Below are positions 1 to 40,000 of a stretch of 40,000 nucleotides of DNA, piece after piece (positions within the stretch are counted from its first letter, which is position 1; each line of letters opens with the position of its first letter). The translations under genes and the position numbers were made by a program. The notes beneath the pieces were generated by a model. The model made no database searches, was not told the origin of the DNA, and saw nothing but the letters and a program-made list of their open reading frames with translations. This DNA comes from Candidatus Aphodousia faecavium (GTDB lineage: Bacteria > Pseudomonadota > Gammaproteobacteria > Burkholderiales > Burkholderiaceae_F): contig DVLZ01000025.1 in assembly GCA_018715245.1 (NCBI GenBank), positions 31,737 to 71,736 of the forward strand. Direction: 5' to 3'.

Positions 1-545
1 AGTGTCGTGATGGCCACAGCAGACTGCATAGCCGCATCGCCAATCTCTTGTTGGCGGAGTTTGAGCTTGTCTTTTTTAGCTGAAAGAGCATTGAACCTAG
101 CCAAGGCCCGGTTTGCCTCTTCCGTTCCTTGCGCAAACAGCGCTTGCTTTTGCGTCAGTTCTGTCGTACTGCGGCCGAAGCCAGCCATCGCAACATTTGC
201 CTCGCGTAATGCTTCCGACTGCTTATCAAAAGCGCTCTTTACCTTGGCAAGCTTTCGCTCTTCCTGCACCAAAGCTGCCTGCATTTGCAAAGACGGTTCC
301 TGCAATCGACTCATGGCTGAGCGCAAATTATCCACGACAGCCTTCTGCCGGGAATAATCACTAAAAAGCGCCCCTGTTTCCCTACGTAACTTGAGCAGTC
401 CGTCAATTTTTGACGCAGCTTCATTGAGTTCTGCAGAGCGCTTTGCGAGCAAAGCCATCTTTTCATCAGCCCCGGTAAAGCTTGTAGAAAATCGGCGCTC
501 TAGCTCTGCATCCAAGCGGAATAAAACTTCGTATTGATTTGCCAT
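1..545 (-). CDS. Tail tape measure protein, N-terminal part (runs off window start)
   Basis: A minus-strand frame is open from ATG 545 to position 1. It is absent from the ORF track because it has no stop. The product begins MANQYEVLFRLDAELERRFSTSFTGADEKMALLAKRSAELNEAASKIDGLLK... and is A/L/K/E-rich and helical. It lies directly after the chaperone pair, as in P2 (E, E+E', T) and lambda (G, GT, H). Plus-strand ORFs 7-357 and 113-364 are its antisense shadows. Confidence 0.7.
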   Translation of the reverse strand, partial: MANQYEVLFRLDAELERRFSTSFTGADEKMALLAKRSAELNEAASKIDGLLKLRRETGALFSDYSRQKAVVDNLRSAMSRLQEPSLQMQAALVQEERKLAKVKSAFDKQSEALREANVAMAGFGRSTTELTQKQALFAQGTEEANRALARFNALSAKKDKLKLRQQEIGDAAMQSAVAITT

Positions 546-580
546 TTTTTTGTACAATCAAATGAGAGGAGTCGTCAAAA

Positions 581-787
581 ATGTGCCAAAGGAAATACTG
601 TAGAAATTGCCCACACTGGGAGCGCCACAAATGGTACGGCGGCGGTTATTGCTGGCTTGATGTTCTTGCTCCCACTCCTAAATCAAAATTCGGCGTTTTC
701 TGGGAACATTTTGAGAACATCATTGTCCTAATTGGGATCATTGCGCTCTTTCTTTTCTTCCCGGCCGTCGTCATCTTTTTCGGTTAG
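581..787 (+). CDS. Small Cys-rich membrane protein, hypothetical (opposite-strand insert in the tail operon)
   Basis: This 68-aa ORF has GAGAGGAG about 9 nt upstream of its ATG. The N-terminus is CQRKYCRNCPHW...C and the C-terminus is a hydrophobic helix (IIVLIGIIALFLFFPAVVIFF). It fills an otherwise unexplained 225-bp gap between the chaperone stop (771) and the tape measure start (545). Confidence 0.35.
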   Translation: MCQRKYCRNCPHWERHKWYGGGYCWLDVLAPTPKSKFGVFWEHFENIIVLIGIIALFLFFPAVVIFFG

Positions 788-1312
788 CATTGCCCTTTTC
801 CTGCCGCTGCTGCTCCATAGCCACGTGGTAGCTCCACTGATAAAGCTCAACAATCGGCACACCGAACCACTCCAGAGCACTGCCTCCGGCACCGGCCCAA
901 ACCAGCTTTAGCCCTAAGATGCGGATGTCCCAAAGGGTTCTGTCGATGTCTGTTTGCTCATCTCTTCTACGACGGCCTCTCGCGCCTTTTTCATTTCTTG
1001 AAATTCGGCTGACAGGAGACCGGAAAAGAGCAAAAAATTGATGGCCGACTGAGTAATCCCGATGTAGTCCGGGGCGCTCACGTGATCGAACAGACCAACC
1101 GGCACCTTGGCTGCACGAGCGGCAAAGCAAGCCGCGAAATCCGTGTCCATCGCAATCACAGACTTCTGCAGCAACGGGTTTCGCTGTTCAAATTCCCTTT
1201 TAGCTGCAACCACATCGCGGCCGCTCATGGCCTCAAAATCAAACCGCAATTCTTTGTAGGTTTCGCCCTCAAATTCAACCGGACGGGTAAGTTTGAAAGT
1301 TGGAGAGTTCAT
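771..1312 (-). CDS. Frameshift-extended tail chaperone (E+E' / GT analogue), produced by a -1 slip at 1037-1031
   Basis: The zero-frame codons AAT TTT TTG (N-F-L of ...SAINFLLF...) contain T_TTT_TTG. The -1 frame is the 771-1130 ORF (..FFALFRSPVSRISRNEKG..EWFGVPIVELYQWSYHVAMEQ..), which has no start or RBS of its own. Frame arithmetic was checked: codon phase 1312 mod 3 = 1, and 1130 mod 3 = 2, which is -1 on the minus strand. Confidence 0.7.
914..1312 (-). CDS. Tail assembly chaperone (P2 gpE / lambda gpG analogue)
   Basis: A 132-aa ORF lies between the tube and tape measure genes. Its N-terminus (TFKLTRPVEFEGETYKELRFDFEAMSGRDVVAAKRE) resembles gpE-type chaperones as I recall them. It contains the slippery site described below. 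Confidence 0.75.
   Translation of the reverse strand: MNSPTFKLTRPVEFEGETYKELRFDFEAMSGRDVVAAKREFEQRNPLLQKSVIAMDTDFAACFAARAAKVPVGLFDHVSAPDYIGITQSAINFLLFSGLLSAEFQEMKKAREAVVEEMSKQTSTEPFGTSAS
1031..1037 (-). promoter_or_regulatory. Programmed -1 ribosomal frameshift heptamer T_TTT_TTG
   Basis: The plus strand reads caaaaaa at 1031-1037. On the minus strand this is TTTTTTG in X_XXY_YYZ register with the chaperone frame. Confidence 0.7.
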
Positions 1313-1351
1313 TTCAATTTGCCCGAGACGTTTCCGCCCCGGGCCCTTTAG

Positions 1352-1885
1352 TTAGTTCAATCCCAAATCGCTTCGCACCGAGGCAAGCAAGTCGTTTCCA
1401 TTGATTCGGCACACAAAGTTGTACTTATCAATTTCAAGCACCTCAGCACCATCCACAAAGAGTTTGATGTAAATCACCTCAAACTCCTGCTCGCTGTCGG
1501 TTGCCGTACCCGGCTGCAGACTGCCCATGTTGAAGGACTTCGGAATGATTTTCATCGTAGTCCGTACCGGCATCGTGGTGATTTCACCGGTTGCTGTTTC
1601 CGTCACCTGCTGCGAAGCACGGCAATCCACTTGGTGAGCACGCTGCTCGCAAAGCGCGACCGCATCCGGCTCAATCGAGCGCCAGTGAAAGGTTGTCGTC
1701 ATTGCCTGGAAGTGACCCAAAACAGGCGACTCAACTTCCCCGGCAATACCGGCACCGCTTACGGTGTCTGCCATCGCTTGGATCTGCGGCAAATCAATTG
1801 ACGCAATACCCAAAAACTTTCCTGCTTCATTGAAAACGGCGGCATTGACCACACGCTCAATGATTTGATTGGCTCCGTTCGCCAT
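1352..1885 (-). CDS. Major tail tube protein (P2 FII-type)
   Basis: The product is 177 aa from ATG 1885, with GGAGGGG 5 nt upstream. The track start at 1897 is a TTG inside that SD. The C-terminus (..FEVIYIKLFVDGAEVLEIDKYNFVCRINGNDLLASVRSDLGLN) follows the FII-type tube ending as I recall it. The gene lies directly downstream of the sheath gene. Confidence 0.85.
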   Translation of the reverse strand: MANGANQIIERVVNAAVFNEAGKFLGIASIDLPQIQAMADTVSGAGIAGEVESPVLGHFQAMTTTFHWRSIEPDAVALCEQRAHQVDCRASQQVTETATGEITTMPVRTTMKIIPKSFNMGSLQPGTATDSEQEFEVIYIKLFVDGAEVLEIDKYNFVCRINGNDLLASVRSDLGLN

Positions 1886-1897
1886 GATCCCCTCCAA

Positions 1898-3376
1898 TTA
1901 CCCAAACAGCGTTTCAAGATACGAAACGTCGTACTCAACAACGAAATCAATTTCACGATTGGGCGAAGGCGGTGTGACAAACACATGGAAACGCGCAATG
2001 CCGTCCATCAAATCCGTTGTAGCGTTTTCAGTTTCCAAAAATTCGACCCGTCCGCCCAGGATGTACTGCTTGGCAGCCAATCCATTAAGCCAGATATTGG
2101 CCGAGTCCAAAATGGTGTCGATCTGACGGCGGTTAAGCGGCGCATCCACACGCTGCCAGAAGGTTTGCACCAGCGTATTGCCGATCCAGCCAAACATACG
2201 ACGAATCGGAATGAACGCATCCTTGACATCGGTATTGCCCGGATAGCACGCTGTGCGATTGCCCCAGCAGACCCAGCCGCCGATAAAGTTCAAGGCCGTC
2301 ACGACGCCCTGGCTATTAAGGTAGGCTCCGGTATCCGGACCAAGCGTTACCTCAGAGCCATCATCGAGCACTGTTGCTGTCATCTGCAGCGTTTTGTTGG
2401 ATGGGCTCACGTAAGGCACATCATCGTTTTCACCATCAGTGCGGCCCAACAGTGCAGCCACCTGAGTCGAAAGGTGATACACCGTGTCATCGAGCGCCAC
2501 CATCGGCCAGCAGCAAATCTGCTGAGGATCCACAACGTTATTGTTGTTTTTCCAGGCAGCCACATCGGTGTAGTTTTTCACCGTCTTTGTGGGGACATCG
2601 ATCACGCTCACCGCAGAAAAATGCTCGTTGATGCCGACACATTTTGCCGCCATGATGGCGGCCACTGTGGCATTGTCCGAGAATCCCGGAGCAAGCAGAA
2701 TGCCTGGCACCAAACGGAATTTCGGGAAGACATCGTTGACAAGCTCAAAGCCGCTCTTAACGCCGGCAGTGCTGACGCCACCCACAATGTCATCCTCATC
2801 AACCAGACTCGGATCAAGCTTTTCAGCCGTCAGCGTCAAGGCGGTGCCCACCGCACACTTAAACTCATCGTCGCCCTGCAAGGACGTGATGACCAAGTAA
2901 CCGTCGCTGTCGAACGTGAGGGCATAATCCTCATCGAGCGTGTAAGTCGTCTCATTGTTTTTGAGCACCACGCTCGAGGGCAAAATGCCGGTTTCCGCCA
3001 CCGTCGCAGCGCCCGTTTTAGCATCGAGCGTGACCGTTTTGGTATCGGCAGACTTTTTGTGCTTCGTCGGATCCAGCACATTGACGATAATGGCCGGACC
3101 AACGCCAAAAAGCGAAAACTGGGCATAGGCAAACTCAGAGATCGAGTAGGCGTACTTTTTCAACCCACTTGTCGCATCAAGCTCCGCCGGCACAAACCCA
3201 AACGCCGCCACGACTTCCTCATAACTCGAGCACATCACAGGGCGATTGACGTTTGTCGGATCGGTCATGTTGACCGGAGCGCAACCCACAATGAAGGGAA
3301 CACCGGCCGAAACGGTCACCGGAGGCAGCACGGAGGTCGCAACCTCCGAAACCTTCACACCATGGTTATAGGCCAT
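1898..3376 (-). CDS. Contractile tail sheath protein (P2 FI-type)
   Basis: The product is 492 aa, with AAGGAG 8 nt upstream of the ATG. The N-terminus (MAYNHGVKVSEVATSVLPPV) and the size are typical of sheath proteins. The sheath-tube gene order supports the call. Confidence 0.9.
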   Translation of the reverse strand: MAYNHGVKVSEVATSVLPPVTVSAGVPFIVGCAPVNMTDPTNVNRPVMCSSYEEVVAAFGFVPAELDATSGLKKYAYSISEFAYAQFSLFGVGPAIIVNVLDPTKHKKSADTKTVTLDAKTGAATVAETGILPSSVVLKNNETTYTLDEDYALTFDSDGYLVITSLQGDDEFKCAVGTALTLTAEKLDPSLVDEDDIVGGVSTAGVKSGFELVNDVFPKFRLVPGILLAPGFSDNATVAAIMAAKCVGINEHFSAVSVIDVPTKTVKNYTDVAAWKNNNNVVDPQQICCWPMVALDDTVYHLSTQVAALLGRTDGENDDVPYVSPSNKTLQMTATVLDDGSEVTLGPDTGAYLNSQGVVTALNFIGGWVCWGNRTACYPGNTDVKDAFIPIRRMFGWIGNTLVQTFWQRVDAPLNRRQIDTILDSANIWLNGLAAKQYILGGRVEFLETENATTDLMDGIARFHVFVTPPSPNREIDFVVEYDVSYLETLFG

Positions 3377-3382
3377 GATTCT

Positions 3383-3634
3383 TTACTCCTTACTTTTAAA
3401 AAGATTCGTCAGATAAAAATTGAGGATGTGTCCTTTACGGTTCACATCCTTTCGAGCTTGCTGCAGACCTTCAACCGGCACCATCAAGTGCGCAATATTC
3501 GGGTACTTCTCAATCAAGCTTTTCACCGGGGCCGTGTAGTCACCGGAAAGAAAAACCGTGTGCTTCACAAGCCCTTTGAGCGAAGGGCCGATGTAAACAA
3601 CAGCTCCTCGTTTCTTACGCTTTCTTAACTCCAT
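3383..3634 (-). CDS. Hypothetical small protein between the tail terminator-like gene and the sheath gene
   Basis: An 83-aa ORF in the operon orientation overlaps the upstream gene by 20 nt. I recognise no motif in it. Confidence 0.5.
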   Translation of the reverse strand: MELRKRKKRGAVVYIGPSLKGLVKHTVFLSGDYTAPVKSLIEKYPNIAHLMVPVEGLQQARKDVNRKGHILNFYLTNLFKSKE

Positions 3635-4124
3635 TAAAATCCCCCGTGAAATCAGTGATCGGATGCGGATTGCGCATCAGCCACCGCGTTTTCATATTGA
3701 CCTGCCAATACGGATAATCATCAATGCCGGTGTTTTGCACCTCAATCGGCAGCTGTAGCACGTAGCGCCTGGCCAGCACACCGTTGGGTAGCGTTTTCAA
3801 CGCCAGCCGGATGCGAGAGGCTGCATTGAGGCCATCCTCGTGCGCTTTGATCGGATAGAGCTCTTTTCCCTCAGAATCCAAGCATTCGTCATAAGTACAA
3901 ATCGAAATTCGCACCTCAACCTCTGTTGTTTCCAAGTCGGCACTCGAGCTTTCAAAGGCAATCACCACGCACGGATAATCACTTTCACTGCGGTTGTTTG
4001 GAGGCAGAAAGCCGTTGATCACTGCTGGATGGACAAGTTCGCCTTTGGGGTTTTTCAGCACCACGTTTTTGAGCGCCTTTTCCACCTCATCTCGCAGCGC
4101 CTCGCAAAGCAAAACCTCAATCAT
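3615..4124 (-). CDS. Tail terminator / tail completion protein (lambda gpU position)
   Basis: A 169-aa ORF overlaps the gpZ-like gene by 4 nt. The call rests on position (FII-like, Z-like, then this gene, then sheath). Confidence 0.5.
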   Translation of the reverse strand: MIEVLLCEALRDEVEKALKNVVLKNPKGELVHPAVINGFLPPNNRSESDYPCVVIAFESSSADLETTEVEVRISICTYDECLDSEGKELYPIKAHEDGLNAASRIRLALKTLPNGVLARRYVLQLPIEVQNTGIDDYPYWQVNMKTRWLMRNPHPITDFTGDFNGVKKA

Positions 4125-4726
4125 TTGGATGCTCCTTTCAGCAGTTGCCGAGCCTCGTGATCCAAACGCTTTTGCATCACGTCCTGCATCTTTGCCTGCA
4201 CGCTTTGCACGGCCACCTCCTCAATCATTTGCGGCACAGCACGGTCGAACTTTTTCTCAATCGGAGCTCCCAGACGCTTGCGGCCATTTCGTCGATCCTG
4301 ATACACCCTTGTTCGCGGCGCATTTTCGTTTCGCTCGAAAATATGACCTTTCCACTTGAAGCCTCGCTGCAGATCAAACGATTGACCTTTTTTCACCGTC
4401 ACACGCACCGGTTTGCGATTGCCGCCGGTTGTGCTGGCATCTGTCGGCGTATGCTTAAACGCTCTTAACGGCAGGCTGCGCCCTTTCGAGCTCAATTCAC
4501 CGGAAAGATTGGTAAGCGTTGCCTTGCGCTCTTTCACAGTCTCGCCAATCGCATCAGATCGCACAGTAAAGGCCTTTCTCACGTCGCGTGAGATCTGGGT
4601 CTTACCGGAACTCAAAGCGCGATTAACGGCCCGCATAGTGGCTTTCTCGATGCCTTTCGGTACGCTGGAAAGCAGTTCTCTGAGGGACTTAAGCCTTGTC
4701 TCATCAGCTTGGAGCTTGATCTTCAT
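4121..4726 (-). CDS. Minor tail / tail completion protein, lambda gpZ-like
   Basis: The 201-aa product contains ..ATMRAVNRALSSGKTQISRDVRKAFTVRSDAIGETVKERKATLTNLSGELSSKGRSLPLRAFK... This parallels lambda Z (..AMAINRVASSAISQSASQVARETKVRRKLVKERARLKRATVKN..GDLPVIKLG) as I recall it. Confidence 0.6.
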   Translation of the reverse strand: MKIKLQADETRLKSLRELLSSVPKGIEKATMRAVNRALSSGKTQISRDVRKAFTVRSDAIGETVKERKATLTNLSGELSSKGRSLPLRAFKHTPTDASTTGGNRKPVRVTVKKGQSFDLQRGFKWKGHIFERNENAPRTRVYQDRRNGRKRLGAPIEKKFDRAVPQMIEEVAVQSVQAKMQDVMQKRLDHEARQLLKGASK

Positions 4727-5037
4727 GACCTACGCTCCTCTGCGACGATGACAATCATTCCATCTTCAATGCCAGCACTTACCACCAAGTGCACACTGCC
4801 ATCAATTCGGATTGATCCGGTTGCCTTCGGCACTTCCATATCCTTCTCGCTCACGTAAAGCGTGACCGTGTTGGAATAGACACCCAATGCCTTTGCCAAA
4901 CTCGGATCTGAGTTGATGTTTTTATCCAGCACGCACAAGATCTCTTTGCCGTCAATGTTGTGTTTTTCCGCAAACTCATCCGGATTGAGAAAAATCCGTT
5001 TGACATCCGCAGCCACCATGTCTTTGAAGTAGCTCAT
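4723..5037 (-). CDS. Head-tail joining protein (lambda FII position)
   Basis: A 104-aa ORF lies directly after the capsid gene and overlaps the next gene by 4 nt. The call is based on position and size. Confidence 0.5.
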   Translation of the reverse strand: MSYFKDMVAADVKRIFLNPDEFAEKHNIDGKEILCVLDKNINSDPSLAKALGVYSNTVTLYVSEKDMEVPKATGSIRIDGSVHLVVSAGIEDGMIVIVAEERRS

Positions 5038-5081
5038 GAGATCTCCGTTTGAAGGGACCTTGCGGCCCCTTCGCTCATGGA

Positions 5082-6968
5082 TTAAGCCAAAACGGCGTCA
5101 TTGAAAATACAGAAGCTTTCCGGATGACGCACGGCCACATCAAGCGACTGCAGCGCGCGGATCTCCACGCCGCCATTGTCATAGGCCGTTGCAGAGAACG
5201 GATTGGGCAAGAGCTCAACCACGCCCCATTCGCCGATCACGATGTCAGACCAGTTGCCGAACACAAGTTCAGAGCAGGTCTTTTGGCTAGGCGACTCACC
5301 AACAGTGATGTTGGAGCGAAGCTGATTGCTGCGAGCAACCGGATAGCCATTGACTTCGCCGGGTGTACCGTTGGCAAATCCCTTGTCGATCGACTTCCAG
5401 AGATACTGGCCGTTGTCATCCTTGAGTTTCTTGAGCGCTCCGATGGTGCGGGCGTTGCACATGTAAGCCATGGCATCGCCGACCACATTGGCTGCCGCAA
5501 CCTGGGTTTCCATGTCGATCAAGAGATCAAAGCTCAGATCCGTGCCGGTCGTGCCGCCTACCTTACCGACATTGGTCTGGTTGAAAATGCCCTTAGGTTG
5601 ACCGTTGCTGCCGGTGCCGATCAAGCACGCAGAATCCACGCCCAAAGCAATTGAAGTGATCAACTCATTGCGTACAAAGAGCTCCACATCCAAAGAGGCC
5701 TGCTTGAGCATATTGCGGGAAATGAAAGACTTTGCCGCAACCGTCTTCATGGACAAAGGAACCTTGTCGAAAGTCGCATTGGTGCCTGTCACCGTACCGG
5801 TTTCCGAAATCCAAGAAACCGTGGAAACGCCGCTTTGGCGCGGGATCTCAACATTGCCGACAAGGCCTGTCAAAAGCGTGGCACCCAAGCGCATCACCAT
5901 GGCTCGAGCTCGCAACGCTTCGATAAAGGAACCAGTCAAAAGCTGCGTAGCAATCAAATTTCCGCCCTGGGTTGCAGGACTTGCAAAGTAGCCAGGCGTA
6001 GGATCGTCACGGCGACCCAACGTGATGTTGGTCGGCATAAAAAAGCCTGCGGTATCGCGCTGCATACGGCGGGCCAATTCCTGGGACACTTCGCGCTCGA
6101 ATCCGGCCTGACGCCAATCGTTCGTCAAAGCCGCATTTAAAGCGCGCACCAGACTGTAACGGCTGCGTTCGGTTTCGCTCAGACCAATGTCAAAGTCATT
6201 GTGTGCACGGCTCGAATCACCGGTGGGATTGGCGCTACGGCCACGAATCGTTTCCATAACCATGGCTCGAGCCTCATCGATCGAGTGCCCTTCATTGATC
6301 AGCTTCTGGCGCTGCTCGAGAGGCACGTTGAAATCACGGCACATCGTTTCGATTGCCTGGATGCGCTCACGTTCGGCTTTGCGCTCGGCACTGCGCACTT
6401 TTTCGACATCAATATCTGCGGGCTTGGGATCTCCGGCCGCCCCATTCTTGCCGGGCTGTTGACTCGTCGTCATTGCTTTTTCTCCTTCATTAGGATCACT
6501 CAAACTCCGGTAAACACCCACCGACGTGTCGGCCGGCACAGTTACCAGGGAGACTTCATAAATTTCCCAGTCTTTTGCTAAAAACTTCGTGCCATCCCTC
6601 GACTGGTCAAAGGCATAGACGCGATAACCGCACGAGACATTGACCAGAATGCGGTCCTTCACGAGCTCAAAAGCCCGCTGCGCCTCGTCAGTTTTTGCAA
6701 ATCGAACCGTTGCATAGGTTCGGTGCTCATCCTGCTCGAGCCGCTCAACCACACCCAAAAGCTTGTCTCGATCGTGGTTAAACAAAAGCGACATCGACTG
6801 CTGCCGCTCACCGTTGCGCATAGCCCCAATGTCGTGGCTAAGCGTTTCAGTCCCATATCCGACATCCACCGGCGTATCAGAGGCCACCGGAAAACGCACT
6901 GTGCGGCTTTCCTCATTGACCTCCGACTCAGCGACCGCCAGCGATCGGAATCTAAGTTCTTTGGGCAT
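5082..6968 (-). CDS. Prohead protease (HK97 gp4/S78-type) fused to a scaffold-like linker and an HK97-fold major capsid protein
   Basis: The product is 628 aa. The N-terminal ~165 aa resemble an S78 prohead protease (..SLLFNHDRDKLLGVVE..VSCGYRV..EVSLVTVPADTSVG). The middle is a charged helical stretch (DVEKVRSAERKAERERIQAIE..). The C-terminal ~330 aa match the HK97 capsid family pattern (..LLTGSFIEALRARAMVMRLGATLLTGLVGNVEIPRQSG..). Confidence 0.85.
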   Translation of the reverse strand: MPKELRFRSLAVAESEVNEESRTVRFPVASDTPVDVGYGTETLSHDIGAMRNGERQQSMSLLFNHDRDKLLGVVERLEQDEHRTYATVRFAKTDEAQRAFELVKDRILVNVSCGYRVYAFDQSRDGTKFLAKDWEIYEVSLVTVPADTSVGVYRSLSDPNEGEKAMTTSQQPGKNGAAGDPKPADIDVEKVRSAERKAERERIQAIETMCRDFNVPLEQRQKLINEGHSIDEARAMVMETIRGRSANPTGDSSRAHNDFDIGLSETERSRYSLVRALNAALTNDWRQAGFEREVSQELARRMQRDTAGFFMPTNITLGRRDDPTPGYFASPATQGGNLIATQLLTGSFIEALRARAMVMRLGATLLTGLVGNVEIPRQSGVSTVSWISETGTVTGTNATFDKVPLSMKTVAAKSFISRNMLKQASLDVELFVRNELITSIALGVDSACLIGTGSNGQPKGIFNQTNVGKVGGTTGTDLSFDLLIDMETQVAAANVVGDAMAYMCNARTIGALKKLKDDNGQYLWKSIDKGFANGTPGEVNGYPVARSNQLRSNITVGESPSQKTCSELVFGNWSDIVIGEWGVVELLPNPFSATAYDNGGVEIRALQSLDVAVRHPESFCIFNDAVLA

Positions 6969-6993
6969 CTTTTCCCCCTAATAAAAAACCGGC

Positions 6994-8496
6994 TCATTCA
7001 CCGGTTTCTGTTTCGCCATTTCCTGTTGACTGCTCTTTGATTGTTTCGGTATCGAAATCAAGCCCTAATGCCTTCGCTCGCTCCCGATCGCTCTTGATCA
7101 TCTTGTCAACATCCTCACGATCTTGGCCGTTGCCAATTGCGGCAATCACATCACTGCGGGACATGAAGCCGTGCTGAACAGCCAACACGTAAGCCTGCAC
7201 TTCCTTTTGCGGATCCACCCAGGACCATCCACGCGGCTTGAAGCGCACCTTTTGGTAGTGCTCCTTGCGGTTGAAATAGTCGGGAATCCGAACCGCTCCG
7301 CTAATTACTGCAGCATCAAGCCACTCTCGGTAAATGTCATGCAAGTAATTGCGGATCAACCAACTTTGTAGCACTCTCCATTGATTGCGGTCATCAAGCA
7401 GCGCCAGACGGCTCGAAGAGTAGTTGCTCTGGCTGTAATCGCGGCTCAGAGACTCATACGAAACGCCAACACCAGAAGCAACCTCGCGCAGCATGTAGCG
7501 CATAAAGCCATCGAGCTGTGCATTGGGCCGACTTGGAGCAAAGCCGTTAAAAGTTTCACCTGGGAGCAATCGCTGGAATGTTCCCGGCTCACTTTTGATG
7601 AAGCGATCAACTTTCTTGAGTTTGTCGAAATCACTCGGGTCCAACGTGTCCAGACTTTGCTGCACAAAACCCATGATGTTTGCCGCCGCTCGAGCTGCCG
7701 TCAGTTCGCTTTCGGTGTAGCCGCCCATATCCCGCAACCTGCGGATAACCATGTGCATCCAAGGGACGCCTCTCGTTTGCGGCCACCGGGAAACCAAGTG
7801 CAAGTGCTCGATGTCCTTTGCAGGAATCCGGCGCATGGCCTCTCGATGAATCTCACCCGCATAGGCAAAGTCCCCCGGGTGAAAGCGCCTCATCCAATAG
7901 GCGACGGGACGCTGCCACTGATCAACTTCAACGCCAAAACGTATCGTGTTGCCGGCTTGCCCCATGTATGTGCCCACGCCATGGTCCAAAAGCAAATCCG
8001 GTTCAATCACCTCCAAGGCAAACGGAATTCGACCTTGACCAAAAGGCCGGCGTACTTTCCGGATGATGGCCTCACCGTCCTGAAACACGCCACCGATAGC
8101 CATGCGCAAAAGCTCGGTCATGCCAAGCTGCCCGGCAGTGTGGCAGGTATCTTTTTCACACCACCGCTGCCAAGCCTCTTCGATTTGATCGTTAACCGAT
8201 TGATCCGGAGATCCATCGCGCTTTGTTACCTGAGCCTGCAGGCCAATACCGGTGCCCACCACATTGTCAATCACAATGCGCTGCAGGTTTGCAGCGTGCG
8301 GATTGTCCCGAATCATCTGCCGGGACCGATTTCTAAGCGCTGCCAGGCTCGTGAATAACTCACTATCCTGAGACGTGCCGCCGGCAGCCCAATCATTAGT
8401 CAGCCGTCCGCCTTTTGCGCCAGCAAACATGCGAAACTTGAGCTTGCCGTCTTTGCCTCGCTCAAAGCGTTTCATTAGTTCGTCATAAATACTCAT
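6994..8496 (-). CDS. Portal protein, lambda gpB family
   Basis: The product is 500 aa. Its N-terminal signature is FAGAKGGRLTNDWAAGGTSQDSEL..LRNRSRQMIRDNPHAANLQRIVIDNVVGTGI. The gene lies between the gpW-like and capsid genes, as in lambda. Confidence 0.9.
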   Translation of the reverse strand: MSIYDELMKRFERGKDGKLKFRMFAGAKGGRLTNDWAAGGTSQDSELFTSLAALRNRSRQMIRDNPHAANLQRIVIDNVVGTGIGLQAQVTKRDGSPDQSVNDQIEEAWQRWCEKDTCHTAGQLGMTELLRMAIGGVFQDGEAIIRKVRRPFGQGRIPFALEVIEPDLLLDHGVGTYMGQAGNTIRFGVEVDQWQRPVAYWMRRFHPGDFAYAGEIHREAMRRIPAKDIEHLHLVSRWPQTRGVPWMHMVIRRLRDMGGYTESELTAARAAANIMGFVQQSLDTLDPSDFDKLKKVDRFIKSEPGTFQRLLPGETFNGFAPSRPNAQLDGFMRYMLREVASGVGVSYESLSRDYSQSNYSSSRLALLDDRNQWRVLQSWLIRNYLHDIYREWLDAAVISGAVRIPDYFNRKEHYQKVRFKPRGWSWVDPQKEVQAYVLAVQHGFMSRSDVIAAIGNGQDREDVDKMIKSDRERAKALGLDFDTETIKEQSTGNGETETGE

Positions 8497-9038
8497 GGAA
8501 CAAACTCCACCAACATCCGGCGAGGATCAATGCCCTGCTGCGCACAGGCCTCCAAATAAACTCGCTTCCGCCAGTATTCAACTAAATCCGTCAACTCCTG
8601 CAGATTGTTAAAAGTCGTCGACCGCGTGCCGATTGTGTAGCTTTTCACGCGACCGCCGCCTTTTGTGTAGTCAACCAAAGCCGCTTCGGCTTGTGCCAAG
8701 CACTTTTGAGCTTCGGTTCGATGATCAAAACCTTCATCATCAACCGCCGGCACAACCTGCAGCTCTTTGACCACTGCAGATTTTTGGTATTGATCCGCCT
8801 CTGATACCAAGCGCAGCAGCAAAAACGCTTTCCCAACGGTAAGCTTTGCCGATGCTTTGGGATCCAGGCTCGCAAAGATTCGACCATTGAGCGCCTCGGC
8901 CTTTAGGTTGATCAACTCCCCGGCCGATCTCAAGAATGCCGAGAGCGTCGCACCTTCAGGAGCACCGGAAAAAGCCGGCAGATCAGCAAGTCGAAAGCTC
9001 CAACTGGCACTGTCGCCGACAATCAATGTCTCTACCAT
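8493..9038 (-). CDS. Head-tail connector, gpW-like C-terminal domain with an extra ~100-aa N-terminal domain
   Basis: The C-terminus (AQKCLAQAEAALVDYTKGGGRVKSYTIGTRSTTFNNLQELTDLVEYWRKRV) parallels lambda gpW (..[44 protein letters not shown]..) as I recall it. The terL-W-portal gene order matches lambda. Confidence 0.6.
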   Translation of the reverse strand: MVETLIVGDSASWSFRLADLPAFSGAPEGATLSAFLRSAGELINLKAEALNGRIFASLDPKASAKLTVGKAFLLLRLVSEADQYQKSAVVKELQVVPAVDDEGFDHRTEAQKCLAQAEAALVDYTKGGGRVKSYTIGTRSTTFNNLQELTDLVEYWRKRVYLEACAQQGIDPRRMLVEFVP

Positions 9039-11062
9039 TCGTCACCTCTTCGGTTAAACGCATCGAAAAAGTCATCCCGAACCGGTTTTGCCTCTTCGCG
9101 TTTCTCTTCAATCTTTTCCTCTGCAGGTTTTTGCTCTGCAACATCAATCAGATCCATCTGCAGCTGCTTTTGCCTTTCCAGATCCCATTTGGCCGCATTC
9201 CAAAGGTGCAGCTTCAAGGATCTGGCAGCGTGAAGCGCATAAACCTCACAGTCAAGCGCCTCATTGCGCACGCCGGACTTTTTCTGCCAGACGCGCTTTG
9301 CGCTATGGCTGCTCGGCACCTTCACCTCGCTGGTGATCTGCTCCCAGTAGTCCGGACGCACGCCACTGTACCAGTGCATGTGCCCAGGGCCGTCTCCCTC
9401 AAGCTTGATGCGGCCGGCATTGGCATCCACTCCAAGGATCAAGTCTTTTGCTCTGCTGGTGCCGACAATGAACGGCTTTAAGCCAAAACGCAGCGATTTT
9501 TGCCGACCATTGACATCGATTGAAGGCTTTGGAGGCGTAAAGATCTCTTTGCGGTCATCATTGACCGAAGAGCCCTTAATTGCCATCAAACCCCGAGCCA
9601 TACGCCGGCGCACAAACGAGTAGACCGCATCGCTTGTTTGGCCATCCGATGAGTCGATAGAAACCGCCCGTATCTTGAGACTGGCACCATTGACTGCCTT
9701 AAAGTCACGCTTTAAGAGCGCATCCAAATCGACCCAAGCACCCCGCTCCGGCGTCATGGTCTGTCCGGGAATTTCGCCCCAGTAAACCAACCAGCTTTCC
9801 TCACCCGGACCCCAGGCTCGGATGATCACTGCCAGACGGTCGTGCTGCACGTCAACGCCAGCCGTCAGAACGCAACCCACAACCGGCACTGTAAATTCGT
9901 CGTAAGACTCGGCTCGCTTTGCAAGCACATCGGCATCCGGCAGACCGCTCTTAAAGGCATAAGGCAAACCCAGCTGCGAATTGAAAAAACTACGCATCTT
10001 GCCGTCTTTGCCCTGATCAAGCTCATGTTTGGCCGTCAAGTATTTTTCGACAAGAATTTTCAGCTTTGAACCTGGAAACGGTGAGTAAAGCTCGTTGATG
10101 TAAAAGCCCGCTGTTCCGTTGAACGGCCCCTCAGCACGCCACACACCTTTTCGCACAGCCCGGTTTTTCTTAACGTCATCCCAGACTGAGCCGCAGTGCG
10201 GACAAATGTAGGCAGCAGAATCCAGAACAGCCTTTCCAAAGATCTCATGGTTTAAGGTCTCATCCTCATTCCAGCGCACGTTATCCCAACTGAGCACATG
10301 CTCTTCGCCGCAGTCCGGGCACGGCACATAAAACTTGCGTTTGTCAGACGTTTTATAGGCAAACTCAACAGCCGAGAATCCTTCAACTGTCGGCGTTCCA
10401 CCGTAAATGATCTTTCGCCTGGCAAAGGACTTCGTTCTCTCAATCAGTAGCGCGATTGTGTCGCCTTGCTCTTTTACGTTTGTGTTGCAATCGTCCGGCT
10501 CTTCAACGCACACGACCGGGGCCGGCGTTGACTTCACTTCAGACGGTGAATTGGATCCCACAAGCTTCAAAAAACCTCCAGGGAATCCCTTGAAGTCAAA
10601 ACGGTTGTTTTTGTCACGCTTGGAAGTGATCGGAATCTTGGTCGACAGGTGAGGCGTCGCCTCAATCATCGGCACGAGCTTCTCATCATTGAAATCCTTG
10701 GCCGATTCTCGCTTGGCAAACATAACGATCATCGGGCACGGATCCAGATCAATGCGGCGTCCGATGTAGTTCAAAAGCACACCGTCAGTCCAGGCCACCT
10801 GAGCACTTTTTTGCGCCACCACGCGCTCGACTTTTGGATCATCCAGAGCTTCATGAATCCCGCTGATCCAGGGCGTGATTGATGCGTTGTAGCGACCGGG
10901 CATTGCCGTTGACTTCGAGCTCATGCCTCGATAGTTTTCAGCCCATTGAGTCGTCCCCATTTTCTCCGGGGCCCGGAGAATCTCGCTCAATCTCGCCATG
11001 ATTCTCTGGATACTCTTTGAGGTATCGAGACAGGTGATTGAGAGTATTGTTTGTGTATTCAT
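9032..11062 (-). CDS. Terminase large subunit, lambda gpA family
   Basis: The product is up to 676 aa and looks collinear with lambda gpA as I recall it. Matching elements are WAENYR.., VVAQKSAQVAWTDG, the zinc ribbon CPDCGEEHVLSWDNVRW and RNEALDCEVYALHAA. The start is uncertain, with in-frame ATGs at 11062, 10999 and 10960. The longest form overlaps terS by 125 nt. Confidence 0.9.
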   Translation of the reverse strand: MNTQTILSITCLDTSKSIQRIMARLSEILRAPEKMGTTQWAENYRGMSSKSTAMPGRYNASITPWISGIHEALDDPKVERVVAQKSAQVAWTDGVLLNYIGRRIDLDPCPMIVMFAKRESAKDFNDEKLVPMIEATPHLSTKIPITSKRDKNNRFDFKGFPGGFLKLVGSNSPSEVKSTPAPVVCVEEPDDCNTNVKEQGDTIALLIERTKSFARRKIIYGGTPTVEGFSAVEFAYKTSDKRKFYVPCPDCGEEHVLSWDNVRWNEDETLNHEIFGKAVLDSAAYICPHCGSVWDDVKKNRAVRKGVWRAEGPFNGTAGFYINELYSPFPGSKLKILVEKYLTAKHELDQGKDGKMRSFFNSQLGLPYAFKSGLPDADVLAKRAESYDEFTVPVVGCVLTAGVDVQHDRLAVIIRAWGPGEESWLVYWGEIPGQTMTPERGAWVDLDALLKRDFKAVNGASLKIRAVSIDSSDGQTSDAVYSFVRRRMARGLMAIKGSSVNDDRKEIFTPPKPSIDVNGRQKSLRFGLKPFIVGTSRAKDLILGVDANAGRIKLEGDGPGHMHWYSGVRPDYWEQITSEVKVPSSHSAKRVWQKKSGVRNEALDCEVYALHAARSLKLHLWNAAKWDLERQKQLQMDLIDVAEQKPAEEKIEEKREEAKPVRDDFFDAFNRRGDEW

Positions 11063-11465
11063 TCAAAATCGTCACATCCACATTGATGCCGTACAGCGTG
11101 TCAAGCTCCAGCTTCAACTTGTCATCCCTTGCAAGCATCTCCTGCCGCATGGCTTGAAAAACCGGCTCCAATTCCGTCATGAAAACGTCAACATTGACCA
11201 GCATCTGCTTTTTCTCAGCAAGCTGGTAAAGCTTGAGCTCACGATCCACCTGTTCGGTCAGAACGCGCTCGCGGTTGAGGTCGTACTGACCGTCAATGCT
11301 CGCGTATCCGGCTGCGACTTCGCGCAGCCTTTTGATATAGGCCAGACGCACCTCATCGAGCGACATCGACTGCCACTCAATCCCCATCTTTCCGAGCGTT
11401 TTCGAAACGGCTTGCTGAGTCATTCCAAGATGTTCAGCAATCTCTTTTTGTGTCAATCCAGACAT
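10938..11465 (-). CDS. Terminase small subunit (HTH, Nu1-like role)
   Basis: The product is 175 aa from ATG 11465. The N-terminal HTH is LTQKEIAEHLGMTQQAVSKTLGK. The gene is directly upstream of terL. The 59 extra codons of track ORF 10938-11642 cover the GC-rich non-coding region and are not protein-like. Confidence 0.7.
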   Translation of the reverse strand: MSGLTQKEIAEHLGMTQQAVSKTLGKMGIEWQSMSLDEVRLAYIKRLREVAAGYASIDGQYDLNRERVLTEQVDRELKLYQLAEKKQMLVNVDVFMTELEPVFQAMRQEMLARDDKLKLELDTLYGINVDVTILNEYTNNTLNHLSRYLKEYPENHGEIERDSPGPGENGDDSMG

Positions 11466-11709
11466 CAGTAAATCCAGTAAAAACAACCCCTTAAGGCGTC
11501 TCGTGAGTAGAAAAATTTCGGGGTCTTCCGCGCCGTACCGCCACAGCCCCCGGAAGGACCCGGAGGCTGCAACCATGAATAAAAAACGGGGCATCGAGCG
11601 ACACCCCAAAGCCCTAGCTGCTCCTGTTGAAAACAACGGCACTAAGGTAGCGATTGGTCCGGTGAATTACTCCGCCACCGGTAGCGGTTAAATTTCGCAC
11701 TATCGTAGG

Positions 11710-11883
11710 CTATTCAATAGACAAGTAAACCAGTTTGATCACACCTGCACACCAAAGAAACACAGCAATAAATCCAAGTATCCCTTTAGAGCCAAATACC
11801 ACGCCAAGTGTCAAAACCAAACCCGCACCGGCTGAACCAAGAAAGAATCCGAGTAGATACGGCCAAACAGAGTTTTTACGCAT
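11710..11883 (-). CDS. Small two-TM membrane protein (57 aa, below the track cutoff); holin-like by size and topology only
   Basis: My hand translation is MRKNSVWPYLLGFFLGSAGAGLVLTLGVVFGSKGILGFIAVFLWCAGVIKLVYLSIE. AGGAAAA lies upstream. The ORF starts 11 nt after the stop of the preceding 68-aa ORF. Confidence 0.45.
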   Translation of the reverse strand: MRKNSVWPYLLGFFLGSAGAGLVLTLGVVFGSKGILGFIAVFLWCAGVIKLVYLSIE

Positions 11884-11894
11884 TTACTGTTTTC

Positions 11895-12101
11895 CTAGTC
11901 TCTGCACAGCCAAGCTGTGAACATAAACATCAGGCCCACAAACGCAATCACCATCATGATGCGGTGCCATCGATCGTCATGATCAACATCATGTCGAAAG
12001 TCACGCCGGCAAACAGGCGCGCCGGTTTCTTCGATGATTGCCCAGTTATCGCTCAGAGGCTTTCGTTGATGTCTGACTTTCTTTGCGCGTCTTACTTTCA
12101 T
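11895..12101 (-). CDS. Small protein with a basic N-terminus and a C-terminal TM anchor, hypothetical
   Basis: A 68-aa ORF has GGAG 5 nt upstream of its ATG. The C-terminal helix is IMMVIAFVGLMFMFTAWL. It is the first ORF after the 12118-12144 terminator. Confidence 0.5.
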   Translation of the reverse strand: MKVRRAKKVRHQRKPLSDNWAIIEETGAPVCRRDFRHDVDHDDRWHRIMMVIAFVGLMFMFTAWLCRD

Positions 12102-12117
12102 GTTTGCTCCGGATACG

Positions 12118-12144
12118 AAAAAGCCCTCCGCTTTCGCAGAAGGC
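12118..12144 (-). terminator. Intrinsic terminator closing the SieB-like moron
   Basis: The minus strand reads GCCTTCTGC-GAAA-GCGGAGGGC followed by TTTTT. This gives a 9-bp stem with two G.U pairs and a GAAA tetraloop. Confidence 0.7.
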
Positions 12145-12268
12145 CCTAAAACCTGTGGCCGTCTTTCCGGCCTGTCACCGATTACCGTCTGCTTGCTAAG
12201 GACCGCAACTTATTCCCGTGACGGCTTGGGTCCGCATGTCGCCATACGGCCGACTCAGAGAGTCCGAA

Positions 12269-12886
12269 TTACTTTCTGTCTTTCTCGTACTGGCGCATAA
12301 GCTCATCAAAGCACTCATCGAGCAAGTCGATCGTCGATCGATTTAAAACCACTGTTTTTGTGTCCGGGAAAATTTCCATCGGATCACCAGTTGGAAGCTC
12401 GTCAATGTAGCGTCCACTGATCAATCGGATTACCGATGGGTTTTGAGCGTTAACCTCGAATGTTGTTCGTTTCTTTTGAAACGCCTCAAGCAAAATCTTT
12501 CGCTCTGCAACAGTCAAATAATTGAAATAACGAATATCACGCTCTAAAGCCTGACGCCTCTTCTGTATGGCTTTTTCCTCTGCGAGCTTTTGTGCCTGCC
12601 GAATCCTTTCCTCTTCAAGCTTTTTTGCTCGCTGGGCCTTTTCTTCTTCAAGCTTCTGGGCACGCCGGGCGAAATACTGATCCTTAAGCCAAACAATCAG
12701 CTGAACAATCAGCACGCTGATGGCAAAAGCTGCCGCCAGGTACAGCCACGTCTCATATTGTTGATGCAATGCCGCAAACCCATCAATAAAAGAGCCACCC
12801 AGGCAAATCACCAGCACAAAAACCAAGATGATCGCCGCCTTGTTGGCAGATAAAAACTCAAGCAGCACTTTGATCCAGTCGGTCAT
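12269..12886 (-). CDS. Membrane protein with coiled coil, superinfection-exclusion protein B (SieB)-like
   Basis: The product is 205 aa. It has two N-terminal TM helices (AAIILVFVLVICLGG, WLYLAAAFAISVLIVQLIVWL). These are followed by a KLEEE-repeat coiled coil and then YLTVAERKILLEAFQKKRTTFEVNAQNPSVIRLISGRYI. That matches my memory of the SieB family layout (two TM helices, then a L..EK..L..F...t......v..L...g.i block). GAGGG lies 8 nt upstream of the ATG. Confidence 0.5.
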   Translation of the reverse strand: MTDWIKVLLEFLSANKAAIILVFVLVICLGGSFIDGFAALHQQYETWLYLAAAFAISVLIVQLIVWLKDQYFARRAQKLEEEKAQRAKKLEEERIRQAQKLAEEKAIQKRRQALERDIRYFNYLTVAERKILLEAFQKKRTTFEVNAQNPSVIRLISGRYIDELPTGDPMEIFPDTKTVVLNRSTIDLLDECFDELMRQYEKDRK

Positions 12887-12917
12887 TTACAAACCCTCAA
12901 AGCAGAACACTCTGAGG

Positions 12918-12926
12918 ATTATCCCA
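12918..12926 (-). promoter_or_regulatory. Candidate extended -10 promoter (TGgGATAAT) for the SieB-like gene
   Basis: The minus strand reads cTTGGGATAATcc about 30 nt upstream of ATG 12886 and downstream of the tR'-like terminator. I found no good -35. Confidence 0.35.
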
Positions 12927-12952
12927 AGTCGGCGGAAAAACCGAAAGAGCAA

Positions 12953-12978
12953 CAAAAAACCCGCGTTTTGGTGCGGGT
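12953..12978 (-). terminator. Intrinsic terminator, tR'-like (first terminator after the late promoter)
   Basis: The minus strand reads ACCCGC-ACCAAAAC-GCGGGT followed by TTTTTTGTTG. It lies about 45-70 nt downstream of the predicted late-promoter start site. Confidence 0.8.
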
Positions 12979-13029
12979 CTTTTGGTGTTTTCCGAGCTCT
13001 ACTTGCAAGCTCTGCCAGATTCTAGCGTA

Positions 13030-13058
13030 ACTATACAGATTTTTTGACACCAAATCAA
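13030..13058 (-). promoter_or_regulatory. Late promoter, PR'-like (TTGATT-17 nt-TATAGT), followed by a -10-like TAGAAT
   Basis: On the minus strand, TTGATT is at 13058-13053 and TATAGT at 13035-13030, with a 17-nt spacer. The promoter starts 12 nt after the Q-like stop. A second -10-like hexamer, TAGAAT, lies at 13024-19 in the initial transcribed region. Lambdoid late promoters use such an element for sigma-dependent pausing. Confidence 0.7.
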
Positions 13059-13069
13059 CAACGTTTTGT

Positions 13070-13414
13070 TTAGTTGCCCATTTTTTCATCATATCTAATA
13101 GCAAACTCCTTTTCTGCTTCGAAAATCTTTCGATAGATGGTTCTACGATTTAATATCATTTTCTCAGCTACTTGATCCAGATCTCCACCGGGCGTCTCGC
13201 AGTAAACCATTCTGATGATTTCCTGATGCTCATTTTCGAGTTCTCTGACCACCTGATCAACTAAGAGCGAATCTTCATCAATTTTGACTCCGGCATCTTT
13301 ACCGGAACCGGATCCCCCACCGACCTGGGAGAGCTGGATGCCTTTGATGTTTCCGCGGCCTTCGAGCCAGGCTGCCCAGCGTTGCAATTTTTGGCGTACC
13401 CACTTCAATCTCAT
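13070..13414 (-). CDS. Late-gene antiterminator, Q-like (small QuuD/phage-82-type family)
   Basis: The product is 114 aa. KLQRWAAWLEGRG parallels the LERWGAWAANN of small Q proteins as I recall them. The C-terminal part (IIRMVYCE....LDQVAEKMILNRRTIYRKIFEAEKEF) fits the same family pattern. The gene is immediately followed by a promoter plus terminator unit. Confidence 0.65.
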   Translation of the reverse strand: MRLKWVRQKLQRWAAWLEGRGNIKGIQLSQVGGGSGSGKDAGVKIDEDSLLVDQVVRELENEHQEIIRMVYCETPGGDLDQVAEKMILNRRTIYRKIFEAEKEFAIRYDEKMGN

Positions 13415-13436
13415 CGAAAAACTCCCTCAAAAGGTC

Positions 13437-13726
13437 TGTGCATAGTGTGTGCAGGGGGTGTGTAGGGTTTGTGCAGGGTCTTAATTCCCTTAACCGTTTG
13501 TTTTTAAAAGAGAAAAAGAAAACTGTGCATAGTGTGCAGGGTTTTGCGTTAAAAAACATTCGTATGCGCGCGTACCTGCGCGCGCGGGTATGCGTGCGCA
13601 TACGTGCGCGCCTGCGTAAACCCTGCACACCCTGCACACACTATCGTAACCAGTTGTTTTCATTGAATTTTCTCCACTTTCAAACCCTGCACAAACCATG
13701 CACAAACCCTGCACAGACCCTGCACA
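13437..13726. repeat. Dyad-symmetric iteron array (12 copies of TGTGCAGGG / CCCTGCACA) around AT-rich blocks and an alternating GC core; probable phage replication origin
   Basis: The left outer set starts at 13437, 13448, 13459 and 13470 (TGTGCATAG, TGTGCAGGG, TGTGTAGGG, TGTGCAGGG), in 11-bp phase. The left inner pair is at 13524 and 13533. The right inner pair (CCCTGCACA) is at 13621 and 13630. The right outer set is at 13685, 13696 (CCATGCACA), 13707 and 13718, also in 11-bp phase. Both pairings centre on about 13581. The core at 13561-13617 is cgtatgcgcgcgtacctgcgcgcgcgggtatgcgtgcgcatacgtgcgcgcctgcgt. Confidence 0.6.
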
Positions 13727-13748
13727 ACACGTAGAATCCTGCATGTTA

Positions 13749-16235
13749 TTAACCTCCATAGCTGTGGTACTGCTGCCGGTTCTGCAGCATTTTCAACTGA
13801 AACGCCCGCACGCTGTCGGCCACTTCATTGGCATCCATCTGCTTTTCAACCGGGAAATAGACCGTCAGCATTCTCTTTTCCGTCACCAGACCGGTGACGA
13901 CCTTATCCGGGCCGTAATACTCGTTTTCTGGGTACAGATCGACCCGCCGGCGTTCGCTGCGCATCTTGCGGCCTAAGGCCGTCAGGAAAGCCGTCTGCGT
14001 CACCGGCCGCTCGTTGGTCTTTTTGCGCCACAAGTCATAGGCCGCATACAGATGAATGCCGGCCACGGGCCCGACGGGATAATCAAGCGATTCGCTCAGC
14101 CAATCATCCAGGAAACGGGCATCAGAGGCTTTGCCAAGCGATTTAAGCGCCTGGTGAGCCTCTGTCTCAAGCACAGGCGTATCCGGCCCGAAATCCCCCA
14201 GATCGATGTGCAGCAGCCAGTCGTAAAACCCCTCAACGCCGCCGGCATCGACTTGCTCGGCCAAGTTTTTGAAGTACGTCTGATCGTGCTTGATGTCGTT
14301 GTAGATGACCATAAAGCGTCGATCGTACTCATCGAGCACAAGCGGCTGCAGCTCGTTTGAGAGAAACACGAAGTTTGTGAGATTCACCTCTTCGCGCGAA
14401 TTGACGTACTTGCTTACCACCTGGTGATACTTGCCCGTGATCCACGTTTTGATGAGGTTTTTCTGCTTTCGGCGCTCGGCCGATGACACGATTTCCTCAC
14501 CGAGAATGAAGAGCTTCTGGCTCTGCCACGTGGTGTACTTGTCATCCATGATGTCCTGGTTGATCGTTCCCCCGTAGCGCCCGTAGATCTCGCGCATGAC
14601 CACTTCAAACATGAAGCTTTTGCCGGTGCCCTCTTTGGCCCCATGCACCAGGAGAGCCTGGTGCATTTTCGCCCCGGGGTGCTGCAGGGGATACGCCAAC
14701 CACTTGGCCACCCACCAAAACACGTCGTCATCACGACCGCAAAGATCGAAAAGATTCTCAATGATGAGATCGCACGCCTTGCTGCTGTCAGGCTTCAGAG
14801 GCCAGCCGTCAAACATGTTGATGCAGCCCTCCGGCACGTTTCGCCCGGGCTCAAAGAGCAGCTGATCCTTCATGATCACGCGCCTGGCCGGGTTCTTTTT
14901 CCAGTTCTTAAACGTTTCATCGTCATAGCGATCTTTCAACGGCTGCGCGCCCACGAGCTCACGCAGCTCCGTGTCCCAATAGCCAACCGGATAGACATAC
15001 ACAAGGTGCTCATTCATGCGCCGGATGCGCTGATCCATGAAGCCCGGCGCTTTCTCGGCCGCCTCGCGCGAAGCCAATGGCTTAAGGTCATCGGCCTTGA
15101 GCTGTTCGGCCGCAACCTCAAGGCCTTCGGCCTGGGCGAGGTCATTGAAGTCGCTGCCGGTCGAATCCTTTGCTTTGAACTGAGGAAACACCACGCAGCA
15201 ACGGTGTTTGCGTGCGGCCTCCATGGCCTTGCTCTTGCCCGCATTGACAAAGGAGAGCTTTTTCGTGACCTTGCGCCCCTTTTCGACGTATCGGGCATAA
15301 CCAAAGACACCCAGCACGCCATCCGTGAGACGCTTAAAGCACTTATAGGCCACCTCGCCCTTTTCAGGATGCGTAAAGGTCTCCTCCGGATCTTTAGCGC
15401 TTGATGTTACAACCGGCGTCACGCCAAAGGTCTTTTCAAAAAATTCCTTGGCGCGCTTGACGCAAAAGTGATCATCGTCGCCGGCAATCACCACCTTGGC
15501 CTGATCGTACTTTTTGCGCACGGTCGCGGTCACGCTGTCCAGATTGCCGGCATTGAAGGCCACCACCACGGGCGCTCCCGTAGCTTCATGCACGGAGCAC
15601 CCGGTGGCATAGCCCTCCACCACGTAGATGAGGTCCGGGCGCGAGTCGAAATCTCCAATTTTCATGTACGCGCCGGCAATTTGGCTGCCGAGCATGAACG
15701 TTTTATCCCGCCCATCCTCATCTTTGACCGGAGAGATCGTCTGCAGGCCAACAAGCTGGCCGGCTCTGAACATCGGCACCAAAAGCTGATCATTGAGCTG
15801 CCTGGCACCGTAGGGCTTGATCCCCTTGCGTGTCAAGTAGCCCTGCTTGCCGTCAACATCGTGGCCCATTTTCCAAAGCCTCGAGGCGCGCGCGGCGGCT
15901 TCGGCGGCCATGGCCTGGCGGTCTTTTTCAAACTGCTCGGCCGCTTTCTTGGCAAATTCCTTTGCCTCGGCCTTTTCCTCGGCGGTAAAAGTTTCCTTGC
16001 CAGGCTTGATGAGGTAGCTCTCGGTGCGGATCCCGAAGCTGCCGGAGTAAAACACGCGGCCCTTGAGCGTGCGGTTTTCATAGATCCTGTACCAAGCGCT
16101 CTTTTTCTTGGATCTCTGGCCATCCGGACGAAACCGGTCGTAACCTGGTGCGGTCACGTGCAGTTGATGGCGCTCAGGGACAAAGATCCCCACTTCGGCC
16201 ATTTGCCGGGCAATGTCGTCAAAACTAGAAGCCAT
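13749..16235 (-). CDS. Bifunctional primase-helicase (Toprim primase + D5/P4-alpha-type SF3 NTPase)
   Basis: The product is 828 aa. The Toprim motifs are VVEGYATGCSVHEATGAPVVVAFNAGNL and VVIAGDDDH. The SF3 Walker A is LLVHGAKEGTGKSFMFEVV and the Walker B-like motif is KLFILGEE. The architecture matches phage/plasmid P4-family primases. Confidence 0.85.
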   Translation of the reverse strand: MASSFDDIARQMAEVGIFVPERHQLHVTAPGYDRFRPDGQRSKKKSAWYRIYENRTLKGRVFYSGSFGIRTESYLIKPGKETFTAEEKAEAKEFAKKAAEQFEKDRQAMAAEAAARASRLWKMGHDVDGKQGYLTRKGIKPYGARQLNDQLLVPMFRAGQLVGLQTISPVKDEDGRDKTFMLGSQIAGAYMKIGDFDSRPDLIYVVEGYATGCSVHEATGAPVVVAFNAGNLDSVTATVRKKYDQAKVVIAGDDDHFCVKRAKEFFEKTFGVTPVVTSSAKDPEETFTHPEKGEVAYKCFKRLTDGVLGVFGYARYVEKGRKVTKKLSFVNAGKSKAMEAARKHRCCVVFPQFKAKDSTGSDFNDLAQAEGLEVAAEQLKADDLKPLASREAAEKAPGFMDQRIRRMNEHLVYVYPVGYWDTELRELVGAQPLKDRYDDETFKNWKKNPARRVIMKDQLLFEPGRNVPEGCINMFDGWPLKPDSSKACDLIIENLFDLCGRDDDVFWWVAKWLAYPLQHPGAKMHQALLVHGAKEGTGKSFMFEVVMREIYGRYGGTINQDIMDDKYTTWQSQKLFILGEEIVSSAERRKQKNLIKTWITGKYHQVVSKYVNSREEVNLTNFVFLSNELQPLVLDEYDRRFMVIYNDIKHDQTYFKNLAEQVDAGGVEGFYDWLLHIDLGDFGPDTPVLETEAHQALKSLGKASDARFLDDWLSESLDYPVGPVAGIHLYAAYDLWRKKTNERPVTQTAFLTALGRKMRSERRRVDLYPENEYYGPDKVVTGLVTEKRMLTVYFPVEKQMDANEVADSVRAFQLKMLQNRQQYHSYGG

Positions 16236-17526
16236 GATCCGCCTCCCGGTTCAAACGACGAAACACCGCGTCAGAGATCTGACGCACCATTGAGAGATCA
16301 AAGGCGTTTTTCTTGCCTTCAATCCGCTCGATGAGCTCCTCTTCAGTCAGCACCATCGTGCGTGAAGTCAGGCGCACGGCCGTCACTGAATCGCCTTCAA
16401 TCGTCACCAACGCCTTGCGGGCAAAGCTGTCGCTCGTTCTCGCCACAAAGTCCAGCTGGCGATCTCGCTCAGCCTGATCCTTGATGTCAAACTCCATCAA
16501 ATACGCCCGAGTGTGCTTGAGATCTCTGACGCCTTTCCAACCGGCCACCATGACCGTGAAAACGTCTCGGCCAATCAGGTAGCCCGGCTCATTCCACTGC
16601 GGCCAGCTGATGATCTTGTCTGATCCGTCATCAACACCGATGCCCAAGGCAGCAGCGGCCTTTTGAGCGGCTTCTGCCACAGCCTCGGGCGTCTTGCCGT
16701 AATAAAACGCCACATCCTGCGTCGTGGTCATGGCCGTGTTGTCCTCGATGCGGACAATGGGGCGCGCGAGCTCATTGAGCACCACCTCCTGCGGATGATC
16801 CACGTAGTCATAACGGCGAATGTTCTCCAGAAGCGGATCAAAACGCTTGCAAAAGCGCACCAGCTCCTCATTTTCACCGTAGTAGTCTCGGATGATGGCC
16901 ACAAGGCCCGGCTTGTCGATCGTGCAGTAGTGCTGCGTAACGGTTTTGCCATCCACCGTCCGGGAGCGCGTCTTAAGCTCAAAGCGCCGGAGCATGTAGG
17001 GATGCTCGCGCACGTACTCCGAGACGTTTTCCATAAACTCTTTGTGATTGATCCCGAAGTAGTCGCAAACCGTGAAGCTCTCCACATCCACGCGCGTGCC
17101 GTAGAGATTGATTTCGACTGCAGGCCTTTCTACCCCAAGCAAAGGCTTCGCAGACGCGCGAAGGGTTGAGGCCTCGAGCTTATTGAAGGCGTCAATGTAG
17201 GACCACTTGAAAGCTTGAGCTTTGGCCCCGGTGAAGCCCATGGCCAGAAACGTGAAGCCGTCGCGTGTGAGGCGATAGGCTTTTGACTTGATTTTGGTGC
17301 CAGGTTGCAGAGGGCTTTCGCGCTCGACTTCTGTCTCCGCAAAATTGTGGAGACAGGCTTTAGGTGCCGTTTTAATGATGTTTTCGATAGCTCTCAACAC
17401 CATGTCGTGCCGCTTGTCAAAGTAGGCCGCAACATCAGTTGAAAGCGTTGTGGGAATGTCGTCAACGAGTGTGACAACAGGCGCAGAGGGTTCAAAAACA
17501 CTCTGGGATTGATTCTTTGCCGTCAT
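16225..17526 (-). CDS. Rha-family phage regulatory protein with repeated Rha/BRO-like modules
   Basis: The product is 433 aa from ATG 17526, with AGGAG 8 nt upstream. The N-terminal module is TLSTDVAAYFDKRHDMVLRAIENI...YRLTRDGFTFLAMGFTGAKAQAFKWSYIDAF. A related module recurs at TTTQDVAFYYGKTPEAV...YLIGRDVFTVMVAGWKGVRDLKHTRAYLMEF. A weaker one lies in the middle (FTVCDYFGINHKEFMENV...). The gene overlaps the primase start by 11 nt. Confidence 0.7.
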   Translation of the reverse strand: MTAKNQSQSVFEPSAPVVTLVDDIPTTLSTDVAAYFDKRHDMVLRAIENIIKTAPKACLHNFAETEVERESPLQPGTKIKSKAYRLTRDGFTFLAMGFTGAKAQAFKWSYIDAFNKLEASTLRASAKPLLGVERPAVEINLYGTRVDVESFTVCDYFGINHKEFMENVSEYVREHPYMLRRFELKTRSRTVDGKTVTQHYCTIDKPGLVAIIRDYYGENEELVRFCKRFDPLLENIRRYDYVDHPQEVVLNELARPIVRIEDNTAMTTTQDVAFYYGKTPEAVAEAAQKAAAALGIGVDDGSDKIISWPQWNEPGYLIGRDVFTVMVAGWKGVRDLKHTRAYLMEFDIKDQAERDRQLDFVARTSDSFARKALVTIEGDSVTAVRLTSRTMVLTEEELIERIEGKKNAFDLSMVRQISDAVFRRLNREADHGF

Positions 17527-17815
17527 AGCAAAACTCCTGTGACAAGTTTTGAACACCTGAGCCCCCGACCAAGAGGGCGAGCAGGGGTCTGCGGGTTGGT
17601 CGACCGTGTCACAGGATACGGCACGCCTTTCGGCGTCCCACAGCCCCCGCCCATAAGATAGACGGCGCTTACGCGCAAAGAAAAACCGCACAAACTTGCA
17701 GTAAGGCGGCGCGCGCCTGTGAACATCGGGCGACCAAACCCGATCTGCTTTTTATTTGCAGACGAAATGATTATGCGGCAAACGCCGAGAGAATGCAAGC
17801 TGCGCGCGGGCATGG

Positions 17816-18070
17816 TCAGGCTCCCCGGGCGCTCACGACCGTCACGGAAACCCCCTCGGCCGATCGACAAGTTGATGCGCTGCGCATCAGAAAGATCTCC
17901 GGATGGCGCACGACCACGCTGCCGGGCACGTAACCGCGCCTGACCCAGTTCTGCACACACTGCTGCGTCACAGACAGCTGCCGAGCAAAGGCAATTTGAC
18001 TTCCCAGGCGCTCAATTTCACTCATCATGAGCTTGTAGGCGGCCACTTCAACAGGAGAGGGCGTTTTCAT
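17816..18070 (-). CDS. Cro/YdaS-like HTH repressor of the lytic side
   Basis: The product is 84 aa from ATG 18070. It contains GSQIAFARQLSVTQQCVQNWVRRGYVP, an HTH of the Cro/YdaS type. It is divergent from the cI-like gene. The 26 upstream codons in the track ORF run into the operator region. Confidence 0.65.
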   Translation of the reverse strand: MKTPSPVEVAAYKLMMSEIERLGSQIAFARQLSVTQQCVQNWVRRGYVPGSVVVRHPEIFLMRSASTCRSAEGVSVTVVSARGA

Positions 18071-18102
18071 ATAAATTTTGTTGATCGTTAAAATTGGATT
18101 CC

Positions 18103-18158
18103 GTGTATTATTTTCCGAAATATACACTTCCTCGAAGGCAAAAGCCAACCGAAGGCAA
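18103..18158. promoter_or_regulatory. Candidate operators in the cI/cro divergent region
   Basis: An inverted repeat GTGTAT-N13-ATACAC lies at 18103-18127. A direct repeat CGAAGGCAA lies at 18133-18141 and 18150-18158. Both are inside the 125-bp gap between the two divergent repressor genes. Confidence 0.4.
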
Positions 18159-18195
18159 TCACAAAAATTTGTAGTATCGGATAGGAAAACTTACA

Positions 18196-18816
18196 ATGAC
18201 CCGCATGACTAATACCACTAGCATCATTGATCGGCTCCTAAAGCTTGCGGATAGCAAGGGCATCACGCAAAAGCAGCTCGCAAAGAGCATCGGAGTCAAT
18301 CCTCAAACCATCACAAACTGGAAAGCCCGATCGGACGGGAAAGCAACATCAATCCCGGCAGATAAGCTTGCACTCTGCGCCCAGCTCCTAGGCTGCTCGG
18401 CCGACTATCTACTGGGACTGACCACGCTGCAAAACATCAACGTGCCCATTCAGGCCATCACCATCCGCACCGACGGCCAAATCCTCGGCAAAGAGGATCC
18501 CAACAAGGTCGCGGGCATTTTGATTTCCACGCATTATTTTTCGGCCAAAGCCTTTGGCTACATTGTCCAAGACGAGAGCTCAACACCAACATTTAAGCCC
18601 GGCGACGAAATCATTGTTGATCCGGACATCCCTCCGGTGCCGGGCTCGCATGTGCTCGCCATCGTGGATGGCGCGGTTTACCTCAGAAAGTTCCGCAGCC
18701 CCCGCATCAGCAAGATCTCGCTTTTTGCCATCAACCTCGACTACCCCAGCTTTGAGGAACCGGAAAACCAAATCACCATCCTCGGCACCGTTGTCGAACA
18801 CCGTAACCACCAGTAA
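18196..18816 (+). CDS. CI-type prophage repressor (XRE HTH + S24 LexA-like autopeptidase domain)
   Basis: The product is 206 aa. The HTH is ITQKQLAKSIGVNPQTITNWKAR. The C-terminal S24-like part has ..GYIVQDESSTPTFKPGDEIIVDP...HVLAIVDGAVYLRKF, which carries Ser and Lys candidates. Confidence 0.85.
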   Translation: MTRMTNTTSIIDRLLKLADSKGITQKQLAKSIGVNPQTITNWKARSDGKATSIPADKLALCAQLLGCSADYLLGLTTLQNINVPIQAITIRTDGQILGKEDPNKVAGILISTHYFSAKAFGYIVQDESSTPTFKPGDEIIVDPDIPPVPGSHVLAIVDGAVYLRKFRSPRISKISLFAINLDYPSFEEPENQITILGTVVEHRNHQ

Positions 18817-18831
18817 CCCCTTTCCTGCCGC

Positions 18832-18862
18832 GGGCGATCGCTCTTGATCGCCCTTTTCTTTT
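18832..18862 (+). terminator. Intrinsic terminator after the cI-like gene
   Basis: The sequence is GGGCGATC-gctctt-GATCGCCC followed by TTTTCTTTT. Confidence 0.8.
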
Positions 18863-18976
18863 CCACAATCACACTTTTTCGTGCTCGCGATTCGCCAAAA
18901 GCGAAATTTTGCGCTAAGATAAAAATCAACATTTTTCGTTTTTCGTTATTCACGTTTTTAACTTGTGGATTTACAA

Positions 18977-19231
18977 ATGCTTTTTCAACTGAACGCATCC
19001 GGCCGCGAGACCGTCCGAATCTTTTTGCACGCCAAGTGCCGCACCAAGCCATCGGCAAAGATGGTCGAACAATGGTTTGTCGCTGCCGAGGCAAGTTTCA
19101 ACAACTCCAAAAAATATCTCCCTGAGCGCGCCATCCCTCAAGCCTCCGTGATGCTCGACGGGAGCATCTCGATCACAGGCGGTGCCGAGCTCATGATCCT
19201 GCAAAGCTCGCACTTCACCCAAGTTTCTTAA
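18977..19231 (+). CDS. Hypothetical protein (weak)
   Basis: The product is 84 aa from ATG 18977. There is no convincing RBS. It is kept only because it is co-oriented with the downstream genes. Confidence 0.3.
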   Translation: MLFQLNASGRETVRIFLHAKCRTKPSAKMVEQWFVAAEASFNNSKKYLPERAIPQASVMLDGSISITGGAELMILQSSHFTQVS

Positions 19232-19278
19232 CTCAATCCGGACACAGCGCACGTGTCCGGGCAAAGGAGCCCACCACC

Positions 19279-19674
19279 ATGGCAAAACGAATTGAACCCA
19301 CCGTAACCATCCCCACGTCCCTTCTGGCAGACATCTTCAGCGTGATCGACTATCACTACGGCATGGCCGGCGATCACGGCCTGAGCAAAGAAGACGAAAA
19401 ACAGCTTGAAAACTTGCTTGAGCGTTGCGAAAACGCCTTGCTCGAGTCCGACAAAGAAACAGAAGCATCCGGCGAAATGTGCCAAGTTCTCATCATCACT
19501 GAGCGCGAAGAGTTTCGAGCAATCAAGCGCGAGATCGCCGACAACCAGAGCGCCATGGTCGAAAACATCACGGATTTCGAAAAGACCAAAAAGATCGGTG
19601 CCACGCTCGATGAGCTGTACTCAAAACTTGGTGTGCTCTGCGCAAACCACTGCGTGGAAACCCGGATTAGATGA
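19279..19674 (+). CDS. Hypothetical acidic protein, early-left operon
   Basis: A 131-aa ORF has AAGGAG 10 nt upstream of its ATG. I recognise no motif. Confidence 0.6.
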   Translation: MAKRIEPTVTIPTSLLADIFSVIDYHYGMAGDHGLSKEDEKQLENLLERCENALLESDKETEASGEMCQVLIITEREEFRAIKREIADNQSAMVENITDFEKTKKIGATLDELYSKLGVLCANHCVETRIR

Positions 19675-19681
19675 GGCCGTC

Positions 19682-19927
19682 ATGAGTTGGCAGCGCATTA
19701 AAAATCCGGTTTTGCCCTGCGGCGAGATCCTTGAAGTTTTTCAAAACTCAAAGGTGTTTTTCGTCATCCGGATCAAAACCGACGCCGGAGACGCCTTCGA
19801 AGTGAGCGAGCGCTTTGTCAACGTGATTCCGGAGCGCCGCCAGGAGGCCGTCTGCAGACTCAATCCGGAGCAATTCAAACGATGGCTCGAGGGCTGCTAC
19901 TGGCGCTACTTCAACCGGCCGGAATAA
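19682..19927 (+). CDS. Hypothetical protein, early-left operon
   Basis: The product is 81 aa from ATG 19682 (MSWQRIKNPVLPCGEILEVF...). It starts 8 nt after the previous stop. The longer track ORF 19406-19927 overlaps the preceding gene out of frame. Confidence 0.5.
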   Translation: MSWQRIKNPVLPCGEILEVFQNSKVFFVIRIKTDAGDAFEVSERFVNVIPERRQEAVCRLNPEQFKRWLEGCYWRYFNRPE

Positions 19928-19936
19928 GGAGAGACA

Positions 19937-20299
19937 ATGGAAAGCACAAACGAAATGATGGCTCGCGCCAAGGCGGTGGCCGCTGTGAAGGCCCAAGATT
20001 TTCCGGAATACGGCCAGCTCTTTTGGGATCGGCCAACGGTGGCCAAAGTACTCGGAATCGGTCAATCGACCGTCACCTTTCTGACTCACGCAGAGCCGAC
20101 GTTCCCCAAGCCTATCAAGATCTCAAACGCTACGCGCTGGAAGGCTGCAGAAGTGATCGCCTGGGCAAACGCCATTCAAACCAACAGCTTCGAGATCACC
20201 GGGCCGATCACTCCGAGCGCCAAAAACACGAAAAAAATAAACCGGCAGCCGGAGCCGCCGGAGTTCATAAAAAGAGCCATGCGAAAACGGGTCGCATGA
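19937..20299 (+). CDS. AlpA/excisionase-family HTH protein (Xis-like)
   Basis: The 120-aa product contains RPTVAKVLGIGQSTVTFLTHAEPTFPKPIKISNATRWKAAEVIAWA. This matches the AlpA/HTH_17 pattern (..FPkP.k....v.W...eV..W.). Confidence 0.7.
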   Translation: MESTNEMMARAKAVAAVKAQDFPEYGQLFWDRPTVAKVLGIGQSTVTFLTHAEPTFPKPIKISNATRWKAAEVIAWANAIQTNSFEITGPITPSAKNTKKINRQPEPPEFIKRAMRKRVA

Positions 20300-20306
20300 G
20301 ACGATT

Positions 20307-20328
20307 AAGGGCACCACGTGGTGCCCTT
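20307..20328 (+). terminator. Perfect 22-nt palindrome hairpin after the xis-like gene
   Basis: The sequence is AAGGGCACCAC|GTGGTGCCCTT followed by tgcttt. A near copy lies at 21037-21059. Confidence 0.6.
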
Positions 20329-20392
20329 TGCTTTACTTGGGAAAATAAACCACTTACACTTCTGACAATTCAATAAATTAAGGAGTTTCCCC

Positions 20393-21010
20393 ATGAAAGG
20401 ATTGCCCCCCCCAATAATTGTTAGCCTTCTTTCTCCTGTCTTTCTGCTCGCCGGCTGCTCTGATTCCGATAGCTCTCTACTGGAAGATTTGTCCGGAAAA
20501 ACGCTTCAAGATTTTCACAACGCTATTGAAGTTCGCAATACCACAGAAATCACGAAATCTATTGGCGCCTATTTAAGAGAAAATCAGCTACCCGATTCTG
20601 AAATTGATAAATTCCGAATCTGCCTTGGCGAATATGCCTACACAAAAAACGGATCGATCAAGATTCCTGAAGTATTAGGCTGGTGCGCCAATGAGTATAA
20701 AAACAATCCCAAAAGGTTTGCCTCCCACGTTGATATTGAACGCTTCATAAGCCTCTTTAGCGCATGGGACGGAGCATTCAAACCCACTGAAGATGCTCTT
20801 AAAAAGTCACTTAACGACCCTGACTCTTACAAACATAACGAAAGCCGGTACGTTTTGCACCTAACGCCTACAGGTGAGAATTTTGAGCCTTACGCTACCG
20901 TCGAAACTGTTTATCATGCAAAGAATCCCTTCGGCGCAATGATGAGAGGATCCGTCACCGTTAAAGTCAACCTAAAAACACTTGATATGAAAATTATCGA
21001 GGCCAAGTAG
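20393..21010 (+). CDS. Prophage-encoded lipoprotein
   Basis: The product is 205 aa, with AAGGAG 7 nt upstream of the ATG. The signal peptide has the lipobox LLAGC|SDS. The C-terminal part (..LNDPDSYKH......VYHAKNPFGAMMRGSVTV) recalls a widespread small lipoprotein domain (DPDS.kf....NaFGg). The gene is bracketed by two related hairpins. Confidence 0.8.
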   Translation: MKGLPPPIIVSLLSPVFLLAGCSDSDSSLLEDLSGKTLQDFHNAIEVRNTTEITKSIGAYLRENQLPDSEIDKFRICLGEYAYTKNGSIKIPEVLGWCANEYKNNPKRFASHVDIERFISLFSAWDGAFKPTEDALKKSLNDPDSYKHNESRYVLHLTPTGENFEPYATVETVYHAKNPFGAMMRGSVTVKVNLKTLDMKIIEAK

Positions 21011-21036
21011 CCCCATCAAGTTGCGTACTAATAATT

Positions 21037-21059
21037 AAGGGCACCAGCGAGGTGCCCTT
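21037..21059. terminator. Hairpin between the convergent lipoprotein and RelE-like genes (bidirectional terminator candidate)
   Basis: The sequence is AAGGGCACC-agcga-GGTGCCCTT, followed by acttttctt on the plus strand and flanked by aatta on the other side. Confidence 0.6.
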
Positions 21060-21066
21060 ACTTTTC

Positions 21067-21357
21067 TTACCGTTTAGCTCTCTTTTTCTGACTATATCTG
21101 TCCATTTCCTTATGCGTAGCAATATCAAGCAAACGGTAAGTATCTCCGATGATTTCCAACACTATCTGCCAGCTTTTATTTGGCATAACATCCATTTTCC
21201 ATAATGGAGGTCGAAAACCTGTCAGCCGATGCAATCGTATGCTTCCAGTTTTTCCTTCGAGCAAACTATCAATCTTATCTGCTGCCTTTTCTTGGATATC
21301 AATCGGAACCTTCGAAAGCGCCTTTTCAAATGACTCTGTTAGCTCCAACTTAGCCAC
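21067..21357 (-). CDS. RelE/ParE-superfamily toxin-like protein
   Basis: The product is 96 aa from GTG 21357, with GGAGAA 6-7 nt upstream. The N-terminal helices are FEKALSKVPIDIQEKAADKIDSLLEG. They are followed by LHRLTGFRPPLWKMDVMPNKSWQIVLEIIGDTYRLLDIATHKEMDRY. This fits the RelE/ParE pattern (H.L.G....W.......R....i.......l..i..H...Y). Confidence 0.6.
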   Translation of the reverse strand: MAKLELTESFEKALSKVPIDIQEKAADKIDSLLEGKTGSIRLHRLTGFRPPLWKMDVMPNKSWQIVLEIIGDTYRLLDIATHKEMDRYSQKKRAKR

Positions 21358-21940
21358 GATGCTTCTCCAGCAGTCTATTGAAAATCTGATTACTGCTGCG
21401 AGTCAGTGGTTTTTCCAACAAAGCATTGCTGATTCTAAAATGCTCTGCTATTTGCTCTATCAGTGCACTTAGTTCATATACCCGGAGATTGACAGCGGAC
21501 AGTTTTTCGATACATTCACCAACACAAGCTCGATTAATTCCTGATTGATCAAGCCTCTGTATCGTATTCTCTAAAGATCTTTCTGTTAAGCGCAGAACAA
21601 AAAGAGCCATGTCGGACACAACATCTATGCTGTCCCCTACATGTTCTCGTTTGAATGTTGGATCGTTGATTTGGGAAATCAATACCTGGTCTGCGTACTT
21701 TAGATTTTCGCAAAGTCCGGCAACTTCCTGCTCAATGCAAGAAAGTTGAGTGTTGATGGAACCAATCACAACATCAAATTGGTGGTCAACTTGAACCTTG
21801 ATGCTCTCTTGTTTAAGGGCATCAACAACAGCCGTACTCACTCGTTCAGTTAGCTTGGCTGTTTTGTCAAGCACCTTTCTACCGACATTGAGATCTAGCT
21901 CAAATCCGGCATTGAAAGAATTGATGGCAAGTGCAGTCAT
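21350..21940 (-). CDS. Orphan helical protein, upstream partner of the RelE-like gene (start uncertain: ATG 21940 or TTG 22015)
   Basis: The product is 196-221 aa. Its stop overlaps the downstream GTG (GTGGCTAA). The composition is leucine/glutamate/isoleucine-rich and helical. I recognise no DNA-binding motif. It ends ..NRLLEKHRG. Confidence 0.6.
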   Translation of the reverse strand: MTALAINSFNAGFELDLNVGRKVLDKTAKLTERVSTAVVDALKQESIKVQVDHQFDVVIGSINTQLSCIEQEVAGLCENLKYADQVLISQINDPTFKREHVGDSIDVVSDMALFVLRLTERSLENTIQRLDQSGINRACVGECIEKLSAVNLRVYELSALIEQIAEHFRISNALLEKPLTRSSNQIFNRLLEKHRG

Positions 21941-22038
21941 TGGATAACCGTTAAAATCGGCACAAAGCGTACCGGCAACAGAACAAGGCCGAAGGGAAAA
22001 ACCCTCAGCCGCCAAAAGTACTCGTGAGATACGATTTA

Positions 22039-22067
22039 ATTTTAAAAAAACAAGGCCCTTTTATCAA
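22039..22067 (-). promoter_or_regulatory. Near-consensus sigma-70 promoter for the two-gene cargo operon (TTGATA-17 nt-TAAAAT)
   Basis: On the minus strand, TTGATA is at 22067-22062 and TAAAAT at 22044-22039. The spacer aaagggccttgtttttt is 17 nt. Confidence 0.6.
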
Positions 22068-22143
22068 CTTTCAAGAATCTTAAAGCTGCTTTTAAAGTAA
22101 CAACTCAAAAAGTAGCCCATCTAACCCCTGATTTTATTATGTG

Positions 22144-22165
22144 TCGAATCCTCTCACCCCGACCA
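22144..22165 (+). other. tRNA-Pro 3' fragment = candidate attR core of the prophage
   Basis: The sequence tcgaatcctctcaccccgacca comprises T-loop, 3' T-stem, 7-nt acceptor strand, discriminator A and CCA. It is very close to the E. coli tRNA-Pro end GGTTCGAATCCTCTATCACCGACCA as I recall it. The 55 nt upstream have no D or anticodon arm, so this is a fragment and not a gene. A terminator follows it. Confidence 0.7.
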
Positions 22166-22179
22166 TCTAAATTCTTAAA

Positions 22180-22202
22180 GCGACTGCCCGAGTCGCTTTT
22201 TT
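22180..22202 (+). terminator. Intrinsic terminator of the (displaced) tRNA gene; also faces the ATPase 3' end
   Basis: The sequence is GCGACT-gcccg-AGTCGC followed by TTTTTT, located 14 nt after the CCA. Confidence 0.75.
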
Positions 22203-22203
22203 G

Positions 22204-24084
22204 TTATTTACTCGCCTCAAATCGTAGCAACGATGCCGAATGAATAATCACCAATACGGACCCTGCATTGTGTACGAGCGCTCCCACTACCGGTCCCATC
22301 CAGCCTCCCATAGCCAAGACAATGGCTACAAAATTAATCGTCATCGCCAATGTCAGGTTAATCTTGATGACCTTCATCATTTTCCGTGACAATCTGATTA
22401 GCATTGGGATGCCTTCGATGCGGTCACTCACAGCCACAATATCGGCCGCTTCTACGGCAATTCCGCTACCGATTCCTCCCATTGCAATTCCAACATGGGC
22501 ACACTTGAGAGCCGGTGCGTCATTAATTCCGTCGCCGACTATCAATAGTTTATGATTTTGGCGGTCTTCATTTTTTACGTAGGCCAACTTTGTTTCAGGC
22601 AAACATCCGGCAATTACTTTCTTAATACCGACAGTCTGCGCAACGTGTTGGGCTGCCGATTCTTTATCTCCGGTGAGAAGAATCGGTTCTGTGCCTAAAG
22701 AATTCAATTTTGAGACAACCTCTCCGGCAAACGGCCTGATTTTGTCTTCCAGAGCCAGAAAGCCAACTATTTGAGAATCTAACAGTACATACGAAATACT
22801 TTGACCGTGACGCGAAGCCTCTTCGGCTTGCTTGATCATCTCTTTCTCTTGTGGATCAAACGATCGATTTTCGTTGACCAGTTTCAGACTTCCGACTTCT
22901 ACGAGCCGATTCTGTATGATCGCTTTAACTCCCAAACCCGGTAACATCTCAAAACCGATCGGTTCAAAAAGCTTGCCTGCATCTGCCTGACTGTTATAAC
23001 TTTTGATAATTGCCTTTCCTAGCGGATGTTCGCTGAGCTTTTCCACAGAAGCCGCCAACGTGTAAACCTCTTTTGCTGTGAAACCTTTTTTCGCTACCAC
23101 CTGTACCACAACCGGTTTGCCTTCTGTGAGGGTTCCTGTCTTATCAAACGCAGTTTTTCTCACCTCTGCCAATCGCTCAAGTGCATCACCGGCTCTGACT
23201 AAAAAGCCCTTACGCGTGGCGTTTCCGATTGCCGCCATCACGGCTGTCGGCGTCGCCAGCACCAATGCACATGGACAAAAGACCACCAAAATTGTCACTG
23301 CTCGAACAACTTCATCGGTTATATACCAAGTTATCGCTGCTGAAGTTAACGCAGCTACGACAACCCAAGTTGCCCACTGATCGGCCAGGCGAACAATTTT
23401 CGTTTTATTGGCATCTGCACTTTCGACCAAGGCAATGAGACGATTGACCGAACTCTCCTTACCTACTTTGGTCGCACGCATTTCAAAAGCCCCGAAGCGG
23501 TTAATCGTTCCGCTCATGACCTCATCTCCGACTCCTTTATCTACGGGCATCGGTTCTCCCGTCATCACCGATTCATCGATTGCCGTTGTCCCTTTGATAA
23601 CCACTCCATCAGTCGGCACTTTTTCCCCAGGCAAAACCTCAAGAACATCATCGACCAAAACCTCATCGGCTGGTATTATCATTGTTTTTGACTGTCGTCT
23701 AACTCGAGTCGTTTCAGGAGAAAGTTTGACTAACTCCGCGATACCGGCACGGGCTTTTTCAACGGTTAATTCTTCAAGAAATGAACCGATGGTCATAATC
23801 CAGGCAATTTCACCTGCTGCAAAAGTCTCACCAATAATGACAGAGGCGATTAATGCCATTGAAACCAATACGTCGGCTTTTATATCAAAGCGGCTCACCA
23901 GCCCTTCTATGGCCTCTTTGATAATGGGAATTCCACACAAAACAATACTTACCCAAGCCGGATCAACAGGGCAGGATCCTTCGGGCAAAAAGAAACTGAC
24001 ACCCAGGGCCAGTCCGGAAATAATCAGAAAAACAATTGTTCGTCTTTCTTCGCCATTGACCCATTCGGGCACACGCCAATTCAT
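22204..24084 (-). CDS. Heavy-metal P1B-type ATPase (CPC motif, no N-terminal metal-binding domain)
   Basis: The motifs present are FCPCALVLATP, FDKTGTLT, LLTGD and VGDGINDAPALK. There is no CxxC HMA domain. The last TM region reads VGALVHNAGSVLVIIHSAS. The start is probably ATG 24084, with GGAGAG 4-5 nt upstream. The track start at 24096 has no SD. Confidence 0.85.
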   Translation of the reverse strand: MNWRVPEWVNGEERRTIVFLIISGLALGVSFFLPEGSCPVDPAWVSIVLCGIPIIKEAIEGLVSRFDIKADVLVSMALIASVIIGETFAAGEIAWIMTIGSFLEELTVEKARAGIAELVKLSPETTRVRRQSKTMIIPADEVLVDDVLEVLPGEKVPTDGVVIKGTTAIDESVMTGEPMPVDKGVGDEVMSGTINRFGAFEMRATKVGKESSVNRLIALVESADANKTKIVRLADQWATWVVVAALTSAAITWYITDEVVRAVTILVVFCPCALVLATPTAVMAAIGNATRKGFLVRAGDALERLAEVRKTAFDKTGTLTEGKPVVVQVVAKKGFTAKEVYTLAASVEKLSEHPLGKAIIKSYNSQADAGKLFEPIGFEMLPGLGVKAIIQNRLVEVGSLKLVNENRSFDPQEKEMIKQAEEASRHGQSISYVLLDSQIVGFLALEDKIRPFAGEVVSKLNSLGTEPILLTGDKESAAQHVAQTVGIKKVIAGCLPETKLAYVKNEDRQNHKLLIVGDGINDAPALKCAHVGIAMGGIGSGIAVEAADIVAVSDRIEGIPMLIRLSRKMMKVIKINLTLAMTINFVAIVLAMGGWMGPVVGALVHNAGSVLVIIHSASLLRFEASK

Positions 24085-24101
24085 AACACTCTCCATTTTT
24101 A

Positions 24102-24123
24102 ATACCTATACCCCTATAGGTAT
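24102..24123. promoter_or_regulatory. CsoR/RcnR-type operator: ATACCTATA-CCCC-TATAGGTAT
   Basis: This is a perfect 9-bp inverted repeat around a C4/G4 tract, the known architecture of CsoR/RcnR-family sites. It lies just downstream of the -10 of the ATPase promoter. Confidence 0.7.
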
Positions 24124-24129
24124 TGATAA

Positions 24130-24159
24130 AGTCTAAACCTGAGCTTAAGTACCTGTCAA
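24130..24159 (-). promoter_or_regulatory. ATPase promoter TTGACA-18 nt-TAGACT
   Basis: On the minus strand, TTGACA is at 24159-24154 and TAGACT at 24135-24130. The promoter lies in the csoR-ATPase intergenic region. Confidence 0.55.
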
Positions 24160-24173
24160 TTAATCACTAACGA

Positions 24174-24449
24174 TTAAGAAAGGCGAGAGAAATGTTCAAT
24201 AGCTTTGGCAAAGTCTCGAATTGTCTTATCGACATCACCGTGCTCTATGCCTTCTTTGACACAGTGATTAAGGTGACCCTCCAGAATGATTTGACCGACT
24301 TTGTGAAGAGCCCCCTTGGCAGCGTTAACTTGCATAAGAATATTTTCACAAGGGACGTCCTCATCGATCATCCGATCAATAGCATTGACCTGACCCATGA
24401 TTTTTTTCAATCTTTTATGAAGATTGTCAGCATCCATACATTGGCGCAC
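24174..24449 (-). CDS. CsoR/RcnR/FrmR-family metal-sensing repressor
   Basis: The sequence ..LHKRLKKIMGQVNAIDRMIDEDVPCENILMQVNAAKGALHKVGQIILEGHLNHCV.. shows a C...H-x3-C ligand pattern of the CsoR type. The start is GTG 24449 (GGAG 8 nt upstream) or ATG 24437. The track start at 24545 would overlap the OLD gene by 71 nt. Confidence 0.8.
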   Translation of the reverse strand: MRQCMDADNLHKRLKKIMGQVNAIDRMIDEDVPCENILMQVNAAKGALHKVGQIILEGHLNHCVKEGIEHGDVDKTIRDFAKAIEHFSRLS

Positions 24450-24474
24450 AGAAAGCACTCCGAGAAAAATTTTC

Positions 24475-26217
24475 TTAAGTATAACTAACCGTTTCAGTTT
24501 CAGAATCTTTCTTTGTTTTGCCGAGCCAAAGAGAAATTTGTTCAAATGCTTTCCTGACCGCTATCGGCAACATATTGTCAACAGACTGGTTATAGGGGTT
24601 TTGAGCAATAATTTCTCCCAAGAATCCAGAATATTCTGCTTTCTTTTTCTCAAGTTTGCGTTTTAGATCCCTCGGGGCCAACGCCATCATGCGCTCGTAC
24701 TGAAGGTGCTTGGATTTGGGCGAAGTGTTTGTTGAACCGTTACAGGCCCAAAGTGCATCGTAAATTTCGCGATTAAGTCCTGTCTTGTAAACCAACTCGC
24801 CTTCGATTGCCAAACCGGGAGAGAGGAAAAACACTCCGCTTTGATTGTCCTGTGCTCGGCTGTGAACCCTTCTTTCCGTGTCACTTAATTGTTTCAGGAC
24901 CACATGTCGGGCATCTCCGTCATTATCACTGATCACACAAAACGGCTTTTTAAGACTGAGCGCCAACATTAGAAACGGTGCATAACTTTTACCGTCCACC
25001 CCGATGATGCTGATCCCATAGGTGCTGGGATCTTCTCCAAAATAAGCCTGAAACATCCCTCGTATGAGTTGCTCTTCGGTAACCCCTTCCACAAAAATCA
25101 GACCCGTAGCAAAGAGTACTTCGGCTCTGAAACGCAAAATAAGCCGTTTAATGACCCGAGTTTCCATAGGATCAATATTTTGAGGTAACCACCGTACCCG
25201 AATGTCTTCACCAACCCGCAACATGCTGCGAAACTCATGAGGCTCAGATACTGAGGCTACGTACGGTGAATGGGTGGAAACTACACATTGGTGAGATAGC
25301 GATTTGAGACGAGTCATCAGTGCGCGTTGAGCGTTAGGGTGCAAATGAATTTCCGGTTCCTCTGCAGCAATCAGCATAAAAAGCGGCTTCTGAGATAACT
25401 GTGCATGCTTTGCCAACAAATCCACTAAAACAACAATAGACAGAATGGCGACGCTTTTTTGACTGCCCTTACCCTGAAGGACCGAAAACGGAATGATTTT
25501 CTCGGAGTCACTTTTTACTAAAGAGAAGAACGCTTCAATATTATCAGCCGTCAATGCGACTCCCTGAGGCAAGCCGGTTCCAGGTCCTTCTAGTGTTTGA
25601 CTCAAAGAGTCCAACATCGCCTTTAAGTCCTCAATCGGCTTAACTCCATAATCAGGGTGTTTTTTCAGTACAGTACTTAACTCATTGACCGTCAGACTGA
25701 CAAACGATTTTTCATTTTTAAGATCTTCTCTGAGGTTTTCCTCAGCATCAATACTCACAAACTGAATAGCATGGGGTAGCACATCGATAGCCTCTCCGAG
25801 CCGGGCGGCATCCCAATGCAGTATCTCATAGCGTGCTTTTGTGATTACCCCATTGTCATGGCGAGTAAACACTGTCCTGAAAGCCATGTATTCGCGTCGA
25901 TAATGGTCCCTGCGAATTAAACCCGCAAACTCTTTTTGCCACCGATCAGGAAACATCGACAAACGATTCGATTGCGGGTTAATCGGCACAAAACGCACAT
26001 CGACCCATAATTCTTTGGCAAAGGTGCCGACAGCATCCATGTGAAAATCTTCTTTCTGAACGGAAGTTTCATCACTCAAAGCCAATTCAAGCGCTTTTAA
26101 AACCGTGCTTTTGCCACAATTATTCGCACCAAGCAAAACCGTTGTGCGACCCAAGGGCATCTGCAAAGTGCGGATGCTTCTGAAGCCGTTAATGCGTATG
26201 CGATCGATAACAATCAT
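24475..26217 (-). CDS. OLD-family nuclease (ABC-type ATPase + C-terminal Toprim), single-gene / GajA-like architecture
   Basis: The product is 580 aa. The ATPase motifs are Walker A GANNCGKST, signature-like GKGSQKS, Walker B LFMLIAAEEPEIHLHP and H-loop STHSP. The Toprim motifs are FVEGVTEE and CVISDNDGD. Confidence 0.85.
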   Translation of the reverse strand: MIVIDRIRINGFRSIRTLQMPLGRTTVLLGANNCGKSTVLKALELALSDETSVQKEDFHMDAVGTFAKELWVDVRFVPINPQSNRLSMFPDRWQKEFAGLIRRDHYRREYMAFRTVFTRHDNGVITKARYEILHWDAARLGEAIDVLPHAIQFVSIDAEENLREDLKNEKSFVSLTVNELSTVLKKHPDYGVKPIEDLKAMLDSLSQTLEGPGTGLPQGVALTADNIEAFFSLVKSDSEKIIPFSVLQGKGSQKSVAILSIVVLVDLLAKHAQLSQKPLFMLIAAEEPEIHLHPNAQRALMTRLKSLSHQCVVSTHSPYVASVSEPHEFRSMLRVGEDIRVRWLPQNIDPMETRVIKRLILRFRAEVLFATGLIFVEGVTEEQLIRGMFQAYFGEDPSTYGISIIGVDGKSYAPFLMLALSLKKPFCVISDNDGDARHVVLKQLSDTERRVHSRAQDNQSGVFFLSPGLAIEGELVYKTGLNREIYDALWACNGSTNTSPKSKHLQYERMMALAPRDLKRKLEKKKAEYSGFLGEIIAQNPYNQSVDNMLPIAVRKAFEQISLWLGKTKKDSETETVSYT

Positions 26218-26325
26218 GATGGATCAATCCTGTCTTTTTTCCATTGTAGCGTTTTTGAGTTCTGGCAATCTAGAGCTTTCCGATGGACTCCCCTAAAATA
26301 AAAATGAGGTGAAAAGGAGCCCTTT

Positions 26326-27450
26326 ATGCGCGAATACACAGAAATTGAAACCATCACTCAGTTGTTGGGACTTGTCACAGAACCCGGTCACATTGACCAT
26401 CATGTTTTTCAAAATATTGACTTCACAGATCTGGCTGATTTAGCTGCTCAGTCAACCTACTCAGACTGTCTTTTCCTCGGATGCGTCTTGCCTGAGAGTT
26501 TTTCCAAAACGCTTGATAAATCCAATCTGATCTTTCCTAAATTGGATGCGCCTTTTGACATTTACAGAAGCTATCTGTATTCCTCCAATTCACTTTATTC
26601 GGGCTTCGATATCCGAGATGAGAGCAGCATTGAAAATACCTATGACCGTCGCGTCTACCGGCACTATCTGCAAACCGGGGTGTTTTCCAAAAACATTAAA
26701 GAAACGCTCTCGCGGTACCTTCACGACCACTCAATGAGCAATGCAATCAAAGATTTTCTGTCCAATTACCATGAGCGGCAGATTGTGGGAATCATGGGCG
26801 GTCACGACTTACTGCGTACAGATCCCTTTTACCGCCAAATTGTGCTCTTAAGTAAACGTCTGACCGAGATGGGATTCATCATGGTGAGCGGAGGCGGGGC
26901 CGGGGCAATGGAGGCTACACACTTGGGAGCGTGGTTAGCCAAACGCTCTTTGAAAGAAGTTGATGAAGCACTGGAAATTCTGTCTGAAGCGCCAAGCTGG
27001 CAGGATGCGGGATGGTTAAAGACGGCTTTCATTGTGAAACTGAAGATGCGTCAGACGCACTTCATCAGCCTGGGCGTTCCCACGTGGCTCTATGGACATG
27101 AGCCGGCAACACCTTTTGCCACACATATTGCTAAGTTTTTTGATAACAGTATCCGAGAAGACACCATCCTCAATATCACCCGAGGCGGTTTAATTTACAC
27201 ACCGGGTAGTGCCGGCACCGTTCAGGAGATTTTCCAGGCAGCTGTTCCGAACCACTATAAAACTTACGGTTACTCAAGTTTAATGGTGTTCCTTGGAGTT
27301 GATTTCTGGCGCAAGGAAATGCCGGTTTACCCACTCATTGAACATTTGGTCGAAACCGGAAAGTACAACGGTTTACGAATATCCATCACCGACAATATTG
27401 AAGAAGTGGTGCAAACCGTTAAAACTTTCAGACCACAAAAAGGTCAATAA
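26326..27450 (+). CDS. LOG-family (TIGR00730-like Rossmann) protein with a ~150-aa N-terminal extension
   Basis: The product is 374 aa, with AAAGGAG upstream. The LOG motifs are VSGGGAGAMEA and TPGSAGTVQE (canonical PGGxGTxxE). I do not recognise the N-terminal region (..HHVFQNIDFTDLADLAAQSTYSDCLFLGCVL..). Confidence 0.7.
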   Translation: MREYTEIETITQLLGLVTEPGHIDHHVFQNIDFTDLADLAAQSTYSDCLFLGCVLPESFSKTLDKSNLIFPKLDAPFDIYRSYLYSSNSLYSGFDIRDESSIENTYDRRVYRHYLQTGVFSKNIKETLSRYLHDHSMSNAIKDFLSNYHERQIVGIMGGHDLLRTDPFYRQIVLLSKRLTEMGFIMVSGGGAGAMEATHLGAWLAKRSLKEVDEALEILSEAPSWQDAGWLKTAFIVKLKMRQTHFISLGVPTWLYGHEPATPFATHIAKFFDNSIREDTILNITRGGLIYTPGSAGTVQEIFQAAVPNHYKTYGYSSLMVFLGVDFWRKEMPVYPLIEHLVETGKYNGLRISITDNIEEVVQTVKTFRPQKGQ

Positions 27451-27453
27451 TGC

Positions 27454-27810
27454 CTAGCGGTTGAGTGTTTTTTCCAACGAAAGCGCAATCGCTTTTAAGT
27501 GTTTTTCTACCCGATCAAGTTCCTCGCGTCTTTTGGCTACTTGTTGCAAATAGCCTTTGACCTGGGCGAGCAACCATTCGTTGCCGAGAGAGGGATTATC
27601 TCGGTATTCTAAAAACCGCTCGATACACTCCAATTTCATGCCGTTGGTGCGACAATCCATAATAAAGCGCAAACGCTCTACATCCTTTCCCGAATAACTT
27701 CTTTGCCCGCCGAGGTTCCGAGCGATATCGGGCAACACCCCTTTTTGCTCATAAAAACGAATAGTTCCGATCGGACAACCGGTCAATTTTGATAATTCAC
27801 CTATTCTCAT
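27454..27810 (-). CDS. MerR-family transcriptional regulator
   Basis: The N-terminal MerR HTH is MRIGELSKLTGCPIGTIRFYEQKGVL. A C-terminal coiled coil follows. The gene is divergent from the MBL gene. Confidence 0.85.
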   Translation of the reverse strand: MRIGELSKLTGCPIGTIRFYEQKGVLPDIARNLGGQRSYSGKDVERLRFIMDCRTNGMKLECIERFLEYRDNPSLGNEWLLAQVKGYLQQVAKRREELDRVEKHLKAIALSLEKTLNR

Positions 27811-27820
27811 ATCAACAAAC

Positions 27821-27851
27821 TTGAAGCTACAGTAGCTTTAGATTTTAAACT
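27821..27851 (+). promoter_or_regulatory. MerR-type promoter: TTGAAG-19 nt-TAAACT with dyad AAGCTAC-A-GTAGCTT in the spacer
   Basis: The -35 is at 27821-27826, the 19-nt spacer at 27827-27845 and the -10 at 27846-27851. The perfect 7-1-7 palindrome is at 27824-27838. Over-long 19-bp spacers with a central dyad are the MerR hallmark. Confidence 0.65.
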
Positions 27852-27885
27852 CTCTTTACACAAAAGCACAAAGAGAGGATATACC

Positions 27886-28671
27886 ATGCAATTTCAACAA
27901 ATTCGAAGTGCGACCAGCATCGTTACGTTCGGTGGGGTTCGTTTTTTGATTGATCCGATGTTGGCACCTGCCAATACTTATCCTGTTTTCCCAGACACTC
28001 CGGTTTGTGCCCAAGGCAATCCAACGATTGAGTTGCCGTGTCCGGTTGAAGAGCTTTTTAACGTTGATGCAGTCATCGTCACCCATTGGCATCTTGACCA
28101 TTTCGATGATGTTGCCATGCAAATTTTGCCCAAGACACTTCCCATTTTCGCTCAAAACACCCAAGAAGCGGAAATGATGAATGCGCTGGGTTTTAACAAA
28201 ATCATCGTATTAAGTGAAGAGGGAGTGGCATTTAAGAACATCACTTTAACGAAAACGCCGTGCGATCATGGTCGCACCGATCTTGTCACTGAGCACTTTT
28301 ATAAATTAAGCGGTTATACCGATCAAGCAAGTGGTGTTTTATTTAAAACCGCAGCAGAAGAGAGGATTTTTTACCTGGCTGGTGACACCGTTTACTACGA
28401 AGGAGTTCGCGAGACTATCGAAAAATACAAACCCGATGTTGTTGCCGTTAATGCAGCAGGAGCTCAAGCTCCCAAAGGTCATCCTTTGATTATGAACGAA
28501 TATGATATTTGGGCCTTGATGCAGGATTTCCCACAAATTCAAGTCATTGCTACTCACGTGGAAGGTGTCTCTCACGCAACGGTCACCCGGCAATCATTAA
28601 GAGAGTTTGCTGAGGCTAAAGGTCTTCAAAAACTCTTTATTCCTGCCGACGGCGAAGTATTGAGTTTCTAA
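27886..28671 (+). CDS. MBL-fold metallo-hydrolase
   Basis: The product is 261 aa. It carries THWHLDHF (HxHxDH) and downstream His/Asp ligands (CDHG, ATHVEG). Confidence 0.8.
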   Translation: MQFQQIRSATSIVTFGGVRFLIDPMLAPANTYPVFPDTPVCAQGNPTIELPCPVEELFNVDAVIVTHWHLDHFDDVAMQILPKTLPIFAQNTQEAEMMNALGFNKIIVLSEEGVAFKNITLTKTPCDHGRTDLVTEHFYKLSGYTDQASGVLFKTAAEERIFYLAGDTVYYEGVRETIEKYKPDVVAVNAAGAQAPKGHPLIMNEYDIWALMQDFPQIQVIATHVEGVSHATVTRQSLREFAEAKGLQKLFIPADGEVLSF

Positions 28672-28677
28672 AATTCT

Positions 28678-28911
28678 TCAGCCTTGATTGTCAGGGAGCG
28701 GCAAAAAGCCGCTCTTTTCATTTCCGCAGCCGGGACAAGTAAAGTAGTCCGGTAAGTCATTAAAAGCCGTTCCCGGCGGTATATCGAATTCTTCACAACC
28801 CTCTTGAGGATCGTAGACATACCAACAGACCTTACATTGCATTTTGGTTTGTGGACCGATGCGCTCCCGATTCAACCGATCCAATACTTTATCTATTGTT
28901 TCTTGTGGCAT
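28678..28911 (-). CDS. hupI: Rubredoxin, hydrogenase-associated
   Basis: The motifs CKVCWYVYDP...CPGCG are present. It is the last gene of the hup minus-strand operon. Confidence 0.85.
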   Translation of the reverse strand: MPQETIDKVLDRLNRERIGPQTKMQCKVCWYVYDPQEGCEEFDIPPGTAFNDLPDYFTCPGCGNEKSGFLPLPDNQG

Positions 28912-28920
28912 GAACTCGCC

Positions 28921-29703
28921 TCAGAGTCTACCGCTAGCCAAATCTTCTTTGAGCCAACTTAAAATTTCGTCGCAACGCTTAGCACCTGATTGCATCTGCT
29001 CAATCGACTCTCCGACTTCCGGGGGCATCTTCGTCACAACGTAGGCATCAAAAAGTGCTTTACCCGCATTATTGAAGATTCGATTACGCCATATGCCTTT
29101 TTTGGCTGTGCTTTGGATATGAGCTCTGGCAAAACCGGAAATACTGATATCGATAACGCCTTTACCCAACACTTTTTCGATAAATTCCCCATCAGCCGGA
29201 CTTAACGGTTGTCTGGAAATCTCAACCGTATAGGGTGGTTCAAATGATAGTGATTGCAGATCTTCAGTCCGTTGAGCACTTGATAGCTCTTGAAGAATCG
29301 CAGAAGCGGCAAAGACACCCTCGGGCGTCTGAGTCGGCACCGTCAAGAATTCATCAGACAAATTCTTTAAAAGCACATCAGGAACACAAACCACTTCAAA
29401 GCGGTCGACTCCGTTTTCCTGAATTCGCCACAGGCCTTCAATCATTGTCTCTTCCAGACGGATACTATCCCCCACTGTCGCCCGAACTTCACCGCTACCG
29501 ACCGTAGCCAAAATAAATTGAAGGTGGTTGGGATCAAATCGGTCAAACGGTACCGTCAATAAAGGCTTGTTTTCTTCAGAACCTTTCGAAAAAAGCGCCG
29601 CTTGCACTTCTAGCAAAAATTTCACTGTCGCCTCTGCAGCAGCATGCTCCGTTTGCGCATCCAAGTCGACATTAATCCAACGATTCGATGACATCTGAGT
29701 CAT
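28921..29703 (-). CDS. hupH: Hydrogenase expression/formation protein HupH (HyaF family)
   Basis: A 260-aa ORF lies between the hupG-like and rubredoxin genes. The call rests on size and order in the canonical hupSLCDFGHI arrangement. Confidence 0.65.
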   Translation of the reverse strand: MTQMSSNRWINVDLDAQTEHAAAEATVKFLLEVQAALFSKGSEENKPLLTVPFDRFDPNHLQFILATVGSGEVRATVGDSIRLEETMIEGLWRIQENGVDRFEVVCVPDVLLKNLSDEFLTVPTQTPEGVFAASAILQELSSAQRTEDLQSLSFEPPYTVEISRQPLSPADGEFIEKVLGKGVIDISISGFARAHIQSTAKKGIWRNRIFNNAGKALFDAYVVTKMPPEVGESIEQMQSGAKRCDEILSWLKEDLASGRL

Positions 29704-29722
29704 TTTTCACCTCAAAATTCAA

Positions 29723-30202
29723 TCACGCATCACATCGGGCAGATTGCGCCGGCATGATAGCAATCGTGCGCGCAGCAGGTTTATCCCGAAGGACAATTTC
29801 GGACAAAAGCGAGCAATACTCACTCCAGGTCTTGAGCCCTTGAACTGCACCGAGAAAATCACTGTCGCGGAAAATAGCCACCGCAGGCATCGAGCGCAAT
29901 CCCCAACGCGAGGCCATGCTTCGGGCTTCTTTAAATTGAGCCCATGCTGTAGCGGCCAGCGTCCCGCTGAAAGCTTTTTTCAGCTCCGGCGCAATCACCG
30001 CCATATCCATGGTTGTTTTTCTTTCATTGGGATCATCAGCAAAAACCAGCATCTTCAATCCCTCAATTTTGAGAAATTCCTCCAACTGAGATGAATCAAT
30101 GAGACTGAAGCCTGCCTGACCGAACAGACGCTTAAAGGCCGGATGCTCGGCTATATCCAAACGATTGATTTCTGCTGTAACGGCATTGAACGCTTTGGGC
30201 AT
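29723..30202 (-). CDS. hupG: Hydrogenase maturation chaperone HupG (HyaE-like thioredoxin fold)
   Basis: The product is 159 aa from ATG 30202, with AAGGAG 6 nt upstream. The call rests on position after hupF and on ..LKMLVFADDPNERKTTMDMAVIAPEL... Confidence 0.65.
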   Translation of the reverse strand: MPKAFNAVTAEINRLDIAEHPAFKRLFGQAGFSLIDSSQLEEFLKIEGLKMLVFADDPNERKTTMDMAVIAPELKKAFSGTLAATAWAQFKEARSMASRWGLRSMPAVAIFRDSDFLGAVQGLKTWSEYCSLLSEIVLRDKPAARTIAIMPAQSARCDA

Positions 30203-30212
30203 TGTCAACTCC

Positions 30213-30554
30213 TTATTCAATCACTTTCTTACCGACTAAAGCAGCTAAATGAGGCGGCAATCGGGATGAGTCGCTTTGCAAATCTGCAAAACTATTCTCT
30301 ATCTGCGCTTCATCGGCTTGTCCTTGCATAACCTTTTGCACACAATTGAGCGCGGCTTGAATTTTCATTGCTTCCTCTGCCTGAACGACACGCAAGGCGT
30401 TGCCTCTGAAAACCAGGACGTAATCACCCACCGCAACGGATTCAATCAAGGAGGTATCCACCCGTTCGACTTGATCGCCGTCTTGCACATCGGCACTGGT
30501 TCCACTGGCTGTGTTATGCAAGGAAATCACTTTTTTAGGAATCGCTATACACAT
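30213..30554 (-). CDS. hupF: HypC-family chaperone HupF
   Basis: From ATG 30554 the product begins MCIAIPKKV, the HypC/HupF N-terminal Cys signature. It is 113 aa. Confidence 0.8.
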   Translation of the reverse strand: MCIAIPKKVISLHNTASGTSADVQDGDQVERVDTSLIESVAVGDYVLVFRGNALRVVQAEEAMKIQAALNCVQKVMQGQADEAQIENSFADLQSDSSRLPPHLAALVGKKVIE

Positions 30555-30583
30555 TTCTTCACCGACTATCGAGCAGTTAAGAC

Positions 30584-31189
30584 TTACTTCAAAAATCGCA
30601 CATCTGCAAAGCGACAAGCCTCGTTCTCGGACGGTCGCCCTTCTTCATAAGGTGTACGCTCAAGTGTGGCTTCTCCGAGCGGTACAACCTCTTCGTAGGC
30701 ATCTCGTTTTCGTGGAGCAAACCCCCACGCAATCATTTGCTCTTGGGCGGCTTGAAGAGCAGGCTCAATTTGCTCGTTGACAATGCCGGTCAAACTGCCT
30801 CCGTAATCTTCAAGCTCCAGAGGTTGAACACCCACCACGGTGATGGCTTGCGGCTCATAACCGGATAAAGAGGCTGTAACCAGAACATCATTCATGCCGG
30901 CCTGATGGGCCGAAATCTTAGTTGATGCCCAAAGCCTGATCTCTTCATTTCTCAAGACTTTCAGCGTGCCCGGTTGATCTTTAAAGTCACAACAGTCAAA
31001 AATCAAAAGACGCTTAGCCTCCATCACCTCATTGATAAGATAAGCGCCCAACGTCCCTCCGTCAATGACTCTGACCACCGGATCATCGGCAAAGCGACGA
31101 TGGTAGGCTTCTACCGCCCTAACGCCGAATCCTTCATCGGCCCAGAGAATATTGCCGATTCCAATAACAAGCACTTCATATTTAGGCAT
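30584..31189 (-). CDS. hupD: Hydrogenase maturation endopeptidase
   Basis: From ATG 31189 the product begins MPKYEVLVIGIGNILWADEGFGVRAVE, matching the GxGNxxxxDxGxG pattern of the HyaD/HybD family. Confidence 0.85.
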   Translation of the reverse strand: MPKYEVLVIGIGNILWADEGFGVRAVEAYHRRFADDPVVRVIDGGTLGAYLINEVMEAKRLLIFDCCDFKDQPGTLKVLRNEEIRLWASTKISAHQAGMNDVLVTASLSGYEPQAITVVGVQPLELEDYGGSLTGIVNEQIEPALQAAQEQMIAWGFAPRKRDAYEEVVPLGEATLERTPYEEGRPSENEACRFADVRFLK

Positions 31190-31298
31190 CTCAGATCCGT
31201 CTACAAGCATCTGCAAAAAGGTTGCTCTAGAGCAAGAAAGAGGCTTGAGAAGCAACTCACTGACAACTTCTCAAGCCCAAGTCTCATCAACAGCTGTC

Positions 31299-32009
31299 TC
31301 AGTGATGAGTTTCTTTAAACATTCTCAAGCCGGTTGACATAGACGACAGAGTCGTCGCCCCTCCCATCACATCCTCTCTAAAGGACATGTAAATATGGGC
31401 AATCGAAAAGAGAATGAACACGTACATACAGGCATGGTGGACTGTACGGACAGTCTGAGCGTCGCCTGCGAGACTAAAGACCCAGCCGAACCAAGCCATC
31501 CAGCTGACATCCCAACCCCAAGCCTGTGCATAAAGAGCAAAGCCCGTGATAATCACCACAAAACTGCCCAACACAAACATGGCAAACATAGCTAATTGTG
31601 CCAAGGGGTTGTGCCCGGCGTACTCCGGTGCCGTCTTCTTGATAAAGAGGTAGTACAGCACTTGGGCTATAACCCCTTTCCACCACTTCACGGACCAAAG
31701 CGGCGGAATAAAGATCATGCGGGCGTAGCGATTACCGACAATTGCCCAAAAGATCCGGTAGATAAAGAGTACGGTAAAAATCATGCCGGCAATAAAATGG
31801 GCCAAACGGATATAACCGAAATCATATGTCGACCAAGTATCTCCCAGATTGGCAACCATGGGGGCTCCGATCAAAAAACCGGTCACAATCATTACCGCCA
31901 TGCACAGGGCCATCGCCCAGTGCCAAATTCTCACCGGGGCTTCCCACACATAAATGGGGTGAGTTCCGCCCGTCGGATCAACTTCAAAAGTGACAGGATC
32001 AATTCTCAT
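31299..32009 (-). CDS. hupC: Ni/Fe-hydrogenase b-type cytochrome subunit
   Basis: The product is 236 aa from ATG 32009, with GGAGGA upstream. It has four hydrophobic helices with conserved His residues (WHWAMAL.., RLAHFIAG.., HNPLAQ.., HHACMYV). Confidence 0.85.
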   Translation of the reverse strand: MRIDPVTFEVDPTGGTHPIYVWEAPVRIWHWAMALCMAVMIVTGFLIGAPMVANLGDTWSTYDFGYIRLAHFIAGMIFTVLFIYRIFWAIVGNRYARMIFIPPLWSVKWWKGVIAQVLYYLFIKKTAPEYAGHNPLAQLAMFAMFVLGSFVVIITGFALYAQAWGWDVSWMAWFGWVFSLAGDAQTVRTVHHACMYVFILFSIAHIYMSFREDVMGGATTLSSMSTGLRMFKETHH

Positions 32010-32020
32010 AAACGATCCTC

Positions 32021-33787
32021 CTAGCGAACCCGCACATTGCAAAGCTCGTGTCCCTGCGGATCCAGAACGTGCGTAGCACAAGCCAAGCACGGGTCAAAAC
32101 TGTGAATCGTGCGGATGATTTCCAAAGGCCGTTGCGGATCGGCAACCGGCGTCCCGATTAAGGACGTTTCAAAGGCTCCTTGAAGTCCTTCGGGGCTACG
32201 GGGCGAGGCATTCCAGGTTGTCGGAACAATCGCCTGCCAGTTTTCGATACGTGTATCCTTAATGACACACCAGTGACCCAGTGCTCCGCGAGGGGCCTCG
32301 CAGAAACCGACACCACGACACTCTTTAGGCCACGTCTTCGGTTCCCACAATTCCATATTGGCTGCCGTTTCATCGCCCGACTTGATATTGGCAATCAAGT
32401 CATCGACATACTGCACCATTTTGTGGGCTGTCCAGTCGCACTCCAACGCACGCGCTGCATGGCGACCCAATGTAGAGTAAACAGCCTCAAGCGGCAAATT
32501 GAGTTCTTTAAGAAGCTCAAGGGCAGGTTCTTTAAAGGGCTTAACATCCTTGGCAATGGAAACAATAAGCCGGGCAAGGGGGCCCACTTCCATCATGTGG
32601 CCTTTCCAACGCGGGCTCTTAATCCACGAATATTTACCTTTTTCACCCAGCCATTCAAACTTGGTCTTCGTGCCTACCGATCCTTCAGGTAATTCAAAGG
32701 CCTGATCCGTCACACCTTCCCAGGGGTGCAGACCTTGTTTACCTTCCGGGTATTTGTACCAGGAATGATCCACAAATTCCTGAATTTGCGTCGGATCGCG
32801 CAAATCCACTTCGTGCACATGCGTAAGATCCCCATCAATGATGGCACCCGAAGGCATCTGAAGCGACTTTTCGGACCAATCGTTGGCGATTTCAGGGAAA
32901 TCACCGTAGCAGAGCACATTCTTTTTGACGATGCCACCGCCGTATTTGAACCATTCCGGATAGAAGGAGGCAATGGCTTTGATATCCGGCAGATAAACAT
33001 TGCGAACAAATTCCACGGACTGCTTAGCAATATCACGCATGTAGTTCATTGTGACTTCATTGATCATATTGCCTGCGGCACCGGAGTCGTGCATGTTAAT
33101 CGGGCAAGCGACACCACCCACCAAGTAGTTCGGATGAGGATTTTTCCCACCCAAAATCGTGTGGATTTTGATGATTTCACGTTGGAAGTCTAACGCTTCC
33201 AAATAGTGAGTGACCGCCAAAAGGTTCACGGCAGGGGGCAATTTCATAGCCGGATGTCCCCAGTAACCGTTGGCAAAAATGCCCAACTGACCGGAGGCCA
33301 CAAACTTCTTCATACGATTCTGTACATCGCGGAAGTAGCCCGGTGAACTCAGCGGGTGATGAGGGCTGATTTTCTTTTGCAGCTCTGAGACCTCACGGGG
33401 ATCGGCCGACAAAGAGCTGACCACGTCCACCCAGTCCAGAGCAGACAACTGATAAAAGTGAACAATGTGATCATGCGTATAAAGCGTTGCATTCATCAAA
33501 TTGCGAATGATGTTTGCATTTTTCGGAATTTTGATCCCGATTGCGTCTTCCACGCTTCTGACCGCTGCCAAAGCATGAATACCGGTGCACACCCCGCAGA
33601 TACGTTCAACAAATGCCCAAGCATCACGCGGGTCTCGTCCCTTGAGAATCACTTCCAACCCACGCCACATTGTCCCTGTACTCTGGGAATCCGTAATGAC
33701 ATTGCCGCCATTACCCAAGACGGCCTGTACACGCAGATGACCTTCAATACGCGTAACAGGATCAACAACAATACGACGGTCTGCCAT
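32021..33787 (-). CDS. hupL: [NiFe]-hydrogenase large subunit (group 1, uptake)
   Basis: The N-terminal motifs are RIEGH and ERICGVCTGIH. The C-terminal motif is DPCLACATHV, followed by a cleavable tail. Confidence 0.95.
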   Translation of the reverse strand: MADRRIVVDPVTRIEGHLRVQAVLGNGGNVITDSQSTGTMWRGLEVILKGRDPRDAWAFVERICGVCTGIHALAAVRSVEDAIGIKIPKNANIIRNLMNATLYTHDHIVHFYQLSALDWVDVVSSLSADPREVSELQKKISPHHPLSSPGYFRDVQNRMKKFVASGQLGIFANGYWGHPAMKLPPAVNLLAVTHYLEALDFQREIIKIHTILGGKNPHPNYLVGGVACPINMHDSGAAGNMINEVTMNYMRDIAKQSVEFVRNVYLPDIKAIASFYPEWFKYGGGIVKKNVLCYGDFPEIANDWSEKSLQMPSGAIIDGDLTHVHEVDLRDPTQIQEFVDHSWYKYPEGKQGLHPWEGVTDQAFELPEGSVGTKTKFEWLGEKGKYSWIKSPRWKGHMMEVGPLARLIVSIAKDVKPFKEPALELLKELNLPLEAVYSTLGRHAARALECDWTAHKMVQYVDDLIANIKSGDETAANMELWEPKTWPKECRGVGFCEAPRGALGHWCVIKDTRIENWQAIVPTTWNASPRSPEGLQGAFETSLIGTPVADPQRPLEIIRTIHSFDPCLACATHVLDPQGHELCNVRVR

Positions 33788-34884
33788 TATTCTTCCCTCC
33801 CGAGATCTTTATTGGTCTTTTTGGCTCGCGCTTGAGCGACAGCTGACAATGCTGCATGAGCGATAGCTGCGGCGCCGACCACCCCAACTGTGGCCAGGCC
33901 CACCTTATCGACAGTCGATTCAATTCCACCGAAACCGGGCGGCAGAATCGTCGTTTCGTGTTCGTAAAACGATCCTTTATCAAAGAAATTCGGTTCAGAG
34001 CAACCGATGCATCCATGACCAGACTGCACCGGCCAAGACAAACCTTCGTTCCACCGAATTGTGGAGCAAGCATTGTATGTCGTCGGACCTTTGCAGCCGA
34101 CCTTGTAGAGGCAATACCCGAGTTTGGCACCCTCATCGTCGAATTTTTCGACAAATTGACCGGCATCGAAGTGCGCTCTGCGGTAGCACTTATCGTGAAT
34201 GCGCTGCCCGTAGAACATCTTGGGACGACCCAAACGATCCAAAGGCGGAATCCGATCGTAAGTAAGAATATAAGTCACGACGGCCGTCATCACTTCAGGA
34301 ATCGGCGGACAACCGGGCACCAACACAATGGGCTTATCCGTAATAATTTCTGTAATAGGGACTGAATGCGTGGGATTGGGTTTGGCAGCCTGCACGCATC
34401 CCCAGGCCGCACAAGAGCCCCAACCGATCACGGCTTTTGCACCGGCTGCTACGTGTTTAATCTTTTGCAGGAAAGTTTCTCCCGCAGGAATGCAATTGAT
34501 GCCGTCTTCATTCAAAGGCACATTGCCTTCTACGGCCAAGATGTAATTGCCCTTGTACTTAGTGATTGTCTCTTCGAGCGCTGCCTCTGCCTGATGGCCT
34601 GCTGCTGCCATAATCGTATCATCGTAGTCAAGAGAGATCATCGACAAAACTAAGTCTTTGGCTACAGGATGATAGGAACGGATAAACGATTCCGTGCAAC
34701 ACGTGCATTCCAAACCGTGAAGCCAAACCACTGGCATTCTCGGCTTCGTTTCAATGGCCTGGGCAATTTCCTGAGCGCCGGCGCTGCCCAAACCCAAACT
34801 GGCAGCCGTCAGTGAGCAAAATTGCAAAAAGCTGCGGCGGCTGACTCCTTGGCGTCGCAACGCTTCATATTGAGTTTCATACAT
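33787..34884 (-). CDS. hupS: [NiFe]-hydrogenase small subunit with Tat signal
   Basis: From ATG 34884 (AAGGAGA 9 nt upstream) the product begins [33 protein letters not shown], which carries a twin-arginine signal. Fe-S cysteine clusters are present. The stop overlaps the hupL start (TAATG). Confidence 0.95.
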
Positions 34885-35177
34885 AAAGGGGTTCTCCTTA
34901 GCCTTTCGCCTGCCATGATTCAAACAAAAAGGCCTGCTAAGTAAGACGTTCTCTCGTCCTTGATTAGATTGTATGACACGAAAAGTCCAACACTTACAGG
35001 CAAACGCAGTGTTTTATTACACCAAAGGGGTATATTTTGCTCAATTTGTTATATTTTCTTTTATTTTTATACGATTTTTCAAAATCTTCTTGAAATATGT
35101 CCGAATCGGTACGGTTTTGATCACTATTTAAAGTTAATTCAGAGTAGTCTGAAAAAAAGCTTTTTTAAGAGGTTGTT

Positions 35178-35678
35178 GTGCTTGACCGTAATCATTGCCC
35201 GGCCGGTGAATTCGAGGCCGAATTTACCCGAATTTATAACCAGCACATGAAGAGTCTGCCCATCTGCAACAGCCGATTGCAGGTGAGGGCTATTGACTTT
35301 CAGCCGTATAGGAAACACTGGATCGGAGCGTTAGTGACTCCTTGGTCAATTTTGGTCGTGCTTGCCCGGGGCGAGTATTCAACGTGGCCTGACATTTTGG
35401 AAGGGAAAATTGCTCCTGTTACCCTTCCAGCTGGGCAATTCAGTTTTCTCGGCATGAAAAGTGAGCGCCTGGGGTCTTTTTTATCCTGTTCGCTGATGAG
35501 CCCGGTCGATCCCCTTTATAACCAAAGAGCGGCTGAGAATTTTGCTGCCCGGGCACTTAACCTAATGCTCAGTACCTCTTCGGAGCTTTCTGAAAAGGAG
35601 AAAATCAAACCGGCAAGTCTGCCGCAATCTCTGTCTCGACGAGATTTCTTCAGCCCCGTACCAAAGGAGGTGAAGTAA
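35178..35678 (+). CDS. hupJ: Hydrogenase assembly chaperone HupJ (HybE family)
   Basis: The gene starts at a GTG with AAGAGG upstream. The sequence ..FTRIYNQHMKSLPICNSRLQVRAIDFQPYRKHWIGALVTPWSILVVLA matches the HybE pattern. Confidence 0.7.
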   Translation: MLDRNHCPAGEFEAEFTRIYNQHMKSLPICNSRLQVRAIDFQPYRKHWIGALVTPWSILVVLARGEYSTWPDILEGKIAPVTLPAGQFSFLGMKSERLGSFLSCSLMSPVDPLYNQRAAENFAARALNLMLSTSSELSEKEKIKPASLPQSLSRRDFFSPVPKEVK

Positions 35679-35679
35679 A

Positions 35680-36750
35680 TTGCACAGCCCCGATTTGACC
35701 TCAGTGTCTTTACTCGTTAAAGAAAAAAATCATGCCCTGCAGGTTGATCTGCATAACCACCGGACTACGGTTATTTCGAAAACCGTTCAATCTCTGGGAG
35801 CAGACAAAGCACCTGACATTCTTCGATCGCTACTGGGGCTTTGTCCCATTGCTCAGGTTTGTGCATTTGAAGCTGCCCGAGAAGCTGCCACCGGTCAAAC
35901 TATCAAAAATTTAAGTAATCGCAACAAACTGATCACCGCCGAGGCTGTTCTTGAAACGATCCGCGTACTGAGCATGGATTTACAGCCCTTTACCATTCAC
36001 GGGAAAGTGAGCCCGGAGAGTCTTCGAACAATCGGAGAGCTCCGAGGCAGACTTTGGGAGCTATCGAAGTCACCGACTCAAGATAATGTCGCTTTAGAGA
36101 ACTTTTTAGCCGACCTTAAAGCGCTTGTCATCTTGTGGTTTGCACGTGAAAAAATTGCCATCAATGCCATCAAACACACATTTGAACGGTTCGATGACAT
36201 GCCTATGAGCGGTCAAGCACTTCTTTTTCCTGAAGAGATTCATAAAAAAGAAATTTTGAAGCTTTTCGTAAACATCCTTCAGGACTATCCTGATTGGGCA
36301 GTTTCTCCTCAGTGGGCAGGGGCTCGTATTCCCGGAGCCTTGGCTCGGATCAGAAGCGTACAAAATCAAGGAAGACGCAATGATTTTCGGGTCAGGGACC
36401 TGGTGCTGGCAAGACTTGAAGAGCTAAAGAACTACGCCTCGAGTCTGCTACCGGCCTTTACCATTGAGAGCTATTCTTTGGAGCAGGGTTGGGGGGCAGG
36501 AGTCGTTGAAACCGCTCGCGGAACCCTCATGCATTTTCTTCGGTTTGAAAACGGACAAATGCAGTACCACATCGTAGCCCCCACTGAATGGGCTTTTCAG
36601 GAAGAAAGTCCGATGGTCGAAGTCATGAACCGCTACGCCAATAAAAGAATCGGAGCCGTGAAGTCAATTGTGACCGGTATTAACCTCATAGCCTGCGCCT
36701 TTGATCCTTGTACCCGCGTGACCGTTCAGTGGCCCCAAAAGGAGGTCTGA
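35680..36750 (+). CDS. hupK: HupK (large-subunit-like scaffold protein)
   Basis: The product is 356 aa from a TTG start, with AAGGAGG upstream. It has large-subunit-like ends (..LLGLCPIAQVCAFEAA.. and ..IACAFDPCTRV) with a reduced Cys set, as in HupK/HoxV. Confidence 0.7.
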   Translation: MHSPDLTSVSLLVKEKNHALQVDLHNHRTTVISKTVQSLGADKAPDILRSLLGLCPIAQVCAFEAAREAATGQTIKNLSNRNKLITAEAVLETIRVLSMDLQPFTIHGKVSPESLRTIGELRGRLWELSKSPTQDNVALENFLADLKALVILWFAREKIAINAIKHTFERFDDMPMSGQALLFPEEIHKKEILKLFVNILQDYPDWAVSPQWAGARIPGALARIRSVQNQGRRNDFRVRDLVLARLEELKNYASSLLPAFTIESYSLEQGWGAGVVETARGTLMHFLRFENGQMQYHIVAPTEWAFQEESPMVEVMNRYANKRIGAVKSIVTGINLIACAFDPCTRVTVQWPQKEV

Positions 36751-37094
36751 TGCACGAATTATCCATTGCCGAAGGCGTCATCGAGATTGTGCAACGAACG
36801 GCACAGGCTAACCATGTCAACCGAGTAAAAAGCGTGCGCATCGCTGTCGGTGAGCTTGCCGGGGTTGATATTGAAAGTCTGCGCTTTGCCTGGCATTCCG
36901 TCACACAAAACGGTTGTGCTCAAGGTGCCGAACTCGTCATTGACAGGCCCCCCGGCAAAGCCTGGTGCATGGACTGTTCACTTGAAGTGCCCTTAAAACG
37001 CTACGGAGAAGCTTGTCCGCACTGCGGCGGATATCACCTGACGGCCACCGGCGGAACTGAATTGAAAGTCATTGACATTGTGGCCGATGACTAA
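36750..37094 (+). CDS. hypA: Hydrogenase nickel insertion protein HypA
   Basis: The product begins MHELSIAEGV... and carries the CMDC...CPHCGG zinc site. The ATG overlaps the hupK stop (ATGA-type junction). Confidence 0.9.
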   Translation: MHELSIAEGVIEIVQRTAQANHVNRVKSVRIAVGELAGVDIESLRFAWHSVTQNGCAQGAELVIDRPPGKAWCMDCSLEVPLKRYGEACPHCGGYHLTATGGTELKVIDIVADD

Positions 37095-37125
37095 AACGAA
37101 TAATTAGTTGAGAATAAGGAGTTCA

Positions 37126-37938
37126 ATGATGTGTACAACCTGCGGTTGCGGCGGCAACCACCCTCATACTCATACGCACGTCGATGAAAACGGCAATCTC
37201 ATCACGCACACGCATGAGCATCATGAACATCAGCACGGAGAGCCGGACTTGCACTCTCACGATGCAGCTGTCGGCACCGAACGCGCCATTGCGATTGAAG
37301 AAGACATCCTGTCACGCAACAATGCGGTGGCCAATGAAAACCGTGACTATTTCCGACAAAAGCATATCCTCGCCCTGAATTTTGTCTCCAGTCCCGGCTC
37401 GGGCAAGACAGAGCTACTTTGTGCAACGATTAAAGCTGCCGGTGAGAAACTCACCATCAGTGTCATTGAAGGCGACCAACAAACCAGCAATGATGCCGAG
37501 CGGGTTCGGGCTACTGGTGTTCAAGCCCATCAGATCAATACGGGTAAGGGCTGTCACCTTGATGCCGAACAGGTTCGTCACGCACTCGGCCATATGCAGC
37601 TGTCCGATAACTCAGTGCTCTTTATTGAAAACGTAGGCAATCTCGTCTGCCCTGCCGAATTTGATCTCGGCGAAGCCCATAAGGTAGTCATTCTCTCGGT
37701 AACTGAAGGCGAAGACAAACCGCTCAAATACCCCGACATGTTCAGAGCGTCCGACGTAATGATCATCAACAAGGTCGATCTTCTTGCCTACGTCAACTTC
37801 AATATCGAAGCGTGTGAAGAATATGCCCGGCGAGTCAACCCGAAAATTCAGATTCTCAGAGTCTCCTCCACCAAAGGCGATGGGCTCGATAAATGGATCA
37901 CGTGGCTTGAAGCTCAAAAAACCTTGGCCAGCCTATAA
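37126..37938 (+). CDS. hypB: Hydrogenase nickel GTPase HypB
   Basis: The product begins M(M)CTTCGCG, followed by a His-rich stretch (HPHTHTHVDENGNLITHTHEHHEHQH) and the P-loop SSPGSGKT. AAGGAG lies upstream. The TTG at 37108 in the track is unlikely to be the start. Confidence 0.9.
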   Translation: MMCTTCGCGGNHPHTHTHVDENGNLITHTHEHHEHQHGEPDLHSHDAAVGTERAIAIEEDILSRNNAVANENRDYFRQKHILALNFVSSPGSGKTELLCATIKAAGEKLTISVIEGDQQTSNDAERVRATGVQAHQINTGKGCHLDAEQVRHALGHMQLSDNSVLFIENVGNLVCPAEFDLGEAHKVVILSVTEGEDKPLKYPDMFRASDVMIINKVDLLAYVNFNIEACEEYARRVNPKIQILRVSSTKGDGLDKWITWLEAQKTLASL

Positions 37939-37950
37939 CGGGAAAAAGCC

Positions 37951-40000
37951 ATGATCGCAAAATTTTTCCGTATTAACGGATTGGTTCAAGGAGTCGGTTT
38001 TCGACCGACGGTCTATCGCATCGCCAGAGAACTCGGACTCAATGGCGAAGTATTTAACGATGCTGAAGGAGTCGGGGTGGTACTCGAAGGTGAAGACAAC
38101 CAAGTATTAGCTTTTCCCGAAGCCATGCGTCAAGGTAAACCGCCTCTGGCCCGTATTGACTACATACACATGTCGGATACACCGGTTAAAGGCTACACAG
38201 ACTTCACCATTACCGAAAGTCAGGAAGGTAAAGTCAAAACAGCGATCACGGCCGATGCTGCAACATGCAAGGCTTGTCTGGAAGACATGTTTACTCCGGG
38301 CAACCGCCGCTACCGCTACGCCTTTACGAACTGCACCCACTGCGGTCCGCGCTTTACGATTACCAAACACCTGCCCTACGATCGGCCGCAGACTACTATG
38401 GCACCTTTTAAAATGTGCCCGCAGTGTCAAAAGGAATATACAGACCCCTTGGATCGACGCTTTCACGCTCAACCCAATGCTTGTCCGGTTTGCGGTCCTG
38501 AACTTTGCTTTGAAAACGCACGAGGTGAAGCGATTGAAGGCGACCCGATCGATCTGACAATTGATGCGATCCGTGCAGGGAAAATTGTCGCGGTCAAAGG
38601 TTTGGGGGGCTTTCACCTTGTGTGTGATGCCCGTAATCCGCAAGCCGTTGCTGAACTGAGACAACGGAAAGGGCGCGATGAGAAAGCGCTTGCGGTTATG
38701 ATGGCCAATGCAAAAAGTGCCGCACTTTACGCAGAAATCAGTGAAGCTGCCCGCCGAATCCTCGAAAGTGTTGCCAGACCGATTGTTCTTTTACCCAAAA
38801 AAGCAAACATTGATTTACCGGGCATTGCCGATGGCTTATCCGACATCGGCATTATGTTGCCTTATACACCTGTGCATTGGCTGCTTTTTCATTCATTGGC
38901 AGGTAAACCCGATGGTGCTCAGTGGACCGAATCATTGTGCTTAAATGAAATGCTTGTGATGACCTCGGCTAACCGCTCGGGTGAACCTCTGGTCATCGGC
39001 AATGATGAGGCCTTGGAGAAACTGTCAGGGATTGCCGATTTCTTCCTTCTTCATAACCGTGATATTCTCACTCGCTGTGATGATTCCGTTGTCCGTATGG
39101 TGGGCGAGAAGCCGATCTTCATCCGACGATCGCGCGGCTACGCACCCGAAGCCATCAAGTTTGACCAAGCAATTGAGCCCACTTTTGCCGCAGGTGCCTA
39201 TCTGAAAAACACGGCTGCGCTCACACGAGATGAGGATGTCTTTTTAACCCAACATATCGGAGACTTAGAAAATACCCAAACCACTGAAGCATACCGGGAG
39301 GCTGCTTCTCATCTTGCCCACCTCTATGAGATTAAACCACAAGTTGTGGTCTCCGATGCGCATCCGGACTTTTTCAGCACCCGTTATGCTGCCAAGCTCG
39401 CTGATGAAACTCATGCCAAGTTTTTCTCCATTTACCATCATGCTGCGCATATTGGGGTAGCCATGGCGGAGCTCAACCGTAAAGAGCCCACACTCGGCCT
39501 GGCGCTTGACGGCGTCGGACTGGGTCCCGGTAAAGAAATTTGGGGTGGGGAGCTGCTCATGGTGAAAAGAACCGGCTTTGAACGTTGGGGAACGCTTTTA
39601 CCCTTGCCGCTTCCGGGCGGCGACATCGCCGCACACGAACCTCGCCGCATGGGCGCTTCGGTCTTGACTCTTCTAAAAAAAGAGTCTCTCATTGAAAAAA
39701 TTTTCCCCACCCTGCCCAACGCTGCACACTTCGGCTCGCTCGTCACGAATCGCAAACTCTCGCCTGCGAGCTCGTCAGTTGGCAGACTTTTTGATGCAGT
39801 CAGTGCACTTTTGGGGTTGTGCGACATCCAACACGATGAAGCCCGTGCGGCCATGCTGTTGGAAAGTACGGCCTACAAAGCTGTGCCTCATGTGCATCGC
39901 GACGGTTTTGAGATTAAAGGCGGGCAACTGAACCTGCTACCTTTTTTAGACAAAATAGTCTGTGCGCACAGCTCGCTTGACACCCAAAGCGTTTCGCAAT
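37951..40000 (+). CDS. hypF: Carbamoyltransferase HypF, N-terminal ~683 codons (runs off window end)
   Basis: My hand translation from ATG 37951 stays open to position 40000. It begins with an acylphosphatase-like N-terminus (FRINGLVQGVGFRPTVYRIA). Two zinc-finger pairs follow (CKACLEDM..CTHCGPRF and CPQCQKEY..CPVCGP). A YrdC-like motif (VKGLGGFHLVCDA) comes next. Confidence 0.9.
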   Translation, partial: MIAKFFRINGLVQGVGFRPTVYRIARELGLNGEVFNDAEGVGVVLEGEDNQVLAFPEAMRQGKPPLARIDYIHMSDTPVKGYTDFTITESQEGKVKTAITADAATCKACLEDMFTPGNRRYRYAFTNCTHCGPRFTITKHLPYDRPQTTMAPFKMCPQCQKEYTDPLDRRFHAQPNACPVCGPELCFENARGEAIEGDPIDLTIDAIRAGKIVAVKGLGGFHLVCDARNPQAVAELRQRKGRDEKALAVMMANAKSAALYAEISEAARRILESVARPIVLLPKKANIDLPGIADGLSDIGIMLPYTPVHWLLFHSLAGKPDGAQWTESLCLNEMLVMTSANRSGEPLVIGNDEALEKLSGIADFFLLHNRDILTRCDDSVVRMVGEKPIFIRRSRGYAPEAIKFDQAIEPTFAAGAYLKNTAALTRDEDVFLTQHIGDLENTQTTEAYREAASHLAHLYEIKPQVVVSDAHPDFFSTRYAAKLADETHAKFFSIYHHAAHIGVAMAELNRKEPTLGLALDGVGLGPGKEIWGGELLMVKRTGFERWGTLLPLPLPGGDIAAHEPRRMGASVLTLLKKESLIEKIFPTLPNAAHFGSLVTNRKLSPASSSVGRLFDAVSALLGLCDIQHDEARAAMLLESTAYKAVPHVHRDGFEIKGGQLNLLPFLDKIVCAHSSLDTQSVSQ

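Follow-up and report, generated by a model that had tools for sequence, protein, structure and literature searches.

SaPI origins, such as those of SaPI1 and SaPI5, lie immediately downstream of rep and comprise 6-12 repeats, at least two per side in opposite orientation, around an AT-rich centre (PMC9371898). The helicase is self-loading and reads these repeats through its C-terminal winged helix, and the proposal is that each side takes one hexamer (PMC9371898). The PICIs of Gram-negative bacteria are organised as SaPIs are (PMC6092414; PMC10111431), and the pri-ori fragment of EcCICFT073 drives plasmid replication (PMC6092414). In P4, according to its GenBank annotation (NC_001609), crr lies 46 bp after the alpha gene and ori is 4.5 kb away. 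The P4 crr is built of two direct 120-bp units. P4 is the sole member of the alpha family with a mapped origin, and it has an accessory crr in the position of the array described below, an observation that speaks against reading such an array as an origin.

Two further types of origin offer points of comparison. The repeats of lambda ori lie inside gene O and are bound by O, and DnaB is loaded by P. SV40 large T antigen and papillomavirus E1 are SF3 helicases that carry their own origin-binding domain; in their core origins, inverted initiator sites direct the head-to-head assembly of two helicase hexamers, and the sites stand beside an AT tract and a palindromic element that distorts easily.

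Here we describe an intergenic array of 9-bp repeats in a 40-kb stretch of DNA (the window) that holds a lambdoid prophage on its - strand. The array is very probably the vegetative origin, of the pri-rep-ori type, of this prophage of an uncultured Sutterella species, a reading that draws on sequence comparison and on analogy with the systems above. As in the SaPI and PICI pri-rep-ori modules, the array stands immediately downstream of a primase-helicase gene, in the window and in most related loci, and its repeats form two opposed sets about a centre (6+6 in the window, inverted about 13581); the likeness drawn here is one of layout. The window element differs from them in belonging to a full lambdoid prophage instead of a satellite, in having repeats of 9 bp instead of 5-6 bp, and in its two-tiered arms, in which an outer set phased at ~11 bp and an abutting inner set are separated by AT-rich spacers of ~45 bp. 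Its centre is mainly a GC-rich alternating box, not simply AT-rich, and the least stable DNA lies in the spacers.

The array also resembles P4 in placing repeats of both orientations just after the primase-helicase gene. The likeness extends to the P4 crr unit, since the first 14 nt of the purine tract TTAAAAGAGAAAAAGAAAA are identical to the P4 tract before the inner iteron pair (window 13506-13541, TTAAAAGAGAAAAA plus two repeats), and the repeats of one relative, L109 (GGTGTGAAC), resemble the GGTGAACA of P4. However, the type-1 repeats are TGTTCACC in P4 and TGTGCAGGG in the window, and P4 needs two sites, ori and crr, whereas the window has a single inverted dyad, an arrangement unlike the direct units of crr, and neither the window nor the complete Mcat4 prophage has a second cluster. 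Neither ori nor crr of P4 contains the CGCGCG box found in the window. A first-pass annotation of this DNA had drawn a parallel to P4 ori and crr together; in detail, the P4 array that directly follows alpha is crr, not ori.

As in lambda ori, the repeats belong to a lambdoid early operon and adjoin AT-rich DNA, but the window prophage has no O or P homologues, its array is intergenic and inverted, and the initiator would carry its own helicase and primase. The SV40 and papillomavirus origins have their binding sites in the middle, with the distortable elements to either side, whereas in the window the repeats flank the centre, six per arm; the likeness drawn here is again one of layout. Taken together, the element would be pri-rep-ori-like in its working and would belong to an alpha homologue in its lineage, while lacking both the AT-rich centre of SaPIs and PICIs and the bipartite ori and crr of P4 with their TGTTCACC repeats. 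It departs from the described cases in its two-tiered arrays, in having no second crr-like site and in having its most stable duplex, not AT-rich DNA, at the centre.

A twelve-copy inverted array behind a primase-helicase gene

The element (13437-13726, 290 bp) consists of twelve 9-mers of the TGTGCAGGG type (Table 1). Reading of the sequence and a repeat finder returned exactly the coordinates, the orientations, the 11-bp outer spacing and the symmetry about ~13581 that had been annotated in the first pass. The outer copies (4+4) recur every 11 bp and the inner copies (2+2) every 9 bp, abutting one another; the dyad centre falls at 13581.5 for the outer sets and at 13581 for the inner sets, and the repeat finder reports the arms as a 48-nt inverted repeat. 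Seven of the twelve copies have no mismatch, three have one, and two (13437 and 13524) have two, so that repeat counts vary with the mismatch threshold used. When up to one mismatch was allowed, the 40-kb window had 18 matches in all, 10 of them inside the 290-bp array. At the same threshold, shuffled sequences averaged 9.1 matches per 40 kb, none of 100 shuffles reached 18, and ~0.07 copies are expected per 290 bp versus the 10 seen. A chance origin of the array is excluded. Reading on from the primase-helicase stop codon, one reaches the first repeat after 22 bp, and the array fills the gap of 334 bp between that stop (13749) and the start of the small Q-like gene (13414), as had been claimed.

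Table 1 Features of the array and of the neighbouring prophage genes, with window coordinates
Feature	Coordinates	Strand	Description
Small Q-like gene	13070-13414		
Outer iteron set, Q-gene side	13437..13478	+	Copies at 13437 (TGTGCATAG), 13448 (TGTGCAGGG), 13459 (TGTGTAGGG) and 13470 (TGTGCAGGG); 11 bp apart
AT-rich spacer, Q-gene side	13479..13523	.	45 bp; least stable 20-mer 13503-13522; purine tract TTAAAAGAGAAAAAGAAAA
Inner iteron pair, Q-gene side	13524..13541	+	TGTGCATAG (13524) then TGTGCAGGG (13533), abutting
Short central AT-rich patch	13542..13560	.	19 bp, ttttgcgttaaaaaacatt
Alternating purine-pyrimidine GC-rich core	13561..13620	.	Seven CGCGCG/GCGCGC hexamers
Inner iteron pair, primase side	13621..13638	-	Two abutting 9-bp copies at 13621 and 13630, each CCCTGCACA
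AT-rich spacer, primase side	13639..13684	.	46 bp; includes second least stable 20-mer 13654-13673
Outer iteron set, primase side	13685..13726	-	Four copies, 11 bp apart; TGTGCAGGG on - strand; 13685, 13707 and 13718 each CCCTGCACA, 13696 = CCATGCACA
Primase-helicase gene, 828 aa	13749..16235	-	Toprim primase, putative DUF5906 helicase core, predicted C-terminal winged-helix-like domain
Rha-family gene	16225-17691		
Cro/YdaS-like gene	17816-18148		
CI-like repressor gene	18196-18816	+	

Besides the genes in Table 1, the prophage carries a SieB-like gene and genes for the small and the large (gpA-type) terminase; its left end falls beyond the window. Host genes begin at ~21-22 kb, and a 630-aa ORF at 22204-24096 encodes a P-type ATPase. 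Near-identical prophages are present in two uncultured Sutterella genomes (primase-helicase 99.8% identical), ENA and Logan assemblies include an identical primase-helicase protein, and the public runs ERR14370149 and SRR24987774 carry the prophage. In nucleotide searches, neither the GenBank phages nor complete genomes of E. coli matched the region. No - strand terminator is predicted within the array, so early transcription presumably reads through it.

The AT-rich blocks of the first-pass annotation are real, since a nearest-neighbour scan of duplex stability placed the least stable 20-mers of the region in the two spacers. Against a window-wide mean of -27.2 kcal/mol per 20-mer (1st percentile -33.2, 99th percentile -21.3), the least stable one, in the spacer on the Q-gene side, has -20.3 kcal/mol, beyond the 99th percentile of the window, and the second, in the spacer on the primase side, has -21.7 kcal/mol, just inside it. 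The most stable 20-mer of the element lies in the core (13566-13585, -36.7 kcal/mol), beyond the 1st percentile. The core itself (13561-13617) had been described as an alternating purine-pyrimidine GC-rich block; this holds for its GC content, and purines and pyrimidines alternate through most of it, but phase breaks interrupt the alternation, leaving perfect runs of 15, 10 and 24 nt. The remark that such a GC alternating core is unusual stands, and the core is also conserved in most lineages (see below). The whole centre between the inner sets measures 77-79 bp and is 58% GC, with an AT-rich part of only 19 bp. This GC-rich, extremely stable centre is a point against an origin reading, as described origins of this kind are AT-rich centrally. 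Single-strand folding of the centre was no better than that of shuffled sequences (z -0.9, +0.5), giving no special hairpin there, and the core is not one single palindrome. An RNA gene in the core was considered and rejected, as Rfam gave only sub-threshold matches of the microRNA type.

The array accompanies the primase-helicase gene alone

The first-pass annotation had pointed to related prophages as a comparison, and these tie the array to one gene. When viral contigs were searched for a pair of adjacent repeats (CCCTGCACANNCCCTGCACA), 31 loci were obtained, all 31 of which contain a cluster of 6-14 copies within 400 bp, arranged as a dyad in most; this DNA pattern succeeded where a scan of viral contigs with a protein pattern from the window's primase-helicase gave no match. 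In 26 of the 31 loci a homologue of the primase-helicase, 28-38% identical to the window protein, adjoins the cluster (tblastn), and two more have a D5_N+DUF5906+Pox_D5 helicase in the equivalent position, which brings the total to 28/31. Two of the other three loci are cut by contig ends, and L009 has a different context. Where the gene as well as the array could be mapped, the distance from stop codon to array is as a rule no more than ~60 bp, with ~240 bp in L010 and L021. Among species-representative genomes, real arrays occur only in prophages of Sutterella, Moraxella and Marinobacter, each with a homologue; the remaining matches in these genomes are single chance matches.

The other neighbours do not travel with the array. 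Homologues of the window's Q-like and Rha proteins are absent from all 31 viral loci, and Q and Rha recur only in the near-identical Sutterella copies. The gene downstream varies; it is Q-like in L007, and in L010 an unknown gene is followed by HNH and terminase genes. Across very divergent phages, then, the array accompanies the primase-helicase gene and only that gene. The Rha-family protein, which had been named as an alternative binder, is not plausible in that role, as no Rha homologue occurs at the related viral loci, and Q was rejected as a binding partner for its lack of co-occurrence at the same 31 loci.

The layout recurs with different repeats, and most lineages keep a GC box

Relatives with quite different repeats (GGATATAGT, GCAAGGGTG, TCAGACAG, TGTGCGGG) retain the layout, usually with 6+6 copies. 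In L110, whose protein is 39% identical to that of the window, GGATATRGT repeats stand in the identical layout, four copies at 11 bp and two at 9 bp, then the centre, then two and four. L109 (44% identity) has GGTGTGAAS, and L111 (30% identity) has GCAAGGGTG triplets; the repeat is TCAGACAG in Halomonas phage H4907, TGTGYYGGG in Stutzerimonas phage PG1 and TGTGCGGG in Stenotrophomonas phage S1, where the annotated gene gp2 is really a 6+6 array. Among 24 non-redundant elements, six copies per arm is the commonest number, with exactly 6+6 in 10 and most of the others off by one. Spacings between copies of the same orientation in these 24 are 9 bp (75 times), 11 bp (45), 12 bp (22) and 10 bp (8), and across elements the inner sets are mostly separated by 55-109 bp. 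The mirror-image arrangement, considered unusual in the first pass, is the rule for origins of this kind.

Most of the relatives with different repeats also retain a CGCGCG-type box between the inner sets, and the elements contain CGCGCG/GCGCGC hexamers at a density far above that of their own flanks. Per 400 nt, the element and its flanks have 7 versus 0.24 hexamers in the window, 4 versus 0 in L110, 5 versus 0.11 in L076 and 6 versus 0.16 in L015. In most lineages a perfect purine-pyrimidine run of 18-28 nt lies directly inward of the inner set on the primase side; a shorter box is often found beside the inner set on the other side, an AT-rich patch then separating the two boxes, and many relatives have an AT-rich patch in the centre beside the GC box. 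CGCGCG is present in 28 of 50 half-centres, and a composite motif, CGCGCG(R)GA(R)AAA followed by a T tract, is common to several repeat classes. The box is missing from the AT-rich Moraxella elements, and L003 and L028 have an alternating run of the AT type instead. The GC box is conserved independently of repeat specificity, yet it is not universal. The window is the extreme case, in which the box has grown to ~57 bp and the central AT patch is down to 19 bp.

A remote homologue of P4 alpha as the candidate reader of the repeats

The primase-helicase matches Toprim_3 (1e-09) and DUF5906 (3e-15) in Pfam and the DNA primase family 2249 in PHROG (1e-100), and its relatives additionally show Pox_D5 or D5_N. 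Aligned with P4 alpha by hhalign, the family profile gave a probability of 99.7 and an E value of 6e-27, columns 13-735 matching alpha residues 19-738, in an alignment that covers the primase and the helicase and reaches the C-terminal region; BLASTP against P4 alpha aligned the Toprim region only, at 33% identity. By this profile comparison, P4 alpha and the protein family of the window are remote homologues. The sole match in a PDB sequence search was the helicase core of the NrS-1 phage primase-polymerase. We read DUF5906 as a probable SF3-type helicase core on the basis of the Pfam match, the co-occurrence with Pox_D5 or D5_N and the NrS-1 helicase match.

For the C-terminal region, AF2 gave confident models of residues 641-828 and 688-800 (pLDDT 85-86), in which three helices and then a long beta hairpin form a winged-helix-like topology, to which a terminal helix is added. 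Foldseek searches with these two models gave nothing significant (E > 0.6), and the origin-binding domain of P4 alpha was not among the matches; the weak top matches were winged-helix domains of ORC1/Cdc6, RFX and RTP. The assignment of a winged-helix fold, which the models suggest, is unproven.

Overall identity in the C-terminal region does not sort the proteins by repeat class, and the predicted recognition helix varies among proteins with the same repeat. One position at the predicted start of the wing behaves differently. It is Arg in 20/20 aligned proteins with the TGTGC(A)GGG repeat, including those of the very divergent L003, L028 and phage S1. Six aligned proteins have a different repeat, and five of these (L035, L109, L110, L111 and P4) lack the Arg; the exception, L033, has the TCAGACAG repeat together with the Arg. 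In the window protein, the Arg residues of the wing stand in the stretch 760-764 (SERRR). In L111 and L076 the C-terminal domains are 60% identical with nearly identical helices; it is mainly the wing that differs, and the repeats differ as well. This covariation of the wing-start Arg with repeat class, which is not corrected for phylogeny, is suggestive.

Roles other than that of an origin

The only serious rival is a crr-like accessory site, which the primase-helicase binds and which enhances or regulates replication in cis while synthesis starts elsewhere in the prophage. We consider it improbable. The P4 precedent favours it, as the array 46 bp downstream of alpha is crr with ori 4.5 kb off; so does the spacer tract TTAAAAGAGAAAAA with its two following repeats, which mirrors a P4 crr unit, and the left end of the prophage lies beyond the window. 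Yet no second repeat cluster occurs in the 40-kb window or in the complete Mcat4 prophage, which has the same repeat as the window, and in SaPIs and E. coli PICIs the array in the equivalent position is the origin itself.

It is very unlikely that the array serves purely in transcriptional control, without a part in replication, its repeats being operators at which Rha, CI/Cro, Q or some other regulator controls read-through into the Q-like gene. Its position between the primase-helicase and Q-like genes on the transcribed strand would fit such a site, as would the anti-terminator genes found downstream in three other relatives (L007, L111 and H4907), but the array is also present without a following Q gene in L010 and S1, and the window's Rha and Q proteins have no homologue in the 31 viral loci. 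Nor is there a predicted - strand terminator within the array; the action of Q lies downstream of the gene that encodes it, and a promoter and terminator unit is found there (13058-12953).

We give only the slightest weight to a centromere of the plasmid type, such as R1 parC, or to a site recognised by the terminase (cosB/pac). R1 parC has 11-bp repeats in two sets, which the 11-bp phasing of the outer sets resembles, and in L010 and S1 the array does lie near terminase genes. The neighbours of the window array, however, are the primase-helicase and Q-like genes, with no partition genes nearby, whereas repeats of the parC type flank the promoter of neighbouring genes for ParM or ParA and ParR, and the prophage is integrated, with host genes flanking it. 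In the window, L007, L033 and Mcat4, Q, lysis or other genes separate the array from the terminase, and its constant neighbour is the primase-helicase. A telomere resolution site was also considered because of the alternating CG core, since N15 telRL is a palindrome with a central alternating CG core, and was rejected, there being no protelomerase among the ORFs scanned and no single palindrome in the core. Finally, a non-functional site is scarcely credible, whether as a small protein-coding gene (ORFs of 89 and 98 aa span the array, and public annotations place short hypothetical proteins over such arrays, but the spanning ORFs have no significant Pfam match, only a single faint one below threshold, and resemble one another only through repeat-encoded residues) or as a miniature inverted-repeat mobile element between two genes (the arms do form a 48-nt inverted repeat, but the fixed position relative to one gene and the lineage-specific repeats are unlike an insertion element).

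Discussion

The reading best supported by these comparisons is that of a candidate phage origin bound by the adjacent P4-alpha-like primase-helicase, as the first-pass annotation had proposed. It is best supported because the array travels with the primase-helicase gene alone across very divergent phages, because the layout recurs with other repeats downstream of other homologues, because the protein family is homologous to P4 alpha, and because the layout is that of the experimentally validated pri-rep-ori origins of SaPIs and Gram-negative PICIs.

From the anatomy of the array and from precedent, we infer how such an origin might work, including the binding of the repeats, the stoichiometry of the hexamers, the site of melting and the role of the GC box. 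After induction, the early - strand operon would express the 828-aa primase-helicase, whose C-terminal winged-helix-like domain would bind the 9-bp repeats. The six sites of each arm, four outer ones about one helical turn apart on one face and two abutting inner ones, would match the six DNA-binding domains of one hexamer, and because the arms are inverted, two hexamers would be loaded head to head over the ~79-bp centre. The duplex may then open in the least stable AT-rich DNA, that is, in the central patch, in the two spacers between outer and inner sets, or in both, with the very stable alternating CGCGCG box bounding or positioning the opening or serving itself in recognition or as a structural feature. 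Finally, bidirectional synthesis would begin, primed by the Toprim domain of the same protein.

More tentatively, we suggest that the CGCGCG box may be a functional element of the origin, either a B-to-Z switch or junction under negative supercoiling or a sequence that some conserved part of the primase-helicase recognises, for instance in loading or priming. Together with the six repeats per arm, it would define an undescribed class of origin that serves P4-alpha-like primase-helicases across Proteobacteria and begins to open elsewhere than in a simple AT-rich centre; this is a possibility to which we lean less than to its opposite. A search of open-access full text for the motif, and for Z-DNA together with iterons, returned nothing relevant, and an earlier description is possible. 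The design, in which arms of six repeats flank a stiff alternating-GC box, is widespread, and we found no description of it in the open-access literature searched.

The array provides a concrete candidate origin for the primase-helicases of temperate phages of Sutterella, a member of the human gut flora, and of Moraxella, Marinobacter, Halomonas, Stutzerimonas and Stenotrophomonas. Origins of this type are publicly annotated as small hypothetical genes, and in the annotation of prophages the array is a marker of the replication module. A centre of ~80 bp with six sites in each arm would be a natural model for the counting and positioning of two self-loading hexamers, and the conserved, very stable, Z-DNA-prone box within the candidate origin is an unexplained feature. 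The gene and the array together are a candidate minimal replicon for those gut Betaproteobacteria that are poorly accessible to genetics.

Gene calls over the repeat arrays and around the replication genes

The repeat arrays in six of the compared loci bear short hypothetical-protein calls, both in public records and from gene callers. In the Stenotrophomonas phage S1, a 6+6 array of TGTGCGGG takes up the entire gene annotated as 'gp2'. The calls across all six arrays look like annotation artefacts. In the window prophage, the Rha-family gene, when read as a mechanical ORF, runs into the upstream ORF (17523-17960), and the gene callers assign a shorter product of 432-433 aa on identical contigs; translation probably begins close to 17526.

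Taken as a pair, the promoter-like site and the terminator past the Q-like gene resemble the PR'/tR' unit that controls late transcription in lambda, and weak, sub-threshold Rfam matches to isrK and STnc350 overlap the same interval (12953-13058, - strand). The GajA-like gene is located past the end of the prophage with a P-type ATPase gene as its downstream neighbour, and no GajB-like helicase was seen adjoining it. Separately, the gpA-type large terminase gene of a relative (L010, 3949-6972) carries an intein-like insertion with LAGLIDADG and Hom_end domains.

Features located in the window and in the compared loci
Feature	Locus	Position	Strand	Remarks
Rha-family gene, mechanical ORF	window	16225-17691	-	488 aa, GTG start
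Promoter-like site	window	13058-13030	-	just downstream of Q-like gene
Strong intrinsic terminator	window	12984-12953	-	after promoter-like site
GajA-like OLD-family ATPase-TOPRIM protein	window	24475-26217	-	580 aa; PADLOC GajA 7e-114
Short hypothetical protein over array	L032 (phage S1, NC_011589)	2454-2804		
Same	L033	4373-4489		
Same	L034	4817-4936		
Same	L037	5492-5746		
Same	L108	4011-4352		
Same	L111	3945-4226		

Repeat copies and a shared tract in other genomic settings

Two Streptomyces genomes (L073 and L099) contain 7-11 copies of the 9-mer, all on one strand and with no primase-helicase homologue alongside, and these are probably an unrelated tandem repeat. In the viral locus L009 (IMGVR_UViG_3300042691_023293, 5878-6035), six copies of TGTGCAGGG, five on one strand and one on the other, fall within a 199-aa ORF adjoining an SNF2/ResIII helicase and a VRR-NUC nuclease, in a locus lacking the DUF5906 primase-helicase. 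The repeat occurs there in a replication-module context unlike that of the window.

A 14-nt purine tract, TTAAAAGAGAAAAA, is identical in the window (within 13506-13541) and P4 (L107, within 4494-4530) and stands before the inner repeat pair in both the window and a P4 crr unit, but the repeats after the tract differ. The tract may reflect shared ancestry or shared function.

Follow-up and report, generated by a model that had tools for sequence, protein, structure and literature searches.

A RelE-like small protein and a large, predicted helical partner at a prophage end: a probable toxin–antitoxin module

Several described systems resemble the gene pair reported here. In the type II systems DinJ-YafQ, HP0895-HP0894 and RelBE, the toxins of which are ribosome-dependent mRNA endonucleases, the antitoxin gene comes first, translation of the two genes is coupled, and a toxin with a beta-alpha-alpha-beta-beta-beta-alpha fold is paired with an acidic antitoxin of ~80–90 aa. 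Toxins with the RelE/ParE fold recombine with a wide range of unrelated antitoxin domains, and the NetFlax/PanA-Panacea networks likewise join one toxin fold to unrelated antitoxin domains (PMC10440598). Prophage CP4So of Shewanella oneidensis carries a RelE/ParE-superfamily pair as cargo, ParESO-CopASO, which stabilises the excised circular form of the prophage; CopASO is reported to neutralise the toxin and to autoregulate the toxin–antitoxin (TA) operon (PMC8706911). In CapRelSJ46, a toxSAS enzyme fused to its antitoxin, the antitoxin domain senses a phage capsid protein (PMC9712102).

The pair described here was found in a 40,000-nucleotide stretch of DNA, referred to below as the window. 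Its small protein resembles YafQ, HP0894 and RelE in size, charge and fold, and the order of its genes, their coupled translation and the acidity of the partner also recall these systems. It differs from them in three respects. The large partner is 196 aa long; the sequence similarity of the small protein falls below every Pfam threshold; and the large protein has no RHH, HTH, AbrB or Phd/YefM domain in searches of Pfam, NCBIfam and PHROG, and its only detectable relatives belong to its own tiny family. In contrast to CopASO, the large protein has no detectable DNA-binding domain, and the small protein is structurally nearer to the RNase branch of the superfamily than to ParE. As in the NetFlax networks, the same small-protein clade is served by two partner types, but the PF13274 (Panacea/SocA/DUF4065) domain of Panacea antitoxins is absent from all 12 large-protein members. 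CapRelSJ46 offers a conceptual model of a large, phage-sensing antitoxin moiety, although it bears no sequence or fold relation to the pair. The locus is thus of a familiar, TA-like kind, and what is new is a rare, large helical partner of no known family. We consider it probable that the pair is a type II-like TA module with a new antitoxin family.

Layout of the gene pair and of the prophage end

Both genes lie on the minus strand. The upstream gene (21350–21940), the putative antitoxin, encodes an acidic protein (pI 5.4) of 196 aa from an ATG at 21940, and the downstream gene (21067–21357), the putative toxin, encodes a basic protein (pI 9.6) of 96 aa from a GTG. The two ORFs overlap by 8 nt at 21357–21350 (GTGGCTAA). 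A Shine-Dalgarno sequence for the small gene, GGAGAA (21363–21368, minus strand), is located within the large gene, 5 nt before the GTG, and the orthologous locus L001 (62% identical) has one too. The original prediction had described this overlap and Shine-Dalgarno sequence together with a promoter-like site and a closing hairpin, and all were present when the coordinates were checked. It had also recognised an antitoxin-then-toxin order with translational coupling; the antitoxin-like gene is indeed first, and overlaps the second. Of the proposed range of 196–221 aa for the upstream protein, only the lower figure stands. The 221-aa version, from a TTG, was rejected, and the 196-aa ATG start is preferred because every relative begins at this ATG, with MT(A/T)L.

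A sigma-70-like promoter, TTGATA-17-TAAAAT, lies upstream at 22039–22067 on the minus strand and matches at 10 of 12 positions. Promoter-like sites in the region are no more frequent than in shuffled sequence (4 observed, 3.8 expected); in an alignment, L001 has TTGACA-17-TAACAT at the corresponding place. Between the promoter and the ATG, the 5ʹ leader contains a terminator-like hairpin (21987–22010, minus strand), and a terminator-like hairpin that is not homologous to it occupies the corresponding part of the L001 leader. A repeat search around the promoter found no convincing operator repeats, and an Rfam search of the leader and att region returned only noise. Downstream, a bidirectional terminator hairpin (21036–21060; 10 pairs, 6 of them G-C) closes both the operon and a convergent lipoprotein gene, with a better T-tract on the plus strand than on the side of the pair. 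In L002, the pair is followed by a single hairpin homologous to this one. The G+C content of the pair is 41.8%, as compared to 52.8% for the prophage body, and earlier hand counts of 21/60 G+C at 21421–21480 and 34/60 at 5101–5160 are exact.

The pair was predicted to be the last gene unit before attR, and comparison with related loci agrees. A remnant resembling the 3ʹ end of tRNA-Pro, TCGAATCCTCTCACCCCGACCA, lies at 22144–22165 on the plus strand, where we place the att core and the prophage–host junction. It has a single exact match in the window, with 0 expected by chance, and is identical to the 3ʹ end of E. coli proM at 20 of 22 positions. Homology among four loci, those of the window and L001–L003, begins exactly at this remnant, and the host flanks beyond it differ. 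Just outside the junction, a host terminator hairpin (22177–22199) follows both the tRNA remnant and a convergent P-type ATPase gene; the hairpins found at this position in L001–L003 differ from it in sequence. This places the pair ~200 bp inside the prophage, with its promoter in the att arm. The slot between an AlpA-like gene and the pair has three different contents among related phages, and in L001 it is occupied by a SocA_Panacea pair that includes a true PF13274 gene. The mapping cleanly illustrates how a tRNA-Pro att site can serve as a hot-spot for cargo. The prophage in the window retains a full lytic gene set, a CI repressor and SieB.

We propose that the pair is a bicistronic, translationally coupled unit of accessory cargo, which a temperate phage of an uncultured Sutterella carries at its att-proximal end. 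A weak, constitutive promoter of its own would drive transcription from within the att arm through the leader hairpin, and the 8-nt overlap and internal ribosome-binding site would couple synthesis of the toxin to that of the antitoxin.

The small protein and its large partner

Assignment of the 96-aa product to the RelE/ParE superfamily, as originally predicted, is borne out by structural modelling. The AF2 model (pLDDT 82) has a strand at residues 3–6, helices at 8–16 and 19–34, four strands, and a helix at 82–95, a predicted layout that agrees with the beta-alpha-alpha-beta-beta-beta-(alpha) order and ~85–100 aa length of the RelE/ParE fold. A Foldseek search of the PDB with this model retrieved 4lsy, 9lew, 3bpq and 4fxe, among others (best E 3.6e-5, TM up to 0.72), and the top 45 matches are all RelE/YafQ/YoeB/HigB/ParE toxins. 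The best matches are RNases, with TM scores of 0.63–0.72, as compared to 0.47–0.60 for ParE.

At the sequence level, similarity is weak. A PHROGs search matched phrog_1213, “RelE-like toxin” (E 7e-5), and NCBIfam gave no match. The best Pfam match, ParE_like, scored 14.1 bits with a cut-off of 24.4, and no RelE, ParE or YafQ family reached its gathering threshold; other members of the small-protein family also had only sub-threshold Pfam matches. Searches of PDB sequences with profiles of both proteins found nothing significant, the matches to dynein and cyclodipeptide synthase being due to chance.

Residues R41, H43, K54, D56, H82, K83 and D86 are invariant across small-protein homologues that are 39–73% identical. 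The catalytic residues of RelE are K52, K54, R61, R81 and Y87, and those of YafQ are H50, H63, D67, H87 and F91. In weak but in-register hhalign alignments, K54 of the small protein falls on K52 of E. coli RelE (E 0.0039), and H82, the conserved histidine near the C-terminus, falls on YafQ H87 (E 0.11). The small protein is best described as a divergent member of the superfamily with a predicted fold nearest the RNase branch (HP0894/YafQ/RelE/YoeB/HigB). Its most likely activity would be growth arrest by cleavage of mRNA on the ribosome.

The large partner had been described as all-helical, oversized and devoid of known antitoxin or DNA-binding motifs, and the model and searches agree. An AF2 model of medium confidence, built from 3 sequences (pLDDT 62), has four long helices followed by a C-terminal tail of low confidence, which is therefore probably disordered. 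Foldseek searches of the PDB and BFVD with this model found only generic long-helix bundles, such as syntaxin, the STAT coiled coil and MukF, with TM scores of at most 0.52. The protein matched nothing in Pfam, NCBIfam, PADLOC, PHROGs or the PDB; hence, across the databases searched, there is no confident match to a known antitoxin or system component that would speak against the original prediction. A possible HTH, seen as a match to CggR_N, was rejected since it is sub-threshold and occurs in only 2 of 12 members. The autoregulation usual for type II operons is left unexplained because the large protein has no detectable DNA-binding domain.

Conservation within the large protein is highest in its C-terminal block (...ALLEKP..S..P.LN.LL..). 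We suggest that the protein represents a putative new antitoxin family, modelled as a four-helix bundle with a flexible, conserved tail, and that this tail would fold onto the toxin and neutralise it. A different reading of the C-terminus, in which RLLEKH resembles the R-x4-H motif of HEPN proteins, is refuted because neither the Arg nor the His is conserved. The motif is RLLEKY in a 62%-identical orthologue (P0003), the Arg is replaced by Q, A, K or D in distant members, and distant members often end at LLG, before the position of the His. No HEPN Pfam domain was found in the large protein or in its family (12 members).

Conservation, gene decay and mobile contexts

The large-protein family is tiny, with ~10 representatives found among 1.84 billion. 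Tightly coupled small genes accompany 7 large-protein lineages at 18–62% identity, and the small gene is still directly downstream of partners that are only 18–31% identical. The original expectation that the pair would be syntenic in other genomes, at the ends of mobile elements, therefore holds: distant relatives keep both genes adjacent. The spacing is tight throughout. The overlap is 8 nt in the window and L001, and 8 nt in L005 and L007 (ATGCATAA); pairs with the other partner type overlap by 4 nt, and in L010, L012 and L014 the large and small genes are separated by 2–6 nt. In co-orientation, tight spacing and conservation, the pair looks, from its sequence, like a type II TA module. Because the family is tiny, only about a dozen lineages underlie the co-occurrence statistics. 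In tblastn searches, neither the 50,697 phage records nor the 72,556 plasmids contained a real match, and blastn of the locus against phages found none.

Searches that started from the small protein gave a consistent picture. All 8 of the loci found in this way have an upstream helical partner of 164–200 aa or its remnant, and among them the small gene was never seen on its own. The same small-protein clade occurs with two helical partner types that lack significant profile similarity to each other. Profile–profile comparison of the two gave a non-significant E of 0.13, limited to the C-terminus, and so does not prove that the partner families share an ancestor.

Both genes are under purifying selection, with dN/dS well below 1 (0.13–0.18 for the large gene, 0–0.11 for the small gene). 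For the same pair of loci, the large proteins are 69% identical and the small proteins 89% identical, indicating that the large protein evolves faster. Decay preferentially affects the small gene, as seen in three lineages. It has in-frame stops in L008 and L009, is truncated in L015, and has undergone a fusion-deletion in L020; in each case the large gene beside it is intact or partly retained. Small proteins have a pI of 9.3–10 across the family and large proteins a pI of 4.5–5.9, rising to 6.7 in a solo copy with a decayed toxin gene. An acidic partner, a basic putative toxin and solo copies of the putative antitoxin together suggest the pattern of type II TA modules.

All contexts of the pair are mobile elements: prophage ends, integrase-adjacent sites and defence islands. 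The pair is at an att site or integrase end in the window, L001–L003, L005, L012, L019 and L023, and it is spread over different phage types and integrases. A GajA-like gene lies 2.4 kb from the pair, and L005 has neighbouring BstA and AAA_21 genes. In L014, the neighbours of the pair are defence-type genes for OLD-family and AAA_21 ATPases as well as genes of the host, and no integrase was called within 6 kb.

Possible roles of the pair

What is the biological role of the pair? One tentative possibility, raised by analogy, is abortive infection, with the large helical domain acting as a sensor that, on binding a protein of the infecting phage, sets the RelE-like toxin free. This would be a special case of a TA module, not an alternative to one. 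An antitoxin two to three times the usual size with no DNA-binding domain is consistent with such a role, as are its rapid evolution relative to the toxin and the pairing of one toxin clade with two helical partners that are highly divergent if not unrelated. CapRel is a published precedent (PMC9712102). Defence genes are also found nearby: SieB in this prophage, the GajA-like and BstA/AAA_21 genes, OLD and AAA_21 in L014, and the SocA_Panacea pair in the L001 slot. However, defence-gene neighbours are common for any mobile-element cargo. Neither protein matches any PADLOC model (PADLOC-DB v2, E up to 1), and the fold of the large protein points to no ligand or partner. It is conceivable, if somewhat doubtful, that the large acidic four-helix protein represents a new class of sensor-antitoxin, the tail of which keeps a RelE-like RNase inactive until a protein of an infecting phage binds the helical bundle or competes it away. 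The pair, and sister pairs with the other helical partner, may then constitute an unrecognised family of abortive-infection systems carried by mobile elements beside their integration sites.

Stabilisation of the element is likewise possible, and accounts for the evidence just as well. By analogy with ParESO-CopASO, a RelE/ParE-superfamily prophage pair with such a role (PMC8706911), the module would kill or arrest cells from which the excised prophage or island has been lost, and would have no direct anti-phage role. The consistent placement of the pair at att sites or integrase ends argues for this function, as does the position of the promoter inside the att arm. Nonetheless, a prophage that encodes both a CI repressor and the complete lytic genes may in any case seldom be lost without killing its host, and the L014 pair, in its setting of ATPase and host genes, has no called integrase nearby.

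A further alternative concerns the activity of the toxin. The weak Pfam matches include ParE_like and ParE_toxin, the Foldseek matches include the ParE structures 6xrw and 5cw7, and the small protein in the window has a basic C-terminal helix extension. These features would suit a ParE-type gyrase poison more than a ribosome-dependent RNase. We regard this as unlikely: the best structural matches are all RNases, the conserved His and Lys align, if weakly, with YafQ and RelE catalytic positions, and the extension is absent from distant family members.

Finally, the absence of the large protein from known antitoxin families, the proximity of the pair to att and the AlpA-like gene, and the fact that a RelE fold alone is no proof of toxicity would accommodate a complex that is not toxic and serves the phage in some other way, for example in regulating integration or excision at the adjacent att arm. 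They would also accommodate reversed roles, the large protein being harmful and the small one protective. Either reading is very improbable, given that the pair is tied to no single phage type or integrase, that the large gene outlasts a decaying small gene, where reversed roles would predict the contrary, and that the pair, missing from nearly all related phages and unmatched in 50,697 phage records, is not a core phage function.

We therefore return to a type II-like TA module with a new antitoxin family as the probable explanation. Its practical value is modest because many new TA families are described every year. If the explanation is correct, the large protein would define a new antitoxin fold family that is large, helical and without a DNA-binding domain, and a divergent clade of RelE-like toxins would join the combinatorial TA repertoire of the barely studied phages of gut Sutterellaceae. 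With its oversized partner, its lack of an autoregulatory domain and its apparent partner swapping, the pair would be a tractable candidate for studying how antitoxins sense their triggers.

Fold and conservation of the two proteins

The pair consists of two minus-strand genes, a large ORF (ATG at 21940, 3ʹ end at 21350) encoding the 196-aa putative antitoxin and a small ORF (21067–21357, GTG start) encoding the 96-aa putative toxin. The original prediction assigned the small protein a RelE/ParE layout, and its predicted structure agrees. The AlphaFold2 model is confident (pLDDT 82), with a strand, two helices, four strands and a C-terminal helix, and RelE/ParE-superfamily toxins were its sole Foldseek matches in the PDB. 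H. pylori HP0894 was the best match (4lsy, E 3.6e-5), and V. cholerae YafQ (9lew), archaeal and E. coli RelE (3bpq, 4fxe), YoeB and HigB were also among the top matches. TM scores were 0.63–0.72 for the top RNase-branch toxins, as compared to 0.47–0.60 for ParE structures. No Pfam family reached threshold and the NCBIfam search was empty; phrog_1213, a phage protein family annotated “RelE-like toxin”, matched with an E-value of 7e-5. R41, H43, K54, D56, N60, S62, W63, Q64, H82, K83 and D86 are invariant in homologues that are 39–73% identical. In hhalign alignments that are weak but in register, K54 falls on K52 of E. coli RelE, and H82 on H87 of YafQ; the catalytic residue assignment is putative. 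We place the small protein in the superfamily's RNase branch, as a divergent member.

As predicted, the large protein is all-helical and lacks a known antitoxin motif. It has no Pfam, NCBIfam, PADLOC (defence-system model), meaningful PHROG or PDB sequence match. Its AlphaFold2 model, of medium confidence (pLDDT 62), has four long helices (4–43, 48–91, 101–132 and 138–175) followed by a low-confidence tail, and fold searches with this model returned only generic helical bundles. The family is very small: across 1.84 billion cluster representatives, an exhaustive HMMER scan found 11 proteins, one of them spurious, a word-indexed search of 5.8 billion proteins found 13, and only one of 185,579 species genomes contains a close relative. 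The start is assigned to ATG 21940 from homologues; a 221-aa alternative with a 25-residue TTG extension is present in near-identical copies only. The most conserved block is C-terminal (...I.nAL.EkP...S..P.Ln.LL(G)). We reject the suggestion that the RLLEKH sequence (R-x4-H) is a HEPN motif, since neither key residue is conserved: Tyr replaces the His in P0003, an orthologue 62% identical to the window protein, the Arg position is variable in distant members, and these often end before the His position.

Synteny, decay and selection

The two genes are found together elsewhere, often at the ends of mobile elements. Seven large-protein lineages, 18–62% identical to the window protein, have a small-gene homologue immediately downstream, the two genes either overlapping, by up to 8 nt, or lying a few nucleotides apart. 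Searching with the small protein yielded eight further loci, all of which have an upstream helical gene or a remnant of one. In five of these the partner belongs to the same family (L016, L018, L021, L022, and a remnant in L020). The other three (L017 4492–5279, L019 4477–5267 and L023 4477–5279) have a different partner, a 164–170-aa helical protein with a 4-nt overlap. This second type matches no Pfam family, and its profile does not align significantly with that of the first; the C-terminus alone aligns, with an E-value of 0.13.

At loci where the large gene appears solitary, the small gene is present but dead, with in-frame stops (RLHRTAGIRPPI*K...) in L008 and L009 and truncation after 27 codons in L015. 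On the short metagenomic contig L020 (189–944), an in-frame deletion, which probably occurred between short similar stretches (…AVN…), fuses the N-terminal part of the large gene to the C-terminal two-thirds of the small gene. Purifying selection acts on both genes (dN/dS 0.13–0.18 for the large gene and 0–0.11 for the small gene), and the large gene diverges faster. The large-protein family is acidic, with a pI of 4.5–5.9 (6.7 in a solo copy with a decayed toxin gene), versus 9.3–10 for the small proteins.

Judged from sequence, the pair has the classic signature of a toxin–antitoxin system, with the small protein as the putative toxin: the toxin gene is never found without a partner while the partner can outlive toxin decay, the proteins have opposite charges and their genes are translationally coupled, and the partner, which seems exchangeable, evolves faster than the toxin. 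The original interpretation is supported in part: a toxin–antitoxin-like module with a novel large partner is supported, its HEPN component is rejected, and defence is a candidate role.

Expression signals and the prophage end

Re-examination of the DNA confirmed the gene coordinates and signals initially described, and the hand counts of G+C were exact. The genes overlap by 8 nt (GTGGCTAA, 21357–21350, minus strand), GGAGAA (21368–21363, minus strand) lies 5 nt upstream of the small-gene GTG, and a 10-pair terminator hairpin (21036–21060) closes the pair. The convergent lipoprotein gene uses this terminator too, and the T-run is better on the other strand. The pair is 41.8% G+C, as compared to 52.8% for the prophage body. 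The promoter-like TTGATA-17-TAAAAT (22067–22039, minus strand) matches at 10 of 12 positions; such matches are no more common in this region than in shuffled sequence. The site is retained in the orthologous metagenomic locus L001 (TTGACA-17-TAACAT), even though identity in the DNA around it is only about 65%. A terminator-like hairpin (21987–22010; folding z-score of the window leader only −1.6) separates the promoter from the start codon and may be an attenuator or insulator. The L001 leader has a terminator-like hairpin of unrelated sequence at the same relative place (9924–9945).

The proposed location at the extreme end of the prophage is also correct. We aligned the DNA upstream of the pair with three metagenomic loci from the same or a related phage (L001–L003). 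Similarity begins abruptly at TGGTCGG(G)GTGAGAGGATTCGA; outside this junction the flanks differ, each with its own terminator hairpin, beyond which the host gene is coaE in L001–L003 and a P-type ATPase gene in the window. Positions 22144–22165 (plus strand, TCGAATCCTCTCACCCCGACCA) agree with the E. coli tRNA-Pro (proM) 3ʹ end in 20 of 22 nucleotides, CCA included. The window has a single copy of this sequence, against a chance expectation of zero, and remnant copies with 1–2-nt deletions are found in L001 (about 9685–9710) and L002 (about 838–860). ARAGORN detected no whole tRNA in the window. Together, the tRNA-Pro match, the abrupt start of similarity and the lack of a whole tRNA indicate that 22144–22165 is the att site at the end away from the intact tRNA gene, where integration into a tRNA-Pro gene left a 3ʹ fragment of the tRNA behind. 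The complete tRNA and the integrase are expected at the far end of the prophage, beyond the window. The large-gene ATG is 204 bp inside the junction, making the pair the last cargo before host DNA. A short way upstream of the −35 hexamer is GTTACTTT (22094–22101), which is present in L001 (about 9751–9775) as a direct repeat, GTTACTTTtataGTTACTTT. These may be arm-type integrase binding sites in the att arm, overlapping the promoter region of the pair.

Genomic contexts and possible function

The lambda-like temperate prophage spans positions 1 to about 22165 and encodes a capsid/protease, portal, large terminase, Toprim/DUF5906 primase, Rha, a CI-like S24 repressor and an AlpA-like protein. 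Besides the pair, it carries exclusion cargo in the form of a SieB-like superinfection-exclusion gene (12269–12886, minus strand; Pfam E 6.8e-11). The large gene is 100% identical to one on contig UQYP01000002.1, from a metagenome-assembled genome of an uncultured Sutterella sp. (UMGS767). To the right of the prophage are the P-type ATPase gene, a GajA-like OLD-family gene and, further on, hydrogenase genes. The OLD-family ATPase-TOPRIM protein (24475–26217, minus strand) scores E 7e-114 against the PADLOC GajA model. It has no neighbouring GajB-like helicase gene, and downstream are just a 123-aa ORF followed by the P-type ATPase gene. A 118-aa protein (27454–27810, minus strand) matches the PADLOC model “mad1” at its N-terminus (E 6.5e-11), and its 374-aa neighbour (26326–27450, plus strand) weakly matches SLOG-cluster4. 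Given the low G+C content at 24–29 kb (43–46% in 1-kb windows), this stretch of the host flank may be a small defence island.

Every context of the pair is mobile or defence-associated. It is found at the att end of this phage type (the window and L001–L003); directly beside a tyrosine integrase gene in L005, L019 and L023, downstream of it in the latter two; as the genes closing a DUF927/SNF2 element, with host efp next (L012); amid OLD-family and AAA_21 ATPase genes (L014); and on IMG/VR phage contigs with antirepressor and polyvalent-protein genes (L016). In L017, a DUF29 gene is just upstream. Proteins of 874–885 aa with no Pfam domain adjoin the pair in three phage-like contigs (L016 3013–5670, L021 1665–4322 and L022 1622–4246), and in L016 they are followed by the gene for a PBECR3/ddrB-ParB polyvalent protein.

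Related phages differ in what lies between the pair and the AlpA-like gene. In L002 and L003 this slot is empty, and in L001 (11015–11912) it contains a SocA_Panacea-domain gene and a 148-aa gene, probably a second toxin–antitoxin-like pair; neither product has a PADLOC match. In the window it contains the lipoprotein gene (20393–21010; lipobox LAGC, phrog_3403), between near-identical terminator hairpins at 20307–20328 and 21036–21060 (AAGGGCACC...GGTGCCCTT). L002 has a single hairpin (1945–1969) and no lipoprotein gene; hence, the gene resembles a cargo cassette that was inserted at the terminator or duplicated it.

How might the pair function? We propose that a dedicated promoter in the att arm drives the operon, whose leader contains a terminator-like hairpin, and that toxin translation is coupled to that of the antitoxin. 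The acidic antitoxin would use its conserved and probably disordered C-terminal tail to neutralize a RelE/YafQ-like RNase, and the four-helix body could serve in oligomerisation, stability control or sensing. Because the large protein has no DNA-binding domain, classical autoregulation is unlikely, and this is what chiefly sets the pair apart from textbook type II systems. The pair is not a new kind of system, since RelE/ParE-fold toxins are well known to combine with unrelated antitoxin domains (PMC10440598). Its biological role may be either stabilisation of the element, for which ParESO-CopASO of prophage CP4So is a parallel (PMC8706911), or abortive infection with a sensing antitoxin, for which CapRel provides the concept (PMC9712102).
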